Below are positions 1 through 64,000 of a stretch of DNA of 64,000 nucleotides, in pieces; positions within the stretch are counted from its first letter, which is position 1; the number at the start of each line of letters is the position of its first letter. This stretch comes from a virus. A program made the translations under genes and the position numbers. The stretch is from IMG/VR virus record IMGVR_UViG_3300025711_000007, positions 1-64,000 of that record. The stretch is one strand, 5' to 3'. The notes under the pieces are model-generated. The model searched no databases. It worked only from the letters and a program-made list of their open reading frames with translations, and was not told the origin of the DNA.

Positions 1-462
1 GTCCCTCCCACCGCCCCCTCGCGCACCCGGCCCGGCTCCGGGGGCAAGCGGCCTCACCCTCGCCAGGGGGCCCGGACGCACCGCGCCCCGCCCGCGCGCG
101 GCGCTCCGGGGGCTGCCGGCCCGGCCGCGCTCGCCGCGGGCCCCCGGGCGGGCGTGGACCGGGCTCGGATACGTTCCGGGGGTGCCGTGGGGCGAGATAG
201 GCGGTCCCGACGAGCGCGGCCGTCCGCGCGCGAAGGGTATTTTCTGTAGAGCTCTCGGCTGGTCGCCGGAGGGGTATCTTCTGCGAGCTCGGTCGGCTCG
301 CGGCCCGCCCTCGAGCCCGCCTCCGGGAGGTCGTGGGGGACCTCGTCGATTTTTTTTTGTCGCTCGCTCCCGCGCGGCGACCCCTCCAAACCACCCCAGC
401 CAGCTCGGGGCGCGGCCCGGTCGCGGCGGTGCGAGGGCCGTAGAGTATACCCCCAGGTTCTT

Positions 463-499
463 GTTGACGATGTCACCAGCGAGCGGTACGCTCCGGGTC
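463..499 (+). promoter_or_regulatory. sigma70-type leaderless promoter with palindromic operator
   Basis: TTGACG(464-469)-17 nt-TACGCT(487-492)-7 nt-ATG(500); GTTGAC-GAT-GTCACC overlaps the -35. Confidence 0.85.
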
Positions 500-988
500 A
501 TGACCACAGACGCAGACCCGACCCGCCGGCGGCTCGCTGAGATCCGCCGGGCCCGCCGCGAGGTCGACCACCCGGCCAGCAGCGTCGCCCTGGACGACCT
601 CGAGTTCCTCCTCAGCCTCGCGATGGACGACTACGACATGTCCGCGGACGGCGTCGCGGCGAACGTCCGCCTGCTGGTCGAGGGCGAGCCGGCCGACCAC
701 GGACACCTCCTCCCGGGACCGTCGGCGGCGCTGCGCGCGGGGCGGACCCGCCCCGCCCCGGTCGGCCCGGCCGCGCTGGTCGACGCCTACGAGTGCGCGG
801 CGTGCCGGCTGCGCGCGGAGTCGGGGCGGGAGCCCGGGGAGACGGGCGACGAGGCGCGCGCCGCGCAGCCCGACTGCCTGGACTGCGGGACCCCGATGGT
901 CTGGGTCGGGTGCGCGGTCCGGCGGGTCGACCCGGACAAGGTCGCCGTCGCGCCGGTCCCGGCGGCTCCGGGTGGGACCGGCCGGTGA
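500..988 (+). CDS. hypothetical early protein with C-terminal Zn ribbon
   Basis: MTTDADPTRRR...; CAAC...CLDC; start set by the leaderless promoter. Confidence 0.75.
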   Translation: MTTDADPTRRRLAEIRRARREVDHPASSVALDDLEFLLSLAMDDYDMSADGVAANVRLLVEGEPADHGHLLPGPSAALRAGRTRPAPVGPAALVDAYECAACRLRAESGREPGETGDEARAAQPDCLDCGTPMVWVGCAVRRVDPDKVAVAPVPAAPGGTGR

Positions 989-1043
989 GGCGCCCCGCGC
1001 GCGCGACCCGCGGCCGGAGGGGCCGGCGCCGGTCCGGTTAACT

Positions 1044-1080
1044 GTTGACGACGTCACCAGCAAGGGGTACGCTCCGGGTC
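1044..1080 (+). promoter_or_regulatory. sigma70-type leaderless promoter with operator
   Basis: TTGACG(1045-1050)-17-TACGCT(1068-1073)-7-ATG(1081); near-copy of the 463 promoter. Confidence 0.85.
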
Positions 1081-1293
1081 ATGACGAACAACATCTACCC
1101 GAACCAGGTCAACGGGCCGCTGCCGGTGCGCGCCCAGTACGGAGGTTGGTCGACGTCCGTCGGGCTGCACGACCAGCGGACGTCGATGACCGAAGCCGAA
1201 GCGTTCAAGCTGCTCGGCGAGGCCATCGAGCACCACGAGATGATGGGCAAAGCGATCGAGACGCTGCGCGGGGCGCTCGGAGTGAAGCGGTGA
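1081..1293 (+). CDS. small hypothetical early protein
   Basis: MTNNIYPNQV...; GC3-rich codons; directly at promoter. Confidence 0.75.
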   Translation: MTNNIYPNQVNGPLPVRAQYGGWSTSVGLHDQRTSMTEAEAFKLLGEAIEHHEMMGKAIETLRGALGVKR

Positions 1294-1295
1294 CT

Positions 1296-1940
1296 ATGAG
1301 CAAGAGCGAGCGAGACAGGATCACGGACGAGCGGCTGGCGGAGCTGGTCGCCGCCGGGGCCGCGGCGGCCGACGGCAACGTGTTCACCGTCGCCGACGTG
1401 ACCACGCGGGACCTCGGCGAGATGGCCGGCGAGGTCCTCGCGGCCCGCAGGTGGAGGCCGCCGGCGCGCCCCGACCACCAGACCCCGGAGCACGCCGGGC
1501 ACGACGGCGGCTGGCGCAGCGGGCCGCTGCGCGCGACCGTCCAGATCAGCAGCCGCAGCCTCCGCGTCCGCCTGGGCGGGGACCCCGCCGAGAGCCAGTC
1601 GGGGACCGCCGGCCACTTCACGCTGTGCATGTACTGGCGAGCCAGGGGCGGCCCGGACGGCGACCAGGTCCTGTGGGTGGACTTCGAGCTGTTCGAGGTC
1701 GTCCGGCCCGGGACCTACCGCAGCCGCGACCGGAGCCGCGGCGAGACGACCCGGCTGGGCGAGGCGGAGCTCGCCGCGAGCGGGTTCGTGAAGTGGGACG
1801 GCTGCACGCAGTTCGAGCTCGGCCCGGTCCACGTCGACGGCGCCGCCGAGCTCGACCGGCTGCTCTGGGCGGTCGCGGAGGCCCGGAGGCGCTGCGCGCT
1901 CGCCATGCCGGGCACGGACGCCGCGGCGGAGTACGAGTAG
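1296..1940 (+). CDS. hypothetical protein
   Basis: MSKSERDRITDERLAEL...; coupled to the previous stop; alternative GTG at 1290. Confidence 0.7.
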   Translation: MSKSERDRITDERLAELVAAGAAAADGNVFTVADVTTRDLGEMAGEVLAARRWRPPARPDHQTPEHAGHDGGWRSGPLRATVQISSRSLRVRLGGDPAESQSGTAGHFTLCMYWRARGGPDGDQVLWVDFELFEVVRPGTYRSRDRSRGETTRLGEAELAASGFVKWDGCTQFELGPVHVDGAAELDRLLWAVAEARRRCALAMPGTDAAAEYE

Positions 1941-2108
1941 GTGGCGTGGGACGGCGCTCACCGCGGCAAGACCCACTACGCGGTGAAGGCGGCCGGCGCG
2001 CACGTCGCGGTAGCCGCATGCGGGCGGCGCCTGGTGAGCAAGAAGACCGACAAGCGCGACGGCGTCAACTGCTTCGCGTGCCTGAAGAAGATAGGAGTCC
2101 TGAAATGA
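1941..2108 (+). CDS. small H-C-CxxC zinc-finger protein (not in ORF track)
   Basis: hand translation MAWDGAHRGKTHYAVKAAGAHVAVAACGRRLVSKKTDKRDGVNCFACLKKIGVLK; ATGA overlap with next gene. Confidence 0.7.
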   Translation: MAWDGAHRGKTHYAVKAAGAHVAVAACGRRLVSKKTDKRDGVNCFACLKKIGVLK

Positions 2109-2353
2109 CGAAGACGAAGGAAGCTGCGACCGAGTTCCTGCGCAGCGTCGCCGACGACGTGCAGCACCAGAGGTACGGCGGGCTGTCGCTGTTCGATCGG
2201 GCTCGCTGCGAGCTCGACCCGAGCCAGCGCGGCGCCGCCTGGAGCCTGGTGGTCCGGGCGACGAAGGCGGCGAGGACGTCGACCGGGATGGCGGAGTTCG
2301 AGGTCCTGCTCGAGGCTGCGCAGCTGATCGAGGACGGGGAGGTTGCGCCGTGA
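2105..2353 (+). CDS. hypothetical protein
   Basis: MTKTKEAATEFL...; AGGAG RBS; overlaps both neighbours by 4 nt. Confidence 0.7.
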   Translation: MTKTKEAATEFLRSVADDVQHQRYGGLSLFDRARCELDPSQRGAAWSLVVRATKAARTSTGMAEFEVLLEAAQLIEDGEVAP

Positions 2354-2946
2354 GCGACGAGCTCGCCGCCGCGGTGGCGCAGAAGGACGCAGCCTACAGG
2401 GAGCGGGACTGCTGCGTGGCGGCGATCGCGGCGATGGCCCAGCAGCTCGGGTGGCCGTGCGGGCTCGGCCGCCACGAGGAGGGCGACCCCGGGTGGGACC
2501 CCGAGTGGATGAACGTCGTCTTCGTCGAGTTCCCGACGGGCCAGTGCTCATGGCACGTCCACGACAGCGAGCTCGGCTGGTTCTCGTTCCTGCCCCGGTA
2601 CGAGCGCCCGTGGGACGGCCACACCTCGGCGACGAAGTACGCGCGCATCGGAGCGTGGGCGCAGGGAGAGCGCAAGCCGGTCGAGCAACCCGAGGCCGAG
2701 CGCGTCCTCGTCGAGCTGAGGACGGACCTCGGCGGAGACCTGCGCGCGGTGCGCGCGACGATGAGCCGCGTGCCGTGCGCGGGCGAGGTGGTCCGGATCC
2801 TCTGGATGGTCAACGGCTGCTGCGAGGCGTTCCGGTTCCTGGTCCGCGGCGTCGATCACGTCGCGGACACCGACGCGTACCCGAGGCGCCACGGCGCGCT
2901 CGACGCGTGGGTGGAGTGCGAGTCGCTCACCAGCGGCCCCTATTAG
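2350..2946 (+). CDS. WDGH-domain phage protein
   Basis: AYRER...FPTGQCSWH...PWDGHTSATKYARI signature. Confidence 0.75.
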   Translation: MSDELAAAVAQKDAAYRERDCCVAAIAAMAQQLGWPCGLGRHEEGDPGWDPEWMNVVFVEFPTGQCSWHVHDSELGWFSFLPRYERPWDGHTSATKYARIGAWAQGERKPVEQPEAERVLVELRTDLGGDLRAVRATMSRVPCAGEVVRILWMVNGCCEAFRFLVRGVDHVADTDAYPRRHGALDAWVECESLTSGPY

Positions 2947-2947
2947 C

Positions 2948-2983
2948 GTTGACACCGTCACCAGAGCGGCGTACGCTCCGCGG
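2948..2983 (+). promoter_or_regulatory. sigma70-type leaderless promoter with operator
   Basis: TTGACA(2949-2954)-17-TACGCT(2972-2977)-6-ATG(2984); GTTGAC-ACC-GTCACC. Confidence 0.85.
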
Positions 2984-3544
2984 ATGGTGATCGGCATCGG
3001 TGAGATCGAGTACGATCGCTGGCTCGCGGCGGACGAGGCGTCCCAGGTCGAGGCGCTGGCGGCGTCGTACTGCGTGCCGCGTCCGGACGGGAGCGGGTTC
3101 TACCTCGACTTCGGGTACGATAACTTCGAGGCGATGGAAGGAGCGAGGGTTTGCGCCGCGGGGCTGTCACCCGATCCGGCTCGGCTCCGAGGGCGGACGC
3201 GGTACATGGCAGGGTGGCTCGCGGGTCAGATCTACGATCACCACGCGGCGAGCCCGAGTGCTGGACCCGAACCCAAACGCGCTCGCGGGCCGCGCCGGCA
3301 GCCGGATAAGCGCGCCCGCTTCGTCGACCTGTGGGAGTCGTCCGAGTCGCTGGGCGGCGTCGCAGCGGCGCTCGGCCTCAAGACTGCCACGGTGCGGGCG
3401 TACGCGAGCCGATTCAGGGCCGCCGGGGTCCGCCTGAAGAAGTTCAAGACCGGGCCTCGGCGCGGGCAGCGTATGGACGATCTGGACGCCGAGGCGGTCG
3501 CGGAGCTCAACCGCAGGATCGCCAGGACGAGGAGGCGCCGCTAG
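2984..3544 (+). CDS. protein with C-terminal HTH-like DNA-binding domain
   Basis: FVDLWESSESLGGVAAALGLKTATVRAYASRFRAAGVRLKKF; paralogous to 6759-7103. Confidence 0.75.
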   Translation: MVIGIGEIEYDRWLAADEASQVEALAASYCVPRPDGSGFYLDFGYDNFEAMEGARVCAAGLSPDPARLRGRTRYMAGWLAGQIYDHHAASPSAGPEPKRARGPRRQPDKRARFVDLWESSESLGGVAAALGLKTATVRAYASRFRAAGVRLKKFKTGPRRGQRMDDLDAEAVAELNRRIARTRRRR

Positions 3545-4050
3545 CGGCGCTCATCTCGCGGCTCGACCAGGACGACGCCGGCGAGCTGTTCTTTCTCCTC
3601 ACGCTCGCGCGCCTCCATCTCCATGGCGATCGCCTCGAACCGGGACTTCGGCTCTGGGACTGACGGCTCGACCTTGACGAAAGGTATGTACTGGTACGGG
3701 ATCTCGATAGGGCTGCGTCGGCTGTAGACGACTTTCAGCTGACTCTGGACCATGCGAGGGAGGTCGAGGTAGCTGAGGTCGACGAGCGGGGCGTCGTAAG
3801 GGCGGACGATGATGCGCGGGTCGAGGTCGACCACCAGCAGCATCTCGATAACTCCAGTGCCGATCAATCTAGCGCTGACCGCCGCGTGCGTCACGACGAC
3901 GTCGGGCGTACTCATTCCCCATCCTGACATCTGTGGATAGAACAGCGTCGGCTTGAAGAATTCGAGCGGTTGTGGTCCTCGCACGCGCCCGCGAAGTGGG
4001 GCGTCTCCCGGGTGTTCGGTGTGGAGCGTCAGGTAGAACATCGAGGACAT
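3541..4050 (-). CDS. hypothetical protein
   Basis: MSSMFYLTLHTEH...; TGATG coupling to upstream minus-strand gene. Confidence 0.65.
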   Translation of the reverse strand: MSSMFYLTLHTEHPGDAPLRGRVRGPQPLEFFKPTLFYPQMSGWGMSTPDVVVTHAAVSARLIGTGVIEMLLVVDLDPRIIVRPYDAPLVDLSYLDLPRMVQSQLKVVYSRRSPIEIPYQYIPFVKVEPSVPEPKSRFEAIAMEMEAREREEKEQLAGVVLVEPRDERR

Positions 4051-4268
4051 CAGTTGTTGACCTTGCGGTGTGCCTCGACCGCGCCCACGGCGAAGCCCAT
4101 GGCCTCTCCTCTGCACCACGCCTCCCACTCCTTGACCCGAGCGTCCCGGCGCGCGTGGAAGTCCTCGACGCGCCACTCCTCCGGGTACCCCGCGTGAGTG
4201 AGCATGTGCAGGCGCAGCGCGAACGCCGCGGAGTAGATCCCGCGCTCGATTTCGGATTCCAGCTTCAT
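4050..4268 (-). CDS. hypothetical protein
   Basis: MKLESEIERG...; leaderless promoter GTGACG-18-TACGGT-7-ATG. Confidence 0.7.
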   Translation of the reverse strand: MKLESEIERGIYSAAFALRLHMLTHAGYPEEWRVEDFHARRDARVKEWEAWCRGEAMGFAVGAVEAHRKVNN

Positions 4269-4306
4269 GCCGGTCACCGTAGCACGTGTCAGGTGACAAC
4301 GTCACC
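4269..4306 (-). promoter_or_regulatory. leaderless promoter with perfect operator GGTGAC-N3-GTCACC
   Basis: palindrome 4292-4306; -10 TACGGT at 4281-4276. Confidence 0.75.
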
Positions 4307-4315
4307 ACCAAACGC

Positions 4316-4582
4316 TTGACGCTCGCCTGGCCGCGGTGCGACGCTGGCGGCGTGAGGAAGAATCCGCCGCACGACATCCACCACTGGAGCCCGGTACCCA
4401 TGCAAGCCGGAATCTACGCTTGCGCGGACCCCGAGTGCCGGATCCGCGGCCGGCGGTGCCGAGACGGCGTAGTCCGCGCCTACAAGGACCGGCGGCGGCA
4501 CGATCCGGACCCGACGGTGATGGACGGCGCCAGCCTGGCCCGCATTGAGCGGGCGTCGCGTCGCGAGCGCGACGACGAGTAG
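4316..4582 (+). CDS. possible Cys/His-containing hypothetical protein
   Basis: ORF fills the gap; start uncertain. Confidence 0.4.
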   Translation: MTLAWPRCDAGGVRKNPPHDIHHWSPVPMQAGIYACADPECRIRGRRCRDGVVRAYKDRRRHDPDPTVMDGASLARIERASRRERDDE

Positions 4583-4652
4583 CGGCGGGTGCCGGTCGTT
4601 GCCGCGGATCCGGTTTGACGGCGCTCGGTCGCCGCGGATACGTTCCGAAGTC

Positions 4653-4832
4653 ATGGGCACGGTGACGTCGCTGAGCATCCGCCGCGATCGGATTCGGATG
4701 GAACGCGTCGCCGCCGAGCTGCGGAGCGGCGACCCGGTCTACGGAGACTGGTGGGCGCTGCTCTACCTGCTCGCGCACGTCCGAGACGCGGCTCGCCGAG
4801 TATCGGGAGACCCGGGCCGCGCGGCGACCTAG
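4653..4832 (+). CDS. small hypothetical protein
   Basis: MGTVTSLSIRR...; promoter TTGACG(4615-4620)-18-TACGTT-8-ATG. Confidence 0.65.
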   Translation: MGTVTSLSIRRDRIRMERVAAELRSGDPVYGDWWALLYLLAHVRDAARRVSGDPGRAAT

Positions 4833-4993
4833 TTCGTGTGCGTGCAGGTCTTGCTCTGCGTGCAGCACATCCCGGTCGGTGCCGCCGTGCTGCACATGCC
4901 GCCACCGACCACGTCACCCATGTCGGTCGAGCTCAGGACCTTCACCGTCTCGCTGTTCAACTTGGTCTTCGAGTTACGCTTGTTCTTGTTCAC
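4829..4993 (-). CDS. double-glycine leader RiPP (lanthipeptide-like) precursor, 54 aa (not in ORF track)
   Basis: GTG start with GGAG RBS 6 nt upstream; MNKNKRNSKTKLNSETVKVLSSTDMGDVVGG-GMCSTAAPTGMCCTQSKTCTHTN. Confidence 0.75.
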   Translation of the reverse strand: MNKNKRNSKTKLNSETVKVLSSTDMGDVVGGGMCSTAAPTGMCCTQSKTCTHTN

Positions 4994-5118
4994 TTGGTGC
5001 TCCGTTCGTTAGCCGTCTTGATTGCCGGCTTGGTGAAGCTACTCGAGCAGTGCATGGTCGTCACCGACAATCGATCGCCTGCGCGGTGAGCGCGTCCTAC
5101 CTGCGCGGACTGCGATTG

Positions 5119-5179
5119 GGTGACATCGTCACCACGAATAGTTGACGACCGTCGGGTGGCGCAGGTACACTGCGCGCTG
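5119..5179. promoter_or_regulatory. operator palindrome plus leaderless promoter in divergent intergenic region
   Basis: GGTGAC-ATC-GTCACC 5119-5133; TTGACG(5142-5147)-18-TACACT(5166-5171)-8-ATG. Confidence 0.75.
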
Positions 5180-5494
5180 ATGACGAACACCAGTTTGGCT
5201 AAGTTATTGATGTACACGTTGGGTCCTGGGATTATCATGGTGGTGAGCGTCGCCGTCGCTGCCATGGTCAGTTGCAAGGCGCGGGACGCGCGGCTGTGGA
5301 TCGGCATGGACAGGTCAGCGGTCAGCTGCTCGTACGACGGGCCTCGGCGCGACCAGATGACGTGCGTCGGAGGCGGTGTTGTGTACAGGTGCGTGACCGA
5401 GGAGGGGTCCACGTGGCGCTGCGCGGCGCTCGTGCTCGGCGCGGGTCGGCCCGACGGGCCCTTAGAGAGTCCAGACGGGGTGGGTCCGAAGTGA
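5180..5494 (+). CDS. putative Cys-rich membrane lipoprotein
   Basis: hydrophobic N-terminus ending AMVSC (lipobox-like), four more Cys. Confidence 0.65.
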   Translation: MTNTSLAKLLMYTLGPGIIMVVSVAVAAMVSCKARDARLWIGMDRSAVSCSYDGPRRDQMTCVGGGVVYRCVTEEGSTWRCAALVLGAGRPDGPLESPDGVGPK

Positions 5495-5790
5495 GCGCCT
5501 CGACCGCCGCGGGCATCTCGTACGATGACCAGCTCACCAGGTGGGCCGCCGGGGAGTCGATCCATAGCGACAGCGGGTGCTGCCCGGACTTCAGCTGCTG
5601 CTGCCCCGAGCTGAGCGCGCCCATCGAGGTACGCCGCGCGTTCGTCGCCGGCAACGAAGAGAACCGGATGGGTCTGCTCGGGGTGTTCCTGCATGAAGCG
5701 ATGGTGCGCGCGAACTCCGAGCGGGTTGATCGCGGCGACGACCCCGTGCGCATCATCGCGCTCGGGCCTCGCGAAGACGAGCCGTCGTGA
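5491..5790 (+). CDS. CCPDFSCC-motif phage protein
   Basis: QLTRWAAGESIH...GCCPDFSCCCPEL; GTGA overlap. Confidence 0.7.
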   Translation: MSASTAAGISYDDQLTRWAAGESIHSDSGCCPDFSCCCPELSAPIEVRRAFVAGNEENRMGLLGVFLHEAMVRANSERVDRGDDPVRIIALGPREDEPS

Positions 5791-5975
5791 AGCGCGACCA
5801 CCGCGGGGCGAACAACCCGAACTCCGTGCTGACGCCGCTCCTGGTGAGCGAGGCGCGTCGGCTTCACGCGGCGGGGTTCGGGTACGGGTTCGTCGCGCGG
5901 TGGCTCGGGGTCACCAAGAGCTGCGTCCAGGCGCTGGTCACCGAGCGCACGTGGCGGCGGCGCGGCCGGAAGTGA
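5787..5975 (+). CDS. stand-alone HTH resembling the C-terminal DNA-binding module of HNH homing endonucleases
   Basis: RGANNPNSVLT...VARWLGVTKSCVQALVTERTW. Confidence 0.65.
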   Translation: MKRDHRGANNPNSVLTPLLVSEARRLHAAGFGYGFVARWLGVTKSCVQALVTERTWRRRGRK

Positions 5976-6027
5976 GGCGGGTCGTCTTCTTCCTGAGCTG
6001 GGTTCCTTGTCATGCTAGACTGCCAGC

Positions 6028-6483
6028 ATGACAACATTCCAAGAATGCGTGACCGGGGTGGCTCCCGCCCTGGACGTCCACGTGGTCGACCTGTCCGCGA
6101 AGGTCATCCCCCACATGTCAGCCGCGGCGGTGAACGCGCTGCGGTCTGGCCGGTCCCAGCCCGGTTGGGCGAACGACGTGGTTGTGGTTGCCAGGATGTG
6201 GGACCACGTGCCGAGCGACGCTGACATCCGGCAGCTCGGCACCGACATCTCCGCCATGGTGGACCACGTGGCAGTCGACGGCCTCCTGTCACCCCCGATG
6301 CTGATACCGCTGCCGCAGGAATGCGACCACCACCACCACCTGGCAGTCGTGTTCACGCGGGTGTCAGGAGCCGGGGCGGCAGGCGTCATGGCGACCCTGC
6401 GCGAGACGCTGCCGCTGTTCTGCGGGCTCCACGTTATGGACTCGGGCGAGCTGCCTCCGGTCCACCACGTCAGTTCGTCTTGA
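6028..6483 (+). CDS. hypothetical protein
   Basis: extended -10 TGcTAGACT 6 nt before ATG. Confidence 0.6.
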   Translation: MTTFQECVTGVAPALDVHVVDLSAKVIPHMSAAAVNALRSGRSQPGWANDVVVVARMWDHVPSDADIRQLGTDISAMVDHVAVDGLLSPPMLIPLPQECDHHHHLAVVFTRVSGAGAAGVMATLRETLPLFCGLHVMDSGELPPVHHVSSS

Positions 6484-6766
6484 CGCCGCCGCCGGCGGCG
6501 AAGAAGACCTTGATCCTCATGTCCGCGCCGAGCTCGACTCGGTCCAACACGAGGCCGTCCGGGAGGACGTACTTCCCGGCGCGGACGGCCTCGTCGAGCT
6601 CGCTGCGCAGCACGCCCTCGGCTTCCGCTACCAGGGTCGGGGTCATGGTCCGACCGACGAAGCTACCGAGGGCGCGGTGGCAGACGTCGTCCAGCGCGCG
6701 CTGACGGTCGTCCGCGTCGACCAGCGCGCGCTGTAAGAGATCGGGCGGACGCGGCGCGTCAGCCAC
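6470..6766 (-). CDS. hypothetical protein
   Basis: GC3-rich ORF overlapping upstream gene. Confidence 0.65.
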   Translation of the reverse strand: MADAPRPPDLLQRALVDADDRQRALDDVCHRALGSFVGRTMTPTLVAEAEGVLRSELDEAVRAGKYVLPDGLVLDRVELGADMRIKVFFAAGGGVKTN

Positions 6767-7103
6767 CCTTCGCGATCTTGTTGAGGGCCTTCACGTCGAC
6801 CGGCTGCGCGCTCCGCCGCGCGAACCGCTTCAGCTCGACGCCTTGCTTGCGGAGGCGGCTGGCGATCGCGGTCGCCGACACCGCCTTGATGTCGAGCGCC
6901 TCGGCAACCTCGGTCACCGAGTCGGACGATGTCCACGTCCGGGTGAACTCCTCGTAGTCGATCGCGGCCCGCCGCTTCTTGGTCTGACCGTCGGTGTCGC
7001 CGTCAACCAACGCATCGTCGTCGCCGCTGGAAACCTCGTTGTTGTCCCGGTCGACGGTTGCTACCTTCTTGCTCATCTTCTTCGATTTCGTCTTCTTCTT
7101 CAT
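6759..7103 (-). CDS. HTH-like DNA-binding protein
   Basis: GAGGG RBS; FTRTWTSSDSVTEVAEALDIKAVSATAIASRLRKQGVELKRF. Confidence 0.75.
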   Translation of the reverse strand: MKKKTKSKKMSKKVATVDRDNNEVSSGDDDALVDGDTDGQTKKRRAAIDYEEFTRTWTSSDSVTEVAEALDIKAVSATAIASRLRKQGVELKRFARRSAQPVDVKALNKIAKGG

Positions 7104-7198
7104 TCGGCCCTCTTGTTGCTGAAAGAATTCGTTTACATTAGTACCTGAATCGTGCCTACGAGTCCAGCGTGCAGAAAGATCAAAACGAGGTGAAGAAC

Positions 7199-8080
7199 AT
7201 GGCCCACGTCCCGCCCGTCCACAGTACCGACAACGGAACACCGTATCTGAAAGACCCAGGCGTAGCGCTCGTCGCGATGCCTCAGTTCTTCCCGATGGAA
7301 GTTACACAATTCGTCAATAGTTTCGACGACGTGTTCGACGCCGCCGACTATGAGAATGACTGGTACGAGAACTTGGCCGATCTCAACCTCAAGCTTGACG
7401 ACGGCGCGGCGCTGTGCAAGTTCGCCGGTCAGACCTGCTACCTCAGCTTCGGCGAGAAGCGCACGCGCAACGACCCGGATAGCGCGAAGAGGTACTTCGA
7501 CAACATCAAGTCGAGCGGTCACGGGAGCGTCTTGGAGCACGCATACTACTCGATGGTCGTGTGGGGGGTCGACCGCGCGTTCTCGCACGAGATGGTCCGC
7601 CACCGCGCCGGGTGGGCGTACTCGCAGCTCAGCCAGCGTTACGTCGACGGTAAGACGCTCCGATTCGTTGAACGCCCCGAGTACCAGGACGACGCCGCGC
7701 TGCACGCGTCGTTCGAGCGCTGGATCGACGTCGCGAAGGAGGAGTACGACGCCCGAGCACGGCTCCTGTCGCAGAAGATGACCGACCAGCTCAAGAAGAT
7801 GCCGGCGACCGAGCGTCGCAAAGCCGTCAACCAGGCGGCGCGGAACTGTCTCCCGAACGAGACCGAGACCGCTGTCGTGCTCACCGGCAACGCCCGCGCG
7901 TGGAGACATTTCTTAGAGATGCGCGGCAGCATGCACGCAGATTTACCGATCGCGAAAGTCGCGATGCATGCGTACGAGATTTTGAAAACGGCGTCACCGA
8001 TATTGTTCGACGACTATAAGCGCGAAAAGAACGATGACGGAACCAGAGAGTATCTGAGTACGCCGTACAAGAAGGTGTGA
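7199..8080 (+). CDS. thyX: FAD-dependent thymidylate synthase
   Basis: GHGSVLEH, RHRAGWAYSQLSQRY (RHRx7SxR), ARNCLPN, GNARAWRHFLEMR. Confidence 0.96.
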   Translation: MAHVPPVHSTDNGTPYLKDPGVALVAMPQFFPMEVTQFVNSFDDVFDAADYENDWYENLADLNLKLDDGAALCKFAGQTCYLSFGEKRTRNDPDSAKRYFDNIKSSGHGSVLEHAYYSMVVWGVDRAFSHEMVRHRAGWAYSQLSQRYVDGKTLRFVERPEYQDDAALHASFERWIDVAKEEYDARARLLSQKMTDQLKKMPATERRKAVNQAARNCLPNETETAVVLTGNARAWRHFLEMRGSMHADLPIAKVAMHAYEILKTASPILFDDYKREKNDDGTREYLSTPYKKV

Positions 8081-8129
8081 CCTTGCCTTACTGTACGCGA
8101 GCATGCTAAGTCGAGCTTGAGAGGCGAAG

Positions 8130-8363
8130 ATGTCGAAGCATGAGACGACGCGAAACGTATGCCCCAACTGTCAGGAGATGAGTGTCCGAGTCACTCGGTG
8201 TGAGAACTCGCCGTGCGAGTTCTCGGTCGCGTCGTGCGCGACGTGTGACCGCGAGCAAGCCGTCAGGCAGTTCGTAGCTGACCATCAGAAGGACTGCGCT
8301 CACGGACCGGCCGCGATCCCGGAGATCCGCTCAACGTTCGTCGCCCCGCGCAGGGCGGCCTGA
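8130..8363 (+). CDS. small Cys-rich zinc-binding protein
   Basis: CPNC, CATC, HQKDC; GAGG RBS. Confidence 0.65.
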   Translation: MSKHETTRNVCPNCQEMSVRVTRCENSPCEFSVASCATCDREQAVRQFVADHQKDCAHGPAAIPEIRSTFVAPRRAA

Positions 8364-8369
8364 ACTAGG

Positions 8370-8990
8370 CTACCTGCGAGACTTGCGCGCTGCGATGACC
8401 TCGCGAGCGCGCTGCGATAGTGTGTCGACCGGGACCATGGTCTGCCGCATGCGCGTCTCCGCAGCGGGCGACGGCTCGGACGAAGCCACAGCCTGCAGGG
8501 CGCAGTCGAGCAGGTCCGGCGCGGCGCGCAGGGCGATGTCCTCGACCCGCTTGACGTAGTCCGGCTGAGAGAGCGCCGTCGCGACGTCGCCCAGCACACC
8601 GCTGTCCAGGATGCACTGGCCGGCGCGCAGCGTGACCTGACCGACGCGCGCGCAGGACGCCGCCGCGACGAGCAGGCCGATGACCGCCACGGTGGCCATC
8701 GCGCCGACCCGCGCGAACCCGGACTCAGAATTCCTCTCAGGAGCGGGAGCGACGCGCGCCACCATCTTGGCGTGGACCATCATGGCGGTGGTCTGCTCGA
8801 TCCTCGCCTTCTCCTTCCCGTTGTCCGCCCACCCCTGGGCCCCGATGTAGACCAGGAGCGGGGCGATGACGGTGAGGATCGTCTCCGTGTTGACCGACCA
8901 CCCGAAGTGGGCGGCGACCGATCCAGCGCAGGCGAGCAGCGCGACGATGAACTTCTTGCTCAGCAGCAGGTCTTTGACGACGTTAGGCAT
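8370..8990 (-). CDS. holin-like membrane protein with internal lipobox segment
   Basis: two N-terminal TM helices (SKKFIVALLA..., LLVYIGAQGWAD), third hydrophobic segment ending AAASC; near endolysin. Confidence 0.6.
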   Translation of the reverse strand: MPNVVKDLLLSKKFIVALLACAGSVAAHFGWSVNTETILTVIAPLLVYIGAQGWADNGKEKARIEQTTAMMVHAKMVARVAPAPERNSESGFARVGAMATVAVIGLLVAAASCARVGQVTLRAGQCILDSGVLGDVATALSQPDYVKRVEDIALRAAPDLLDCALQAVASSEPSPAAETRMRQTMVPVDTLSQRAREVIAARKSRR

Positions 8991-9045
8991 GCCGACGACG
9001 ATGCGCTGATTGTGATCGGTCCGTCAAGTAGGTAACTTGTACCTG

Positions 9046-9357
9046 ATGAGTGACGGAACACATAACAAGCGGGAAGTGGTCAGAGGTTACTTCGGCTACG
9101 CGTACAGGAGCAACAACGGCAACGTAGTGATAGACCGACATCGATCTGATCAAGAACACCTGCTGTCACCTCAGACGAACGACACACAACCGCTTTACAA
9201 CTGCAGAACGTACTTGAACGACGTGCTGCCTAATGACTGGATGGACAAGTTCGGATTGTTCATCGTCAGCCACGTGATCAACTCGGAAGGTGATGTGACC
9301 GCCGTCCAGATCATGTTCACGCCGCACGAACCGTCCGTGGTAGTGCAGTCACCGTAG
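9046..9357 (+). CDS. lower-GC hypothetical protein inserted between lysis genes
   Basis: MSDGTHNKREV...; TAACTT-7-ATG; visibly A/T richer. Confidence 0.7.
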   Translation: MSDGTHNKREVVRGYFGYAYRSNNGNVVIDRHRSDQEHLLSPQTNDTQPLYNCRTYLNDVLPNDWMDKFGLFIVSHVINSEGDVTAVQIMFTPHEPSVVVQSP

Positions 9358-10011
9358 CAGGTACGGGACGGGGTCCACCGGAGCGTAGCGGTCGACCGGG
9401 GAGACCTCGAAGTGCAGGTGCCGGCCGTCGTTGTCGGCCGGGTTGTCGCCGACCAGGCCGAGGGGCGCGCCCGCGTCCACGCGGTCTCCCGTGCTCACGC
9501 GGAGATCGAGCAGGTGGAAGTACCCGCTCCTCCACCCGTTGCCATGGTCGACCCAGACGCGGTGCCCAGTCGGGCTGTCGCTGGCGAGCTGGACCCGCCC
9601 CGGCGCGGCGGCGATCGCGAGCACGCCGAACGGGACCACCCACTTCGGGAGACCCGCCGACGTCTTCCCGGCGGCGCCGTGGTCGCCCACGAAGTCGGGC
9701 AGGTCCCCCGGAGCCCACGGGTAGAACCAGTCGCACCCGTCGTGGTTCTGCCGGTCCGGGGGCCGGAACGAGCTCGTGATGACCGGCATGCGCCCGTCCG
9801 CCAGCACAGGTAGCGGGGGCCGCATGAACGGCGTCGGGTGCATGGCCTCCGCGATGGTCGCGACGGTCCGGGGGCCCGCCATCCCGTCCGGCTCGAGGGG
9901 CGGGGTCGTCGCGTGGTGGGTCTGCCAGAACCGCACGAGCTCGGTGACGTGGCCGATCGTGAGCTTCCCGCTGGTCAACTGAGCCGCGTTGTAGTCGTCT
10001 TCTCTCGTCAT
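9349..10011 (-). CDS. endolysin: peptidoglycan-binding motif plus M23 peptidase
   Basis: LEPDGMAGPRT; HDGCD (HxxxD) and HLHFEV (HxH); GGAG RBS. Confidence 0.88.
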   Translation of the reverse strand: MTREDDYNAAQLTSGKLTIGHVTELVRFWQTHHATTPPLEPDGMAGPRTVATIAEAMHPTPFMRPPLPVLADGRMPVITSSFRPPDRQNHDGCDWFYPWAPGDLPDFVGDHGAAGKTSAGLPKWVVPFGVLAIAAAPGRVQLASDSPTGHRVWVDHGNGWRSGYFHLLDLRVSTGDRVDAGAPLGLVGDNPADNDGRHLHFEVSPVDRYAPVDPVPYLLR

Positions 10012-10568
10012 CTCATCTCCTGGGGTATTTTCTATGGTTGGGGGTATACTCTATGAGAGCCGGACTGCTCGTCGGCTTGCCTGCTGTCAAGCTACACGAT
10101 CTCGTCGATTTCTAGAGCGCTGTTCTCCGTCGGTGAGCGTATGGTGTACCGTGTACACTATCGGATCCGATCGTTGACGAACCGCCTACGATCCGTGTAC
10201 GAAGCGTAAGCGGGCCGGATCGAACCGCACCTGGTTGGTCGGTCGCGGCGGTGGCGTCGTCGAGGTCTCGGGTCTGTCGGGGCGGCCCGGTCCCGGCGGG
10301 CTCCCCTGGGGTCGACTCCGTTAACCCTGGTGGTCATGGTGTGGAGAGCTCCGCCCGGAGGTCGGCGACCGCTCGGTCCTCGGTCGGTCAGCGCCGTCGG
10401 GGCGACCTTCGCCTGCCCCGCCTGCGGGTGCCTCGCCCGCGAGGGTCGGGGCCACGTCCGGTTCGCCGTCGCCCGCCTGCCCGTCGGTTCCGGGTCGGTC
10501 GACGTGTTCTGGCGCCCGGCGTGCCCCTGGTCGGCGTGGTAGAGCTCGCGCAGGAGGCTGCGAAGGAC

Positions 10569-10880
10569 ATGAGCGATGCGAAGACGAGCGAGACGGCGGT
10601 GCTGGGCGCGGCGGACCCCGAGAAGGTCTTGACCGAGGCGGACGACCTGACCGAGGAGGAGGTCGCGGAGGAGCCGTTGCTGCAGCTGTTCCGGTACCGG
10701 CACCTGCCGCCCGGGTCGCTGCGGGAGACCTCGCGGATGTTCTGCCAGCTGGCGCGGCGGGTCGCGCGGCTGCCGCGGAACCCCGAGCGCGCGGCCAGCC
10801 TGCGCAAGCTGCGCGAGGCCAAGGACTGCGCGGTGACGTCCCTGCTGTGGGCGGCTCCGCCGGCGCGCGGCGGGGCTTGA
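10569..10880 (+). CDS. helical-hairpin phage protein, possible Acb2/Tad1-hairpin-like nucleotide sponge
   Basis: EPLLQLFRYRHLP...LPRNPERAASLRKLREAKDCAV. Confidence 0.6.
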   Translation: MSDAKTSETAVLGAADPEKVLTEADDLTEEEVAEEPLLQLFRYRHLPPGSLRETSRMFCQLARRVARLPRNPERAASLRKLREAKDCAVTSLLWAAPPARGGA

Positions 10881-10914
10881 CACCTGCCAGCAGGGCGTGG
10901 TGGACTGCTGGCAG

Positions 10915-12945
10915 ATGAGAGACGACGAGGACACGGTCAGGGACGAGGACGCGCTGGCGCTCTGCGGGGACGACGCGGCGGCCTGGGCCAGGGAGTTTGC
11001 GAGGGTCGCCGGCCGGCTGCCGGCGGGCGCGGTCGACGAGGACTTCGTCCGCGGCTGGTTCGCGAACGCGATCGAGCGCGCCTGCGACGCCCGGGCGCTC
11101 CGAGACGCCGCTCGGCAGGAGGCGGTCTCGGAGCGCGACCCCGGGCGGTGGGTCAAGTTCCCCGCCGGGTGGCTGGAGCAGCCGGGTAACAGCAGGCGGG
11201 TCGACCTCCTCGTGCTGGAGGCGCGCGGCGAGGTCCCGCTGCGGCGGTCAGCGGCGACTGCGTTCCCAGACCTCGCCGCCGCGGCGGAGGTCGCCGACCA
11301 GGCGGTCGCCGAGGCGCTCTGGCCTGGGGCGGGCTCGCCGGCGGGCGGCAGGTTCACCCGGCGCGGCGACGGCGCGGTCGTCGCCGCGGTCCAGTGGACG
11401 GACGACAACTGGCGCGAGGTCAAGTCCTGGATGGAGGCGCGCGGCCTCCGAGGAGCGCTCCAGCGGAGCGGCGACGACGGCCGCGAGGTGCGGTTCACCA
11501 GCAGGGACGGCAAGCTCAGCCTGGGGTGCATGCCCGGCGGCTGGTTCGTCGAGGGGTCCACGGTCGCCGCGCTGTCGCGCGAGCGGTTCGAGCAGCTGTA
11601 CGAGCCGGCGCGGGGCGCGGCGGAGGCCGAGGCGACGAGCGTCGCGGACCTCCGCCGCGCCATCGGCGGCGTCCCGCCCGGCGGCGCGAGCGGCGGCGCT
11701 CCGGGGTGGCTGGTTCGGCTGCACCGGGCCGCCTGCGCGGTGGCCGGGGTCGAGGTCCGCGACTCGGTCGAGCCGACCGCGGCTCCAGCTGGGCAGCTGT
11801 TCGTCGAGAAGAAGCCGAGGCCAACCGTCAGCGCGGTGCGCTGGACGGGTGACAACAAGGACGAGGTCAAGTCGTGGCTGAGCGCTCGGGCAACCGAGGT
11901 TCGGATTGACCGGGACCGCAAGGGGTGCGGTCTGGTGATCTTCGCCGACGAGGACGGCTCCGTCATCCGGCACTCCGCGCCGGGGTGGCTCGTCGAGGAC
12001 AAGCTCGGCCTCGTCCACTCGATGACCGACAAGAAGTTCAACCTCCTGTACGAGCCCGCGCCGGCGCCCGTCGACGTCGACGCGCCGCTGTCGGGGTTGA
12101 GAGCTAGCCTGCGCGACGATCTCCGCCGCGCCTCGGAGCTCGCCCAGTGGCGAGCGTGGGCGCGCGTCGTGCTCACCCGCACCCCAGCGTCGCCTCAGCC
12201 GGGCGTCTCGCTGGACGGCGTCTCGGACCGCGACCTGCGGTGGAAGATCGCGCAGGCCATCACGGCGTCGTGGGCGCCGAGCGCGCCGCCGAAGATGACG
12301 AGCGAGCAGTTCGACCAGGCGTACGAGAGCGCCGAGCGCGCCGCGGGGCCTGCGGTGACCGGCGCGTGGTGCGTGCACCGCTGCGCCGAGGCTCCGGCCG
12401 ACCGCGCGTGCGGGATCGTCGAGGTTGTTGGAGATGAGCTCTGGATCGTCTCGGACACCAACCGCGACGAGTGCCAGCACGGCATGCGCCTCTCCGACGC
12501 GGAGCACATCGCCGCGCTCCACAACGCGAGCCTCACCCCGCGGCAGGCGAGGGTGCTCGACGCCAGCGACTTCGTGGTCGAGGCGTGCGCCAGGGTCGCT
12601 ACCGACGTCTACGCCGCGGGGATCGGCGACGTCCGGACGCCGTCGTGGGACGCGGCGACCCACCCGGTCAGGGAGACCGCGCGCGCGTCGGTGCGGGCCG
12701 TGTTCGACGGGACCACCCCGGAGCAGTGGCACGCGAGGTGGAAGGCGGAGAAGGAGGCCGACGGGTGGACCTACGGTCCGGAGAGGGACGACGAGGGGAA
12801 ACAGCACCCGAACCTCCGGCCGTACGGTGAGCTGCCGGAGGCGCAGCGCGCGCTCGACCACCTGTTCGCCGTCGCCGTCCGCGCGACCCGCCGAGTCGTC
12901 GAGGAGGCCACCTACCCTCTGCTCGTCGTCCGAGGTCGGTCGTGA
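10915..12945 (+). CDS. multidomain protein: two AVxWTxDN...FxxxYEP domains plus C-terminal RyR domain
   Basis: HARWKAEKEADGWTYGPERDDEGKQHPNLRPYGELPEAQRALD is the RyR (PF02026-type) signature. Confidence 0.8.
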   Translation: MRDDEDTVRDEDALALCGDDAAAWAREFARVAGRLPAGAVDEDFVRGWFANAIERACDARALRDAARQEAVSERDPGRWVKFPAGWLEQPGNSRRVDLLVLEARGEVPLRRSAATAFPDLAAAAEVADQAVAEALWPGAGSPAGGRFTRRGDGAVVAAVQWTDDNWREVKSWMEARGLRGALQRSGDDGREVRFTSRDGKLSLGCMPGGWFVEGSTVAALSRERFEQLYEPARGAAEAEATSVADLRRAIGGVPPGGASGGAPGWLVRLHRAACAVAGVEVRDSVEPTAAPAGQLFVEKKPRPTVSAVRWTGDNKDEVKSWLSARATEVRIDRDRKGCGLVIFADEDGSVIRHSAPGWLVEDKLGLVHSMTDKKFNLLYEPAPAPVDVDAPLSGLRASLRDDLRRASELAQWRAWARVVLTRTPASPQPGVSLDGVSDRDLRWKIAQAITASWAPSAPPKMTSEQFDQAYESAERAAGPAVTGAWCVHRCAEAPADRACGIVEVVGDELWIVSDTNRDECQHGMRLSDAEHIAALHNASLTPRQARVLDASDFVVEACARVATDVYAAGIGDVRTPSWDAATHPVRETARASVRAVFDGTTPEQWHARWKAEKEADGWTYGPERDDEGKQHPNLRPYGELPEAQRALDHLFAVAVRATRRVVEEATYPLLVVRGRS

Positions 12946-14015
12946 CCGCGATCCCGGAGCTCGACGCCGCCCTGCTGCGCGGCGACCAGTTGTGGTACGT
13001 CGCGCACCCGGTGCACCCTACAGAGGAGAAGCTGTTCGAGGCGCGCCAGATTGGGTACGAGATCGGCTACGAGCAGACGGAAGAAGAGTACCGCCGGATG
13101 ATCGTACGCGACAACGTCGCCGGCGGGAAGGCGTGGCTCCGGTGGCTCTCCGACAGGTACCCGGCGCTGACGTTCGTCGCCCCGTGGATCGCGTCGCTGG
13201 ACGGCGGGGGCGGGGACGACCTCGACCCGGAGCGCCGCGCGCGAGGGCTGCGCGACTGCCGGGTCACAATCCGCGCGTGCGCCGGGATGGTGCTCGTCGG
13301 TGGTCGGGTGTCGGCTGGGATGCGCGACGAGATGAGCTGCGCCGCGAGCGTCGTGGACCTGACGCATCTCGGGGAGAACCCTCCGGATACCGACTCGCAG
13401 GCCGCTCTGCGGCGCTCGCCGGACAGCCCGCGCGGGAGGTTGGTGGTCGTGACCGACGACTCGGTCGAGGTCGACGGCCACCTCCTGAAGCGGGTCACCC
13501 GCGCGCGGGTGAACGTCGCCGCCGGGAAGGTGACGACGGTGGACGTCACGCTGGCGGTCCCGCGCGGCGCGGTCGTCTTCAGCGGGATGGCCGAGGTCTC
13601 CTGCGGCGCCGAGCCGCCCGCCGCGCCGGTCCCGGACCAGCCTCCGCCCGTGGATCGTCCAGATCTCGTCCCTGTGTGGGACATGGTGGTCACCGACATG
13701 GTGGTGATGCGGGACGGGGACCCGCCGAGGTACGCGACCATGCGCGCCGACCGGGCGCGCATCAACCTGGTGATCGCCGACATGCTCGTGCGGGACCGCG
13801 TCGGTCGCGAGCGCTACGGGACCCCGCTGACGGCTTACAACGGGCGTGACCACATCGTCGACCTGTACCAGGAGCTGCTCGACGCCGCCGCGTACTGCAG
13901 GGCCGCGATCGTCGAGTCTGATCGACCTCCATTGACTAAGGTCTATCAGGACACACTCGAGCATCTCGTGGTCTTGAGAGGCTTGATCGGAGCGGTGGGA
14001 GACGTCGAGAGATGA
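12942..14015 (+). CDS. fusion: nucleoside 2-deoxyribosyltransferase-like domain plus all-alpha NTP pyrophosphatase (MazG-like) domain
   Basis: WYVAHP...VSAGMRDE; RDRVGRERYGTPLTAYNGRDHIVDLYQELLDAAAY. Confidence 0.65.
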   Translation: MTAIPELDAALLRGDQLWYVAHPVHPTEEKLFEARQIGYEIGYEQTEEEYRRMIVRDNVAGGKAWLRWLSDRYPALTFVAPWIASLDGGGGDDLDPERRARGLRDCRVTIRACAGMVLVGGRVSAGMRDEMSCAASVVDLTHLGENPPDTDSQAALRRSPDSPRGRLVVVTDDSVEVDGHLLKRVTRARVNVAAGKVTTVDVTLAVPRGAVVFSGMAEVSCGAEPPAAPVPDQPPPVDRPDLVPVWDMVVTDMVVMRDGDPPRYATMRADRARINLVIADMLVRDRVGRERYGTPLTAYNGRDHIVDLYQELLDAAAYCRAAIVESDRPPLTKVYQDTLEHLVVLRGLIGAVGDVER

Positions 14016-14767
14016 GCGTCCTCGTCGACAGGGGGATCCTGGACGCGATGGTCAGCGGCGCGATCGTCATCAGGCCGTTCGACCGCGCGTGCCTCGGGAC
14101 CAACAGCTACGACGTGCACCTCGCGCCGACGCTGCGCGTGTACAAGAGCGGGGTAGAGCGCGTCGACGTCGTCGGTGGCGGTTCTGAGATGATCGACCTC
14201 CTCGGTCCGCTCGACGTGCGCGCGCCGCGGGAGACGGTCGACGTCACGATCCCGGAAGAGGGGTTCGTCCTCGAGCCGGGAGAGCTCTACCTCGCGTCGA
14301 CGGTCGAGCACACCGAGTCCCGTGAGCACGTCCCTGTGCTCAACGGACGGTCCAGCATCGGGCGCCTCGGGCTCAGCATCCACGTGACCGCGGGCACCGG
14401 GGACGTCGGGTTCCGAGGGTGCTGGACGATGGAGCTGTTCGTCATCCGCCGGCTGCGCGTGTACGCAGGGATCCCCATCGGGCAGCTCCTGTGGTTCACG
14501 ACGGACAGCGCGCCGCTCGTCCCGTACGGAGACAAGGCGTCGGCGAAGTACGCCGACGCCGGGCCGCTCCCGATGGCGAGCATGCTGCACGCGGAGCTGA
14601 AGCCGGCGTGCAAGCACGTCCGGATCAAGACGGGCGGCCTTGTAACGACGATCAACCGGGCATGGTTGGTGGAGACCTGCCTAGATTGCGGAGCGACCCG
14701 GACCACGAACAGCCGGGGCTCCGACCCGAGCGCCTGGGCGACCGCCGGCGATGGAGAAGACGACTGA
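14012..14767 (+). CDS. dcd: dCTP deaminase with C-terminal Zn-ribbon extension
   Basis: SYDVHL, GRSSIGRLGL, AGTGDVGFRGCWTMEL, GQL. Confidence 0.92.
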   Translation: MSVLVDRGILDAMVSGAIVIRPFDRACLGTNSYDVHLAPTLRVYKSGVERVDVVGGGSEMIDLLGPLDVRAPRETVDVTIPEEGFVLEPGELYLASTVEHTESREHVPVLNGRSSIGRLGLSIHVTAGTGDVGFRGCWTMELFVIRRLRVYAGIPIGQLLWFTTDSAPLVPYGDKASAKYADAGPLPMASMLHAELKPACKHVRIKTGGLVTTINRAWLVETCLDCGATRTTNSRGSDPSAWATAGDGEDD

Positions 14768-15006
14768 TGGGTAAGCTCGACGGGTTCAGGCAGGTCACGC
14801 TGTACGTCAACCCCGAGCTGTACGAGCGCGTGCGGTGCTCGTCGTACAGCCTCGGCGAGGACATCTACGAGTTCGTGGACGAGGCCCTCGCGTCCGCCAT
14901 CGAGCGGCGGATCCCGAAGGCGGAGCAGCCCGCCATCAATTTGATGAGCCGCCAGAACATCAAGAACGGGAAGACTCGGCGACCTCGACGAGGACCACCT
15001 CGGTAG
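14767..15006 (+). CDS. ribbon-helix-helix-like protein
   Basis: RQVTLYVNPELYERVR...IYEFVDEAL; TGATG coupling. Confidence 0.7.
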   Translation: MGKLDGFRQVTLYVNPELYERVRCSSYSLGEDIYEFVDEALASAIERRIPKAEQPAINLMSRQNIKNGKTRRPRRGPPR

Positions 15007-15036
15007 CGTCTTCCGGCACGATGTGCAGCAGATGAC

Positions 15037-15270
15037 TCGACCGATGTCGTCGACGATGGATCTCTTGCGTGGCGCGGCGATGAGGTGCATACTTTCGAGC
15101 GGAAGGTGTGCCTCGCCGGTGGTTCCAGCACCGGATATCAAAAACGTAAAGCCCTACAGCGTTCCGATCGCGGAACACCTCCCATGTACAACGACGCCCT
15201 CGCCCTCCGGTCCGCAAGATCTCTTTGAGGGCGAGGGCGTCCATCGGCATTTTGAAGCGCCCTAGGCGCG
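15037..15270 (+). ncRNA. candidate structured non-coding RNA
   Basis: 15-bp perfect stem 15193-15207/15227-15241, hairpins 15075-15118 (with G-U pairs), 15116-15134, 15161-15176, closing helix 15054-58/15242-46, possible pseudoknot 15063-69/15213-19. Confidence 0.55.
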
Positions 15271-15298
15271 GGTGCTCTCATGCGTCGCAGGAGAACAC

Positions 15299-15439
15299 GT
15301 GGCGATAAAGGTAGCTGGAGCGAAAAAGAAGAAGAAGCGCGGCCTGATCCAGAGAGCGGGGAAGGCCGTGAAGAAGCTCGTCAAGCGGGCTCGCGGCAAG
15401 GCCGCGAAGAAGAAGGCCGGGACCAGCACGAGCGGCTGA
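15299..15439 (+). CDS. 46-aa Lys/Arg-rich basic peptide (not in ORF track)
   Basis: AGGAG RBS, GTG; MAIKVAGAKKKKKRGLIQRAGKAVKKLVKRARGKAAKKKAGTSTSG. Confidence 0.75.
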   Translation: MAIKVAGAKKKKKRGLIQRAGKAVKKLVKRARGKAAKKKAGTSTSG

Positions 15440-16179
15440 CTCCGCTGGCGGAGAGCTTGAATCTGCTCCGGGAGGTCCGGGCGAGCTCGCCCGGCGTGAT
15501 CATCGGGCTGAGCGGAGGCAAGGACTCGCTGGCGACGCTCGACCTGTGCGTGCGCGAGTTCGGCGCGGCCCGCGTGAGGGCGTTCCACATGTACCTCGTG
15601 AAGGGTCTCCGCTGCGTCGAGCGGACCCTGCGGTGGTGCGAGAGCCGGTACGGGGTCGCGGTCGAGGCGGTGCCGCACTGGACGCTCGCGAACGCGTACA
15701 AGTACGCCTCCTACATGCCGCACCGATCTCGGACCGACGGGTGGAGGGACACGCGCATGAGGGACATCGAGCAGGCGGTGCGCGCCAGGCTCGGCCCGTG
15801 GTGGATCGCGTACGGCCACCGCATGTGCGACAGCATCGAGCGGGTCGGCATGCTCTCCAGGAACGGAGGGCTGGACGCCGCCGGCCGCCGCGTCTACCCG
15901 CTGCGGGTGTGGAACGAGGCATCCGTGATGGCGTACCTGCGCGCGCGGAAGATCCCGCCGCCGCCCCGGCTGACGATCCTCAAGAGGTCGATGACGGGCG
16001 TCTCGTTCCAGGAGGACGTGCTGATCGCGATCCGCGACAGCTACCCGGACGACTTCGAGAAGATCGTCGAGAAGTTCCCGTACCTGCCGGCGAAGCTGGT
16101 CAGGTACGAGCTGAAGAGGAAGACATGGAAGCAGAGCACGTACGTCGACAAGTGGCGGACGTCTCTCAAGGACAGATGA
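15436..16179 (+). CDS. PAPS-reductase-family (PP-loop, DndC/IbrA-like) protein
   Basis: IIGLSGGKDSLATLDL PP-loop; GHRMCDSIER; YPLRVW; start uncertain (CTG 15436 or TTG 15457). Confidence 0.85.
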   Translation: MTPLAESLNLLREVRASSPGVIIGLSGGKDSLATLDLCVREFGAARVRAFHMYLVKGLRCVERTLRWCESRYGVAVEAVPHWTLANAYKYASYMPHRSRTDGWRDTRMRDIEQAVRARLGPWWIAYGHRMCDSIERVGMLSRNGGLDAAGRRVYPLRVWNEASVMAYLRARKIPPPPRLTILKRSMTGVSFQEDVLIAIRDSYPDDFEKIVEKFPYLPAKLVRYELKRKTWKQSTYVDKWRTSLKDR

Positions 16180-17144
16180 TGAAGAAGCAGGCGACAGGAG
16201 GCGGCAGCCTCCACCCAGCGCAGAAGTTCGTCGTCGCGCGCGTCCACCGCGAGAAGATCAAGAATGCGCCGTACAACCCGCGACAGATCGACGACCACGC
16301 GAGGAAGAAGCTCAGCAACAACATCAAGAAGAAGGGGTTGCTGGACGCGCTCGTCTGGAACAAGCGGACAGGTAACCTCGTGTCGGGGCACCAGCGGTTG
16401 AGCATCCTGGACGACCTCAGCAAGACGGGAGTCAGCTACGCGATAGACGTCGCGGTGGTCGACCTGTCGGAGCGCGAGGAGAAGGAGCAGAACCTGTTCT
16501 TCAACAACCCGAGCGCTCAAGGTGACTACGACGTCGATAAGCTCGGGAAGATGATAGTAAACGACGAAGTCGACTACAAGTTGTCGGGGTTCGACGACAT
16601 GGACCTGCAGATGCGGTTCGAGGGCACCGACTACGCGGTGACGATGTTCGACGACGACAAGGCGCCGCAGTCGGTGCAGGACGACCTGGAGCAGCTGGAG
16701 GAGATCCAGCGCATGAAGCGCGAGCGGAAGGCGCACCGCGACCGCGACCAGGACGCCAACGACCCGGAGTTCTACGCGGTGGTCGTGTTTCCGGACCGCG
16801 ACGCGCAGGGGCAGTTCATGGAGCGCGTCGGCATGGACAGGAACGCCCGCTACGTGGACGGGGCTCGCCTCCACACGTCGCTGGAGGCGGCGAAGCCGCG
16901 GACCAAGACGTACGACGGCGAGCCGTTCGAGGAGATGACGTTCTGGGTCGCCAGGGACCAGAAGCAGGTGATCGAGGACGAGCTGACGCGCATCGCGGCG
17001 CTGATGCGAGGGAAGAACCTGCGGGGCCGCGCGCTGGAGGCGATGGCGGTGATATCGTCGCAGACGTCGACGGACAACATCATGGGTGAGGAGCCGGAAG
17101 CTCGACCCGAACCCAAGCCGAGGAAGAGGAGATCAGATGCCTGA
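16176..17144 (+). CDS. ParB/sulfiredoxin N-terminal domain protein
   Basis: APYNPRQI, LVWNKRTGNLVSGHQRL, NNPSAQGDYDVDKL. Confidence 0.88.
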   Translation: MMKKQATGGGSLHPAQKFVVARVHREKIKNAPYNPRQIDDHARKKLSNNIKKKGLLDALVWNKRTGNLVSGHQRLSILDDLSKTGVSYAIDVAVVDLSEREEKEQNLFFNNPSAQGDYDVDKLGKMIVNDEVDYKLSGFDDMDLQMRFEGTDYAVTMFDDDKAPQSVQDDLEQLEEIQRMKRERKAHRDRDQDANDPEFYAVVVFPDRDAQGQFMERVGMDRNARYVDGARLHTSLEAAKPRTKTYDGEPFEEMTFWVARDQKQVIEDELTRIAALMRGKNLRGRALEAMAVISSQTSTDNIMGEEPEARPEPKPRKRRSDA

Positions 17145-17463
17145 AGACGTCGAGGATCACGTGGCGATGATGTTCCACGGGCTCGTGTCCGACCTCCAGC
17201 ATAACGACGTCGCGGCGTTCGAGCGGGAGCAGGCGCGCCAGGCCGCCGCGCGCGCCGAGCTGCGCAAGCGGACCCCGAATCAGGGCCTCAACGCGGGCGA
17301 GCTGCTGAAGCAGCTCGACGGTGACCCCGCGGCGGCGGACCGCCGGGTCCAGAGCGAACTGGACCGCATCGACCGCGAGTCCAAGGCAGCCGCGGAGAAG
17401 AACAAGAGCAAGGTCGCGCCGTTGCCAGAAGGGCACTTCCCACCCCCGCCCGAGAGCGAGTAG
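17137..17463 (+). CDS. hypothetical helical protein
   Basis: GAGGAG RBS, MPEDVEDH... Confidence 0.7.
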   Translation: MPEDVEDHVAMMFHGLVSDLQHNDVAAFEREQARQAAARAELRKRTPNQGLNAGELLKQLDGDPAAADRRVQSELDRIDRESKAAAEKNKSKVAPLPEGHFPPPPESE

Positions 17464-17472
17464 GCTGTCGCG

Positions 17473-17640
17473 ATGAAGCCGCAGCGCTACACGTGCTCTC
17501 AGTGCGGGTGCTCTTGGCTCGCTGCCGCCGGCCAGGGCGCTCGGTGCCCCAACGGGTGCGACGTCGTCGCGAAATCGGAGGGCGAGTTCACGATGAAGAC
17601 GTTCCAGGGCGGCGACGACCTGAAGAAGGGGCTCCGCTGA
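17473..17640 (+). CDS. small Zn-ribbon protein (not in ORF track)
   Basis: MKPQRYTCSQCG...RCPNGC...; TAGGCT-6-ATG. Confidence 0.65.
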   Translation: MKPQRYTCSQCGCSWLAAAGQGARCPNGCDVVAKSEGEFTMKTFQGGDDLKKGLR

Positions 17641-17644
17641 AGCC

Positions 17645-18076
17645 GTGCGGGTGTTCGGGACCACGCGGATGATCTGCACGCTGGACGCCGACCAGCTGCA
17701 GAAGGCGTTCGACCAGGAGGTGACGTTCGACGACACCGACCCGGCCACGGCGGCGCACACCCAGTCGGGTTTCGTCACGCTCGCCGCCTCCGCGTCGAGC
17801 CAGCCGTTCTCGTTCGGCAGCGTCACCGCGGCGTCGACGGTCCTGGTGATCGCGTACGACCCGGTCCAGGTGCAGCTCAACGGCAACGCCGCGCCGCTCG
17901 TCGACGTTACTCCGGTGCCGGCGAGCGCCGCGACCGCGGTCACCTCGGTCTACCAGCGGCAGGACCAGCCGGGGCACCTGAGCCTGCGCGGCAAGGTCAC
18001 GAGCCTCCACCTGACCAACCCGAGCAGCACGGAGACGGCTCGCGTGTTCGTCGCCGTCGTGGGCGACGCGGCGTAG
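17645..18076 (+). CDS. hypothetical beta-rich virion-like protein
   Basis: Thr/Val/Ala-rich ORF, GC3-rich. Confidence 0.7.
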   Translation: MRVFGTTRMICTLDADQLQKAFDQEVTFDDTDPATAAHTQSGFVTLAASASSQPFSFGSVTAASTVLVIAYDPVQVQLNGNAAPLVDVTPVPASAATAVTSVYQRQDQPGHLSLRGKVTSLHLTNPSSTETARVFVAVVGDAA

Positions 18077-18115
18077 CGCTGGACGCCCGCGCGAGGTGAC
18101 TGGTATGCTGGCTGC

Positions 18116-18871
18116 ATGTCAGCGGGAACCGTAATCTCCGGGGGTTTCCCCGGGCGTGTCGCGCAGGAAGTCCAGCCCAACCAAAAGTGCGAGGGCTGTC
18201 TCCACTACGACGGCCAGGCGGGGAGGACCGGGGCATGCACGATCGGGTCTCGCCCATGGTTGTGTGGGGACGGCGGTGCCCAGGACGTCGGCTACGCGCC
18301 GATCGCTGCCGGCGCGGGCAGCTACCTGCCGGACATGAGCAACCACGGCGCGCACGCGCCGGAGGTCGACGGGCAGCACTCGTCGGACCTGCACGGGGTC
18401 GGGTCGACGAGGCCGGTCGTGTTCCGGCAGGTGTCGCTCGGCGAGGAGCACGTCCACCTCGTCAAGAGCATGGTCGAGCAGCACGGCAGGATCCAGAAGT
18501 CGCAGTGCAGGTTGTGCTCGCTGGCGGGCGCGCGCGGCGCGTCGTCGGCGAACCACGAGTTCCAGACGTGCACCTGTGCCGCTCTCGACGCCGGCGTGGT
18601 CGCCAAGGCGATCGTCCAGCGGATGAGCAACGCGCAGCGCGTCGGTGTTCGGTTGGACGACGTCGCGCAGTGGGTGCGTGACGTGGCGAAAGCTGGGTTC
18701 CGGTTGCCTGTCCCGGACAAGGCACGCAGCTTGGGGTCTCACGTCGTCGACGACCAGACCGATCGCGGGCCGAAGAAGGGACCGAAGAGGTCGATCTCCG
18801 ACCAGGTCCGGATCGACGACAGCGGGGGCCACCTCCGCCCGTCGTCGAAGTCGCCCGCGAAAGCACGGTGA
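18116..18871 (+). CDS. Cys-containing putative head-associated protein
   Basis: leaderless promoter TGGACG-18-TATGCT-6-ATG; LVKS/IQKS/VAKA motifs; precedes portal. Confidence 0.7.
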   Translation: MSAGTVISGGFPGRVAQEVQPNQKCEGCLHYDGQAGRTGACTIGSRPWLCGDGGAQDVGYAPIAAGAGSYLPDMSNHGAHAPEVDGQHSSDLHGVGSTRPVVFRQVSLGEEHVHLVKSMVEQHGRIQKSQCRLCSLAGARGASSANHEFQTCTCAALDAGVVAKAIVQRMSNAQRVGVRLDDVAQWVRDVAKAGFRLPVPDKARSLGSHVVDDQTDRGPKKGPKRSISDQVRIDDSGGHLRPSSKSPAKAR

Positions 18872-18874
18872 TCT

Positions 18875-20611
18875 ATGGTCGACGAGCAGGTGGTCGCCTC
18901 GCAGCAGGCTGCGCTGCCGGCTGACATCCAGAAGGCGGTCGCGGCGGCGTTCGAGGAACTCCGCGAGCGGGCGTGGTCGAACGAGTCTGCGGTGGCGAAG
19001 GCCAGCGCCGCGCCGAACGACAACCAGCCGAAGTCGTGGTTCGCCGACCCGTTCGCGCTGCTGGACTCGGTCGGCATGGGGTACCGCAACGCGCCGACGT
19101 ACCTGACGTACGACACCCTGCGCCAGGTGGCCGAGCGCGACACCTACGTCGCGCCGATCATATTGACGCGGATCGACCAGATCAACACGTTCGCTAGGCT
19201 GCAGCCGAACAAGTATTCCGTCGGGTTCTTGATTCGCCCGCGATTCGGCGACAAGAAGCGCATGTTGTCGCGCAGCGAGAAGGAGCGGACCGAGCACCTG
19301 GCGATGATGGTGCTCAACACGGGGATCGAGTACAACCTCGGCCGCGACGGGCTCAGGCAGTTCATATCGAAGTTCGTGCGCGACTCGCTGACCTATGACC
19401 AGGGGTGCTTCGAGAGCATCCGAACGCGGTCCGGAGGTGTCCACTCGTTCCACGCGGTGGACAGCGCGACGATCCGGACGACGACCCCGAAGCAGATGAA
19501 GGGGACACCTCCCCGGATCAACGACCTCAAGAAGGACATCCGCTACGTCCAGGTCATCAACTCGTCGATCACGGCGGAGTTCACCATCGACGAGATGGCG
19601 TTCTGCGTCCGCAACCCGAGGTCGAACGTCAAGACGTACGGGTACGGGCTGCCCGAGATCGAGACGCTGATAACGACGATCACCAGCCACCTGTGGGCCG
19701 AGGAGTGGAACCGCCGGATGTTCTCGCAGGGGAGCACCGTGAAGGGTTTGCTCAACGTCAAGGGCAACTTGCCTCCCGTCCAGTTCGAGGCGTTCAAGCG
19801 GATGTGGCACTCGCAGGTCGCGGGGGTCCAGAACGCGTGGAAGACACCGATGCTCAACTCGGAGGAGGTGCAGTGGGTCCCGCTGCAGCTCAGCAACACC
19901 GAGATGGGCTACCAGATGTGGATGGACTACCTCTGCAAGATCACCTGCGCGTTGTTCCGGATCGACCCGGCTGAGATTAACTTCGACCTTCGGGGCGGCG
20001 TGGGCGCGGCGCCGGTGTTCATGTCCACGAACGAGGCGCAGCAGAAGGCGAGCAAGGATCGCGGACTGCAGCCGCTGCTCGACTTCGTCGCGGACGCCAT
20101 CAATCGTCACATCGTCTGGAAGATCGACCCGCGATTCGAGTTCGCGTTCATCGGCCTCGACGCGAAGACCGAGGAGCAGGCCATGCAGCTCCGCCAGCAG
20201 CAGGCCCAGTCGCACCTCAAGTTGAACGAGGTGCGCGCGATGGACGACCTGCCGCCTGTCGAGTACGGCGACGTCGTGCTCAACCCGGTCTACATCGGGT
20301 ATCGGACCCAGATGATGATGGCACAGCAGCAAGCGCAGCAGCCGGGGCAGCCAGGTCAGCCCGGCCAAGACGGGCCGCCGCCCCGGTTCACGCAGCCGCC
20401 GGGGGACGAGGAGGAGCACGGCGCTGACCAGATCCGGCAGTTCGCCGAGGACAAGCCGGGCCGGGCGGCGTCTTCCGACGAGGGGTCCGGTCCGTCTCCG
20501 CGCGTGCTGTCGCGCCTGCACATCGACGACTGGGACTCCGTGGTCAGCCACTCGATCAGGAGCGACGACCTCGCGAAGGCCGAGGTGTACGACGTCATCG
20601 ACATCGACTAG
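18875..20611 (+). CDS. portal protein (SPO1/Twort-like)
   Basis: FVRDSLTYDQGCFE, VRNPRS...YGYGLPEIE, FSQGSTVKGLL, IDPAEINF, SKDRGLQPLL. Confidence 0.93.
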   Translation: MVDEQVVASQQAALPADIQKAVAAAFEELRERAWSNESAVAKASAAPNDNQPKSWFADPFALLDSVGMGYRNAPTYLTYDTLRQVAERDTYVAPIILTRIDQINTFARLQPNKYSVGFLIRPRFGDKKRMLSRSEKERTEHLAMMVLNTGIEYNLGRDGLRQFISKFVRDSLTYDQGCFESIRTRSGGVHSFHAVDSATIRTTTPKQMKGTPPRINDLKKDIRYVQVINSSITAEFTIDEMAFCVRNPRSNVKTYGYGLPEIETLITTITSHLWAEEWNRRMFSQGSTVKGLLNVKGNLPPVQFEAFKRMWHSQVAGVQNAWKTPMLNSEEVQWVPLQLSNTEMGYQMWMDYLCKITCALFRIDPAEINFDLRGGVGAAPVFMSTNEAQQKASKDRGLQPLLDFVADAINRHIVWKIDPRFEFAFIGLDAKTEEQAMQLRQQQAQSHLKLNEVRAMDDLPPVEYGDVVLNPVYIGYRTQMMMAQQQAQQPGQPGQPGQDGPPPRFTQPPGDEEEHGADQIRQFAEDKPGRAASSDEGSGPSPRVLSRLHIDDWDSVVSHSIRSDDLAKAEVYDVIDID

Positions 20612-20621
20612 GATCGCCGGG

Positions 20622-22544
20622 GTGAGCGTTTCGACCCCCTACCAGTTCGCGAAGCGCGGCAACTTGTTCATCATTCCGGTCGGGCCGTCGATCGACGAGG
20701 TCCCGTACCCGGCGCAGTCGTTCACCAAGCCGCCGCCGGCGAACTCGCTGTGGGTGAATGGTCGGATCCAGGAGACCGGGCTCCACCACGACCACGCGCG
20801 CATGTCGACGCACCTCTACCGCGAGGTCAGGGACGACCTCACGCGCTACTCGCCCGTCGAGGTCACGAGATCGGCTTTCTGCCGCTCCCACCACGCGTAC
20901 GTCGGGGTCATCGACTCCCGAGGGGTTCCCTACTACTTCGCGCTCGACTCGCGCGGCGTGTCGGTGCGCGCGGCTGACTCGGAAGAGGCGGCGTGGAAGG
21001 CGTTCGACCGGATGTCGGACGGGGAGCACGCGGAAGCCGTGCGCCAGCGCCGCGCGGAGTCCGCCGAAGAGGTGAGGCGAAGCGGCGGAACAAGCCTCGT
21101 GATAACCAAAGGACTTAAGTACGGCAAGAAGACTGAGTGGAAGCACAACGTGCCGCACTCCACATGGTGGAGGAAGCTACCTAAGACCGAAGCGAGAGAT
21201 GACCAAGGTGGTGATGACGATCACGACTTGGCCGACGCGCATACAGCGAACCCCAAGAAGGCAAAAACTTCCCAAACGAGCAGGTGGCGAGCTAAGTATC
21301 CGGGAGGGAAAGTAGACAAGATGACGACGAACAAATCAGAGATTCCACTCGTCGTCATCTCGGCCGTAGCGGCGGATGCGGGTGATCGCTCTGCTGGAGT
21401 CGATCCCGCGACGTACGCTGGCCTGAAGTACGCCGCTCTGATGCGACGGCTTGGAGCTGACCTCTGCGAAGACGAGGATCTGGATCCGCCCGTACCTGCC
21501 GATGAGCGCTTCTTGGACGTAGCCGTCGTCAAGGCGCTCCCGAAGAAGCCGAAGGTCGACGAGGTCAAGAAGACGCCGGCTCGGTCAGCGTCGAAGAAGC
21601 AAGCAGGCGCCGGCGGCAAGACGCGGTACACGTACCTGAGCGAGAAGAAGTCAGGAGCAGGTAACCAGGTGCCGCTCGTCATCGCGCACGATGACCACAA
21701 GCACGCCGATCCGTTCGAGCTCGCCAACCAGCTCGGGGTGTCAGTGCGGACGCTGCAGGCCGCGGCGCGCCGGTTGGGGCGTTCCGGGTTCGCCACGTTC
21801 ATGCGGTCGCGCCTCAAGCGGTTCGCCGCGAAGCATCGTTTGGATCCTGACTACTGGAACACGCTGTACGTGTCGTTGGAGTCGGGAGATGTCGACGTCA
21901 AGAAGAGTGAGAACGTCGACCTGAAGAAGTTCGGAGATGATGCAAAGAAGGTCGCGTCATCCGTACCAGAAAGCCACGTCGGGAGGTTTCACGGGAGCGA
22001 CAAGGTGTTCATCCATCACGTGCATCACGAGATGAAGCGCCGTGGGATGTATTCTGGTGGGTTGGACGAGTTCAAGAACCATCTAGTAGAAGCGCAACAT
22101 AAGAGACATGTTAACTTGTCTCGAGCTGACCTAGTCGGCGCGATGGATCCGAAGCACGTGTCGCAATCTGAGACTCATGCTAACGGAGCTAGCTTCCACT
22201 TCGTTAATGCTGGGCACAACCCGCACGCAGCTAAAGAACTAGATCACGCGCACGCGCCGCAGAGTGCTGGACACGCTGCGACAGATAAAATGAAGACGAC
22301 GCGAGCGAAGCCGCATAAGAGCATCCATCATGAAGTGGCAGGTGTGTTGTCGCAAGAAGCACGCGATGCAACTAAGCACGCGACTAAAATAAATACTAAA
22401 GAAGCACATCTCGCGGCAATGACTGCACACCACCAGGCCGGAGCACAGCACCAGAAGGCATCCGGTGACGTGAACAACAAGACAGCGCTTAAGCACTTCG
22501 ACCAATCGGTGTCTCACCTCAAGGCGTCGAAAGCGGCGAACTGA
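20622..22544 (+). CDS. mosaic putative internal head protein, His-rich C-terminus
   Basis: follows portal; TAGGAT-7-GTG; ITKG/VVKA/VKKS motifs; lower-GC segments. Confidence 0.7.
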   Translation: MSVSTPYQFAKRGNLFIIPVGPSIDEVPYPAQSFTKPPPANSLWVNGRIQETGLHHDHARMSTHLYREVRDDLTRYSPVEVTRSAFCRSHHAYVGVIDSRGVPYYFALDSRGVSVRAADSEEAAWKAFDRMSDGEHAEAVRQRRAESAEEVRRSGGTSLVITKGLKYGKKTEWKHNVPHSTWWRKLPKTEARDDQGGDDDHDLADAHTANPKKAKTSQTSRWRAKYPGGKVDKMTTNKSEIPLVVISAVAADAGDRSAGVDPATYAGLKYAALMRRLGADLCEDEDLDPPVPADERFLDVAVVKALPKKPKVDEVKKTPARSASKKQAGAGGKTRYTYLSEKKSGAGNQVPLVIAHDDHKHADPFELANQLGVSVRTLQAAARRLGRSGFATFMRSRLKRFAAKHRLDPDYWNTLYVSLESGDVDVKKSENVDLKKFGDDAKKVASSVPESHVGRFHGSDKVFIHHVHHEMKRRGMYSGGLDEFKNHLVEAQHKRHVNLSRADLVGAMDPKHVSQSETHANGASFHFVNAGHNPHAAKELDHAHAPQSAGHAATDKMKTTRAKPHKSIHHEVAGVLSQEARDATKHATKINTKEAHLAAMTAHHQAGAQHQKASGDVNNKTALKHFDQSVSHLKASKAAN

Positions 22545-22602
22545 CGCCAGCCTGGCTGATGTCCTGTACGAAGCAGCCGCGGTGCTGGTAGGCTATGCGT
22601 CG

Positions 22603-24312
22603 ATGCCGCGACAAGTCACGAAGGGCTTCCAGCTGGTCACGCTCGACGAGTGCTACCGCGACGTCGTGAAGGCGGACGGCGGAGCGGGTTCTCCGCGCCA
22701 GGTCAGCACTCCCGCTTCGCCGCCGCCGAGCACGTCGGACGTGGCGAGCCGCCCGAAGAAGTTCCCGCGTCGGCTGAAGCCGACCGTGCGGATGAAGCCG
22801 ATCAGCGACGCGGAGGCCATGGCTCACATCGCGAGCGGCACCTACAACCCGAACAAGCAGAAGTCGCTGCGCTGGCTCGTCGCGCTCAAGGCCCTCGCGA
22901 CCGGGTACTCGAAGACGTCCGGGGGCGGGGCGCTCAAGGCGGCGAACCGTCGGAGCCGGGATCGGCCGAGCCGCCGGAGCTGGCGCACGGCTCCGTACCT
23001 CGGCCCCGACGGTCGGTACGGGAAGATGAGCGGCAAGGACCGCCGGCGGTCCCTGCGCCGAGCGATGGAGGCGATGTCGTCCCCCATCGGGTCGGCGAAG
23101 CCGCCGAGCGTGTACCTGCCGGGAGTCCACAACCCGAAGTCTCCGGTGCGTTCCGCGTCGGGGATCAAGAAGCCGAAGAAGCTGGCGGTCGCGAAGCCAG
23201 GCAGCTCAGGTAACAGCATGGGGAAGGCCGGCGAGACCGCCGCGGTGGGTCGCGGGAGTCGAGGCGGCGCTGTTGGGGCGATCACCGGCGCCGCCGTGGG
23301 TCGGACCCTCAACGACGCGCGCCATGGCAACTCTCCTGGACGCGACGTGACGCGGTTCGGGATAACAACCGTGGCGTCTAAGCCATCGAACATCTCAGCG
23401 AGCGAGCGCGAACGGATAAGCGCCAAACGTGCGGCGCGGATGGCAAAACAGACAGCCGAGAAGTCCAGCAATCTGGAGAGCAGCATGGCGAAAGCGGAGC
23501 ACAGCTTCGGTAGAGGGGACCTCGTCGTCCACAACGCGAGCGCGGACCCGAAGGCTCACGGGACCATCGGCGCCGTCGGTCCTCGCTCCACGGGCACACA
23601 CATCCATCTCCGGACCGCGGGGTCTCCGCCTCGGATGGTCCACCACAGCGAGGTCCGCGCCGCGACCGCGGACGACATCAAGCATCACCAGAGCACGGTG
23701 CACAAGCTCCACGGCCTCGGCTTCACCGACCAGGCGACCGCGAAAGGAATTTCCATGTCGACGACGAATTTCAACGACCTGTTCAAGTCGGAACTCGGTA
23801 CGCCGGAAGACGAGGTCCTGACCGACTGCCCGCACTGCGAGGCGCCGATCACCAAGGGTGACCTCGAGAAGGCGCACAAAGGCAAGGGCAAGACGACGCA
23901 CCAGACCGGACCGAAGCACGGGAAGTCCAGCGCGCACGTCCGGGACCACAATCCGGAGGGCGGGACGATGCGGGGCGGCGACGGGCGTGGCGTCCACACG
24001 TCGAGCCGAGGCGTCCCCGGCGCGAAGAAGACCGACGAGGTCCGCATGGTCGGCCAGGGGCGGCGCGTGTTGAAGGCGGACGACGTGTCCGGAGAAGATG
24101 ACCTGGATGACCGGACGAGCAAGGCCGAGGTCCCGCCGACCAAGGATGTCAACAAGTCCGTCATCACGATCCGAGGCACCGAGTACGTGCAGTACGTCGA
24201 CGACGGGTCGGATGGTCGGATCGCCAAGGCTATCGCCGAGGGAGCCATCGGCGGGACCTCCCCGACTCAACCGCTCGACCTGAACAACGACCTCTCGCGG
24301 CTCCTGATCTGA
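22603..24312 (+). CDS. basic low-complexity putative internal head protein
   Basis: TGgTAGGCT-8-ATG; more than 10 x-x-K-[SAG] motifs; CPHC. Confidence 0.7.
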   Translation: MPRQVTKGFQLVTLDECYRDVVKADGGAGSPRQVSTPASPPPSTSDVASRPKKFPRRLKPTVRMKPISDAEAMAHIASGTYNPNKQKSLRWLVALKALATGYSKTSGGGALKAANRRSRDRPSRRSWRTAPYLGPDGRYGKMSGKDRRRSLRRAMEAMSSPIGSAKPPSVYLPGVHNPKSPVRSASGIKKPKKLAVAKPGSSGNSMGKAGETAAVGRGSRGGAVGAITGAAVGRTLNDARHGNSPGRDVTRFGITTVASKPSNISASERERISAKRAARMAKQTAEKSSNLESSMAKAEHSFGRGDLVVHNASADPKAHGTIGAVGPRSTGTHIHLRTAGSPPRMVHHSEVRAATADDIKHHQSTVHKLHGLGFTDQATAKGISMSTTNFNDLFKSELGTPEDEVLTDCPHCEAPITKGDLEKAHKGKGKTTHQTGPKHGKSSAHVRDHNPEGGTMRGGDGRGVHTSSRGVPGAKKTDEVRMVGQGRRVLKADDVSGEDDLDDRTSKAEVPPTKDVNKSVITIRGTEYVQYVDDGSDGRIAKAIAEGAIGGTSPTQPLDLNNDLSRLLI

Positions 24313-24315
24313 CGC

Positions 24316-25764
24316 GTGCCGTCCGTCAGCCTCGACGCGATGTTCGGTGACGGAGGGGCGGACCTGGGCGGCGACGTCGTCGCCAAAGCCCAGGTCCGGT
24401 TCCGCGTCCGGCCGCCGGCGCACCCGGCGGCGCAGGACGTCGTCGACCGCGTCGTGTCGGCGTACGACGAGCGGCTCGACATGATCCTCGACGAGATCGT
24501 CGCGGTGATCCGATGTGCGAACTCGGAGCGTCCACCCACACCCGTCCTCGTGGTCGAGGGTGACCGCTCCACCCCGCGGGATCTCGTGGCGAAGGCCACG
24601 CCGCGCGCGCCGTTTCGTCCGGGGTCGCGAGGAGGCAAGTGGTACCGCGACAGCAAGGGCAACGTGCGCTACGGGGAGCCTCCCGAGGGGCGTTTCATGG
24701 GGAACGCCGGGACGGATGCCCCGATGCCGCACCTCGACCACTTCCGGCCTCGTCAGTTCATGGGCACCTTCGGCAGCGACCGGGAGCTGACCGGGTTCTT
24801 GGTCGAGCACGGGAGCAAGCACGGGTTCTCCGACAGCGAGCTCCGGTTCCTCAGCGCGTGGTACGGCACCAGCGACGGGGACGGCGGCGCCCTCTACGAC
24901 GCGTTCCTCGAGTGCGCCGGCTTGACGCGAGAGGAGGCGGCGAACGACGTCACTAACCTCCGCTTCGGCAGCAAGCAGCTCACGTACGAGGAGGCGGTGT
25001 TCGAGTTCTTCGCGGCGCAGGGTGCGCTGTTCATGGGCGAGGAGCCAACCTCCCCGGACCAGGTGAAGGAGTGGCACGCCGTGTTGAACGACGAGATCAA
25101 GCCGCTGCTCGACGACGTGTTCGTCAAGTACGAAGGGATGAAGGATGACGAGTCCCTGCAGGAGCACTTCGCGGGCGAGTCCGGCCGGCAGCGTCGCCGG
25201 TTCTTCGACCACGCGCGTCGCTGCGCAGGTGACGTCGACGGGGTCTCCGACTCCGTCGTTGGTGACTGGGATCCGACCCGGGTGACGGACACGGTCTTGA
25301 TGGGTATGCAGGCTCTCGGCCTGATCGCCCGCCGCGCCAGGGCGGAGCACCACGCGTACGTCCACGGGCGCCCTCACCTCCGCGACGCGGTGGTCGTCGA
25401 CGGCAGGTTGATCGCCAACGGGTCTGACAGCCCGCTTCTCGAGGGCGGCGGCAAGCTGGCCGAGCTGTCGTCCTCGCAGCTCATGCTGCTCTACGTGGCA
25501 GCCGAGCTGCACCGCAGGTGGGACGCGCACGCGCGGTCGTTCTCGCCGGAGAAGCAGGCGGACGTCGGCGCCGGCGAGCTCGGCGAGGCGGTGTTATCCG
25601 CGCTCGCGGGGAAGACTCCGCGGTGGGCCGAGGTGTCGAGCGTGATCCGCGGGCGCCTCGCGGAGCTGGTCGACCTCGTGGTGTCGCGGCTCAACGCCGT
25701 CAACTCCCGCGAGGGTCTGCCCACCAAGCACGGGCCGGCGAAGCGGCGGCGAGGGTCGCGGTGA
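24316..25764 (+). CDS. putative head-associated protein
   Basis: two VAKA motifs; PGSRGGKWYRDSKGNVRYG motif. Confidence 0.7.
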   Translation: MPSVSLDAMFGDGGADLGGDVVAKAQVRFRVRPPAHPAAQDVVDRVVSAYDERLDMILDEIVAVIRCANSERPPTPVLVVEGDRSTPRDLVAKATPRAPFRPGSRGGKWYRDSKGNVRYGEPPEGRFMGNAGTDAPMPHLDHFRPRQFMGTFGSDRELTGFLVEHGSKHGFSDSELRFLSAWYGTSDGDGGALYDAFLECAGLTREEAANDVTNLRFGSKQLTYEEAVFEFFAAQGALFMGEEPTSPDQVKEWHAVLNDEIKPLLDDVFVKYEGMKDDESLQEHFAGESGRQRRRFFDHARRCAGDVDGVSDSVVGDWDPTRVTDTVLMGMQALGLIARRARAEHHAYVHGRPHLRDAVVVDGRLIANGSDSPLLEGGGKLAELSSSQLMLLYVAAELHRRWDAHARSFSPEKQADVGAGELGEAVLSALAGKTPRWAEVSSVIRGRLAELVDLVVSRLNAVNSREGLPTKHGPAKRRRGSR

Positions 25765-26171
25765 CCGCCGGCCCATTCATCCTCGAGATCGACCCCGGCG
25801 TCGAAGGCGACGTCCCGTCGCTCCACGCGCTGACGCCGGCGTCCGTGCTCGTGGTCCTGGGTCGAGAGGACCTCGAGCAGAAGCTCGCGGCCTTCGCCGA
25901 CCCGGTCAGGAACAAGGTCGTGCGCAACGCGCCGAAGGACCGGCGATGGTACGTCGAGAAGATCCTCCCAGCGCTGCGGTTCTACTGCGACAAGTACGAC
26001 GTCGAGCAACCGAGCTGGCTGGTGGGCAACAACCACTGGGAAGGGATGCCGCGGGACGAGCAGGAGCGGCTGTTCGGGCCAGGGGACCTGCGGTTCCGAG
26101 AATTCCGACCCGTGAGCTGCCCGGACATCGCCGTCGTCCGCGACGGCGACGACGAGCAGGAGCCCGCGTAG
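25761..26171 (+). CDS. hypothetical protein
   Basis: GTGA overlap, MTAGPFILEIDP... Confidence 0.65.
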   Translation: MTAGPFILEIDPGVEGDVPSLHALTPASVLVVLGREDLEQKLAAFADPVRNKVVRNAPKDRRWYVEKILPALRFYCDKYDVEQPSWLVGNNHWEGMPRDEQERLFGPGDLRFREFRPVSCPDIAVVRDGDDEQEPA

Positions 26172-27118
26172 TGGCTCCCCGCATTCTGTCGCCGCTGCAG
26201 CGCCGGCGCATCCAGCAGGCGATCCGCGACGGCCACCTCGCGTTCCTGGCGGAGGTGTTCGGACCCACCGCGATCGACGCGGACGACTACGACCGGCTGC
26301 GCGCCGCCGGCAAGATCCGAGGCGAGAGGCTGATGCCGCAGGACGCCGCGCTGGCCGCCCACGCGATCGGGGCGATCGCCGGGCACGAGCAGGCGGATGG
26401 TCCGTCAGGTGACGGCAGCTTGCTGTCCGCGCCGGACGAGTTCTGGCAACACGTCCGCGACGACCCGCAGGTCATCACGGAGGCCGAGCGCGAGGCCGTG
26501 ACGGTGATCCGCGACCGGGTCGCGCAGTACGTGCGCGGGCTCGGCGACGGCCTCGACGCCGCGGTCGGCCACATACTGATCGACGTCGACGACGAGGCCC
26601 GGAAGGTGCGGTTGGTCCGAGGGGCCGCAGACGAGCGGGCGTCCAAGCAGGTGGTGATCGAGCGGGTCCGGGTGGCGATCAACAACCTCCGGCGGGACTG
26701 GCTCCGCGTCGCCCACACCGAGCTGCACAACGCGGCCGAGTCGGCGAAGGCGGTCGTGCTGGCGGGTCGCGACCCGGCGGTGTTCAAGCGCCCGCACCCG
26801 GACGCCTGCGCGTTCTGCAAGCTGCTGTACTTGAAGCCCGACGGTTTGACGCCGCGCGTGTTCAGGTTGTCCGCGCTCATCGCGAACGGCACGAACGTAG
26901 GTCGGCGAGCTCGCCGGCCGACGAGGTCGGGCAGGTCCCGCACGGAGTGGAAGCCCGTCCTCGGGGCGGTGCACCCGTTCTGCCGGTGCTCCATGAGCGT
27001 CCTGCCTGGTGGCATGGGCTTCGACGCCCACGGCCAGATGGTGTACGTTGGCGTCAAGAAGTCGGTGTCGGTCGAAGCGATCGACAAGGATCTCGTCAAC
27101 CACACCTGCGAGGAGTGA
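26171..27118 (+). CDS. MuF/gp7-like minor head protein
   Basis: RVAHTEL, DACAFC, VHPFCRC. Confidence 0.8.
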   Translation: MAPRILSPLQRRRIQQAIRDGHLAFLAEVFGPTAIDADDYDRLRAAGKIRGERLMPQDAALAAHAIGAIAGHEQADGPSGDGSLLSAPDEFWQHVRDDPQVITEAEREAVTVIRDRVAQYVRGLGDGLDAAVGHILIDVDDEARKVRLVRGAADERASKQVVIERVRVAINNLRRDWLRVAHTELHNAAESAKAVVLAGRDPAVFKRPHPDACAFCKLLYLKPDGLTPRVFRLSALIANGTNVGRRARRPTRSGRSRTEWKPVLGAVHPFCRCSMSVLPGGMGFDAHGQMVYVGVKKSVSVEAIDKDLVNHTCEE

Positions 27119-27123
27119 CACAG

Positions 27124-27702
27124 ATGGCGCGCATCACAGGAACCGTATCGCGCAGCGTACCGCTCGACCCCGTCATCGGCCGCCCGCTGACCCTGTCCGG
27201 CACGTTCGACCTCTTCGTGTCGGGGGCCGAGCTGGCGCGCATCACGCCGACGCTCGAGTCGCTCATCGCCTCGGGCATCATGACGAGCCACAACAGGTAC
27301 CAGGAGAGCGACAGCCTCGTGGCCAACGTCACGGCCCCGATCGTCGACGTCGCGGCGAGCGGCACCGCGACGCCGGCCCCGCTCCAGACCATCTCGATCG
27401 CGGTCCCGGACGCCGCCGGCGACAACACGTACACGTACACGTCGGCGAAGAAGATCGAGGTCGTCGACGTCGTCGTCCACAAGAACGGGGCCGGCGCCGG
27501 CAACACGATCCAGCTACAGGACAACGCCGCCGCCGCGATCTCCGACGCGATCGTCGCCGCCGTCGACAAGGCCGTCACCCGAGCAGGGACGCTGGACCAG
27601 ACCAAGAAGGTCATCAACGCGGGCTCAACGTTCAAGCTCCTCGCCCACCGCGCGGCCGGGACGATGGCGTCCGAGGTGTACCTGGTCGTCATCCTCCGGT
27701 GA
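27124..27702 (+). CDS. putative capsid decoration/structural protein
   Basis: GAGGAG RBS; beta-rich composition. Confidence 0.65.
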   Translation: MARITGTVSRSVPLDPVIGRPLTLSGTFDLFVSGAELARITPTLESLIASGIMTSHNRYQESDSLVANVTAPIVDVAASGTATPAPLQTISIAVPDAAGDNTYTYTSAKKIEVVDVVVHKNGAGAGNTIQLQDNAAAAISDAIVAAVDKAVTRAGTLDQTKKVINAGSTFKLLAHRAAGTMASEVYLVVILR

Positions 27703-27718
27703 GACGGGCGTCCGCCGC

Positions 27719-28579
27719 ATGAGCGAGTTCTCAGACCTCGTAATGCGCGAGAAGCCGCGGAAGCTCGGCAAGGCTCCGGGCGGCAAGAGCGGGGCTTTGC
27801 TCGCGTCGTACGAGGGAGGAGTCAAGGCGATCGTCAAGGTCACCAAGGACAAGCTGCCGAGCGGCCACCGCAAGCAGCGCGGCATCCCGGCCGAGGCTCA
27901 CCCGACGCGGGAGGTCGCGTTCTACAGCGCCGCGCTGATGCTCGGGTACGGAGAGCTCGTGCCGGAGACGGTGCTGACGAGCAAGGCTGTGCCAGGCGCG
28001 ACGGCGTCGGCGCAGCTGTTCGTCCCCGCGCACCAGCTCCACGAGGTCGTGCCGGAGCTGAAGGACCTCGACGCGCCCGACTGGGGGCAGCACCTCGTCG
28101 AGGCGTGCGCCAGGGTACCGAAGGTGTTCTGGAAGCGGCTCCTCATCCTCGACATCCTCGGCGGGGTCCGCGACCGTCACGCGAACAACATCGGCCTGCG
28201 CCTGCGCGTAGTCGACGACCAGCCGGTGTACAGGAACGTCGCTTGGGACAACGCGGTGTCGTTCGGCAAGACGTTTGATCGTTACCACAACGTGTTCCAC
28301 AAGCACTTGTTCCGGAGAGCTGTGGACCTCGGAGAAGAATGGCAATCTGTAGACAAGTTGACCCGCGCTGACCTGCGAGGAGCAGTCGGCATGTACTTGC
28401 AACCAGACGAGCTCGAGCATGCCTACCTGCGCGTGCGGTTCTTCCGCGACTACCCCTACCGATTGCCGTGGCGCGTCTGCAGCAAGGGCAACGACGACCC
28501 GCACGGTTTCCCCGACTACGAGACGTATTTCCGGTCGTGTGTCGGGGGCCCCCGACACACGGCACACGTCGCGGCATGA
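27719..28579 (+). CDS. PI3/4-kinase/HipA-like protein kinase
   Basis: GGKSG, AIVK, REVAFY, LVPETV, DRHANN, WDNAVSFG. Confidence 0.8.
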   Translation: MSEFSDLVMREKPRKLGKAPGGKSGALLASYEGGVKAIVKVTKDKLPSGHRKQRGIPAEAHPTREVAFYSAALMLGYGELVPETVLTSKAVPGATASAQLFVPAHQLHEVVPELKDLDAPDWGQHLVEACARVPKVFWKRLLILDILGGVRDRHANNIGLRLRVVDDQPVYRNVAWDNAVSFGKTFDRYHNVFHKHLFRRAVDLGEEWQSVDKLTRADLRGAVGMYLQPDELEHAYLRVRFFRDYPYRLPWRVCSKGNDDPHGFPDYETYFRSCVGGPRHTAHVAA

Positions 28580-28612
28580 ACTTCGTGTATATTCAACCCG
28601 TGGTGACCCGAG

Positions 28613-29359
28613 ATGCGTGAGCGCGACCATGTCGACCGCCTCCTGGAGAGCGACGACTTCTGCGTGTGGACTCCCATCGACACCACGCTGATAGAGAAGT
28701 CAGCCAAGGCGGGCGTCGACGTCGAAGCGACGCGCCCGATCGGCGGGTGGTGCTCGACGGAGAACATCGACAGGCAAGAGGAAGTGGTCGTTGCCAAGGG
28801 GCTCGACTTCTCCGAGTTCGTGCAGTTCGGGTACTTCAACGACAACCACCGGCAAGACACCGCGTCGGTGCTCGGGTACCCGAGGCTCGCCAAGCTCCAC
28901 AAGGCGGGGTGGTGGACCGAAGGTAACCTGCTGCCTGGTTACCCGCCGGCGGACCGCGTGTGGGAGCTGGCCAAGGCGCTCGCGAAGTCGCGGGCCCCCC
29001 GCAGCCTCGGGTTCTCCATCGAGGGCAAGGTGCTGGAGAGGGACGGAGGATCGCGCATCGTGAGGGCGAAGGTGCGCAACGTCGCCATCACCAACGCTCC
29101 GGTCAACACCGACTGTACGTGGTCCATCTTGTCAAAAGCGTTCTCCTCGGCGGGCCGGGTGGAGACCGCGGCTCGCAAGGCTATGGCAGAAAACCGGACG
29201 ATGGGGCAGAGTCAGGGGGGCCACAGCGTGAGCAGCATCATCCACCAGCGCAACGTGGTCCTCAGCTTCGACGAGGCGGTCGACCGCGTGCGGAGGATCC
29301 ACCCGCACCTCAGCAAAAGCGCGTGCGCGCGCGTTGTCCGCTTCGCGGCGCGTCGCTAG
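28613..29359 (+). CDS. prohead protease
   Basis: STENIDRQEEVV, GYFNDNH, GFSIEG, NVAITNAPVN. Confidence 0.9.
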   Translation: MRERDHVDRLLESDDFCVWTPIDTTLIEKSAKAGVDVEATRPIGGWCSTENIDRQEEVVVAKGLDFSEFVQFGYFNDNHRQDTASVLGYPRLAKLHKAGWWTEGNLLPGYPPADRVWELAKALAKSRAPRSLGFSIEGKVLERDGGSRIVRAKVRNVAITNAPVNTDCTWSILSKAFSSAGRVETAARKAMAENRTMGQSQGGHSVSSIIHQRNVVLSFDEAVDRVRRIHPHLSKSACARVVRFAARR

Positions 29360-29371
29360 GAGATCCGAACC

Positions 29372-29704
29372 ATGCCTGCCACCAAGAACACGTTCTCGCC
29401 GCGCCCCTGGCAGAGCCAGCAGGACGGCAACGTCCACACGGGCGTCGTGTCCGTCACGGGGTCCGCCGTGGTTGACCTCGGGATCGGTCACGGCAACTTC
29501 GTCCCCTGCGTCAGCTTGCAGGGTTCGACGGCGGCGATCGCAAACGCGGCGGCCAACGTGACGTGGTCGTACGGGCCGCAGCCGGGTCAGTTCACGATCT
29601 CCACGTGGAAGGCGACCGCCGCCGGCACCACCACGTTGATCGCCGCCACCGCGGCGGTCAGCGTGTCGTTCATCGCGTTCGCCGATAGTTCGGCGGGAAT
29701 TTAG
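29372..29704 (+). CDS. putative structural protein
   Basis: AGGAG RBS, in head operon. Confidence 0.7.
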   Translation: MPATKNTFSPRPWQSQQDGNVHTGVVSVTGSAVVDLGIGHGNFVPCVSLQGSTAAIANAAANVTWSYGPQPGQFTISTWKATAAGTTTLIAATAAVSVSFIAFADSSAGI

Positions 29705-29718
29705 AGAAGGAGACGGAT

Positions 29719-30072
29719 ATGGGTAAGAACAACGTCATCCCGAACTTCGCCGACGTGCAATTGGCGAAGGTGAACAGGAACGAGTCCCTCACCGTGCCAG
29801 ACACCATCCAGGCGGCGTCTCCCAGCGGGATCTCGTCGGGGTTGTCGCCGGCGACGCTGTTCGACAGCAAGCGCGCCACTGTCGGCGGCGCCATCTACGC
29901 TGCCTACAGCGACGCAGCGGGGCCCGCGAGCGACGACTTCCAGTACAACCTCAACCCCGGCGACGTGGTCGCGGTGAGCAACGCCGCCTCGGCGCTCGTG
30001 ACGGTTAACGGGAACCTCGTCTACACGATCGCGAACACCAACGTCGCCGGCGTCCTCCTCTACTACGTGTAG
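29719..30072 (+). CDS. putative structural protein
   Basis: AAGGAG RBS, in head operon. Confidence 0.7.
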   Translation: MGKNNVIPNFADVQLAKVNRNESLTVPDTIQAASPSGISSGLSPATLFDSKRATVGGAIYAAYSDAAGPASDDFQYNLNPGDVVAVSNAASALVTVNGNLVYTIANTNVAGVLLYYV

Positions 30073-30120
30073 AGGACCCGTCCGACCGCCGCCTCCTCCA
30101 TCGCGCGTTAAGGAACTGAC

Positions 30121-31131
30121 ATGGCAAAGACCAAGATCGCTGAGGGCAAGCTCCTCAAGGCCATCGCCGAGCTCGAGGCGGTCACGAAGGGTGACCCGCT
30201 GGAGGAGGCGGACCCCGAAGGCGGGTTGTCCACCGAGGGTGAGCCGCTCTCCGACGGGGCTCCTCGCGGGCGCGGCGACGCGACCAAGAAGTCGCGCCGG
30301 GCGAGCGCGAGTTCCCCGTTCGGGTCCAGGTCGTCGAGCTCGGCGTCTTCGGACGCGAGCTCGGACGATGGCGACGACGCCGACGCGATGTCGCCCCAGA
30401 AGCCCATCCCGAAGAAGGGAAAGAAGGTCAGCAAGGCCGCCCCGCCGCCGGCCGAGAGCAGCGAGTCGGACAGCGACGACGACTCCAGCGCCGGGTCCAG
30501 CGACTCCGACGATTCCGACGATGCGGACAAGTCGTTTCGCGACGCGGCCGAGGGCGACGAGGTGATGTCCAAGGGGCTCGTCGTCAACGAGTTCCTGGAG
30601 GCGATGGTCGACCAGATCAGCCTGGCGCTGTTCAACGTCCAGAAGTCGATGGCGAAGTCGCTCAAGGCGATGGAGCAGCGTCTCCAGTCCCACATCGACG
30701 ACCGCGTCGCCAAGAGCGCGGCGGGTCAGGGCGACTTCAATGCCCGCCTCGCGAAGGCGGTCGCGGCGATCGGCAACACCGTGCAGGGCGAGCTGCTCGG
30801 CATGGCGGACATGGTCAAGTCGATGGCCAACCAGCCGGTGTCCGGCCCGCGTGGCAAGGCGGTGCTGAGCAAGGGAGAGGTCAACGCGCCGCCGTGGAGC
30901 GGGCCGTCGGCAGTCAACGCCGACCAGCGGATGGCGAGCGGGTCGGGCGGGGACTACGTCGCGGAGCTGAGCGAGCTGTCCCCCGAGGCGATCGGGGACT
31001 GGCTGTTCAAGAAGTCGGCGAGCCAGGCCGTGGACCCGCGGGTCATCATGGCCTGGGAAGCGGATCGCTACAACGTCGAGGTGTTGCCTGTGCAGATCCG
31101 CAAGGCCATCGCCAACGACCTCATCAAGTAA
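30121..31131 (+). CDS. scaffold-like protein
   Basis: acidic/Ser low complexity plus coiled coil, many K-[SA] motifs, directly before capsid gene. Confidence 0.7.
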   Translation: MAKTKIAEGKLLKAIAELEAVTKGDPLEEADPEGGLSTEGEPLSDGAPRGRGDATKKSRRASASSPFGSRSSSSASSDASSDDGDDADAMSPQKPIPKKGKKVSKAAPPPAESSESDSDDDSSAGSSDSDDSDDADKSFRDAAEGDEVMSKGLVVNEFLEAMVDQISLALFNVQKSMAKSLKAMEQRLQSHIDDRVAKSAAGQGDFNARLAKAVAAIGNTVQGELLGMADMVKSMANQPVSGPRGKAVLSKGEVNAPPWSGPSAVNADQRMASGSGGDYVAELSELSPEAIGDWLFKKSASQAVDPRVIMAWEADRYNVEVLPVQIRKAIANDLIK

Positions 31132-31151
31132 GTAGAAGGGAGGCGCCCGAA

Positions 31152-32552
31152 ATGATCTCGATGAAGGACTACGAGGGTTACCACGGCTTCGGGCAGCTCG
31201 CCCAAGTCGAGGTTGACGAGCTGAGCAAGGCGCTCAGCTCTGGTTACCAGAATCCGCCCGTCTCCGGCTCCAACGCGCTGCGCGTCGAGTCGCTGGAGCA
31301 GACGCTGCGGATCCTGACGTTCACGCAGGCGCACGTCCAGTTCTGGCGGGACATCCCGAAGCTGCCCGCCTTCTCGACGGTCGAGGAGTACAACGTCCAG
31401 ACGTCGTACGGCTCGGAGGGTGGCATGTTCACCCGCGCCGGCGAGCTGCCGCAGGTCCAGGACGCGTCGTACGAGCGCCGCACGGCGCTCGTGAAGTACG
31501 TGACCACGCAGCGCGAGGTCGACCACCCGACGACGCTCGTCCGGCCCGCCCACGGCAACGTGGTCGCGCAGGAGACCCAGAACGGCGGCGTCTGGATCCT
31601 GGAGCGCGTCGAGCGCGCCCTGTACACGGGCCGCAGCGACGTCATCACCGAGGCGTGGGACGGTCTCGACCAGCAGATCCGCAGCGACCCGAGCGCGGCG
31701 AACGTGGCGATCATCGACCTCCGCGGCGGCATCTTGACGGAGGACAACGTCGAGGACGCCACCAACCGCGTCATCGAGAACTACGGCGTGCCGACCGACC
31801 TCTACGCCGCGCCGAAGGCGCTGTCGTCGATGGTCAAGCAGTTCTACCCGCGCGAGCGGTTCAACATGCCCGCGCCGGTCGACGGCGTCGTCGGCATGTC
31901 GGTCAACCGGATCCGCACGCAGGCGGGCCTGATCAACCTGAAGGGCAACATCTTCCTCCGCTCGGGGAAGAACAACTCGGTGAAGAACGCGCCCGCCGCG
32001 GCCAACTCGGTGCGGGCCCCGGTGGTGCCGAGCGCCTCGGCCGCGAACACCGCCGGCCCGATCGCCGCGTCGCTGTTCGGGGCCGGAGACGTCGGCACGT
32101 GGCGCTACCGCGTCACCGCGGTCAACCGCTTCGGCGAGTCCGCCGCCAGCACCGTGACGACCGCGGCGATCGCCGCCGCGCTCGACGAGATCACGGTGAC
32201 GATCACCAACAACGCCGACAGCAGCGACCCGACGACCGGGTACAACATCTACCGCTGCCCGACGGTGGGCGGCGGGGTGGGCACCGAGCAGTACCTGACC
32301 CAGGTGCCGCGCGTCGCCGGCGCGGCGACGACGGCGTTCGTCGACGCGAACCGCTTCCTGCCGAACACGAGCCGCGCCTACCTCAAGCAGATGAACCTGC
32401 AGGCGATCTCGTTCCGCCAGCTGGCGCCGATGATGAAGATCCCGCTGGCGACCATCGCGCTCAGCATCCGGTGGGCGATGCTCCTGTACGGGATGCCGAT
32501 CGTCTACGCGACGCGCAAGTTTACGATCTTCGACAACGTCGGCGACGAGTAG
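31152..32552 (+). CDS. major capsid protein (Herelleviridae-like)
   Basis: ELSKALSSGY, ALRVESLEQTL, STVEEY, YGVPTDLY, insertion YRVTAVNRFGESAAS, APMMKIPLA. Confidence 0.92.
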   Translation: MISMKDYEGYHGFGQLAQVEVDELSKALSSGYQNPPVSGSNALRVESLEQTLRILTFTQAHVQFWRDIPKLPAFSTVEEYNVQTSYGSEGGMFTRAGELPQVQDASYERRTALVKYVTTQREVDHPTTLVRPAHGNVVAQETQNGGVWILERVERALYTGRSDVITEAWDGLDQQIRSDPSAANVAIIDLRGGILTEDNVEDATNRVIENYGVPTDLYAAPKALSSMVKQFYPRERFNMPAPVDGVVGMSVNRIRTQAGLINLKGNIFLRSGKNNSVKNAPAAANSVRAPVVPSASAANTAGPIAASLFGAGDVGTWRYRVTAVNRFGESAASTVTTAAIAAALDEITVTITNNADSSDPTTGYNIYRCPTVGGGVGTEQYLTQVPRVAGAATTAFVDANRFLPNTSRAYLKQMNLQAISFRQLAPMMKIPLATIALSIRWAMLLYGMPIVYATRKFTIFDNVGDE

Positions 32553-32566
32553 TATCATCGTCTGCG

Positions 32567-33082
32567 ATGGTGATCGCAGACGATGATAAAGATGATAAGC
32601 CGGTGACGTTGTTGGTCCGTCAGTTGACCGACCGGATCCGCCGGCGCGGGTCCGACCAGCTGGTCAACTTGCCGATCGTGGACGGGATCGACATCGGCGA
32701 CGTGTACCCCGTCTGCGACGTCCTCCCGCAGGACCCGACCGACGAGCAGTTCGACGACCTCGCCGTCCGGGCGTCCTCCTTCATGGAGGACGTCCACCGG
32801 CTGCACGTCGAGCAGCGGGCGGCGCGCGGCGACTCGATCGCGGCGGCGTGCGTGCCTCTCAGCATACCCATCTTCCACCGAGGACGTCTCCGGGAGGCCA
32901 AGGCGGCGGACGCGGCGCCGCAGCAGATGGCGAGCATCAAGGAGCGGGAGACGCTCTGCATATTCCACTTGCGCGTCCCGCTGTGGCGCGGGTACACGTG
33001 GGCCGGGCAGGCCGCGGCGATCGACGTCGTCGCTCGCCGGCACGGTCTCCGCTGCGTTGACCAGGGCCGCATCCCCGAGTAG
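32567..33082 (+). CDS. hypothetical protein with own promoter (moron-like)
   Basis: TCGACA-17-TATCAT-8-ATG. Confidence 0.6.
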   Translation: MVIADDDKDDKPVTLLVRQLTDRIRRRGSDQLVNLPIVDGIDIGDVYPVCDVLPQDPTDEQFDDLAVRASSFMEDVHRLHVEQRAARGDSIAAACVPLSIPIFHRGRLREAKAADAAPQQMASIKERETLCIFHLRVPLWRGYTWAGQAAAIDVVARRHGLRCVDQGRIPE

Positions 33083-33142
33083 CCGGGCGCGCCCGCATTC
33101 GGCAGTTGACCGGGCCCCCGGGACCGGCCGATCATCGCGGGC

Positions 33143-33583
33143 ATGCCGCTCGCCAACGCCGCGATGGTCGACATCCTCAAGCTGCTGCTCAACAACACGA
33201 CGTGGGCCGGGATCGGCGACACCACCGGGATCGTCGGGTCCGGCGCGGCGGGGTCGCTGTTCCTGAGCCTGCACACGTCGACGCCCGGCGCGGCCGGGGA
33301 CCAGACCACGAACGAGATCAGTTACACCGGGTACGCGCGCGTCGCGGTGGCGCGGACGTCCGGCGGCTGGGTCGCCACGTCCAACCCGGCGACGCTGGCG
33401 GCGACCGTGAGCTGGCCGCAGATGACCGCCGGCACCGGCGGCACGGCGACGTTCGTCGGGCTCGGCAAGTCGTCGAGCGGGGCCGGCGAGCTGATAGCGT
33501 TCGGGGCGATCTCCCCGACCATCCCGGTGAGCAACGGCGTCACGCCGCAGCTCACCACGGCGACCACGTTCACCCTGTCCTGA
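33143..33583 (+). CDS. virion structural (fibre/collar-type) protein
   Basis: LSLHTSTPG...NEISYTGYARVAV motif. Confidence 0.8.
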   Translation: MPLANAAMVDILKLLLNNTTWAGIGDTTGIVGSGAAGSLFLSLHTSTPGAAGDQTTNEISYTGYARVAVARTSGGWVATSNPATLAATVSWPQMTAGTGGTATFVGLGKSSSGAGELIAFGAISPTIPVSNGVTPQLTTATTFTLS

Positions 33584-33595
33584 AGGAGGATTTTC

Positions 33596-33928
33596 GTGGC
33601 GATATTCATCGACCAGATGGTGGTCCACGTCGTCGGGTCCGGCGACGACACCCGCCCGCCGGGGATCACCGGGGACTCGTGGTGTCACGCGGTGTCCACC
33701 ACGGACCTCCTCGAGCTGGAGCTGTTCTTGACCACCAACGCGGCCACGATCCTGTGCCCGCCGACCAACATCAGGACCCCGCTGCTCGGCAGCCGGCAGA
33801 CCTACGTCGGCCTCAACCAGGTGCAGCTCGCCGCGGCGATCGCCGCCGGTGCGTCGCCGCGGCGCCAGATCACGACCGCGACCTCCGGGTTCGACTCCCC
33901 GGGGACCACCCCGTACTACGAGCCGTGA
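33596..33928 (+). CDS. hypothetical protein
   Basis: GGAGG RBS. Confidence 0.7.
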   Translation: MAIFIDQMVVHVVGSGDDTRPPGITGDSWCHAVSTTDLLELELFLTTNAATILCPPTNIRTPLLGSRQTYVGLNQVQLAAAIAAGASPRRQITTATSGFDSPGTTPYYEP

Positions 33929-33931
33929 GCG

Positions 33932-34558
33932 GTGGCGTCCGCGTCGTCGACGTTCACCGGCACGGAGAACCCGCTCAGCGAGGGCGGGGCCTGGGCCACG
34001 CCGTCCGCCTTCTGGGGCTCCCTGCGCAAGGCCAACGGGGCCGGCGTCGCGGCGGTGAACACCGAGAGCGGGATGCGGTACGTCGCGGCGACGTTCACCG
34101 CTAACCAGTTCTCGCAGATCGTGCTCGCGTCGGTGCCGGCCGGCGCGCAGCTCTACTTCCAGTACGTCAACGTCCGGATGAACGCGACGGCCGGTCTGTA
34201 CCAGGTCGCGACGTCGTCCGAGACCGGGCCGAACATCCTGCAGCTGTACGTCGTGTCGGACGCCGGCGCGTTCACGCAGATCGGGGCGGACATCACGACG
34301 CCGTCGAACCTGGCCGCCGGCAACGTGGTCCGGCTCGAGGTGGTCGGCACGACGCTGACGGTCAAGGTCGACCAGGGGAGCGGGTTGACCACGCTGCGCA
34401 CCGCGACGGACTCGACGTTCTCGACCGGGCAGCCTGGGCTCGGAGGGTGGGCGCAGTCCGGATCCGACGTCCTGTTCACCACGAGCTGGTCGGCCGGCGA
34501 CGTCGGCGGGCCTCCGCCGTTCACGGGCCGGACGCCGAGCTACATGTTCTCCATCTGA
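33932..34558 (+). CDS. beta-sandwich/lectin-like structural protein
   Basis: VRLEVVGTTLTVKV...TDSTFSTGQPG. Confidence 0.65.
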   Translation: MASASSTFTGTENPLSEGGAWATPSAFWGSLRKANGAGVAAVNTESGMRYVAATFTANQFSQIVLASVPAGAQLYFQYVNVRMNATAGLYQVATSSETGPNILQLYVVSDAGAFTQIGADITTPSNLAAGNVVRLEVVGTTLTVKVDQGSGLTTLRTATDSTFSTGQPGLGGWAQSGSDVLFTTSWSAGDVGGPPPFTGRTPSYMFSI

Positions 34559-34571
34559 AGGAGGGTGCGCG

Positions 34572-35042
34572 ATGCCTCGCTGCTACACCGTTAACCTGAC
34601 GCCGACCTCGATCTCAGCCGCGACGGTCGACCTGATCGCGGTGCGCGCCGGGACCGACGTCCCGATCAAGGTCCGCGCGCTCCGCGTCTGGCAGACCAGC
34701 GACTTCGGGGACGCGCAGGACGAGGTCGTCACCCTCCAGCTCGTCCGCGGCAACACGACCGCCGGGTCCGGCGCGACCCCCCCGACGCCGGTGCCGAAGG
34801 ACAAGAAGGACGCGGCGGCGAGCTTCACCGCGCGCACCGCTGACTCGACCGCGGCGAGCGCCGGCACGACGGACGTCCCGTACACCACCGGGTGGAACGT
34901 GCGCGCGCCGTTCGAGATGATATTCCCCGACGAGATGATGGCGCGCGGCGACCAGGCCGGCGGGTTCATCGTGCTCCGGCTCGGGGCGGCGCCGACCGAC
35001 GCGCTGGTGATCGGCGCGTCGATGGACGTCATCGAGGGCTGA
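34572..35042 (+). CDS. putative structural protein
   Basis: GGAGGG RBS, in structural operon. Confidence 0.7.
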   Translation: MPRCYTVNLTPTSISAATVDLIAVRAGTDVPIKVRALRVWQTSDFGDAQDEVVTLQLVRGNTTAGSGATPPTPVPKDKKDAAASFTARTADSTAASAGTTDVPYTTGWNVRAPFEMIFPDEMMARGDQAGGFIVLRLGAAPTDALVIGASMDVIEG

Positions 35043-35049
35043 CCCTGTC

Positions 35050-38000
35050 GTGTCCTTTTTCTCCCCGCCGCCTCTGCCGCCGCGACGCCGGCCTGGTCCG
35101 CCGCTCGGTGTCCAGAGCTCGGTGGACGGGGTCGGCGCGATCACCGGGTCTGGCGACCTGGCCGGCGCGTCGGCGCCGCCCGGCGCTGGCGCGCTGACCG
35201 GCTCCGGGACCCTGGCCGGCGCCGGCGCGGCGCTGGCCGCCGGGGCGGGCGCCCTGACCGGGTCCGGCACGCTGGCGGGAGCTGCCGCCACGTTCCCGCT
35301 GTCGGTGTCCGCCAACGGGCGCTACCTTGTGCAGGCCAACGGGACGCCGTTCCTGATCTGCGCCGACGCGACGTGGTCGATCTTCGTCGACATCCCGCTC
35401 GCCGGGCTCAGTTCGTTCCTCGGGACGATCGCCGCCCAGGGGTTCAACGCGGTCTCCGGCAACGCGATCGAGCACCACTTCTCCGTCGTCAAGCCACCCA
35501 AGGAGCGCGGCGGCCTCCTGCCGTTCACGCAGCGGATGGACGGGACGTCGTACACGGGGTCCCCGAACGGGACGACCGGGGCGTCCGGCACCCAGGGCCA
35601 GTTCGCTAGCGACAACTATAGCAACATAAGCAACCAGGCTCCGGACTGCACGTTCGTCAACAACAGCTACTGGGTGGTGCTGGAGACGATCCTCGACGCA
35701 TGCCTCGCGAACGGGTTGCTCGTGTTCGTGTGGCCCGGGTACCTCGGGTTCAACGCCGGCGACGAGGGCTGGGCCGGCGAGATGGTGGCGTGGGACGCGG
35801 TCACCGGGGCTGGCGGCTTCACCGGGCAGCCGTTCGCCGACCCGACCAAGACGAAGATGTGGAACTACGGCGCGTGGCTCGCCGCGCGCTGGAAGAACTA
35901 CGGCAACATCATCTGGGTGATGGGCGGGGACTACGGGTCCGGGACGCACCCGCTCACGGGCCCGCAGTCGGCGGCGGCGAGCAACCTGATGGCGGGGATG
36001 AAGTCGGTGGCGGGGCAGCAGTCGCTGCTGTTCACGGGTCACTGGGACCGTTCGTCGCTGTCGACGGACACGGCGTTGGCCGCCGGGTCGTTCGACGTCA
36101 ACGGGTGCTACTCCGACGACGCGACCGCCGAGCTCGCGCGGCGTGGGTACGCCGCGTCGCCGACCAAGCCCGTCGTCGGGCTCGAGGCGTACTACGAGGA
36201 CAGCGCGGTCGGCGGCAGCGCGCCGTGGAGGAAGTACCTCTACTGGCAGTTCGTCGGCGGGATCGCGGGCGGCTTCTTCGGTAACGAGCAGCTGTGGAGG
36301 TTCGACGACGGAACCCCGGGCACCGACTACACCACGCTGCTCTCGACCCAGTCGACGAACGACGCCGTGCGGCAGTTCTCGCTGTGGCGGACGCTGCCGT
36401 GGCACCGGCTGAAGCCGTCCGGGCTCGGAGGCATGGGCACGCTGATCACCGCGGGTGGAGGCACGGCGAGTCCGCAGTCGACCGACTACGTCGCGGCGGC
36501 GGCGACGTCGGAGGGTGACCTGCTGGTCGCCTACGTCCCGCCAGCGCACACGGGGACGATCACGGTGAGCATGACCGTGATGGCAGCGTCCGCGCGGGCT
36601 CGCTGGTTCGACCCGACCAACGGGACCTTCACGCAGATCGGCGTGGTCGCCAACACGGGGACCCACGTCTTCACCCTCCCAGGGACCAACAGCGCCGGCG
36701 ACGCCGACTTCCTGCTCGTGCTCGACACGCCGGCCGGCGCGCTGACCGGCTCCGGGACCCTGGCCGGCGCCGGCGCGGCGCTGGCCGCCGGGGCGGGCGC
36801 CCTGACCGGGTCCGGCACGCTCGCCGGGGTTGGCGCCGCCTCGGCTGCTGGGTCTGGGACCCTAGCCGGGTCCGGCACGATCGCCGGGGTCGGGGCTGCC
36901 TCGGCCGCCGGCGTCGGCAGTGTCACCGGGTCCGGAGACCTCGCGGGGACCGGAGCCACCGTGATCCCGGGGTCCTCCGCGCTCGCCGGCTCCGGCACGA
37001 TTGCTGGAGTCGGCGCCGAGCTCGCGGCCGGCGCTGGCGCGCTGACCGGATCGGGCACGATCGCCGGGGCCGGCGCGTTCGTGCTGCCGGGAGCCGGGGC
37101 CGGCAACCTGACCGGCTCCGGGACCCTGGCCGGCGCCGGCGCGGCGCTGGCCGCCGGGGCGGGCGCCCTGACCGGGTCCGGCACGCTCGCCGGGGTCGGG
37201 GCGGCGCTCGTCGCCGGCGCGGGCGCGCTGACCGGATCGGGGACGCTCGCCGGGGTCGCGGCCACGACCGCGCCCGGAGCGGGCGTGATCACCGGGTCCG
37301 GAGACCTGGCCGGCGCCGCCGTCGTGCCCGCGGCGGGGTCCATCGTCGGCTCCGGCACGATCGCGGGCGTTAGCACCAGCACCCCTGCTCCCGAGGTACA
37401 AACGAACATGCCGCCAGCTCCGGTGACCCCGTCGAACCAGCCGGCTGCGTCGGCGGTCATCAGGCAGACGTCGTCGCGGTTCAGCTCGGTGTTGTCCCTC
37501 GACGACCTGACGCCGAGGTACCTGCAGGACAACTACCTCACCGGGTTCACCATCACCGGGTCCGACGGCCAGCCGCTCCCGCCGAAGTTCTATGAGGACA
37601 AGATAGCCGACGCCATAGCGAAGCTGGAGAGCGTGACGCACATCGACGTCTTGGAACGAGACGTCACCGGAGAGAAGCACGACTACCACACGAACGACTA
37701 CCTCAACTACGCGTACCTGCAGCTGTTCCGCACCCCCTGCCAGTCCATCAGCCAGGTCCGCGCGGTGTACCCGACGGGGCAGGTGATCCAGGTGTTCCCG
37801 TCCGAGTGGGTGCGCGTCTACGTCGAGCACAGCCAGATCCACCTCGTCCCGACCTCCGGCTCCCTCGCCCAGGTGATGCTCGGCGGCGGCAACGGGTACC
37901 TGCCGTTCATCTTCGCCGGCCTGTCGTACCTGCCGAACCTGTGGGAGGTCGACTACGTCTCCGGGTTCCGTGTGGACGGGGTCCCGCGGGAGGTCGTGAG

Positions 38001-38268
38001 CGCCGTCTGCAAGCTCGCCGCGATCGAGGTGCTGACCATCGCGAGCGACCTCGTCGGGCCGCTCGGCATCGCGTCTACCAGCCTCGGCATCGACGGCATG
38101 TCGCAGTCGATCGCCCGGCAGCTGCCGGCCTTCAAGGCGCGGATCGACCAGTACCGGGTCGACCTCGGCATCCCGGGCCCGGCGCTCGGGGTCGACCCGA
38201 AGTACACCACCGGAGAGATCGGGCAGCTCCGCCGCACCTACCTCGGCATGGTAGCGGTGAGCGTCTAG
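35050..38268 (+). CDS. head-tail adaptor/neck protein fused to Gly/Ala repeats and a DUF4038 (apiosidase-like) glycoside hydrolase domain
   Basis: LSVSANGRYLVQANGTPFLICADATW, NIIWVMGGD, KPVVGLEAYYE, ARWFDPTNG; C-terminal GIASTSLGIDGMSQS neck motif. Confidence 0.75.
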   Translation: MSFFSPPPLPPRRRPGPPLGVQSSVDGVGAITGSGDLAGASAPPGAGALTGSGTLAGAGAALAAGAGALTGSGTLAGAAATFPLSVSANGRYLVQANGTPFLICADATWSIFVDIPLAGLSSFLGTIAAQGFNAVSGNAIEHHFSVVKPPKERGGLLPFTQRMDGTSYTGSPNGTTGASGTQGQFASDNYSNISNQAPDCTFVNNSYWVVLETILDACLANGLLVFVWPGYLGFNAGDEGWAGEMVAWDAVTGAGGFTGQPFADPTKTKMWNYGAWLAARWKNYGNIIWVMGGDYGSGTHPLTGPQSAAASNLMAGMKSVAGQQSLLFTGHWDRSSLSTDTALAAGSFDVNGCYSDDATAELARRGYAASPTKPVVGLEAYYEDSAVGGSAPWRKYLYWQFVGGIAGGFFGNEQLWRFDDGTPGTDYTTLLSTQSTNDAVRQFSLWRTLPWHRLKPSGLGGMGTLITAGGGTASPQSTDYVAAAATSEGDLLVAYVPPAHTGTITVSMTVMAASARARWFDPTNGTFTQIGVVANTGTHVFTLPGTNSAGDADFLLVLDTPAGALTGSGTLAGAGAALAAGAGALTGSGTLAGVGAASAAGSGTLAGSGTIAGVGAASAAGVGSVTGSGDLAGTGATVIPGSSALAGSGTIAGVGAELAAGAGALTGSGTIAGAGAFVLPGAGAGNLTGSGTLAGAGAALAAGAGALTGSGTLAGVGAALVAGAGALTGSGTLAGVAATTAPGAGVITGSGDLAGAAVVPAAGSIVGSGTIAGVSTSTPAPEVQTNMPPAPVTPSNQPAASAVIRQTSSRFSSVLSLDDLTPRYLQDNYLTGFTITGSDGQPLPPKFYEDKIADAIAKLESVTHIDVLERDVTGEKHDYHTNDYLNYAYLQLFRTPCQSISQVRAVYPTGQVIQVFPSEWVRVYVEHSQIHLVPTSGSLAQVMLGGGNGYLPFIFAGLSYLPNLWEVDYVSGFRVDGVPREVVSAVCKLAAIEVLTIASDLVGPLGIASTSLGIDGMSQSIARQLPAFKARIDQYRVDLGIPGPALGVDPKYTTGEIGQLRRTYLGMVAVSV
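35191..37187 (+). repeat. three identical ~80-bp copies within a 21-aa AGAGALTGSGTLAG repeat array
   Basis: copies at 35191-35273, 36739-36821, 37108-37187. Confidence 0.85.
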
Positions 38269-38270
38269 CG

Positions 38271-39083
38271 ATGGGCGGCGTGACCAAGGGCGGGGGCGTC
38301 GCTCGAGGGGGAGGGATTCGGATCTCCGTCCCGTCGCCGACAGGCGAGTGGAACCCGCAGTGGCAGGACAACGTCGTCGACTTCGACCGCGACCAGTTCA
38401 CCCGGTTCATCGCGGACAAGGGGTACGACGTGGTCTGGGAGAAGGCCGTGCTGTGCCCGAACGTGCCAGGCACCGGGTTGTCGCCGCGCGACCACGTGAT
38501 CGGGTGCCCGGTCTGCGGCGGTGGCGGGTTCATCTACGTCGACCCGCAGCCGACGAAGATGCTGATGCAGGGGATCCGGCTCAACCAGAGCTTCTTCGCG
38601 TACGGCCGCTGGGACGTCGGGAACATGCTCGTGACGGCAGAGCCGGAGTTCACCATGGACTACTTCGACAGGCTGACCCTGCAGAACGGCGTCGGGCGGT
38701 TCACGCAGCGCCTGGTCCGCCAGCCCGGGGTCGCGGCGGACAAGCTCAAGTACGCGCCGCTGTGCTTCCACCACGTCGCGTGGGTCGACCGATCCGGGAC
38801 GCTCGTCTCGTTCGCGGACGGTGTCGACTTCCGGACCTCGGCGGACGACTCGTCGGTCGAGTGGCTCGGTCCGGTTCAGCCCGACGCCGGCAGCTTCTAC
38901 ACCGTGTGCTACGACTACCGACCGCGGTACGTCGTCCTCGACCTCGTCCACCACCATCGCGACTCCACCATCGAGGGTCAGCACTACCAGTTCCCGGTGC
39001 AGGCGGTGGCGAAGCTCGACTACCTCACGCGGAACGAAGGTGCAGATGCGCGTCAAATTGTCGATAAGAATCCCTTCGAGTAG
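38271..39083 (+). CDS. neck/head-completion protein
   Basis: GYDVVWEKAVLCP...CPVCGGGGFIY. Confidence 0.75.
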   Translation: MGGVTKGGGVARGGGIRISVPSPTGEWNPQWQDNVVDFDRDQFTRFIADKGYDVVWEKAVLCPNVPGTGLSPRDHVIGCPVCGGGGFIYVDPQPTKMLMQGIRLNQSFFAYGRWDVGNMLVTAEPEFTMDYFDRLTLQNGVGRFTQRLVRQPGVAADKLKYAPLCFHHVAWVDRSGTLVSFADGVDFRTSADDSSVEWLGPVQPDAGSFYTVCYDYRPRYVVLDLVHHHRDSTIEGQHYQFPVQAVAKLDYLTRNEGADARQIVDKNPFE

Positions 39084-39819
39084 CAGAGGGTTCCTCGCGG
39101 ACAAGGTGTCGCGCGCGTACGCGCGCGCCGTAGTCGACGTGGCCGGACCGCGGATCGCGTCCCTCGTCCGCGACCGGGCGTCCGCGGCGGCGGACAAGCT
39201 GGCTATGGGCTTCGCGCCGCAGTACAAGGCGGCGCTCGCCGGCGCCGACGCCGTGGTCGTCACGGAGAAGGCGGTGACGATCACGGTCACTGACCCGATC
39301 GTGGTCGCGGCCGAGCGCGGCGCCCCGGCGTTCGACATGAAGGCGAAGCTGCTCTCGCGCGGGAAGCCGAGCAAAAGCGGCGGCGTCTACGTGGACGTCC
39401 CGATTCGCCACAAGCCCGGATCGGTCCCGCAGGCGATCCGCACGGCGGGCCGCCGGGCGGCCAGGAGCTCCGGTGGCGTCGGCCAGGTCAGGCTACCGGC
39501 GAGGACCGAAGGTAGGGTATTCACGCGCGCGCTCCACCGCGGTCCGGTCGCCCAGGCGATCGGGGTCGCGCCGAAGAAGCAGGAGGTCAAGCACAAGCGC
39601 GGTGTCCACGACGACCTCGTGCGCAGCGCGACCCGGAAGCGGGGAGGTGGGTTGGTGGTGCGGTATACGACCATACGCAGGATATCGTCGCGCAGCGCGG
39701 CGTCGTCGTGGTGGCACCCGGGGTTCAAGGCGCGCCACGTCCTCGACGAGGTGCTGCCGCGATCGCGCCGGGAGATCGCGGCGATCATCCGCGACGCGAT
39801 CGCGGCGAGGAGCGCGTGA
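39046..39819 (+). CDS. putative tail completion protein
   Basis: FDMKAKLL, YVDVPIRH, SWWHPG; synteny. Confidence 0.65.
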   Translation: MRVKLSIRIPSSSRGFLADKVSRAYARAVVDVAGPRIASLVRDRASAAADKLAMGFAPQYKAALAGADAVVVTEKAVTITVTDPIVVAAERGAPAFDMKAKLLSRGKPSKSGGVYVDVPIRHKPGSVPQAIRTAGRRAARSSGGVGQVRLPARTEGRVFTRALHRGPVAQAIGVAPKKQEVKHKRGVHDDLVRSATRKRGGGLVVRYTTIRRISSRSAASSWWHPGFKARHVLDEVLPRSRREIAAIIRDAIAARSA

Positions 39820-40559
39820 TGTCGGACACGGTGTCGAGCCCGAGCAGCAACTTCACGGTCCCGCAGACGCAGCCGGCCGGGCTGCGCATCCCGGAGTTCG
39901 CCATCCGCCAGCTCATCGGGTGGGCGATCGGGCGGGTGAGGGAGAAGATCGGGACGCCCGACGACGTCGTCGACCAGCTGTTCGCGTTCGTGCCTCACGA
40001 CACGCGCGAGCAGTTCAAGCAGTGGCTGCTGCAGAACCAGAACATATATCTGGACGTAAGTTGGCCGAGGGACCCGGTAAGTCTGGCGATGATCGTTGTG
40101 GAGCCGCAGTCAGAAGCGGAAGACACCACCAGCACGTTTCTTGGCGACTCTGTCGGCACAACGATCCGCGGGCAGTTCAGCGGACAGACAGTTACAGAAT
40201 CGCTCGCGTACGGAATTCCAGAGATACATAACACCAACATATACATCGCGTCGGACGACGATAGATTGACGCTGTTCTTGTACACGCTCGTGAAGTTCAT
40301 CGTGCTTCACAACAAAGCGTCGCTCGATCGGTTCTACGACGTCCACAACCTTAGCTTGTCGGGCGGCGTGCTGGAGCACGACACCGACAGGATGCCGCAG
40401 TTCGTGTACTACAGGGTGCTGCAGGCCCGCTACATGACCATCTTCGACTTCAACGGCGACGCGAGCAGCGCGATCGCGTCCGTCAGCTTGGGGCTCAGCG
40501 TCGCTGAGTTCATCGACGGCGAGGAGGTCGATACCGTCGTCGAGCCGTCGGTGACCTGA
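39819..40559 (+). CDS. putative tail terminator
   Basis: position before sheath gene. Confidence 0.6.
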   Translation: MSDTVSSPSSNFTVPQTQPAGLRIPEFAIRQLIGWAIGRVREKIGTPDDVVDQLFAFVPHDTREQFKQWLLQNQNIYLDVSWPRDPVSLAMIVVEPQSEAEDTTSTFLGDSVGTTIRGQFSGQTVTESLAYGIPEIHNTNIYIASDDDRLTLFLYTLVKFIVLHNKASLDRFYDVHNLSLSGGVLEHDTDRMPQFVYYRVLQARYMTIFDFNGDASSAIASVSLGLSVAEFIDGEEVDTVVEPSVT

Positions 40560-40632
40560 TGTAGGCGCCGCGGCCGTGGTAAATGTGCCGAGGGCCCCGC
40601 GGTTTTTTGATGTAGGATAGGAGCTGAACTCC

Positions 40633-40920
40633 ATGCCGCAAGACAGCCAGGACGACAAGGAGAAACCCGCCGCGGTCGGTCGCACGTACCGCGACGAGGT
40701 GGCTTCGCCGATCACGACGCCCGAGGCCGTCGCCGCGCGCCAGGTGCGCCAGGCGAGGTACCTGGGCCCTGACGCGGTGACCATCCAGGTCTACTTCGTG
40801 GTCAAGCAGATCAACAACGTGATCCTCCAGGCGAGCATGCTCGCCTATACAGACGTGCGCACCGCCAGCGTCAGTGAGTTCGATGAGATTTTCGCCAACC
40901 ACCACGAGGTGAAGTCTTAA
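40633..40920 (+). CDS. small pre-sheath protein
   Basis: AGGAG RBS; coupled to sheath gene. Confidence 0.65.
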   Translation: MPQDSQDDKEKPAAVGRTYRDEVASPITTPEAVAARQVRQARYLGPDAVTIQVYFVVKQINNVILQASMLAYTDVRTASVSEFDEIFANHHEVKS

Positions 40921-42740
40921 TGACCACGCAAGTCATGTTCAATGGTCAGGTCATCGTTCGTCCTGGCGCGTACACGCAGATCGACGCGTCGCAGTTCCAG
41001 AGCACGGTGCTGCAGGGGCTCGGCATCGTCGGCCTGATCGGGGAGGCGGACCAGGGCCAACCTCGGGTCCCGCTGTCGTTCCTGGCACCGGCCGACGTCA
41101 GGAAGGCGTACGTGTCCGGGGACCTCGTCGAGGCCGCCGCGATGGTAGCTGACCCGAGCGGCGACCCTCGCGTCCCGACCGGGGCGCAGCAGATCGTCTG
41201 CTACAAGGTCAACGGCGGGACGCGGTCGACCGTGACCAGCGCGCCGTTCACGTTCACGTCTCTGCAATGGGGCATCCTGCAGAACAACATCACCGTGGCG
41301 GTGGCGGTGAGCTCCCCGGGGTTCGTCGTCACGGTCACGAACCTCGACGCGTTCGGCGCCCTCATCTCCGAGGTCAGCACGGTCGTCGGCGGTACGGGCA
41401 AGTTCACGGTCCAGTATACCGGCGCCGGCTCGGCCGCGACGATGACGATCAACGCCACGACGCTGACCACGACCGTCACGGGAGCCGCCGCCGACAACCT
41501 CAGCCTCAGCTTCGCTGATTACCCGACGCTGTCGCTGTTGCTGCAAGCCATCTCGGCGACCGGCAAGTACGCGGTGACCGCGTTGGTCACCAACAGCAAC
41601 AGCTTCGCGAGCGGCCAGCTCGACGGGGTGACGGCGGTCGACATCAAGACGGCGCTGACCACCGTGTTCGCGAAGAACGCGGACATCGTCAACTGGGTCA
41701 ACGCGAACAGCCAGCAGATCAGCGCCACGTCCACGGCGGGGGCGGTGGCGTTCACCGGGCCGCTCGCCGCGACCCAGCTGACCGGAGGGACGCGCGGCAC
41801 GTCGACGAACACCAACTGGGCCGACGGGTTCACCGCGCTGTCGAACGTCCGGATCAACCAGACGATCCCGCTCGCGTCCGCCGACGCCGTCACCGCCCAG
41901 GGCACCTTCACGATCGCGTCGATCGCGAGCGCCGCCGTGGCGTACGCGAAGCTCGCGAGCTCCACGGCGGGCCAGAACGAGGTCCAGGCGTGGATCGGCG
42001 TGAGCCAGAACAAGACGACCCTCATCGCGACGGCCAACGCGCAGAACAGCGAGCACCTCGAACTGTTTGGGCAGCGGGTGCAGCGCACCGCCAGCGTCGG
42101 TGGTCAGACGTACATCGGCGGGTCACTCCTCAACTACACCGCCGGCCAGAGCATCTTTTTCCCGGAGTGGGCGACGGCGTGCGTCGCCGCCGGCATGCGC
42201 GCCGGCGCGCCGCTGGGCGAGCCGCTCACCTGGAAGTTCGCCAACGTCACCGGCGTCAGCAGCGACGCCACGTGGTCCGAGCAGAACAACACCGACGTCG
42301 TGGCGATGGAGCTGAACGGCGTCTGCGTGGTCAACCAGGTGCGTGGTCGCGGGTTCCGGTTCGACAAGATGATCACCACGTACACGCGGTCGAACAACGA
42401 CGCGTACACCGAGGAGATCATCGTCCAGGGGTGGAAGCTCGTGGCGTTCAACCTGCGCCAGGCGCTGCAGGACGCGTTCGTCGGCCGCGGCGGGTCGCTG
42501 CAGCGGGTGTCAACCGTCCCGGCGGTCGTCGCCACCGTGATGCAGCCGTTCAAGGACGCCGGCCTGATCACCGACAGCACCGCGAACGGTCAGCGCGTCA
42601 ACGCGTGGCGCAAGGTCAACTGGTCCCTCAGCGGTGACCAGCTGAGGGTCGACGTCACGGTCACCATCACCCCGGGCATCAACTACGTGCTCACCACGAT
42701 CGTCCTCGTCCCCGCCCAGATCAGCGGCGCGGCGGCGTAG
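40920..42740 (+). CDS. contractile tail sheath protein
   Basis: RPGAY N-terminus, GLIGEADQG, GEPLTWK, ITTY, ITPGINYV. Confidence 0.92.
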   Translation: MTTQVMFNGQVIVRPGAYTQIDASQFQSTVLQGLGIVGLIGEADQGQPRVPLSFLAPADVRKAYVSGDLVEAAAMVADPSGDPRVPTGAQQIVCYKVNGGTRSTVTSAPFTFTSLQWGILQNNITVAVAVSSPGFVVTVTNLDAFGALISEVSTVVGGTGKFTVQYTGAGSAATMTINATTLTTTVTGAAADNLSLSFADYPTLSLLLQAISATGKYAVTALVTNSNSFASGQLDGVTAVDIKTALTTVFAKNADIVNWVNANSQQISATSTAGAVAFTGPLAATQLTGGTRGTSTNTNWADGFTALSNVRINQTIPLASADAVTAQGTFTIASIASAAVAYAKLASSTAGQNEVQAWIGVSQNKTTLIATANAQNSEHLELFGQRVQRTASVGGQTYIGGSLLNYTAGQSIFFPEWATACVAAGMRAGAPLGEPLTWKFANVTGVSSDATWSEQNNTDVVAMELNGVCVVNQVRGRGFRFDKMITTYTRSNNDAYTEEIIVQGWKLVAFNLRQALQDAFVGRGGSLQRVSTVPAVVATVMQPFKDAGLITDSTANGQRVNAWRKVNWSLSGDQLRVDVTVTITPGINYVLTTIVLVPAQISGAAA

Positions 42741-42755
42741 GAGAGGAGCTGACAG

Positions 42756-43238
42756 ATGGCACGCACCGCGCTCCCGCTAGGCCAAGGCACCCGCGTCATA
42801 TCCGGCGCTCGGTGCGTGTTCCTGTTCAACGGCGAGATCGTCGGATTCGCGTCCGGCGTGTCGGGGTCCGAGGAGATCCAGTACGAGCCGGTCGACACGC
42901 TCGACCACCTGGAGGTGCGCGAGCACGTCCCGGTCGGGTACCGGGTCACGCTCGGCGCGCAGCTGTTCCGCACCGTGTCTCAGGGCGCGAGCGACGATGT
43001 CAACGCCCCCGGGTCGCTGAAGCAGCAGCAGATCTTCCCGAAGTTCGACCAGATCTTCCGCATCCAGGGCGTCGACGCGGTCATCCAGGACCACCAGGTT
43101 ACGGGGAAGATCCTCCACCAGTTCCAGACGGTGAAGACGTCGAGCTACAACTTCAACATCACCCCGCGCGGCATCGTCGGCCAGAACGTCAACTTCGTCG
43201 CGATCCGGGCGCTCGACGAGTCCGAGGTCCAGCCGTGA
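42756..43238 (+). CDS. tail tube protein
   Basis: follows sheath; ISGARCVFLFNGEIVG, EHVPVGY. Confidence 0.8.
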   Translation: MARTALPLGQGTRVISGARCVFLFNGEIVGFASGVSGSEEIQYEPVDTLDHLEVREHVPVGYRVTLGAQLFRTVSQGASDDVNAPGSLKQQQIFPKFDQIFRIQGVDAVIQDHQVTGKILHQFQTVKTSSYNFNITPRGIVGQNVNFVAIRALDESEVQP

Positions 43239-43612
43239 GCGATGACGGCAATAAGGACGTAGTCAAGATCGTCGACACCAAAGACGACAAAGCCGTCTCG
43301 TTCACGAAGTCGTTCACCGTGACGTGGACGAACGCCGAGACCGGGATCGTCAACGTCGGGACGTTCACGGCGACGCGTCCCGGCCTCGGCGCCATGGGTC
43401 AGATCGCCGTCTACAAGGCGAAGCTGAATGGCGGCGAGAAGGTCGACCCTATGACCGACATCATGCATCAGATGATGGCGGACCTGCACTACATCCTGAC
43501 GGATGTCCCGGCTTGGTGGAAACCGAGCGAGTTCTTCACCGCTAGCCCACTGCGTGACGTGTGGGACCACGTGGTGGCGTGGTCGAGCACCTTTCGAGCA
43601 CGCGTGGGGTGA
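43235..43612 (+). CDS. tail assembly chaperone (short form)
   Basis: between tube and tape measure; LTDVPAWW. Confidence 0.75.
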   Translation: MSDDGNKDVVKIVDTKDDKAVSFTKSFTVTWTNAETGIVNVGTFTATRPGLGAMGQIAVYKAKLNGGEKVDPMTDIMHQMMADLHYILTDVPAWWKPSEFFTASPLRDVWDHVVAWSSTFRARVG

Positions 43613-44000
43613 CGACCGCCGACTGCTGCGCGCCGTAGCAGCTGCCCGGGTCCGCAACGAGTCGCTGCAGCGGTGGTGGTGTAAGAAGTACAACCGGCCA
43701 CGGAAGGACCCGCTGCTAGCCGAGTACACGCTGGAGGAGCTGATGATCGAGTACCTGGAGGACGTCATCGAGAGCGACCCAGCGGAGGAGTTCCCGCAGA
43801 GCGTCCAAGAGTCCGGGCTCTACGTGCACAAGACCGGGGACGCGCTGGTCGACAGGTGGCAGGCGGACGCCGCGCTCGGCAAGGAGATCGACTTCGACGA
43901 GGCGTTCAAGGACCCGGAGGCGAGGGAGCAGTGGGAGGCGGTCAAGGCCGCGTCCCGCGCGCGCCACCAGGCCAAGCACGGCGGCGAGGGCGGGCGCTGA
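43593..44000 (+). CDS. tail assembly chaperone extension reached by +1 frameshift
   Basis: +1 frame after ACC TTT CGA; WWCKKYNRPRKDPLL; no convincing own start. Confidence 0.7.
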   Translation, partial: FEHAWGDDRRLLRAVAAARVRNESLQRWWCKKYNRPRKDPLLAEYTLEELMIEYLEDVIESDPAEEFPQSVQESGLYVHKTGDALVDRWQADAALGKEIDFDEAFKDPEAREQWEAVKAASRARHQAKHGGEGGR

Positions 44001-46378
44001 TGGCCGACGACATCAAGCTCCAGCTCGGGATCGACGTCGAGGCGCTGCAGCGCGCCGCGTCGCAGGCCACCAACGTCCTCGCGCAGACGTTCGAGAAGGG
44101 CATCAGCGCCAACCTGCTCGGCAACGGGCTGCTGCCGACGCAGCCGCCGCCGGCGCAGCAGGGCTCGCAGAACACCATCGCCGGGGTGGTCAGCGCGATC
44201 CAACAGGTTAACCGCACGCTCATCACCGGGTTCAACGCGCTCGCCGGAGGCGTCTACCTCGGTGGCGGCGGTGGGGGCGTCGGGACTGGAGGCGGCGGCC
44301 CCGGCGGCGGGCCGGGCGGTGTCGGACCCGCCGCCGGCCTGGCGCAGCCGGGACCCGGGGCTCGCGTCGGCGGGGGCGGGTTCGGAGGGGCCGCGCAGAT
44401 CATCTCCCGAGCCGGCGACCTCGCCGCCGCGCTCATGCCGTCGACCATGAAGATGTTCATGGGCGGGTTCTACGGCACCGACGTCATGGGGTTCGTGCAC
44501 AACCTCGTCAGCCAGATCCCGATCGCAGGCAGCCTGCTCGGCGCGGTCACCGGGCCGTTCCACCAGGTGATGCAGAAGAACGACGAGTTCAAGAACATGC
44601 AGTACGAGCTGTTCCGCGACGCCGGCGAGGACGCGATGAACTCGTTCACCAACATGTGGGAGGACGACGACTACAGGGAGCAGTTCGTCAAGCGCTACGG
44701 GTTCAGCAGGTCGGAGACGCAGCAGCTCCTCCACTCCGGCTTCCGCCGCGGGCTGAACCAGGGCTCGGGGATGGAGGCGGTCATGAACATGCAGGGCACG
44801 CTCGGCCTCGGCCAGGAGACCGCCGAGACGGCGGGTGGTCTCCGCAGGGCTGGCCTGAAGCCGGGCCAGGAGAGCGAGGTCCTGGCGAACGCGATCGGCG
44901 TCGCCGTCGCGACCGGGCTGGAGCGCGGTCGCTGGGGCGAGATGCTGACCATGTGGCAGCGGGCGGCCCAGTCGAGCGTCGACACCGACATCGCCTGGAA
45001 GGAGGTGGCGTCGCAGCAGCAGTTCGTCGGCAGCCTCGGGGCCCGCTACCAGGGAGACACGCCCGCGTCCCAGTCGATGCACGCCGCGCTCCGGGCGATG
45101 GCGAGCAACACGAGCTCGCCGCTGGCGCTCCGCGGCGCGCTGCAGCTGACCGGCGGGGACTACTTCGGCGCGACCGCGCGCATGGCGCGGGCCGGTGAGC
45201 AGCCGGACACCGAGCTCGAGGAGCGGATCATCGACCAGATGATGGGCGTCTCGGGCGTGCGCGAGTGGATGTCGATGCCGGACGGCCCGGACGCTGACCG
45301 CGCGCTCGACCGCATCGCCGGCGTCGCCGCGACGCTCGGGACGGGGTTGTCGCAGCTCAAGATCGCGACCCTGCTCAAGGCGAGGAAGCGGACCCAGGGT
45401 CCGCTGTTCAAGCCGCCGTCGTCCGAGGCCGTCGCGATCGGGATCCAGCAGGTCACCGGCACGGCGCCGCTGCCCGACACCGCGCTCGGCCCGCGGCGGA
45501 GCGAGTCCGAGGCGCAGCGCCCGTCCGGGATCTCCGGCATCCAGGAGAACAAGCCGCTCGTGCCGGGCGGTCCGCAGGAGCAGCTCAAGCGGAACCAGGC
45601 TGACCGCATGCGCCGGATCCAGGCCAGGGACCCGTCCGCCGGCATGACCGCGGACGAGCTGCGCTCCGGGCAGTTCATGTTCGACTCCGGGTCGCCGGCG
45701 CCCGCCGGGAGCGCCGCGCCGTCGCCGGGCACCTCCGGCGCGTCGGGGTCCGGGTACCAGCAGTTCGCGACGCAGGGGTTCGGATCCCCGATCCCGGGCC
45801 GGGCGCCGCACCCAGGCGTCGACCTCGCGTTCCCGCCAGGCACCGCCGTCACGTGCCCGGTCGACGGCGTGATCGAGCACATCAACCGGAACGGCGTCGG
45901 GCTCGAGGTCGGCGCGGCGGTCCACATCCGCGCCGCGGATGGTGTGCTGTGGAAGCTCTACCACATCGACCCCAAGACCTTCCCGGCGAGCCTGAGCGTC
46001 GGGCGCCGCATCTCGCGGGGCACGCCGCTCGGCCGGACGTTCAGCAACCAGTTCTGGCAGGGCCCGGGAGGCCAGCGCGTGCGCACCCACCTCCACGTCG
46101 GCCAGACCAGCGCCGGCGGGGTCGGGCTCGACCCGATGCGCCCCGGCGGGATCGCGCCGGGGTCGCTGACCGGCGGCGTCACGGGGTCCGTGGTAGGCGC
46201 CGGCGCGGCGCCGTCATCGTCGTCGTCGTCGAGCTCGGCAGGCAACGCGGTCCACGTGACGACCGACGTCAACGTGTACGTGCACCAGGACCCGTCGGGG
46301 CGCCCCGTGATCCGCGCGCGCGCCGCGACGCCGTCCGTCGTGAGCTCGCCCGGCCAGATCGTCGGAGGCACGCGGTGA
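44000..46378 (+). CDS. tape measure protein with C-terminal M23 peptidase
   Basis: helical Ala/Gly-rich; HPGVD and HLHVG. Confidence 0.82.
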   Translation: MADDIKLQLGIDVEALQRAASQATNVLAQTFEKGISANLLGNGLLPTQPPPAQQGSQNTIAGVVSAIQQVNRTLITGFNALAGGVYLGGGGGGVGTGGGGPGGGPGGVGPAAGLAQPGPGARVGGGGFGGAAQIISRAGDLAAALMPSTMKMFMGGFYGTDVMGFVHNLVSQIPIAGSLLGAVTGPFHQVMQKNDEFKNMQYELFRDAGEDAMNSFTNMWEDDDYREQFVKRYGFSRSETQQLLHSGFRRGLNQGSGMEAVMNMQGTLGLGQETAETAGGLRRAGLKPGQESEVLANAIGVAVATGLERGRWGEMLTMWQRAAQSSVDTDIAWKEVASQQQFVGSLGARYQGDTPASQSMHAALRAMASNTSSPLALRGALQLTGGDYFGATARMARAGEQPDTELEERIIDQMMGVSGVREWMSMPDGPDADRALDRIAGVAATLGTGLSQLKIATLLKARKRTQGPLFKPPSSEAVAIGIQQVTGTAPLPDTALGPRRSESEAQRPSGISGIQENKPLVPGGPQEQLKRNQADRMRRIQARDPSAGMTADELRSGQFMFDSGSPAPAGSAAPSPGTSGASGSGYQQFATQGFGSPIPGRAPHPGVDLAFPPGTAVTCPVDGVIEHINRNGVGLEVGAAVHIRAADGVLWKLYHIDPKTFPASLSVGRRISRGTPLGRTFSNQFWQGPGGQRVRTHLHVGQTSAGGVGLDPMRPGGIAPGSLTGGVTGSVVGAGAAPSSSSSSSSAGNAVHVTTDVNVYVHQDPSGRPVIRARAATPSVVSSPGQIVGGTR

Positions 46379-48081
46379 GGGTCGTCCCGTCAGCGGGTGA
46401 CGTTCGCGACGTCAACAACACGTGTGACGTGCTCCACGTCGCGCGCTCGGCGCAGTTCGACGCCAGCGACGTCCTCAAGCAGATCGTCGCCGCGCAAGGT
46501 CTCCTCGCGACCGACGCCGCGCTGCCGGCGGACGTGAACAAGGCGTACGGAGGGCAGACCGGCACGGCGTGGCTCGGCGAGGAGTCGAGCGACGTCATGG
46601 CGTGCTCGTGGGCGAAGGACGTCGACGGCGTCGTCGGGGCGCTGTCGGTCCAGCTCAAGCCGCGCGCCCGGTACCTGGAGACGATCCTGCCTGGCGACGT
46701 CCTGATCGTGTTCATGAACGACGCTGGGGACTACGAGCCGCGGAACCGCTTCGTCGGCACGCTCGTCGCCGTCGTGGTGGTCGACCGCGTCGCGGAGTCC
46801 ACCACCGTCCAGCAGCAGGCGACCGTCGACGTCGTCAGCGTCTCCGCCCGGGACCTCGCCGTCGTCCTCTCCGAGTCGTCCACGGTGTTCGACCAGACCT
46901 TCGCGCAGGTCGAGAACGCCGCGTACACGGGCGACTTCATCGCCCGGCTGTTCGGGGAGAAGAAGCAGCTCGCGCTGAGCCCGCTGGAGAACGTGCTCAT
47001 CCTGCTGCTGCTGCTCTACGACGCCGACCAGACGGGGAGCGAGCTCGCGCGCTTGCAGTGGAAGCTGACCGCGTCAGATGGTTCGTCGAGCCCGGCGCAG
47101 CTGATCAGCTTACTCGACGTCACGTCCTACGTGCAGAATCCGCTGCCGTTCTACGCGGTCGCCGAGCCTCCGGGCATCATCCAGGCTGGGAACGTGTGGT
47201 CGCTGCTGGAGAGCTACGCCAACCCGGTGGTGAACGAGTTCTTCATCGACGTGCGCGACGTGTCAGCGCAAGAGAGGAAGTTCAGAGACCTGGTCGCGAA
47301 GGCATCCAGGGATAACTTCTATGCAGACAATCCTGACGATTTGGTGAGCCAGGACACCACCGTGAAGACCGTCCTCAACAGCAACCTGTTCCGGTCGAGC
47401 TCGACGCGGACCGCCGGCGGCGCCACCGCGTCGAGCTTGGCGGACGGGACCTCGGTCGTCGCGCTCGTGTTCCGGCAGCGCCCGTACGACGCCGACGCCT
47501 TCAACGCGTTGCCGGTCACCGAGGTCGACTCCACCGAGGTGGAGTCGAGCGAGCTCGCGCGCTCATCGCACGACGTCTTCAACTGGTTCCGCGTCCGGTT
47601 CCCGGGGCTGGACGTGAAGCTCCAGGAGGTGGTCGCCGGGATCCGCACGGTGCCGCAGTCGGTCGCCAAGTTCGGGTTCCGCCGCATGGAGGCCGAGACG
47701 CGCTACATGTTCGCCTCGAGCGCCGCCTCGGTGACGTTCAGCAAGGGCAGCACGAAGACCGACTTCGGCGACGTGTTCCGGCAGTACGTCAACTTGCTGT
47801 CGACCTGGTACGCTCAGAACGAGTCCTGGTACGCCGGGACGCTGACGATGCGATTCTGCCCGAGCATCCGCGTCGGTACGCGCCTCCGGTTGTTCCGCCG
47901 CGGGTTGACCTACGACTTCTACGTCCAGGGCGTGCACCACTCGTTCAGCAAGGAGCCCGGGAACAGCCACAGCTCGCTCACGCTCACGCGCGGGCGCGTC
48001 GTCAGCAGCGCGACCGTGCCGCTCGTCCCGGTCGGCGACTTCCAGCACGACGGCTTCGCGATCACCGGAGGGTCCCAGTGA
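46375..48081 (+). CDS. baseplate hub protein
   Basis: follows tape measure; PSIRVGTRL...FYVQGVHHSF...LTLTRG. Confidence 0.75.
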   Translation: MRVVPSAGDVRDVNNTCDVLHVARSAQFDASDVLKQIVAAQGLLATDAALPADVNKAYGGQTGTAWLGEESSDVMACSWAKDVDGVVGALSVQLKPRARYLETILPGDVLIVFMNDAGDYEPRNRFVGTLVAVVVVDRVAESTTVQQQATVDVVSVSARDLAVVLSESSTVFDQTFAQVENAAYTGDFIARLFGEKKQLALSPLENVLILLLLLYDADQTGSELARLQWKLTASDGSSSPAQLISLLDVTSYVQNPLPFYAVAEPPGIIQAGNVWSLLESYANPVVNEFFIDVRDVSAQERKFRDLVAKASRDNFYADNPDDLVSQDTTVKTVLNSNLFRSSSTRTAGGATASSLADGTSVVALVFRQRPYDADAFNALPVTEVDSTEVESSELARSSHDVFNWFRVRFPGLDVKLQEVVAGIRTVPQSVAKFGFRRMEAETRYMFASSAASVTFSKGSTKTDFGDVFRQYVNLLSTWYAQNESWYAGTLTMRFCPSIRVGTRLRLFRRGLTYDFYVQGVHHSFSKEPGNSHSSLTLTRGRVVSSATVPLVPVGDFQHDGFAITGGSQ

Positions 48082-48905
48082 CGACGGAGTGGACCCACGA
48101 CGGCCACCCCATCCAGGCGGGAGCTACGCGTGGCGAGTACGCGCTGGCGGGCGTGCGGGCGCACTTCTCGATCATGGACATGCGCGAGATGGTCGTCACC
48201 GCGAGGTACTACGTCGACGACCCGCGCAACCGATCGAAGCGGTTCGTCGAGTACACGTGCCGCGACCTCCACACGGGGGAGCCCTACCCGGGGTGCCGGC
48301 AGCTGTCGCAGATGAGCGGGGTCGAGGACGGGGACGACAGCGTGCTCCGGCCGACGACGTCGTTCCTCTCGGGGACCACCGGAGCCACGGGCGCCCTCGC
48401 CAACGAGCACACGCCGGCGAACGACGTCGACGGGGACCAGGTCCTCGTCGGGTTCATCTCCGGGTCCCGGTCGCGCCCGGTGATCGTCGGCGTGTTCCGG
48501 CACTCCGGGTCGCAGTACGGAGCCACCGCCGCGCAGGGTGAGCGCAGGCTGACCCAGCACAAGGGCACGAGCATCGAGATCGCGTCCAGCGGCGAGTACC
48601 GCATCAAGCACAAGAGCGGGTCGATGGTCGCTATGCTGGACAGCGGCGACGTCCAGGTGCGCCCGGCGCCGGGCAAGAAGCTGTACCACGGCGACGTCGG
48701 CGCCGCCGAGAACCACGTGCTCGGCCAGCAGCTCAAGGCGCTCATGTCGGACCTCATCGACGCGCTGCTCGCCGCGACGTACCCGACCGGCGTCGGGCCG
48801 TCGGGTCCGATGCTGCCGCCGTCGTCCGCGACGCTGACCAACCTCAAGGCGAACCTCGACTCCATCCTGAGCAACATGGCCTTCACGCAGAAGGACCAGG
48901 GCTGA
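48078..48905 (+). CDS. baseplate spike (gpV/gp5-like)
   Basis: GDQVLVGFISG..RPVIVG OB-fold; PTGVGPSGP tip. Confidence 0.7.
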   Translation: MTTEWTHDGHPIQAGATRGEYALAGVRAHFSIMDMREMVVTARYYVDDPRNRSKRFVEYTCRDLHTGEPYPGCRQLSQMSGVEDGDDSVLRPTTSFLSGTTGATGALANEHTPANDVDGDQVLVGFISGSRSRPVIVGVFRHSGSQYGATAAQGERRLTQHKGTSIEIASSGEYRIKHKSGSMVAMLDSGDVQVRPAPGKKLYHGDVGAAENHVLGQQLKALMSDLIDALLAATYPTGVGPSGPMLPPSSATLTNLKANLDSILSNMAFTQKDQG

Positions 48906-49381
48906 TGGCGATGTCCCAAGGAGCCCTCGCGGCCCAGCTGGTCAACCTCGCGCCGGCGGCGACCGAGGCCGCCGCGATCGCGACGCTGGCGGACGCGTAC
49001 GCCGTCTTCGCCGGCGACGCCGTCGCCGGAGCGGTGCCGATCACCCCGGCCGGGGTCGGGCTCGGGAAGGCCGCGATGCAGCTCGCCCTCGTCGGGATCA
49101 GCACCCCCGGAGCTGGGTCGGCGGTGTTGACCGGCGCGGTCCAGGCGTTCTGGGCCGCGGTGGCTGGGGGTCTGGCGACGTCGTTCGCCGGCGCGACGGC
49201 GATCGTCCCTCCGCCGCACGCGGGGCTGCAGGTGCTGCTCGACGCGACGTTCGCCGCGAACACCGCGTCGCAGGCGAGCCAGGCCGCGGCCACGGACGCG
49301 GTCGCGACCGTGCTCTACAACCAAGCTATAATCGGCGGCACCGCCACGTTCCCGGGACCCGTGGTGTCGCCGATATCGTAG
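48905..49381 (+). CDS. Ala-rich baseplate-associated protein
   Basis: coupled ORF. Confidence 0.65.
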   Translation: MAMSQGALAAQLVNLAPAATEAAAIATLADAYAVFAGDAVAGAVPITPAGVGLGKAAMQLALVGISTPGAGSAVLTGAVQAFWAAVAGGLATSFAGATAIVPPPHAGLQVLLDATFAANTASQASQAAATDAVATVLYNQAIIGGTATFPGPVVSPIS

Positions 49382-49387
49382 CGAACA

Positions 49388-51550
49388 ATGCCGCCGTTCA
49401 TACCTTCACAGCAGCCAGACGACGCCCGGGGCCGGCGCTACGCGAAGGCGTACAAGTACGTCTTCGCGATGCTGAAGGCAGGCGAGGACCTCACGACGCT
49501 CGACCAGAACAGCGGCGCGTTCAGCGCGACCTCCATCATCGACGAGGGCCGGTTCGTGTCTCTCTCCCTGCCGCAGCAGCTGCAGCTGCGCGGCCCGTTC
49601 GCGACCTCGGTCACGGTGATGCAGGACGGAGGTAAGACGATCGAGTCCAGAGGGCAGGTGCTCAGGCCGGGGTCGATCTCCGGGACTTCAGGGTTCTTGC
49701 CTCCGAACTCGGCGGTGTCGCTGCAGCCGTCGTTCGGCCGCCTCACGCCGAACGTCGCAGACCTCGACGGCCAGCTCGGAGCGATATCTGGATACATGCA
49801 GTTTCAGAAGCTTCGCTATTTGTTCGACCTGTACGGCGACGAGCGGAGGCGCGGTAACTTGGACGTGACGTTCTACTTCTTCGACTACAAAAACGATGAT
49901 TTCTGGCGCATCGAGCCGCAGTCGTTCGACATGACGCGTTCCAGCCACCGCCCTATGTCGTACGAGTACAGCATCCAGTTTCAGTGCATCGAGCGCGCCG
50001 ACACGACGGGCAAGAACGAGGAGGTCAATCCGGTGTCCGGAGCGTCGCCGGTCATCGCGGGCAACGCGCGGCTGAACACGAACAACGTCGGCGGCGCCTT
50101 GGCCAAGATCGCGGGCGGGCTGAGCGCGGCGTCGAAGACGTCGATCCTGGTCACGGTCGCTCGGTTCGGCGACATGGTGACGAGCGGTCTCGACTTCTTG
50201 AAGCTCACGGACGCGGTCGTGCAGCGCTCGTTCCAAGCGACGCTGAACAAGCTCGACGCGGTGATCGGGTTCTTCGCGAACGTACACGACACGTTCTTCG
50301 CGCTGCTCGAGACGGTGCCGACGCTGATGGCCCAGCTGAGCAGCTCGCTCGACGGGTTGTTCAACACCGTCCACAAGTTCGCGCCCGACAACATCGCTCA
50401 GGAGATCAACGCGTGGGCTCTGGAGGTGACGCGACTGTCGGACCGCATGATGGTCCAGGTCAGCACGCTCGTGGCCTCGCAGCCGCAGCGCGACGTGCGG
50501 GACACCGACCAGCGGTTCTCGCAAGGCCGGATGAAGCAGGGGTCGACGACCGACCTCATGCGCGAGCCCGCCGGCAGCGCCGGCTCGCTGGACGCGAACC
50601 CGTTCATCGGGTCGTCCGGGTTGGCGCTGGTGACCGACGTCGAGAAGCTCGCTGACGCCTCGCAGCACGTAACGGTCACCATCAACGATGGCGAAGACGT
50701 GTACGCACTGGCTCGTCGCGTGTTCGGCAGGGTCGAGCGCTTCTCCGACATCGTGCTGCTGAACAAGCTGGAGTTCCCGTTCATCGTCGCCGACGCCGGG
50801 TCGAAGCCGTCGAACACGCTCGCGTGGGGCGAGCGCGTCCTCGTGCCGGCCCCCGCGAAGTCGATCGCGACCGCGTTCGCTGGGGTCGGTGCGTCCGACG
50901 CCCCGTCGACGTCCGGCGTGGTCGACACGTCCGCCTCGTTCGACAAGTTGATCGACAGCACCGCCGAGTGGATCACGGACCAGTGGGTCGGCTACTCGGT
51001 GACGGCGACCACCGGGTCGTCTCAGCAGACGCTGGTCTGCGCCGCGAACACGGTGAACCAGCTCACGCTCAACAGCAGCTGGGTCATCACGATCACGCCG
51101 GGAGTCACGACGTACACCGTCGCATACGTCCAGTTCGACCCGCGGCGCCCGGTGACCGCGGAGACGCGGGCGTACGGCGTCGACCTGCTCGCCGTGTTCG
51201 GTGCGGACGGTCGCTGCGACCTCGCGCTCGGTGCCACGTCGGACTTCGCTACCGCGAGGGGCCTCGACAACCTGTTCCAGGCGATAACGCTGCGCTCGCG
51301 GTGCCCGCTCGGCGAGCATCCGTTCCACAGGTCGTACGGGATGATTGCCCCGATCGGCCGCCCGTTCACCGACGACGTCGGCGTCCTCTACTCGTTCTTC
51401 ATCCGCCGGTCGCTGCTGTCTGACCGCCGCGTCGACAAGGTCCGCAACGTGCAGCTCAGCGTCGCCAACGACGTGGTCACGGTGAGCCTCGAGTTGCAGC
51501 CAGTCGACGCCCGCGTGGCGCAGCCGATCACCATCCAGGTCGGAGCATAG
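49388..51550 (+). CDS. baseplate protein with LysM-like and C-terminal gp25-like domains
   Basis: DVYALARRVFG...IVLLNKL; GLDNLFQAITLR...GEHPFHRSYG...LLSDRRV. Confidence 0.7.
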   Translation: MPPFIPSQQPDDARGRRYAKAYKYVFAMLKAGEDLTTLDQNSGAFSATSIIDEGRFVSLSLPQQLQLRGPFATSVTVMQDGGKTIESRGQVLRPGSISGTSGFLPPNSAVSLQPSFGRLTPNVADLDGQLGAISGYMQFQKLRYLFDLYGDERRRGNLDVTFYFFDYKNDDFWRIEPQSFDMTRSSHRPMSYEYSIQFQCIERADTTGKNEEVNPVSGASPVIAGNARLNTNNVGGALAKIAGGLSAASKTSILVTVARFGDMVTSGLDFLKLTDAVVQRSFQATLNKLDAVIGFFANVHDTFFALLETVPTLMAQLSSSLDGLFNTVHKFAPDNIAQEINAWALEVTRLSDRMMVQVSTLVASQPQRDVRDTDQRFSQGRMKQGSTTDLMREPAGSAGSLDANPFIGSSGLALVTDVEKLADASQHVTVTINDGEDVYALARRVFGRVERFSDIVLLNKLEFPFIVADAGSKPSNTLAWGERVLVPAPAKSIATAFAGVGASDAPSTSGVVDTSASFDKLIDSTAEWITDQWVGYSVTATTGSSQQTLVCAANTVNQLTLNSSWVITITPGVTTYTVAYVQFDPRRPVTAETRAYGVDLLAVFGADGRCDLALGATSDFATARGLDNLFQAITLRSRCPLGEHPFHRSYGMIAPIGRPFTDDVGVLYSFFIRRSLLSDRRVDKVRNVQLSVANDVVTVSLELQPVDARVAQPITIQVGA

Positions 51551-51552
51551 CA

Positions 51553-53676
51553 GTGCCAACATCCATAAGATTCCTGACCTACCCGGAGATACTGGCGGAC
51601 ATGTTCGCGCACGCGCAGGCGTCGCCGGTGGCCGGCGGTCTCGGGCCGAACATCGACCTCACGCCGGGGTCTCTGGTCCGCACGATCCTCGAGTGCTCGG
51701 CGCTCTCCGACGCCGACCAGTACGTGCAGATGAGCCGGTTGCCGAACCTGTTCTCCCTCGACAAGTGCCGCGGCGACGACCTCGACGAGCGCGCGGTCGA
51801 GATCGGGTCCGATCTCATCATCGATCTGCGGCGCCGACAGGCCAACACGAGCGTCGCCTCGATCGTGGTCGGCAACGGGACCTTCCTCAGGACGACCACG
51901 CTCGCGTCCGACGTCAACTACAACAGTGCCACGTTCGACGTGGTCGACGGGTCTGCCTTCCCGACCTCCGGGGCGATCACCATCAACGCGGGGGCCCCCA
52001 ACGAGGAGGACCTGATCTACACGCGCTCCGTGAACACGTTCACGGTGGTGCTATCTGGGACGTCGCCCGTGCTGCAGCGGAGCCACGCGAGTGGCGAGGT
52101 GGTGACGAGTGTGTCGATCCGGTCGACGCTCGCCTCGACCGTCAGCGTCGGCGCCCTCACCGCCACCCTGCTCGCTGGCACCGGGTCTGCGTGGAGCACG
52201 TCGGGGACGGTGATATTCGACCGATCCACGACGTCGCAGGAGAAGGTGTCGTTCACGCGGTCGGGCGACGTGCTGACGCTGGGGTCGCCGGCGACGTTCA
52301 TCCACGCTGCAGGGTCCGTTGTGATCCAGGGGACGGACGGGACCGACCACGTCATACCCGTCGGAGCCCAACCGCGCGTGCCTCCGACGCCGTCATCTGC
52401 GCAGGTCAACTTCGTGGTGCAGTCGCCGGGCGGCACGCTGTTCGACGGCGACTTCGTGTCCGGCCTCATCCCGGTGAGGTCGGTGCTCGTCGGCGCGTCG
52501 ACGCGCGTCGGCGCGAACCAGATCACGCAGTGGACGACCCCGCCGTTCGCCGGCGCCACCGTGACCAACCCTGCGTCCGCCACGCGCGGCGCGGACCGCG
52601 AGTCCGACGACAACTACAGGCAGAGGATCAAGGACACGATCCAGAGCTTCTCCGGCGGAGGCACGCCGCTGTCGATCACCACGAAGGTGAAGGACCTGGT
52701 CGATCCGGAGACCGGCGCCTCCGTCGCGTTCGTCCAGCTCGTCGACCCGGTATCGGCGTCCGGCCGGGGCCTCCTCTACATCACCGACGGCACTCCGGGG
52801 TTCTCGCTGGGGCAGCAGCCGTTCCTCGGCCGCGACGTCATCATCTCGGACGCTGTCACGGGGGACGCTCGAGGTAAGCTCGGCACGTACGGGCCGCCGT
52901 ACAACTACTCCACGGTCGACCCCGTCGCGCCCCGCCTGTTCTCGAGCGCGACTACGGTCCGAGGGACCTCCACCTCCGTCGGCGTGAACTTCCTGGAGGA
53001 CACGACGCAGAGCATGGTGACGAACGCGTTCGCGGGCATGTGGCTGAAGACCGGCGACAACGTGTTCCGCAGCGTGCTGTCCAACACGTCCGTCCGGTTC
53101 ATCTTCACGAACGGCGACGTGCCGAGCCCCGGCGTCTACTCGGTCTACGACCTCTCCGGCAGCCCGCTCACGCCGGGCACCGACTTCGAGTTCAACCCGT
53201 CGACAGGTGACCTGGAGCTCGCCGCGTCGCTCAGCACGCACGACGGGCTCGTGGCGGCGAACGACGGCGCGTCGTCGTCGCTCGGGGCGTACCTGTACTC
53301 GAGTGGCCTCGCGGCCTACGTGCAGCGGGCGGTCAACGGCGACCCCGCTGACTTCAGCACCTTCCCCGGCCTCCGCGCGGCCGGGTCCCAGATACTCGTC
53401 GCGGTGCCGACCACGATCACGCAGGCGTTCGTCATCTCGGTCGTGCCGACCGTCGGCTTCACGGTCACGCAGCTCGTGACTCCCGTCCAGGTGGCGGTGC
53501 AGACCATCGTCAACTCGAGCGGCATGGGGGCCCGGGTGACGCTATCGGACCTGATCGTCGCCATCAAGGCCGTCCCCGGCGTCGGCGACGTCACGATCAT
53601 CATGCCGCTGGCGAACATCTCGGTGCCCAGCGGAACGCTCATGCGAATCACGCCAGCTGACGTGACGCTGGTCTAA
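51553..53676 (+). CDS. baseplate J-like wedge protein
   Basis: TPGSLVRTILE, GDDLDERA, GADRESDDNYRQRI, AVPGVGDV. Confidence 0.85.
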   Translation: MPTSIRFLTYPEILADMFAHAQASPVAGGLGPNIDLTPGSLVRTILECSALSDADQYVQMSRLPNLFSLDKCRGDDLDERAVEIGSDLIIDLRRRQANTSVASIVVGNGTFLRTTTLASDVNYNSATFDVVDGSAFPTSGAITINAGAPNEEDLIYTRSVNTFTVVLSGTSPVLQRSHASGEVVTSVSIRSTLASTVSVGALTATLLAGTGSAWSTSGTVIFDRSTTSQEKVSFTRSGDVLTLGSPATFIHAAGSVVIQGTDGTDHVIPVGAQPRVPPTPSSAQVNFVVQSPGGTLFDGDFVSGLIPVRSVLVGASTRVGANQITQWTTPPFAGATVTNPASATRGADRESDDNYRQRIKDTIQSFSGGGTPLSITTKVKDLVDPETGASVAFVQLVDPVSASGRGLLYITDGTPGFSLGQQPFLGRDVIISDAVTGDARGKLGTYGPPYNYSTVDPVAPRLFSSATTVRGTSTSVGVNFLEDTTQSMVTNAFAGMWLKTGDNVFRSVLSNTSVRFIFTNGDVPSPGVYSVYDLSGSPLTPGTDFEFNPSTGDLELAASLSTHDGLVAANDGASSSLGAYLYSSGLAAYVQRAVNGDPADFSTFPGLRAAGSQILVAVPTTITQAFVISVVPTVGFTVTQLVTPVQVAVQTIVNSSGMGARVTLSDLIVAIKAVPGVGDVTIIMPLANISVPSGTLMRITPADVTLV

Positions 53677-53693
53677 GAAGAGGAACGCTCACC

Positions 53694-54674
53694 ATGGCTC
53701 TCCCGACGCCGTCCACCACGTACAGCTTCCAGATCAACCAGCGGATCACGTTCGTGTCGTTGAACGACACGTCGGCCCGTCTCATGTTCGGCGTCAAGGC
53801 CAAGCTCAAGACCAACGGCTACACCGTCAAGGGCAGCTGCGACGGGACCACGGGCGCCATGGACGGCGTAGATCGCTGGTCGACCAGCGCCAACGCGGCG
53901 ACTCGCGGCGCCGCCGCCGGCAACGCGCAGAGCTGGGTCGTGCTGACGGACGCTAACGGCGTCAACGTCCTCGTCGCGTACCAGGGCGCGTCCGACGACG
54001 TCTTCCGGGTCAGCTTCAGCCCCGGCGGCTTGTTCGTCGCGGCGGGCTCGCCGAACCAGCAGCCGACCGCCACCGACGAGCAGGTCATCTGCTCGGCGAC
54101 CAGCATGGTCAACAACACGGCGTCGGCCGACCGCGTCTGGAACTGCATCGTCCGGTCCGACAACCGAGGGTTCCGGGTCAACGTCGCTCGGCAGGGGTCG
54201 TGGGTCGGCCTGGTGTGGGGGGTCGAGCAGGTGACGTCGACCGTCGTGACGGCGACGTTCAACCCGCCGGTCTGGGGCTTCGCGTTCACCCCGGCCAACC
54301 TGGCCGGGACGAGTTTCAACGCGGCGTTCTCGGTGAACGCCCGCGGCGGGCTCGCGAGGACCGTGGTCGCCAGCACGCCGTTCTCCTGCCAGTGCGTCGC
54401 CGGCTACGAGGTCTGGGCCGCGTCGGTGGCGCTGTTCGGGAACACGCAGCCCGAGCTCCAGGGGTCGGTCGGGTACCTCATCCAGCCGGTGTCGATCGCG
54501 ACCACCACGAGCGGTGCGCAGGGGAAGGTCGGCAACCTCGTCGACTGGTGGGTCGGTCGCTTGAGCGGCGCCGCGGACGGCGACGTGTACGGCTCCAACC
54601 AGTTCGTCGTGGTCGGCTCCGCCGGCGGCGCCGTTTGGGCGTGGGACGGGCTGACCACCCCGGTGCTCACCTGA
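53694..54674 (+). CDS. tail/baseplate-associated protein
   Basis: GAGG RBS; beta-rich. Confidence 0.7.
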   Translation: MALPTPSTTYSFQINQRITFVSLNDTSARLMFGVKAKLKTNGYTVKGSCDGTTGAMDGVDRWSTSANAATRGAAAGNAQSWVVLTDANGVNVLVAYQGASDDVFRVSFSPGGLFVAAGSPNQQPTATDEQVICSATSMVNNTASADRVWNCIVRSDNRGFRVNVARQGSWVGLVWGVEQVTSTVVTATFNPPVWGFAFTPANLAGTSFNAAFSVNARGGLARTVVASTPFSCQCVAGYEVWAASVALFGNTQPELQGSVGYLIQPVSIATTTSGAQGKVGNLVDWWVGRLSGAADGDVYGSNQFVVVGSAGGAVWAWDGLTTPVLT

Positions 54675-55129
54675 TGGCGACCCAGCCTGGCACCCTGCTG
54701 CCGCTCATCAACCTCTCGGCGGGAGGTGTGGCGAGGACGAGCGTCCGCGGGACGGCGTTCCTGGTCGTCGGGGGCGTCTCGGCGACCGTGCTCCCGGTCG
54801 TATCCGTCAGCACGCCGCTGCCGCCGGCGACCACGACGACGCCGATCATCGTGACGGTCGTCGGCGGCAACATCAACGTCCCGATCCGTCGCGCGTGGAT
54901 CGACGTGGCGTTCCCGGGGATCCTCGCTAGCGAGGTCGTGCACAACGGGTCGCGCTTCGGCGCGTTCTACTCGAACGGCATGAACTCCCGGGTCGCGTAC
55001 GCCGACACCCTCGGGCGCGTCGGTTACAGGTACACGCTCCTCCGCGACGGGGGCTGGCCGGCGGGGTCCCTGCCGCTGACCGCGTCGTTCACGATCAACG
55101 CGGTGGACACTCTCGGCAACGGCACCTGA
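54674..55129 (+). CDS. tail-associated protein
   Basis: TGATG coupling. Confidence 0.65.
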   Translation: MATQPGTLLPLINLSAGGVARTSVRGTAFLVVGGVSATVLPVVSVSTPLPPATTTTPIIVTVVGGNINVPIRRAWIDVAFPGILASEVVHNGSRFGAFYSNGMNSRVAYADTLGRVGYRYTLLRDGGWPAGSLPLTASFTINAVDTLGNGT

Positions 55130-55151
55130 AAGCAACAAGCGAGGTATCGCC

Positions 55152-57266
55152 ATGAAACGCTTCAGCAAGTATAGGATATCAACGCTCGCGATCGCCTTGG
55201 TGCTCGTAGCTGCCGGGGTCGGGCGCGCGGTCGCGAACTTCGTCGACGACAACACTGCCCTGCCGGGACCGAAGACGGACAGGATACCCGTAACCAACCC
55301 GACGCAGCAGTGGAGCGCCGCCGACGCCAACGCCGTGTTCAACGCGTTGAACGACCTGAGGACGGTCGCGAAGCGCGGCACCGTGAACATCAAGGCGTAC
55401 GGCGCGGTCGGCAACGGTTCCACCAATGACCGTGCCGCCATCCAAGCAGCGATCAACGCCAACCCCGGCAAGACGATATACTTCCCGAAGGGGAACTACC
55501 TCGTAGACGCCACGATCACCATCAGCGCGAGGTTCACGCACCTCGTCGGTGACTTTGGCGGGAGAGCTTCGGACGGCGGGTCCGAGATCCAGTGCGTCGG
55601 GACGGGCAACTGCATACAGATCGGCACGGACAACGGGCACGCGTGGGACGTCGGGGACTACGACGGGCCGCAGGACCACCTGATCGAGAACCTGTGGATC
55701 CGCCACGGGGCACCCGACACGCAGCTCGCCAGCATCGGTCTGCCGTGCGGGGTCGGGCTCCACTACAAGGCGGGGGCCTACGGGGTGTGGGACTGGCGCG
55801 GCGGCGGGATCGTCATGCGCAACGTCGGCCTCGAGCACTTCGAGGCCAACTTCGTCGGCATACAGTCCGACCTGAACGCGTTCTGGTACGTCCAGAGCAA
55901 CTACTCGAAGTACGGCCTCTACTTCGGTCCGCGCTCTGACCAGAACCGCGTCTACTTCGCGACGTCGATCTTCTGCGACCGCGCGATAACGATCGACCGC
56001 GCGGGGCAGACCGAGATCATGAACGGGTCGTTCGTCTTCTGCGGCACGGACACGTCCAGCCACATCGAGGTGAGGCGCGGATCCCACGGGGTGCTGCTGA
56101 GCGGCAACTGGCACGAGAACTCGGCGGCGACGGCGTGCTTCGGGTTCCAGGGCGGGATGCAGTCGTTCGTGTCCGTCGGTGAGGTTGACGGCTACGGCGC
56201 CGGCGGCTCCATCCAGTCGCCCGGGGCCGGGACGTCGACCGCGGTGGCCGGGACGACGCTCGACTACCCGCACCTGTATAACTTGCCACCCGGCAGCGGG
56301 CACACGCTGTACCTCGCGTCCGTCGGCAAGGTGAACCAGTTCACGTTGCGCCGCCCGTCCGAGTACATCAACAGCGGGCTGTCGAGCTTCGACGCGCTCG
56401 TCGCGATCCAGTCGGGGCAGGTTCCGACGACGACCGACACCCAGGTCGCCGTCTACGACATGCCCGACACGATGACGCGGACGCAGATCTTCCAGAACCT
56501 GGGCGGAGGGGCAGTCACCGCCGCTATCCAGAGCGGCAAGGTGCACGACAGCGTCACGCTCGGCCTGGACACGACGGCGACGCACACGTTCCGAGGCACC
56601 ATCGTCCAGGACGCCCCGGAACGTGGCACGGCGTTCACGACGAACAACACGAAGACGGGCCAGACGGTCGGCTCCGTCGTGTGGAAGCTCAACACGACGG
56701 GTTCGTCGTTCGACACGACGGCCGGAGCTTTGTTCCCGGTCGCGCTCTCCATCACCGACGCCGCGACGCGCTCGGCCGGCGCCAACTCGGTGGGCAAGAC
56801 CGGCTTCTCCGTCGACGTGCTCAACGGCCAGAGCAACACCGCGATAACGACGGTCCGGGGAGACAATCGCTTCAACACCACGAGCGGCATCACCGAGTTC
56901 GCCAACGCCGTCTACTACTCCAACGAGATCGCGCCCACCTCGCTCAGCGCCGACCAGACCGACTACAGCCCGACCGGGCTCGCCAGCGCGTCGCTGATCC
57001 TCGTGACGTCGTCGGTCGCTGTGAACATCAACAGCCTCGCGCTCAACGCCAACTCCGCGGGCGGCCGAGACCTCGTGATCCGCAACGACAACGCGAGCGG
57101 CGGCAGCAACGTGACGCTCAAGGACGAGGCCGCGGCGCTCGGCACGGCGTCGATGCGCTTCGCCGGGCGTGCGCACGCCGACACCGTCCTCACGCCAGGC
57201 ACCTCGGCCAGGCTGAGGTACTCGATCCTGAAGACGCGGATCCTCGTCATAGGAGACACGCTGTGA
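55152..57266 (+). CDS. beta-helix (pectate-lyase-3-like) depolymerase/tailspike with signal-peptide-like N-terminus
   Basis: VNIKAYGAVGNGSTNDRAAIQAAINA...IYFPKGNY; MKRFSKYRISTLAIALVLVAAGVGRAVA. Confidence 0.8.
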   Translation: MKRFSKYRISTLAIALVLVAAGVGRAVANFVDDNTALPGPKTDRIPVTNPTQQWSAADANAVFNALNDLRTVAKRGTVNIKAYGAVGNGSTNDRAAIQAAINANPGKTIYFPKGNYLVDATITISARFTHLVGDFGGRASDGGSEIQCVGTGNCIQIGTDNGHAWDVGDYDGPQDHLIENLWIRHGAPDTQLASIGLPCGVGLHYKAGAYGVWDWRGGGIVMRNVGLEHFEANFVGIQSDLNAFWYVQSNYSKYGLYFGPRSDQNRVYFATSIFCDRAITIDRAGQTEIMNGSFVFCGTDTSSHIEVRRGSHGVLLSGNWHENSAATACFGFQGGMQSFVSVGEVDGYGAGGSIQSPGAGTSTAVAGTTLDYPHLYNLPPGSGHTLYLASVGKVNQFTLRRPSEYINSGLSSFDALVAIQSGQVPTTTDTQVAVYDMPDTMTRTQIFQNLGGGAVTAAIQSGKVHDSVTLGLDTTATHTFRGTIVQDAPERGTAFTTNNTKTGQTVGSVVWKLNTTGSSFDTTAGALFPVALSITDAATRSAGANSVGKTGFSVDVLNGQSNTAITTVRGDNRFNTTSGITEFANAVYYSNEIAPTSLSADQTDYSPTGLASASLILVTSSVAVNINSLALNANSAGGRDLVIRNDNASGGSNVTLKDEAAALGTASMRFAGRAHADTVLTPGTSARLRYSILKTRILVIGDTL

Positions 57267-57281
57267 CCCGGGAGGACTCTC

Positions 57282-57491
57282 GTGGGTAACCTCGCCGGCG
57301 ACCTCGCGTTCGACCTCGGAGGTTCGACGGGGGACAGCTACAAGGCGAAGCTGATGCGCCGCATGCTGCCGCCTCCGTACAACAGGGACTACAGCTCGGT
57401 CATCGGCGCCCTGATAACGGTGATCGGGCAGAGCGACAACCTGATCGGCGGTCTCTTCGGGACCGCCGACTTCCTGCCGGACGAGGTGTGA
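57282..57491 (+). CDS. small baseplate protein
   Basis: GGAGG RBS; RRMLPPPY. Confidence 0.6.
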   Translation: MGNLAGDLAFDLGGSTGDSYKAKLMRRMLPPPYNRDYSSVIGALITVIGQSDNLIGGLFGTADFLPDEV

Positions 57492-57492
57492 C

Positions 57493-58515
57493 GTGGGGTC
57501 AACCGAAGCGGCCATGAGCGTGATCCAGCAGGTCCGGCGGACCATGCTGGTCAGCACCGCCGGAGGCGTCTACCTGGACGCGGTCGGCAACAACCGCGGC
57601 GTACCTCGTCCGGAGAACACGAGCGACGACGAGCTGTACCGCCGCCTGGTCAAGGTGCTCGCGTGGCTCCCCAAGTCGATCCTGCTCTCCTACTACGCGC
57701 TGCTCGCGGCGGTGTTCGGGTCGCAGGCGCAGGTCGCGTCTCAGATCGGCAGGCCGTGGAGGGTGTACGAGGTCGCCGCCAACGAGGTCATCATCGAGTT
57801 GCCGGCGGCGCTCATAGCCGGGACGATCGAGACCGCGTCCTACGTGCACGGCGCCAGCGGGTACGCGCGCGTGCCGTCTGGTTCGTCGAACGTGTTCACG
57901 ACCGACTTCGACCTGAGCGCGTCCTCCGCGGTCTCGGTGGTTGGCCTGGCCGTCTACGTCGAGACGGCGCCGGGTACCTGGACGAGCTACGTCGTGGTGA
58001 ACTACTCGTTCGCCGCGGGCGCGGCGACGGTCCAGGTGAACGCCTCGACGCTGCCGACGGGTGGCGGGCGGTTCTACCTGGAGGTCCCGGGAGACGAGGT
58101 CGCCAGCTACCGCGGAGACTACGTCGCGACGAGCGGGGTCGGGTCGCTGTACTCGACCGCGGCCGGCCCGGCGACGAACACGCTCTCGGTGGTCGGCGAC
58201 GTCACCGGCTCGACGCGGCCGGGGATGTCGGTCCAGATAAGCGTCAACGGGGTGTTCCAGGCGCGCGTCGTCGGCGGTTTGTCGTACAGCAGCGCCACCA
58301 ACGTCAGCACGGTGACGGTCACGACGACCGACGTGCCCGGCGGTCAAGTCAACCAGGCGTTCGTCGTGCCGCAGGAGATAGCCGACACCGCGACGACTCC
58401 GCCGCACAGCGACCGCATATACTTGACCGGGACAGGTCTCTACCAGATCGTCCAGTTCTACCTGGACCTGCTGGTGCGCGCCGCCGGGGTAACCGTCCGC
58501 CTCATGATCGTCTAG
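57493..58515 (+). CDS. baseplate wedge (P2 gpI-like) protein
   Basis: TAGGVYLDAVG..RGVPR...DDELYRR; RAAGV C-terminus. Confidence 0.72.
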   Translation: MGSTEAAMSVIQQVRRTMLVSTAGGVYLDAVGNNRGVPRPENTSDDELYRRLVKVLAWLPKSILLSYYALLAAVFGSQAQVASQIGRPWRVYEVAANEVIIELPAALIAGTIETASYVHGASGYARVPSGSSNVFTTDFDLSASSAVSVVGLAVYVETAPGTWTSYVVVNYSFAAGAATVQVNASTLPTGGGRFYLEVPGDEVASYRGDYVATSGVGSLYSTAAGPATNTLSVVGDVTGSTRPGMSVQISVNGVFQARVVGGLSYSSATNVSTVTVTTTDVPGGQVNQAFVVPQEIADTATTPPHSDRIYLTGTGLYQIVQFYLDLLVRAAGVTVRLMIV

Positions 58516-58524
58516 GAGGTAAGC

Positions 58525-60612
58525 ATGTCGACTGGAGACGTCATCAACCCGAAGCGCGTGCGCATGCAGGCCAACGAGCGGTTGGACCAGGTCGACGTCG
58601 ACGCGCTGTCCATCGCCCCGAGGGAGCACCTCGACGCGTACGCCCGCGCCGTCGAGGCGGCGCCCCGCAACGTCGGGGCGACGACCCCGACCGGGCTCAT
58701 CTATCAAGGGTTCGGGATGACGCTCAACCCGACCGCGCCGACCGACGGCAAGATCCGCGTCCAGTCCGCGCTCGGGGTCGCGTTCGACTCCAACGGGCGG
58801 CTCCTCGTGAAGGAGGCCGGTACCCAGGTCGACCTGACGCTGTCGGTCGGGAACTCTCAGATCTACGCGTACTACATCGAGAACAGCGACGACACCACCG
58901 TCCGCCGCAGCATCCCGGTGTCGTCTCCTTACCTGGAAGGTCCGTCGTCCATCGCGACCAAGCTGAAGGGCGGCGTCGCCTTCTTCGTGCGCGCCGGAGA
59001 CCAGACGTCGATCGTGGCCAGCGACGTGATCAACGGGGCGACGACGGCCCTCTGCTTCCTCGGCGTCGCCAACAACTCGGGCGGCACGGTGACGATGACC
59101 GGGTACAACGGGACCACCGCCCCGAACGGCGTGTTCGCGACCAACAGGGTCACTTCGGTCGCGCTCCCGTCCACGCTGCCGACCGTGAACACGATGAACG
59201 GCCCGGTTGGCACGATGCAGGACCTCGCCAACGTCGCGCTCTACATGATCGGGCAGGCGATGTGGAGAGGCTCGAGGAACCTCACGCCGAGCGCGTCGAA
59301 CAACTTCGGGGCGTTCTCCCTGCCGACGGCGGGGCTCGACGGGATGTTCAACGCACAGACGGAAGCTACCGTGACTCCGGTGACGAGGTGGCGCGACTGG
59401 CAGGGATTCACCCGCTCCGTCGTCGACCACAGCGGCTACCGGATGGGGCAGGTCACGGAATACGATCAGAACTGGGCGTCCGGAGGGGCGAAGGTGGTCT
59501 CGTGCTCGATGATGTCGGCGGGCACGGCCATATCGAGCACTGGCACGAACGGCCCGCAGGTCGCGTCCGGCGCCAACGGGGGCGGGGTCCTGCTGAGCGG
59601 CACGGGGGTATCCGCGTGGGGCATCTCGCTGCACGGCCTCAACCCGGGGATGACGGTGACGCAGTTCCAAGCCGCGTACATCAGCGTCAGCGCCAGCAAT
59701 CAGTTCTCGTTCCGGGTCTACACGGAAGACGCAGGGGACGCGTTCACCGCGTCGGGGATTAGGATCGCCGAGGTGGTCAACCCAGGAACCCCGGCTCCGG
59801 GTGTGAAGACGCTCGCGGTGATCACCGGAGGCTCCGGAGCCTCCGGGTCGATGCTGCCGTGGACTGTCCCGCCGCAGGGGTCGCTGTCCGCGCACTGCGC
59901 CGTGTCGGCAGCTCCGGCTACGATCCTCTGGACGAACGTCGTCGCGACGGTGATCGCCGACCCGGAGGGTTGGCGCTGGACGTCGATCAACGCGAACACG
60001 AACGCCGGGTTCGGACGGCGCACGTACTCGAACCCGAGCGCGAGCATCAACCAGCGGTCGGTGACGCTGTCCGGGCAGGGCGGCAACTCGTCGTCGGGTA
60101 GCGCAACGCTCACCGCCGAAGCGTACGAGTGCTTCCTCAACGCGGACGTCGCGTACGTCCAAGAGTGGATGCTCGCCACGGGAACGATATCCGACGCGAC
60201 GAACAACCGCCTGTTCGCGATCGGCATACAGAACAACAACGGTGGGTCAGAGAACAGGTTCGTCTACTTCTACAACCAGAACACGACAGCGAATTGGCAA
60301 CTCCGCGTCGTCGGTTCTTCTACAACGGACACGGACACGGGTGTCGCGATCGCGGCGAACACGACGTACCGTATGCGACTCGAGATCCTCGGCGCGAACG
60401 TGTCCACCGCGGGGTCCACCAACTTCAGGGTCCGAGCGTTCATCAACGGCAACAAGGTGGTCGACATCGTCGTGTCGACGCTGCCCGTGGCTGACATGAT
60501 CCGTCCCTACATGCTCGTCGGGACCACCAGCGCTTCCGGGGGCCCCTACAGCTACAGCGTCGGGCGTCTGCGCCGCGCCTGGAACCACCTGCTCAACGGT
60601 GACAACCTGTAG
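58525..60612 (+). CDS. tail fibre protein
   Basis: position after wedge; Thr/Gly/Ser beta-rich; GGAGG RBS. Confidence 0.72.
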   Translation: MSTGDVINPKRVRMQANERLDQVDVDALSIAPREHLDAYARAVEAAPRNVGATTPTGLIYQGFGMTLNPTAPTDGKIRVQSALGVAFDSNGRLLVKEAGTQVDLTLSVGNSQIYAYYIENSDDTTVRRSIPVSSPYLEGPSSIATKLKGGVAFFVRAGDQTSIVASDVINGATTALCFLGVANNSGGTVTMTGYNGTTAPNGVFATNRVTSVALPSTLPTVNTMNGPVGTMQDLANVALYMIGQAMWRGSRNLTPSASNNFGAFSLPTAGLDGMFNAQTEATVTPVTRWRDWQGFTRSVVDHSGYRMGQVTEYDQNWASGGAKVVSCSMMSAGTAISSTGTNGPQVASGANGGGVLLSGTGVSAWGISLHGLNPGMTVTQFQAAYISVSASNQFSFRVYTEDAGDAFTASGIRIAEVVNPGTPAPGVKTLAVITGGSGASGSMLPWTVPPQGSLSAHCAVSAAPATILWTNVVATVIADPEGWRWTSINANTNAGFGRRTYSNPSASINQRSVTLSGQGGNSSSGSATLTAEAYECFLNADVAYVQEWMLATGTISDATNNRLFAIGIQNNNGGSENRFVYFYNQNTTANWQLRVVGSSTTDTDTGVAIAANTTYRMRLEILGANVSTAGSTNFRVRAFINGNKVVDIVVSTLPVADMIRPYMLVGTTSASGGPYSYSVGRLRRAWNHLLNGDNL

Positions 60613-60644
60613 GTCGTGGTAGATCTTAAGCAGGAGGTGCACAC

Positions 60645-60992
60645 ATGTACGTTGTACGCGGCACGCCAGTGAACATCAATGGTCGAACCGGGGGATCACC
60701 GGGTCCCGCGACGACGACCGCGGTGCGCGTTCCGATGCCGGTCCCGGCCGGTCGCGCGAAGCTATCCAACCCAGCGGGGCCCCAGCTGATCGCGCCGTCG
60801 ACGACGTTCGCCCGCTATATCCGAATCCGTAACCTCGACGCGACGAACAACCTCCTCGTGAACTTCCTCGACGGGTCGCAGATCACCGTCTTGAAGTCAT
60901 CCGAGGAGGAGTTCAGCGGGACGATCTCGTGGATCGTGGTCCAGGCGTCGGCTGCCACGGTGCAGTGGGAAGCGCACGCGATCGTCGCGTAA
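60645..60992 (+). CDS. putative structural protein
   Basis: AGGAGG RBS. Confidence 0.7.
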   Translation: MYVVRGTPVNINGRTGGSPGPATTTAVRVPMPVPAGRAKLSNPAGPQLIAPSTTFARYIRIRNLDATNNLLVNFLDGSQITVLKSSEEEFSGTISWIVVQASAATVQWEAHAIVA

Positions 60993-61141
60993 TTTCCCGC
61001 ACTGATTTCGTGTGCAGCGTAATGTAGCACGGCTCGGCGCCGACTCCGCTGGTGAAACTGGAGGTTAAGCGGTACTGATCATGAAGGTGGTCCACGCAGT
61101 ATGTGACCACCAGGGTGCTCACATTCAGCCGAGGGAGTCAG

Positions 61142-61621
61142 ATGCCCAAGCGACCAACGAGGCCGTCGATGGTGGTTCCGACTCTCAACGACGGGACCGA
61201 TCCCGGCAGCCGCGCCTGCGTCCCCGGCCGCACAGCCCTCGCCAGGATAGAGCAGCTGTCGCAGCGGCTGGAGGAACATGCAGAAGAAGACGACGAGAAG
61301 CTGATCGCTGTCCGTGACGAGATCCACGAAGTGCGCGGTGACGTCAGGGAGATCAACGTCAAGCTCGGAGATATGCGCGTCGACATGGCTAAGACTCTTG
61401 CAACCGTTAACAACATGAGTTCGGCGATGACCGAGCAGCAAGAGATCAAGCGCGTCAGGATGATCTCTGCCATCGAGACAAACAAGGCTGAGAAGATCGC
61501 GGAGATCGACGACGAGCGAGACCGTAAGAAGGCGAAGCGGGCCCTCTGGCTGAAGATCGGCTTGGTGCTGCTCGGTCTGGTCAGCACCGGCGCCGGCATG
61601 CTCATCGAGCACTATCGCTGA
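61142..61621 (+). CDS. coiled-coil protein with C-terminal TM helix (holin/XhlA-like)
   Basis: heptads followed by LWLKIGLVLLGLVSTGAGMLI. Confidence 0.65.
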   Translation: MPKRPTRPSMVVPTLNDGTDPGSRACVPGRTALARIEQLSQRLEEHAEEDDEKLIAVRDEIHEVRGDVREINVKLGDMRVDMAKTLATVNNMSSAMTEQQEIKRVRMISAIETNKAEKIAEIDDERDRKKAKRALWLKIGLVLLGLVSTGAGMLIEHYR

Positions 61622-61638
61622 CGTGGTACCATCCGCCC

Positions 61639-61773
61639 ATGAGCGGTGAAGTGCTGTGCTCCTCGGTGCTCGACGCCGCGATCGCGGTCGCGGACGTGTC
61701 GAGTTTCGGTGACCTGACCGCGACGGTCGTCGCGGCGGACCCCGCGATGGTCGCCGACGTGGAGGGCGCGTGA
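61639..61773 (+). CDS. 44-aa hypothetical protein (not in ORF track)
   Basis: TGgTACCAT-6-ATG; GTGA overlap with next gene. Confidence 0.55.
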   Translation: MSGEVLCSSVLDAAIAVADVSSFGDLTATVVAADPAMVADVEGA

Positions 61774-62186
61774 GCTGCTCCCACCCGCAGGCGCCTGCGG
61801 TGGCGCTCCACGTCACGCGTGGCGCGAGCAAGGTGTTCCTGTTCACCGTGCGGCTCGCCGCGGGCAACCTGATCGACCTGACCTCGGCCAAGGTGTGGTT
61901 CACGGTCAAGAACCGCGTCGAGGACGTGGTCGTCCTGATCGCGAAGAAGAACACCGCGGCCGGTGGCGTCGACAACCAGATCCTCGTCACCACTCCGCAG
62001 ACCGGCGCCGCGCTGGGGCAGTTCCGGGTGTTCATCGATCCCGCGGACACCGCGCTGCTCGATCCGCGCGAGACGTACTGGTGCGACGCGTGGGTGCAGC
62101 TGCCCGGCGGCCCTCCGATCAACCGTCAGCAGGTGATGACCAACCGGCAACTCATCATCGAACCGACCGTGACAACGTCGTTCTAG
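61770..62186 (+). CDS. BppU-like Ig-fold virion protein
   Basis: IDLTSAKVWFTVK...IDPADTALL...YWCD. Confidence 0.65.
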   Translation: MSCSHPQAPAVALHVTRGASKVFLFTVRLAAGNLIDLTSAKVWFTVKNRVEDVVVLIAKKNTAAGGVDNQILVTTPQTGAALGQFRVFIDPADTALLDPRETYWCDAWVQLPGGPPINRQQVMTNRQLIIEPTVTTSF

Positions 62187-62194
62187 GAGGCACC

Positions 62195-62647
62195 GTGACG
62201 ATATCGGGGACCGCTCAGCTCATCGGCCGCTTCAGGTACATGTCGCTCGTCCCGAGCACCGACACGTCGTCGAACCCGACGTGGCTATCCGACGTGCTGG
62301 AGACCATGGCGTGCTCCGGCCGCAAGGAGGAGGAGTACACGCTCGTCGCCGACGGCGACACCGCGGTCAGCTTCGGGTCGATCGCCACCGCCGGCGCCTC
62401 GCTCGTCGTCGTCAAGGTCATGCCGTTCGTCGGCGTCCCGCCGTCGCCGGGGTTCCCGAACGGTGTGCCGGCGGCGCCGAACCCCGTCGTCGTCAAGCTG
62501 ACGAGCGGAGCGGGGTCCGCGACGATCCCGGTCGATCCGTTCGCCGTCTTGTTCGCTGTCGGCGTGCCCTACACGGCGATGACCGTCGCGAGGGCGGCAG
62601 GCGTGCAGACGACGGTCAGGATCCAGCTTTTCTCCGCCGGATCGTGA
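62195..62647 (+). CDS. putative structural protein
   Basis: AGGAGG RBS, GTG start. Confidence 0.7.
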   Translation: MTISGTAQLIGRFRYMSLVPSTDTSSNPTWLSDVLETMACSGRKEEEYTLVADGDTAVSFGSIATAGASLVVVKVMPFVGVPPSPGFPNGVPAAPNPVVVKLTSGAGSATIPVDPFAVLFAVGVPYTAMTVARAAGVQTTVRIQLFSAGS

Positions 62648-62661
62648 ACGTCGACGTTCAC

Positions 62662-62697
62662 GTTGACGATGTCAACTCGAAATTGTAGTCTTCTCTC
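62662..62697 (+). promoter_or_regulatory. leaderless promoter with perfect operator
   Basis: GTTGAC-GAT-GTCAAC; TTGACG-17-TAGTCT-6-ATG. Confidence 0.8.
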
Positions 62698-62922
62698 ATG
62701 GATTCCAACAGGGTCGCGAGGCGAGCCCGAAATCGTGCCAAACGTTCCAGGCAGCGTGCCGCAGCGGCTGAGACTCGCCTCATGGCCGCTCGTGTCCGTA
62801 TCGGTCCGGATCCCTCAACTCGTGTCGTCGACGAGTCGTCGTTGACGCGGCGCCCTTTCGAGAAGATGGTGGCTGACTACCGGGAGACACCTGTGTCGTG
62901 GCGTGACGTGTGGGGCGAGTAG
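62698..62922 (+). CDS. small basic protein
   Basis: at leaderless promoter; Arg-rich. Confidence 0.6.
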   Translation: MDSNRVARRARNRAKRSRQRAAAAETRLMAARVRIGPDPSTRVVDESSLTRRPFEKMVADYRETPVSWRDVWGE

Positions 62923-64000
62923 TCGGTGAGCGGCGCGCCACGGTCACGCGACTGAGCAACGTGCGTTGCCGCGTATCGTTCAGCTACCCGGACCTAGTCG
63001 ACGCTGACGCTGGCAAAGCGCGCAAGAAGATCCTCGGGTTGCTGGACGACGCGCTCGCCATCGAGCAGAAGGGCGCGCACTTCAACCCGACCGTGCAGAG
63101 CGGGCTGTGGGACGGGCGCAGGCACGTCTTCCACAAGAACGACGACGACGGGACCTTCCCGGCCGGGGTCGCCAGGCGCGTGAAGGCGCTGCTGCGCGAA
63201 GCTGGGTACCGGGTGATGAGGACGCGGGACGACCGCGCGAGGACGCACGGGCCGATCCCGACGGAGATATCCGACGACATGCTCGCCGGAGTCACCCTGC
63301 GCCCGGACCAGCTCAGGGTCATCGCGGCGGCCCTCGAGAACGGTTGCGGGCTCCTCCACGTGGCGACCGGAGGCGGGAAGACGGAGATCGCGGCGGCGAT
63401 CATCAAGACCCTCAACCAGGCGGCCTCGCGGCGGTGCCTGTTCCTGGTCCACACGAAGCAGCTGCTCGGCCAGGCTCGCGAGCGCATCGCGCTCCGCCTC
63501 GGCACGATCGAGGAGCACATCGGCGTGATCGGCGACGGGAGATTCGACCCGAAGCACATCACGATCGCCACCGTGCAGAGCTTGACCCGGGTGCGGAACG
63601 ACACGCAGAAGAAGGTGATCGCGAAGTACCTCAAGACGATCGACCTGCTCATCCTCGACGAGACGCACCACGCGTCGGCGAAGACGTTCTACCGGCTGGT
63701 GTCGCGCATCGACGCGCCGTGGCGGTTCGGCATGTCGGGGACGCCGTTCGGCCTCGCGGACGGCAAGGGGCTTCTGGTGGAGGCGGCGTTCGGCCCGGTG
63801 GTCGAGCGCGTGACGAACGCCGAGCTCATCGAGCTCGGCGTGAACGCGAAGCCCACCATCCGCATGCTCGAGGTCTCCGGTCCGAAGCTCGATGCGAACC
63901 TCGACTGGCAGGGTGTGTACAAGGAGGGCATCGTGCTCAACGACGAGCGGAACCGGATGATCGCGCGCGAGGCCGCGGCGTTCGCGCGCAAGAAGTGGCC
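62910..64000 (+). CDS. SF2 helicase, UvsW-like (truncated by window end)
   Basis: WDG, LRPDQ, ATGGGKT, ATVQSL, DETHH, GMSGTP; start uncertain. Confidence 0.9.
   Translation, partial: MGRVVGERRATVTRLSNVRCRVSFSYPDLVDADAGKARKKILGLLDDALAIEQKGAHFNPTVQSGLWDGRRHVFHKNDDDGTFPAGVARRVKALLREAGYRVMRTRDDRARTHGPIPTEISDDMLAGVTLRPDQLRVIAAALENGCGLLHVATGGGKTEIAAAIIKTLNQAASRRCLFLVHTKQLLGQARERIALRLGTIEEHIGVIGDGRFDPKHITIATVQSLTRVRNDTQKKVIAKYLKTIDLLILDETHHASAKTFYRLVSRIDAPWRFGMSGTPFGLADGKGLLVEAAFGPVVERVTNAELIELGVNAKPTIRMLEVSGPKLDANLDWQGVYKEGIVLNDERNRMIAREAAAFARKKW

Follow-up and report, generated by a model that had tools for sequence, protein, structure and literature searches.

The DNA analyzed here (the window) comprises 64,000 nucleotides, the first 64 kb of a 79,784-bp IMG/VR record (G000; 68% GC, estimated to be 68% complete) from a large uncultivated soil phage. 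In the variable region at its left end, a lone minus-strand gene is wedged among plus-strand genes. A first-pass annotation, made from the sequence alone, had described a 54-aa ORF with a GTG start and a GGAG ribosome-binding site, and had proposed that it encodes a lanthipeptide-like (double-glycine) precursor with a KLNSETVKVL leader, a DVVGG site and a 23-residue core containing four Cys and eight Ser/Thr. The ORF and the parts of the peptide read as claimed, and both the relatives described below and the ratio of synonymous to non-synonymous change back the gene. The features of the locus are:

4829–4993, minus strand: precursor peptide gene, 54 codons plus a TAG stop at 4829–4831; kept in relatives and under purifying selection
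4993–4991, minus strand: GTG start codon
5000–5003, minus strand: GGAG Shine-Dalgarno core, 6 nt upstream of the GTG of the peptide gene
4901–4993, minus strand: leader, residues 1–31, with a basic Lys/Asn-rich N terminus, KLNSETVKVL and DVVGG
4832–4900, minus strand: predicted core, residues 32–54 (23 aa), starting GMCSTAAPTG, with 4 Cys and 8 Ser/Thr
4994–5179, no strand assigned: divergent intergenic region of 186 nt between the peptide gene (minus) and a plus-strand gene with a candidate start at 5180
5119–5133, no strand assigned: palindrome GGTGAC-N3-GTCACC, 126–140 nt upstream of the peptide start

Results

The peptide ORF is a gene under selection

The minus-strand ORF at 4829–4993 is a real, selected gene. 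Since its frame is open for just 59 codons, it is not a fragment of a longer gene. The GC content at codon positions 1, 2 and 3 is 0.36, 0.51 and 0.93, respectively; the high third-position value is the coding signature of a 68% GC genome, and the low first-position value follows from a composition rich in Lys, Asn, Thr and Ser. Across the 23 core codons of five loci, pS is 0.84 and pN is 0.10 in the sense frame, indicating strong purifying selection. The L003 and L004 cores, for example, differ by 14 synonymous and 0 non-synonymous changes over 23 codons. The start codon, N terminus, GG (GA in L004) and stop fall at coincident positions in all relatives. A promoter scan of the minus strand returned no sigma-70-type promoter for the gene.

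It is very unlikely that the true gene is instead the antisense ORF at 4836–5012 (plus), or that there is no gene here: although the antisense frame is open, shares its third codon positions with the sense frame and likewise has a pN (0.15) below its pS (0.60), selection is stronger in the sense frame, and it is the sense ORF whose start codon, N terminus and stop coincide across relatives, that has a ribosome-binding site ahead of it and that matches a known leader family, whereas the antisense ORF matches nothing. The antisense frame is moreover bound to be open, since Cys, Thr, Ala and Gly codons yield no stops when reverse-complemented.

Next to the gene, a plus-strand ORF at 4545–4832 has a strong GC3 signal from about position 4575, and its end overlaps the peptide stop (4829–4831) tail to tail; transcripts of the two would therefore run toward each other, and no terminator separates them. 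On the other side, the ORF at 5180–5494 (plus) diverges from the peptide gene and encodes a candidate 105-aa membrane protein or lipoprotein with a signal-like N terminus, a possible lipobox (M-V-S-C) and five further Cys. As the promoter-like sequence TTGACG-18-TACACT ends at 5171, the mRNA of this ORF could be leaderless. We considered its product as an immunity partner of the peptide and rejected it, since it has no homolog in the related phage G001 and is thus not a conserved partner. The motif GKTGAC-N3-GTCAMC, to which the palindrome in the intergenic region belongs, occurs six times without mismatch in the window (463–477, 1044–1058, 2948–2962, 4292–4306, 5119–5133 and 62662–62676). When one mismatch is allowed there are 7 matches, compared with a mean of 1.2 and a largest count of 4 in shuffled sequence. 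The left half of several copies reads as a TTGAC −35 box, and a phage regulator of early promoters probably uses the palindrome as its operator.

Relatives and carrier phages

A word-indexed search of 5.8 billion proteins identified one sequence at 98% identity (P0001) and four relatives, of 52–57 aa; scans of metagenomes and viruses supplied the DNA of relatives (L002 (= L006), L003, L004, L005, L007 and L008). GenBank phages contained no match to the peptide by megablast or tblastn. Among 25 virus records related to the window by terminase, the gene is present only in G001, where the ORF is conserved; the complete relatives G011 and G024 are without it. G000 and G001 each carry just one such peptide gene, and the family appears, as far as seen, to be confined to phages.

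G001 is a complete phage genome of 117,394 bp with direct terminal repeats and 43% GC. G000 is collinear with it over 7.5–79.6 kb, at amino-acid identities of about 35–75%. Besides ThyX, an M23 peptidase, dCTP deaminase and a PAPS-reductase-like protein, G000 encodes a replication module consisting of a UvsW-like helicase, DnaB, primase, a family A polymerase with a LAGLIDADG insert, and RecA. The polymerase (L009:8303–11833; G000 70303–73833) is 1176 aa long, and its inserted LAGLIDADG domain is intein-like. A third complete relative, G011, has 62.5% GC over the 10-kb region examined. One collinear lineage (G000; G001, L010–L015; G011, L048) spans 68%, 43% and 62.5% GC at ~50% protein identity, a very wide spread for related genomes of about 117 kb.

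Since no tyrosine or serine recombinase/integrase was found in G000 or G001, these phages are probably virulent. A Shine-Dalgarno core lies upstream of 50% of G001 ORFs, compared with a background of 10%; this usage argues against a Bacteroidota host and names no other.

The gene occupies unrelated genome positions

In G001 and its close relative L008, the peptide gene lies on the plus strand, two small ORFs downstream of recA, so that G000 and G001 carry the same peptide in different places and opposite orientations. In the interval that separates recA from the next gene conserved among them (G000 77057–79285; G001 93222–95886; L048:3512–8300 in G011), a gene that is Mre11/SbcD-like by eye, the three related phages carry different cargo, with the peptide in G001 and a beta-helix protein in G000. 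From these comparisons, we regard the interval as an accessory-gene hot spot.

A third context is represented by L003 (1–3257) and L007 (1–1417), where a tRNA array, resembling the tRNA clusters of large phages, surrounds the peptide gene, which runs in the opposite orientation. The L003 array contains 12 tRNA genes within 3.2 kb on a single strand, and 5 are seen in L007; in L003, an intrinsic terminator follows the peptide gene. The L004 flanks encode a serpin, a MarR-like protein and ORFans, and those of L005 encode ThyA, dCMP deaminase, a ParB-HTH protein and ORFans. The serpin (L004:5193–6308) is full-length (Pfam E 2.7e-104), and its contig is phage-like, ORFan-rich and 43.6% GC. L004 and L005 share nothing beyond the peptide with the other contexts, and PHROGs classed nearly all of their ORFs as unknown; with their dense ORFans, ThyA, dCMP deaminase and ParB-HTH protein, both contigs are phage-like, although not proven viral.

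When all ORFs within about 3 kb of the gene were compared all-against-all across the five contexts, only the peptide locus matched, and there was no common neighbor gene. The gene is therefore a patchily distributed, mobile one-gene cassette, an accessory gene of phages.

The precursor is an orphan in both phages

When G000 and the complete G001 were searched in six frames for protein families, no LANC_like, Lant_dehydr_N or DUF4135 (LanM) domain was found, and neither was a Radical_SAM, YcaO or Peptidase_C39 domain. ABC_tran (PF00005) gave only sub-cut-off P-loop matches in these genomes, two of them in recA, and the C39 peptidase domain PF03412 was absent both near the gene and elsewhere in G000 and G001. 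The LanB/LanC domains PF04738 and PF05147 were likewise absent from the flanks of L004 and L005, and no modifying enzyme lies near the peptide in any of the five contexts. The radical SAM control (PF04055) was positive in 14 of 14 genomes; the negatives for PF04738 and PF13575 are weaker than the rest, because their controls were positive in no control genome. The precursor is thus an orphan in both phages, without a modifying, cutting or export enzyme of its own. That the 64 kb contain no LanB, LanC, LanM or exporter, as first reported, holds and extends to the 79.8-kb record and the complete 117-kb relative.

The leader is of the double-glycine type

The window peptide follows the double-glycine rule, under which a GG, GA or GS site goes with hydrophobic positions −4, −7 and −12 and, in most cases, an acidic position −8: counted back from the first two Gly, its leader has V at −4, M at −7, D at −8 and L at −12, and then GG. 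Five of the six family members keep the hydrophobic residues at −4, −7 and −12. Because L004 has G-A at the cut site, the predicted cut is fixed after the first two Gly, before G-M-C-S-T. The C39 domain of LahT reads this pattern of hydrophobic −4/−7/−12 and acidic −8 residues (PMC6363468).

Against leader models, a check that the first-pass annotation had proposed, the peptide gave sub-threshold matches and none above a cut-off. The radical-SAM RiPP leader model TIGR04149 (GG_sam_targ_CFB) scored 23.7 bits (E 3.3e-5, residues 5–35), below its cut-off of 25, and outscored the class I lanthipeptide model NF038153 (lant_leader_L1a), which scored 13.9 bits (E 0.045), below its cut-off of 22. Four of five family members touch NF038153 (best E 0.0019) and two of five touch TIGR04149. 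A Pfam scan of the window peptide matched no family. LxLxKx5L leaders that end in GG have been described for class I LanAs, whose clusters often contain a C39 protease (Walker et al., 2020; PMC7268733). In the window this motif reads T-K-L-N-S-E-T-V-K-V-L, with the second Leu, the ET and the last Leu kept and the first Leu and the Lys replaced; the leaders of P0003 and P0005 fit it better.

A profile of the family, searched against 1.84 billion representative proteins, matched 74 at E < 1e-3. Nearly all (72 of 74) are peptides of 43–87 aa; P0010 and P0019 (132 and 134 aa) contain two matched stretches apiece. The leaders of the matches read K-K-L-x-L-x-x-E-T-[ILV]-[RK]-x-L...GG, and their cores are rich in Cys. 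When 71 of these relatives were scanned, 54 matched NF038153, 25 TIGR04149 and 14 L1b, and a few touched class II bacteriocin or ComC leader models. The nearest ESM Atlas clusters are labeled 'class I lanthipeptide leader domain' (score 0.89, 173 of 256 features shared), which we treat as a lead only. Together, the leader matches support kinship with the L1a-type leaders of class I lanthipeptides, by transitivity only and with no model cut-off reached by the window peptide.

The core is conserved and the leader is variable

Pairs of family members are on average 81% identical in the core and 36% identical in the leader. Among the four members of the CCTQSKTC type, 20–23 of the 23 core residues are identical (up to 100%), whereas the polymerase, RecA and terminase of G000 and G001 share roughly 50% identity, well under that of the core. 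RiPP families usually have a conserved leader and a variable core; the present family shows the reverse. The conservation of the core does not stem from recent transfer, since synonymous sites are saturated.

Across a wider set of peptides from metagenomes, the pattern [MLIV]-C-S-T-x-A-P-[TS]-G-x-C...C is maintained, and three Cys and several Ser/Thr are conserved. In P0004, P0006 and P0007, Pro replaces the second Cys of the CC pair; P0004 and P0006 thus retain three Cys, whereas P0007, whose first CC position is in addition a His, retains two. The odd number of conserved Cys (three) fits better with thioethers than with disulfides only. Conserved Ser/Thr-rich content is typical of modified cores. 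Cys34 is N-terminal to every Ser/Thr of the window core, an arrangement that is unusual for lanthionine rings.

Two pattern scans of the genes of 185,579 bacterial and archaeal species, one genome each, returned pattern matches and no relative of the core. As the core is absent from these genomes, the peptide is no copy of the substrate of a known host cluster. A profile search of the PDB gave chance-level matches only (E above 8).

Discussion

The interpretation that we favor, to which we give about an even chance, is that this gene is a one-gene phage cassette encoding a double-glycine precursor that is matured by host machinery, with the core as its functional part. Host handling is proposed because the phage has no maturation or export gene. 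The peptide would be made during infection and passed to the host machinery, where cleavage behind Gly31 would fall to a peptidase-containing ABC transporter or to a C39 peptidase that stands alone. The core would probably be modified by RiPP enzymes of the host that recognize leaders of this type, namely LanB/LanC or possibly a radical-SAM enzyme, and could carry lanthionine, a radical-SAM thioether or no modification. The core would act on a target that is conserved across hosts, and the leader would drift to suit the enzymes of each host. What the analysis shows is a real, selected orphan gene that moves between phage contexts and whose leader is kin to this leader family; host processing, core modification and any activity are inferred. 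Weighing against this interpretation are the sub-threshold leader matches of the window peptide, the absence of the core from the 185,579 species genomes, the position of Cys34 and the reversal of the usual RiPP pattern of conservation.

A more ambitious proposal, which we put forward tentatively and hold to be possible at best, is that phages have evolved a RiPP core of their own, absent from the bacterial genomes searched and nearly unchanged in phages of 43% to 68% GC, and retune only the leader, feeding whatever host lanthipeptide or PCAT machinery is available in order to obtain an effector that serves the phage. Such an effector would, for example, block superinfection or rival bacteria, or aid lysis.

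How does the peptide compare with known systems? It shares with class I LanAs, in particular the NF038153/pinensin-type family of Bacteroidetes, a short basic N terminus, a GG end, the motif hydrophobic-x-hydrophobic-x-basic-ET-[IV]-[RK]-x-L and a Cys/Ser/Thr-rich core of about 20–25 residues (PMC7268733). Unlike these precursors, it is borne by a phage rather than a bacterial cluster, is without LanB, LanC or C39 in cis, belongs to a family in which the core is conserved and the leader variable, and scores 13.9 bits where the cut-off is 22. The earlier identification as a lanthipeptide-like precursor survives in part: a double-glycine leader with a Cys/Ser/Thr-rich core, and kinship to L1a (54 of 71 relatives), stand, but membership in the lanthipeptide class is not established, since the peptide stays below every model cut-off, TIGR04149 outscores the lanthipeptide model and a synthetase is lacking nearby. 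Precursors of the TIGR04149 radical-SAM systems likewise have a GG leader followed by a Cys-rich core and provide the best direct model match; in contrast to those systems, neither phage has a radical SAM gene, and the score is under the cut-off of 25. The GG/GA site and the spacing pattern are also those of PCAT/AMS double-glycine peptides such as ComC, class II bacteriocins and LahA (PMC6363468), although the phage has no transporter gene and the core is far richer in Cys, Ser and Thr than unmodified bacteriocins. Sublancin on SPbeta is likewise a bacteriocin-type structural gene carried by a phage (bioRxiv 10.1101/2020.10.01.322628). However, elements of the SPbeta type are whole clusters (enzymes, exporter and immunity) in temperate phages, whereas here the precursor is alone and no integrase was found. 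In the literature that we searched, there is no description of lone precursors in phages; the phage-borne bacteriocins described there are whole clusters in temperate phages.

It is also possible, although we consider it unlikely, that the product is an unmodified double-glycine peptide, which a host PCAT cuts and exports to release a 23-mer that serves as a bacteriocin, microcin or pheromone-like signal and that contains disulfides at most, with no lanthionine or other RiPP chemistry. The leader obeys the PCAT rule, modifying enzymes are absent from the five contexts and from both phage genomes, class II bacteriocin or ComC models are touched by a few of the profile relatives, and the 4 Cys of the G000-type core suffice for two disulfides. 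Set against this, relatives of the leader are mostly of the lanthipeptide L1a type, P0004 and P0006 have three Cys and P0007 two, and the conserved Ser/Thr are typical of modified cores.

A small intracellular phage protein that binds a metal or a host factor and is neither cut nor exported, its leader likeness being convergent or vestigial, seems to us improbable. Every direct model match is below its cut-off, no partner gene occurs in any context and the family is phage-only as far as seen, all of which speaks for such a protein. However, the leader-family match spans the whole leader, and GG/GA occupies the same place in all members. The A4 profile gives E 7e-20, a value that reflects the core as well, because A4 contains near relatives that share it (P0006–P0014, P0075). 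The three conserved Cys, without a CxxC or His pattern, would make a poor metal site, and there is no PDB match.

Comparably improbable is the last alternative, that the peptide is a decoy or inhibitor, of no use as a product itself, that blocks production of a host peptide, such as an anti-phage lanthipeptide, by filling the leader-binding site of the RiPP synthetase or PCAT of the host. The first-pass annotation had raised a decoy as one option. An orphan whose leader is of a type recognized by host enzymes would suit this role, anti-phage class I lanthipeptides do exist in Actinobacteria (bioRxiv 10.1101/2024.06.26.600839), and, as no integrase was found, a decoy would act in lytic growth. 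Yet a decoy requires its leader and not a fixed core, and here the core is nearly invariant (81% mean identity) and the leader drifts (36%), the opposite of what a leader-only decoy would show. Because the core is conserved while the leader changes, a real product is favored over such a decoy. In addition, anti-phage class I lanthipeptides have been reported only from Actinobacteria, whereas the carriers of the peptide span 43% to 68% GC. We also considered membership of the peptide in the anti-phage family itself and rejected it, since the TxDxCxxxCxxxC motif of that family is absent from the window core.

Returning to a precursor that is matured by the host, we find a lone phage-borne precursor that moves between unrelated genome positions, whose core is held more tightly than the polymerase or RecA of the phage and which has no bacterial counterpart in the genomes searched. 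Taken together, the findings suggest that phages exploit host RiPP machinery using substrates of their own design. If confirmed, this would establish a new class among the auxiliary genes of phages, and the core would offer a 23-residue scaffold, also new, for activity testing. It would also be a case of natural leader swapping, in which a fixed core is re-addressed to different enzymes.

Follow-up and report, generated by a model that had tools for sequence, protein, structure and literature searches.

The locus was analysed within a window of 64,000 nucleotides (positions 1 to 64,000 of the IMG/VR virus record IMGVR_UViG_3300025711_000007) and consists of a non-coding gap followed by three coupled genes, which encode a small basic peptide, a PAPS-reductase-like PP-loop ATP pyrophosphatase and a ParB/Srx-fold protein (Table 1). 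The gap extends from the stop codon of orf79 (15004-15006) to the GTG start codon of the peptide gene (15299), in agreement with the roughly 290 nt given in the preliminary description, and every sequence feature listed there is present at its position.

Table 1 Features of the orf79 to orf108 region of the viral window.
Feature	Position	Strand	Remarks
orf79, small conserved protein	14767..15006	+	GC3 ~1.0
orf79-to-peptide gap	15007..15298	.	292 nt, non-coding
Lineage-specific insertion, ~265 nt	15010..15273	.	boundaries approximate, inferred from the junction sequences of relatives
Three small hairpins and A-rich spacer	15075..15176	+	15075-15118 (two G-U pairs), 15116-15134, 15161-15176
Perfect 15-bp GC-rich hairpin, 19-nt loop	15193..15241	+	candidate U-less terminator, attenuator or RNA-end-protecting hairpin
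Shine-Dalgarno AGGAGA of the peptide gene	15289..15294	+	read from the sequence
46-aa K/R-rich protein	15299..15439	+	small-residue, Gly-ended tail ...AGTSTSG
PP-loop ATP pyrophosphatase, PAPS-reductase-like	15436..16179	+	247 aa, SGGKDS; Pfam PF01507, phrog_424
ParB/Srx-fold protein	16176..17144	+	322 aa; ATGA overlap with the PP-loop gene
orf108, conserved fourth gene	17137..17463	+	overlaps the ParB stop by 8 nt

The three downstream genes are real, as the preliminary description had proposed, given their GC3 values, their CTGA and ATGA overlaps and their conservation in relatives. In the peptide frame GC3 reaches 0.93, compared with 0.43-0.60 in the overlapping frame, and relatives have the same CGCAGGAGA / GGAGGA element ahead of their peptide start. 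All high-GC relatives, a relative with 42% GC and more distant clades retain the position, composition and tail of the peptide, and a cultured Riemerella phage has a positional counterpart in its own 44-aa basic ORF upstream. A small basic ORF with a Gly-ended tail immediately precedes the PP-loop gene, to which it is coupled, and ParB comes next. For the PP-loop gene, the most probable start is CTG 15436, which overlaps the peptide TGA (CTGA), rather than the database-called ATG 15280 or a later codon, TTG 15457 being the alternative. 'TPLAE' is kept in the PP-loop frame, where L007 has GTGA and L015 has ATG-Thr. A programmed -1 frameshift fusion of the peptide and the PP-loop protein, raised by the open upstream frame, was rejected on the basis of the poor GC3 of that frame, the lack of an evident slippery site and the separate genes found in the low-GC relative.

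The PP-loop protein carries the SGGKDS motif reported previously and matches Pfam PF01507 with 28.3 bits (cut-off 22.5) as well as phrog_424 (7e-14). Its AF2 model (pLDDT 88) ends in a helical, partly disordered C-terminal tail and was matched by Foldseek to TtuA, TilS, LarE, NcsA, FAD synthase and CysD at a TM of ~0.5. CysH enzymes have a conserved C-terminal catalytic cysteine. While the SGGxDS motif and the PF01507 score agree with this family, an alignment of 40 PP-loop homologues contains no invariant or nearly invariant Cys, and the enzyme is therefore neither DndC nor CysH.

The third protein combines an N-terminal ParB domain with a clade-specific C-terminal extension ending in a basic tail. 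Its assignment to ParB/Srx in the preliminary description is confirmed by an N-terminal ParB fold with the NTP-binding Gxx R box, by the top Foldseek matches of its model (CTP/CDP-bound ParB, Noc, KorB and sulfiredoxin; E down to 6e-7), by the invariant motifs N34-P35-R36 (NPR) and G71-H72-Q73-R74 (GHQR), and by PHROG matches, with ParB families at 1e-22 (phrog_9353, 1e-60; phrog_620, 1e-22; also phrog_498). Pfam ParB_N scored 15.7 bits, below its cut-off of 26.3, NCBIfam returned only a weak Noc match, and the protein also matches the N-terminal part of PADLOC MTase_II. Of the flanking genes, orf79 is kept in nine relatives (46-63% identity) and probably encodes a ribbon-helix-helix-type regulator, judging by its sequence pattern, its only NCBIfam match being a weak one to PrgO (E 0.01). 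The orf108 protein is 50-69% identical in close relatives and ~30% in the 42%-GC relative, with no match in Pfam or PHROG.

Translation of the gap, either through an 80-aa ORF (15023-15265) or a minus-strand 96-aa ORF (14960-15250), is extremely unlikely. Open frames do cover most of the insert, but the gap lacks the GC3 signal of genuine genes in this phage (~0.9) and the possible starts have no Shine-Dalgarno sequence. Moreover, neither ORF has a homologue or family match: a search of 5.8 billion proteins returned no homologue of the 80-aa ORF, which is also without a PHROG match, and the 96-aa ORF has no Pfam match. By our own estimate, an 80-codon frame (one of six) is expected in about a third of random 292-nt stretches of 60% GC. 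A protein-coding gap was rejected on these grounds, and the preliminary description's treatment of the region as untranslated stands. The gap has a GC content of 0.61, compared with 0.68 for the genome. The structured non-coding RNA proposed in that description matches no Rfam family at gathering threshold anywhere in the window, and the best scores of an E-value scan of 14700-15600 (13-16 bits, against thresholds of 38-245) were at chance level. No tRNA or tmRNA was detected in the gap, and a T-loop motif search of the window produced one match, at chance level and inside a gene.

As a whole, the gap folds at -124.7 kcal/mol (z -3.07 for the plus strand, -1.90 for the minus strand), and the 292-nt stretch from 15039 ranks third among 437 windows by GC-adjusted folding energy. 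This signal derives from a single element, a perfect inverted repeat of 15 bp (15193-15207/15227-15241) whose arms are 19 nt apart and in which 12 of the 15 pairs are G-C. On its own, this hairpin folds at -35.7 kcal/mol (z -5.05), and it is the second-longest perfect hairpin of the 64-kb window. When it is left out, the z-score falls to -0.02 for 15007-15190, where 87 of 200 shuffles fold equally well, and to -1.44 for the three-hairpin core (15070-15182); taken as a block, the small hairpins are not better than shuffles. Folding beyond shuffled controls, as anticipated in the preliminary description, therefore holds for the whole gap and the hairpin but not for the remaining architecture. 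Similarly, the arms of the suggested 7-bp pseudoknot (TCTTGCG at 15063, CGCAAGA at 15213) and the 5-bp closing helix (CGATG/CATCG, 15054-58/15242-46) are present as sequences, but once the nine pairs inside the big stem had been removed, the gap held five complementary 7-mer pairs compared with 3.6 +/- 2.5 in shuffles, which places both elements at chance level. The perfect 15-bp hairpin is the only feature of the gap beyond chance. The preference for the plus strand noted earlier is reproduced in the two z-scores and in the G-U pairs of 15075-15118; it is compatible with a functional plus-strand RNA and counts against the explanation that we favour below.

We compared the junction with that of nine syntenic relatives, whose PP-loop proteins are 56-78% identical to that of this phage and which all keep the order dCTP deaminase, small regulator, basic peptide, PP-loop enzyme and ParB. 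The distance from the orf79 stop to the peptide start is 26-66 nt in these relatives as opposed to 292 nt here, so that the structured stretch is a lineage-specific insertion of ~265 nt that is absent from all nine. Its flanks, TAGCGT... and ...CTCATGCGTCGCAGGAG, align with the TGACGTATCATGCG(C/T)CGGAGGA junction of the relatives. The closest PP-loop homologues (79-84%: P0002-P0005, P0011, P0012) lie outside this comparison, and the insertion might be common to a narrow sub-clade that they represent. Gap-like sequence was found in none of 35 related loci, the gap matched only itself in the 79.8-kb phage, and a short-word blastn within the window returned only 11-12-mers. Likewise, a 'distant' blastn of 14000-18000 against 50,697 phage records gave no match for the gap, and exact-pattern scans of viral contigs with three different gap parts gave none. 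Scanning a genome collection with the 12-bp stem arm produced 25 matches in unrelated high-GC bacteria, none with insert similarity outside the hairpin, and these are therefore generic GC hairpins. An origin as a MITE or other mobile element was rejected, as there are no terminal inverted repeats and no convincing target duplication.

These comparisons contradict the proposal of the preliminary description that a structured RNA is the substrate or scaffold of the three proteins, or otherwise an integral part of their system, because the trio persists in relatives that lack the insert and the gap RNA is consequently not a conserved partner. Covariation in homologous loci, which had been put forward as a check, fails in the strongest form, since the loci lack the region altogether and an insert with no detectable homologue allows no covariation analysis. 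The trio itself is a real, translationally coupled and widely conserved phage module that works without the gap RNA. It lies 1.7 kb upstream of the portal gene and is conserved out to 23% identity, in a Riemerella phage.

With moderate confidence, we interpret the gap as a phage-private insertion of ~265 nt rather than a conserved RNA of the module, with the hairpin probably acting in cis as a terminator or attenuator. The insertion, private to the phage lineage, entered a short early/late junction, between the early/nucleotide-metabolism genes (dCTP deaminase and the small regulator) and the operon running toward the portal and head genes. There, the hairpin would act on transcription by stopping or attenuating read-through from the upstream genes, or may alternatively protect an RNA end. 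Intrinsic terminators and attenuator hairpins occur at phage early/late boundaries, for example in the lambda tR' leader, and U-poor hairpin terminators are found in high-GC bacteria. Like such elements, the present hairpin is GC-rich and very stable, with 15 perfect pairs, and stands in a non-coding leader before a late/packaging operon. Unlike them, it has a 19-nt loop and a short, displaced U-run (the first UUUU lies 10 nt past the stem), no antiterminator was identified here, and the hairpin is not kept in relatives; a terminator consensus scan of the gap found no terminator-like site. The longest perfect hairpin of the window (16 bp, 32553-32588) follows directly after the stop of the capsid gene, also with no U-tract, and probably acts likewise, so that U-less long hairpins at gene ends are apparently a habit of this phage. 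In another clade (L022), a canonical hairpin+U6 terminator occupies the same junction just before the ribosome-binding site of the peptide gene. Overall, a role as terminator or attenuator appears most likely for the hairpin from its sequence and setting.

Close relatives have no hairpin at this junction, an observation that counts against a functional role. The element is therefore dispensable for the module and might be functionless, and a cis-regulatory role is possible in this one phage.

The main rival to a terminator or attenuator is a private small RNA, which we regard as rather unlikely. Such a gene would be independent and moron-like, with its own promoter and a function unrelated or loosely related to the operon, and would yield an RNA of ~150-250 nt ending at the 15-bp hairpin and UUUU. 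The better folding of the plus strand and the CAUCGGCAUUUUG that follows the hairpin agree with this, as does a distant clade (L017) in which an independent structured RNA of ~290 nt (z -4.31), with a TATAAT box before it, a stem and U7 terminator after it and a tRNA-like end, sits at exactly the same junction, which indicates that the site accepts RNA genes. However, a scan of the gap for sigma-70-like promoters was negative, the stretch that precedes the hairpin folds no better than its shuffled versions, there is no homologue that would allow covariation to be assessed, and neither the L017 RNA nor any Rfam family is related to the insert in sequence. It is unlikely that the insert is functionless filler, left by a lost gene or illegitimate recombination, with an accidental palindrome as its hairpin. 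Orphan sequence of reduced GC content and no coding phase, which relatives manage without, would fit such a remnant, but a perfect GC-rich palindrome of this length, second only to one other in 64 kb and located at an intergenic operon boundary, is difficult to attribute to accident, and the terminal repeats or duplications typical of a mobile element are missing.

The ribonucleoprotein reading of the preliminary description, in which the three proteins have the RNA as their substrate, scaffold or trans-partner, is highly improbable. It draws on the adjacency of the gap to the three genes, the very basic peptide, the tRNA-modifying enzymes TtuA, TilS and NcsA among the nearest solved structures of the PP-loop model, and the tRNA-like RNA that precedes the module in the one distant clade. 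Nevertheless, at least nine close and many distant phages keep the module with no such RNA there, the Foldseek matches reflect the generic PP-loop fold, the multi-hairpin architecture and pseudoknot are at chance level, and DNA rather than RNA is indicated by the ParB domain, whose type is the one found fused to DNA methyltransferases. A looser version is very improbable, namely that the insert is a phage-private small RNA acted on by or controlling the module. In that case, the RNAs found before the module here and in L017 would be recurrent, non-homologous clients of a TilS/TtuA-like PP-loop enzyme, with the peptide as an RNA/DNA-binding partner or second substrate.

Turning to the module, the closest counterparts are found in phages of the Riemerella RAP44 group and in Lactobacillus phage JNU_P7, where a 'PAPS reductase family protein' and a 'ParB-like nuclease' are encoded before the packaging genes. 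These pairs are homologous to the present one (ParB tblastn, 1e-29 to 1e-33; PP-loop BLASTP, 3e-22) and share its gene order and its position at the head of the late/packaging genes, although this contig, 68% complete, showed no recognisable large terminase. Riemerella phage PT03 likewise has a small basic ORF directly upstream of the pair. The present locus differs from these pairs in the 292-nt gap with its strong hairpin before the module and in the clade-specific C-terminal extension of ParB.

The parallels to known systems drawn in the preliminary description hold for the kinds of protein that are paired but not for their specific features. DndB and DndC of DNA phosphorothioation also pair a ParB-superfamily protein with a PAPS-reductase-type PP-loop ATP pyrophosphatase. 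However, DndC binds a 4Fe-4S cluster on three cysteines and has an additional cysteine dyad (PMC10853773), whereas no cysteine is conserved among the 40 homologues examined here. The DndC family model was not among the NCBIfam matches at E<=0.1, and no DndA/D/E partners were seen in the neighbourhood. IbrA and IbrB, 'co-activators' of an E. coli prophage, are PAPS-reductase-like and ParB-like proteins encoded together. The resemblance to this pair is again one of protein kinds, as the gene order and the small basic ORF differ and neither IbrA/IbrB-specific NCBIfam models nor the corresponding Pfam model (DUF3440) matched, the PP-loop protein having matches only to PF01507 and NAD_synthase.

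A different precedent is provided by QatC-QatB and Cap9-CdnD, in which a protein terminus is the second substrate of a QueC-like PP-loop enzyme (PMC13376578). As in these systems, the PP-loop enzyme described here has a partner with a flexible, Gly-containing end that could reach into the active site, and this likeness offers a precedent for peptide conjugation chemistry. The enzyme is, however, PAPS-reductase-like rather than QueC-like, and the conserved small-residue/Gly tail is C-terminal, whereas QatC-QatB and Cap9-CdnD use the N-terminal Gly2.

A nucleic-acid-directed function of the trio is plausible. We infer that its chemistry is most likely an ATP-dependent, adenylation-type reaction that ParB directs to phage DNA, the peptide being a partner or a second substrate. 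A literature search found no paper giving a function to a phage pair of PAPS-reductase-like PP-loop and ParB proteins, and an RNA that was a conserved partner of the module would have been the first substrate clue for this widespread pair. Instead, attention is redirected to the conserved parts: a tiny basic Gly-tailed protein, a PP-loop enzyme whose lack of conserved cysteines rules out DndC- or CysH-type sulfur chemistry, and a ParB/Srx domain whose type occurs in fusion with DNA methylases. The gap, for its part, illustrates how phage operon boundaries acquire private regulatory or RNA inserts. As the module is present in cultured Riemerella phages, its function can be tested at the bench.

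With the ParB and PP-loop proteins as queries, viral and metagenome contigs yielded about 35 related loci; nine of these loci are syntenic with the window and encode PP-loop proteins 56-78% identical to its own. The order dCTP deaminase-orf79-basic peptide-PP-loop-ParB-orf108 is kept in 9/9 of these relatives, whereas the spacing between orf79 stop and peptide start, 292 nt in the window, is 26-66 nt in all nine; this comparison covers relatives at 56-78% PP-loop identity, closer ones (79-84%) being known as proteins. Both flanks of the gap (TAGCGT... and ...CTCATGCGTCGCAGGAGAAC) align to the uninterrupted junction of the relatives (TGACGTATCATGCGCCGGAGGAAG and variants), which makes the additional sequence an insertion of ~265 nt spanning approximately 15010-15273. 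No similar sequence was found in the related loci, the remainder of the phage, the phage record collection or by pattern scans of viral contigs, and a scan with the hairpin stem arms across 596 Gb of prokaryote genomes returned unrelated GC-rich hairpins only. A mobile element was rejected, the insert having neither terminal inverted repeats nor target duplications. The RNA of the gap is not a part of the conserved system formed by the trio of basic peptide, PP-loop and ParB-like proteins.

The source is an IMG/VR viral contig of 79.8 kb (68% GC, estimated completeness 68%), whose first 64 kb make up the window. Head protease and capsid genes lie further 3' of the portal gene, and the large ORFs there have no Pfam or PHROG match. 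A large terminase was not recognised by a Terminase_6N search of this ~68% complete contig.

Genes and the intergenic gap around the trio in the window
Feature	Position	Strand	Remarks
dCTP-deaminase-like gene	14012-14767	+	Pfam DCD, 8e-32
orf79	14767-15006	+	conserved 79-aa protein
gap	15007-15298		
basic peptide	15299-15439	+	46-aa K/R-rich ORF
PP-loop protein	likely start CTG 15436	+	PAPS-reductase-like
ParB-like protein	16176-17144	+	
orf108	17137-17463	+	
three small ORFs		+	between orf108 and portal gene
portal gene	18875-20611	+	

The preliminary description, all coordinates of which proved correct on re-checking the sequence, had read the gap as a multi-hairpin RNA that may act as substrate, scaffold or regulator of the trio. 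The plus strand does fold at -124.7 kcal/mol (z -3.07 against shuffles; minus strand z -1.90), and a 292-nt segment from 15039 onwards comes third among 437 segments by GC-corrected folding energy. This signal comes from a single hairpin of 15 perfect base pairs (15193-15241; -35.7 kcal/mol, z -5.05). The 184 nt 5' of it fold like shuffles (z -0.02), and the 113-nt core with three smaller hairpins reaches z -1.44, equalled or bettered by 17 of 200 shuffles; these hairpins score well only if excised singly, a selection effect. Outside the big stem, complementary 7-mers number 5 versus 3.6 +/- 2.5 in shuffles, so the pseudoknot and 5-bp closing helix proposed earlier carry no weight. The comparison with shuffles thus upholds the hairpin and leaves the remaining architecture, and with it a multi-domain non-coding RNA, not supported. 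Since the region is missing from the homologous loci, nothing is available to covary; the RNA hypothesis thereby fails on the covariation that the preliminary description had itself demanded, and a ribonucleoprotein formed by this RNA and the trio is very improbable. In the gap, tRNA and tmRNA searches found nothing and the suggested Rfam search matched no family. A private small-RNA gene is a doubtful reading. Least credible is a protein-coding gap, which the preliminary description had named as the finding that would count against an RNA: codon-position GC signal is absent, with GC3 at 0.9-1.0 in neighbouring genes, and the open frames lack GC3 bias, ribosome-binding sites, family matches and homologues.

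The orf79-peptide junction is an operon boundary, with nucleotide-metabolism genes and a small regulator (orf79, probably of the ribbon-helix-helix type) on its 5' side and a gene string reaching the portal, protease and capsid genes on its 3' side. After the orf79 stop, at a fixed position ~10-20 nt 5' of the peptide Shine-Dalgarno, most relatives (L007-L014, L036) have a TAnnnT hexamer (TATGAT, TATCAT, TATGCT, TACGAT, TACAGT or TAGGAT; L009 has only TAGGTC), which may serve the late operon as a -10 element. In the window the hexamer is split by the insertion, with TAGCGT to the left (15004-15009) and TCTCAT to the right (15276-15281). Among perfect hairpins within the 64 kb, the 15-bp one ranks second in length; that the insert is functionless filler is unlikely. 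The longest (32553-32588; 16 bp with a loop of 4 nt, -27.1 kcal/mol, z -7.9) begins immediately 3' of the capsid gene stop, has no U-tract and is a probable U-less terminator or RNA stabiliser; from the placement of both, long U-less hairpins of this phage occupy sites at which terminators or RNA-end protectors are expected. At the same junction in L022, a locus of a more distant clade, a textbook terminator (GGGCCCCC-ACGCA-GGGGGCC and U6, TTTTTT) lies directly 5' of the ribosome-binding site of the peptide gene. A canonical terminator scan of the 15-bp hairpin was negative, its loop being 19 nt and its UUUU displaced by 10 nt. Based on the operon boundary, the capsid-end hairpin and the L022 terminator, we propose that the hairpin most likely acts in cis, as a terminator, attenuator or stabiliser that arrived with the private insert. 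The L022 gap before the peptide gene (L022:1750-1925) holds a long palindrome (ATTATCATCGCG...CGCGATGATAAT) followed by the canonical terminator.

Downstream of the gap, the K/R-rich peptide, PP-loop and ParB genes are, as first described, real genes with overlapping starts and stops. For the peptide, this assignment follows from a frame GC3 of 0.93 (0.43-0.60 in the overlapping frame), an AGGAGA ribosome-binding site, and a position, composition and small-residue/Gly tail kept in all close relatives and in a 42%-GC relative; its composition persists in clades with PP-loop identities of only 28-42%. In public annotations the PP-loop start is often placed 50-70 codons too early and in the wrong frame, giving products of 299-320 aa (15280-15457 in the window; database proteins P0001, P0007, P0008, P0014, P0016 and others), and because this start overlaps the peptide frame, the peptide gene is hidden and left unannotated. 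The start is most likely CTG 15436, overlapping the peptide's TGA, judging from the 'TPLAE' conserved in its frame, GTGA at the same place in L007 and ATG-Thr there in a low-GC relative. An ATGA overlap joins the PP-loop and ParB genes, and 8 nt are shared by ParB and orf108.

The PP-loop protein scores above the Pfam PF01507 cut-off, and its predicted structure (pLDDT 88) resembles TtuA, TilS, LarE, NcsA, FAD synthase and CysD at TM ~0.5, matches that would reflect the general PP-loop fold only. Across 40 homologues no cysteine position is conserved, whereas DndC has three cluster cysteines and a dyad (PMC10853773). This excludes CysH-type and DndC-type chemistry and leaves plain adenylation or ligation, as in TilS, NAD synthetase or QueC. 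Some PP-loop enzymes use the flexible Gly end of a partner protein as second substrate (QatC-QatB, Cap9-CdnD; PMC13376578), and by analogy the basic peptide may reasonably be viewed as a PP-loop substrate. The ParB/Srx assignment was borne out by structural comparison, in which its first 165 residues match nucleotide-bound ParB, Noc, KorB and sulfiredoxin; the NPR and GHQR motifs are invariant. Domains of this type occur in fusion with phage DNA methyltransferases (phrog_498, PADLOC MTase_II), which points to DNA as target. In the window's clade, ParB carries a C-terminal extension of ~85 residues (16890-17144, residues about 240-322) with the pattern FWVA.DQK..I..E..RI..L..GKN.RGRALE.MA and a terminal K/R-rich stretch; model confidence for this extension is low, and the shorter ParB proteins in distant clades lack it.

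At the same junction, directly 5' of the module, a clade of phages of ~52% GC (L017:2456-2745; also L018-L021, L071, L072) has a conserved ~290-nt non-coding unit. It comprises a TATAAT box, a long hairpin on the 5' side, a 3' end resembling a tRNA (an acceptor of 7 bp, GGGAUAG/CUAUCCC; a T-arm with UUCGAGU loop, GAGGG-UUCGAGU-CCUUC; and a following CCA) and a stem with U7 terminator. It folds at z -4.31, is unrecognised by ARAGORN and Rfam and has no sequence in common with the window's gap. The unit shows that RNA or terminator inserts are repeatedly taken up at this boundary, and given the L017-clade RNA we retain a small probability that the module is concerned with structured RNAs. In the cultured Riemerella phage vB_RanS_PT03 (MZ995504.1; L067:2645-3490), the trio stands just 5' of methylase and terminase genes. 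The peptide has its positional counterpart there in a basic ORF of 44 aa, annotated 'lambda NinG family protein' and followed by a PP-loop homologue (BLASTP 3e-22; annotated 'hypothetical protein', motif degenerated to SANGKDS), a ParB-like gene and a second, shorter 'PAPS reductase family' gene. The operon in the window is another member of this known but unsolved phage module.
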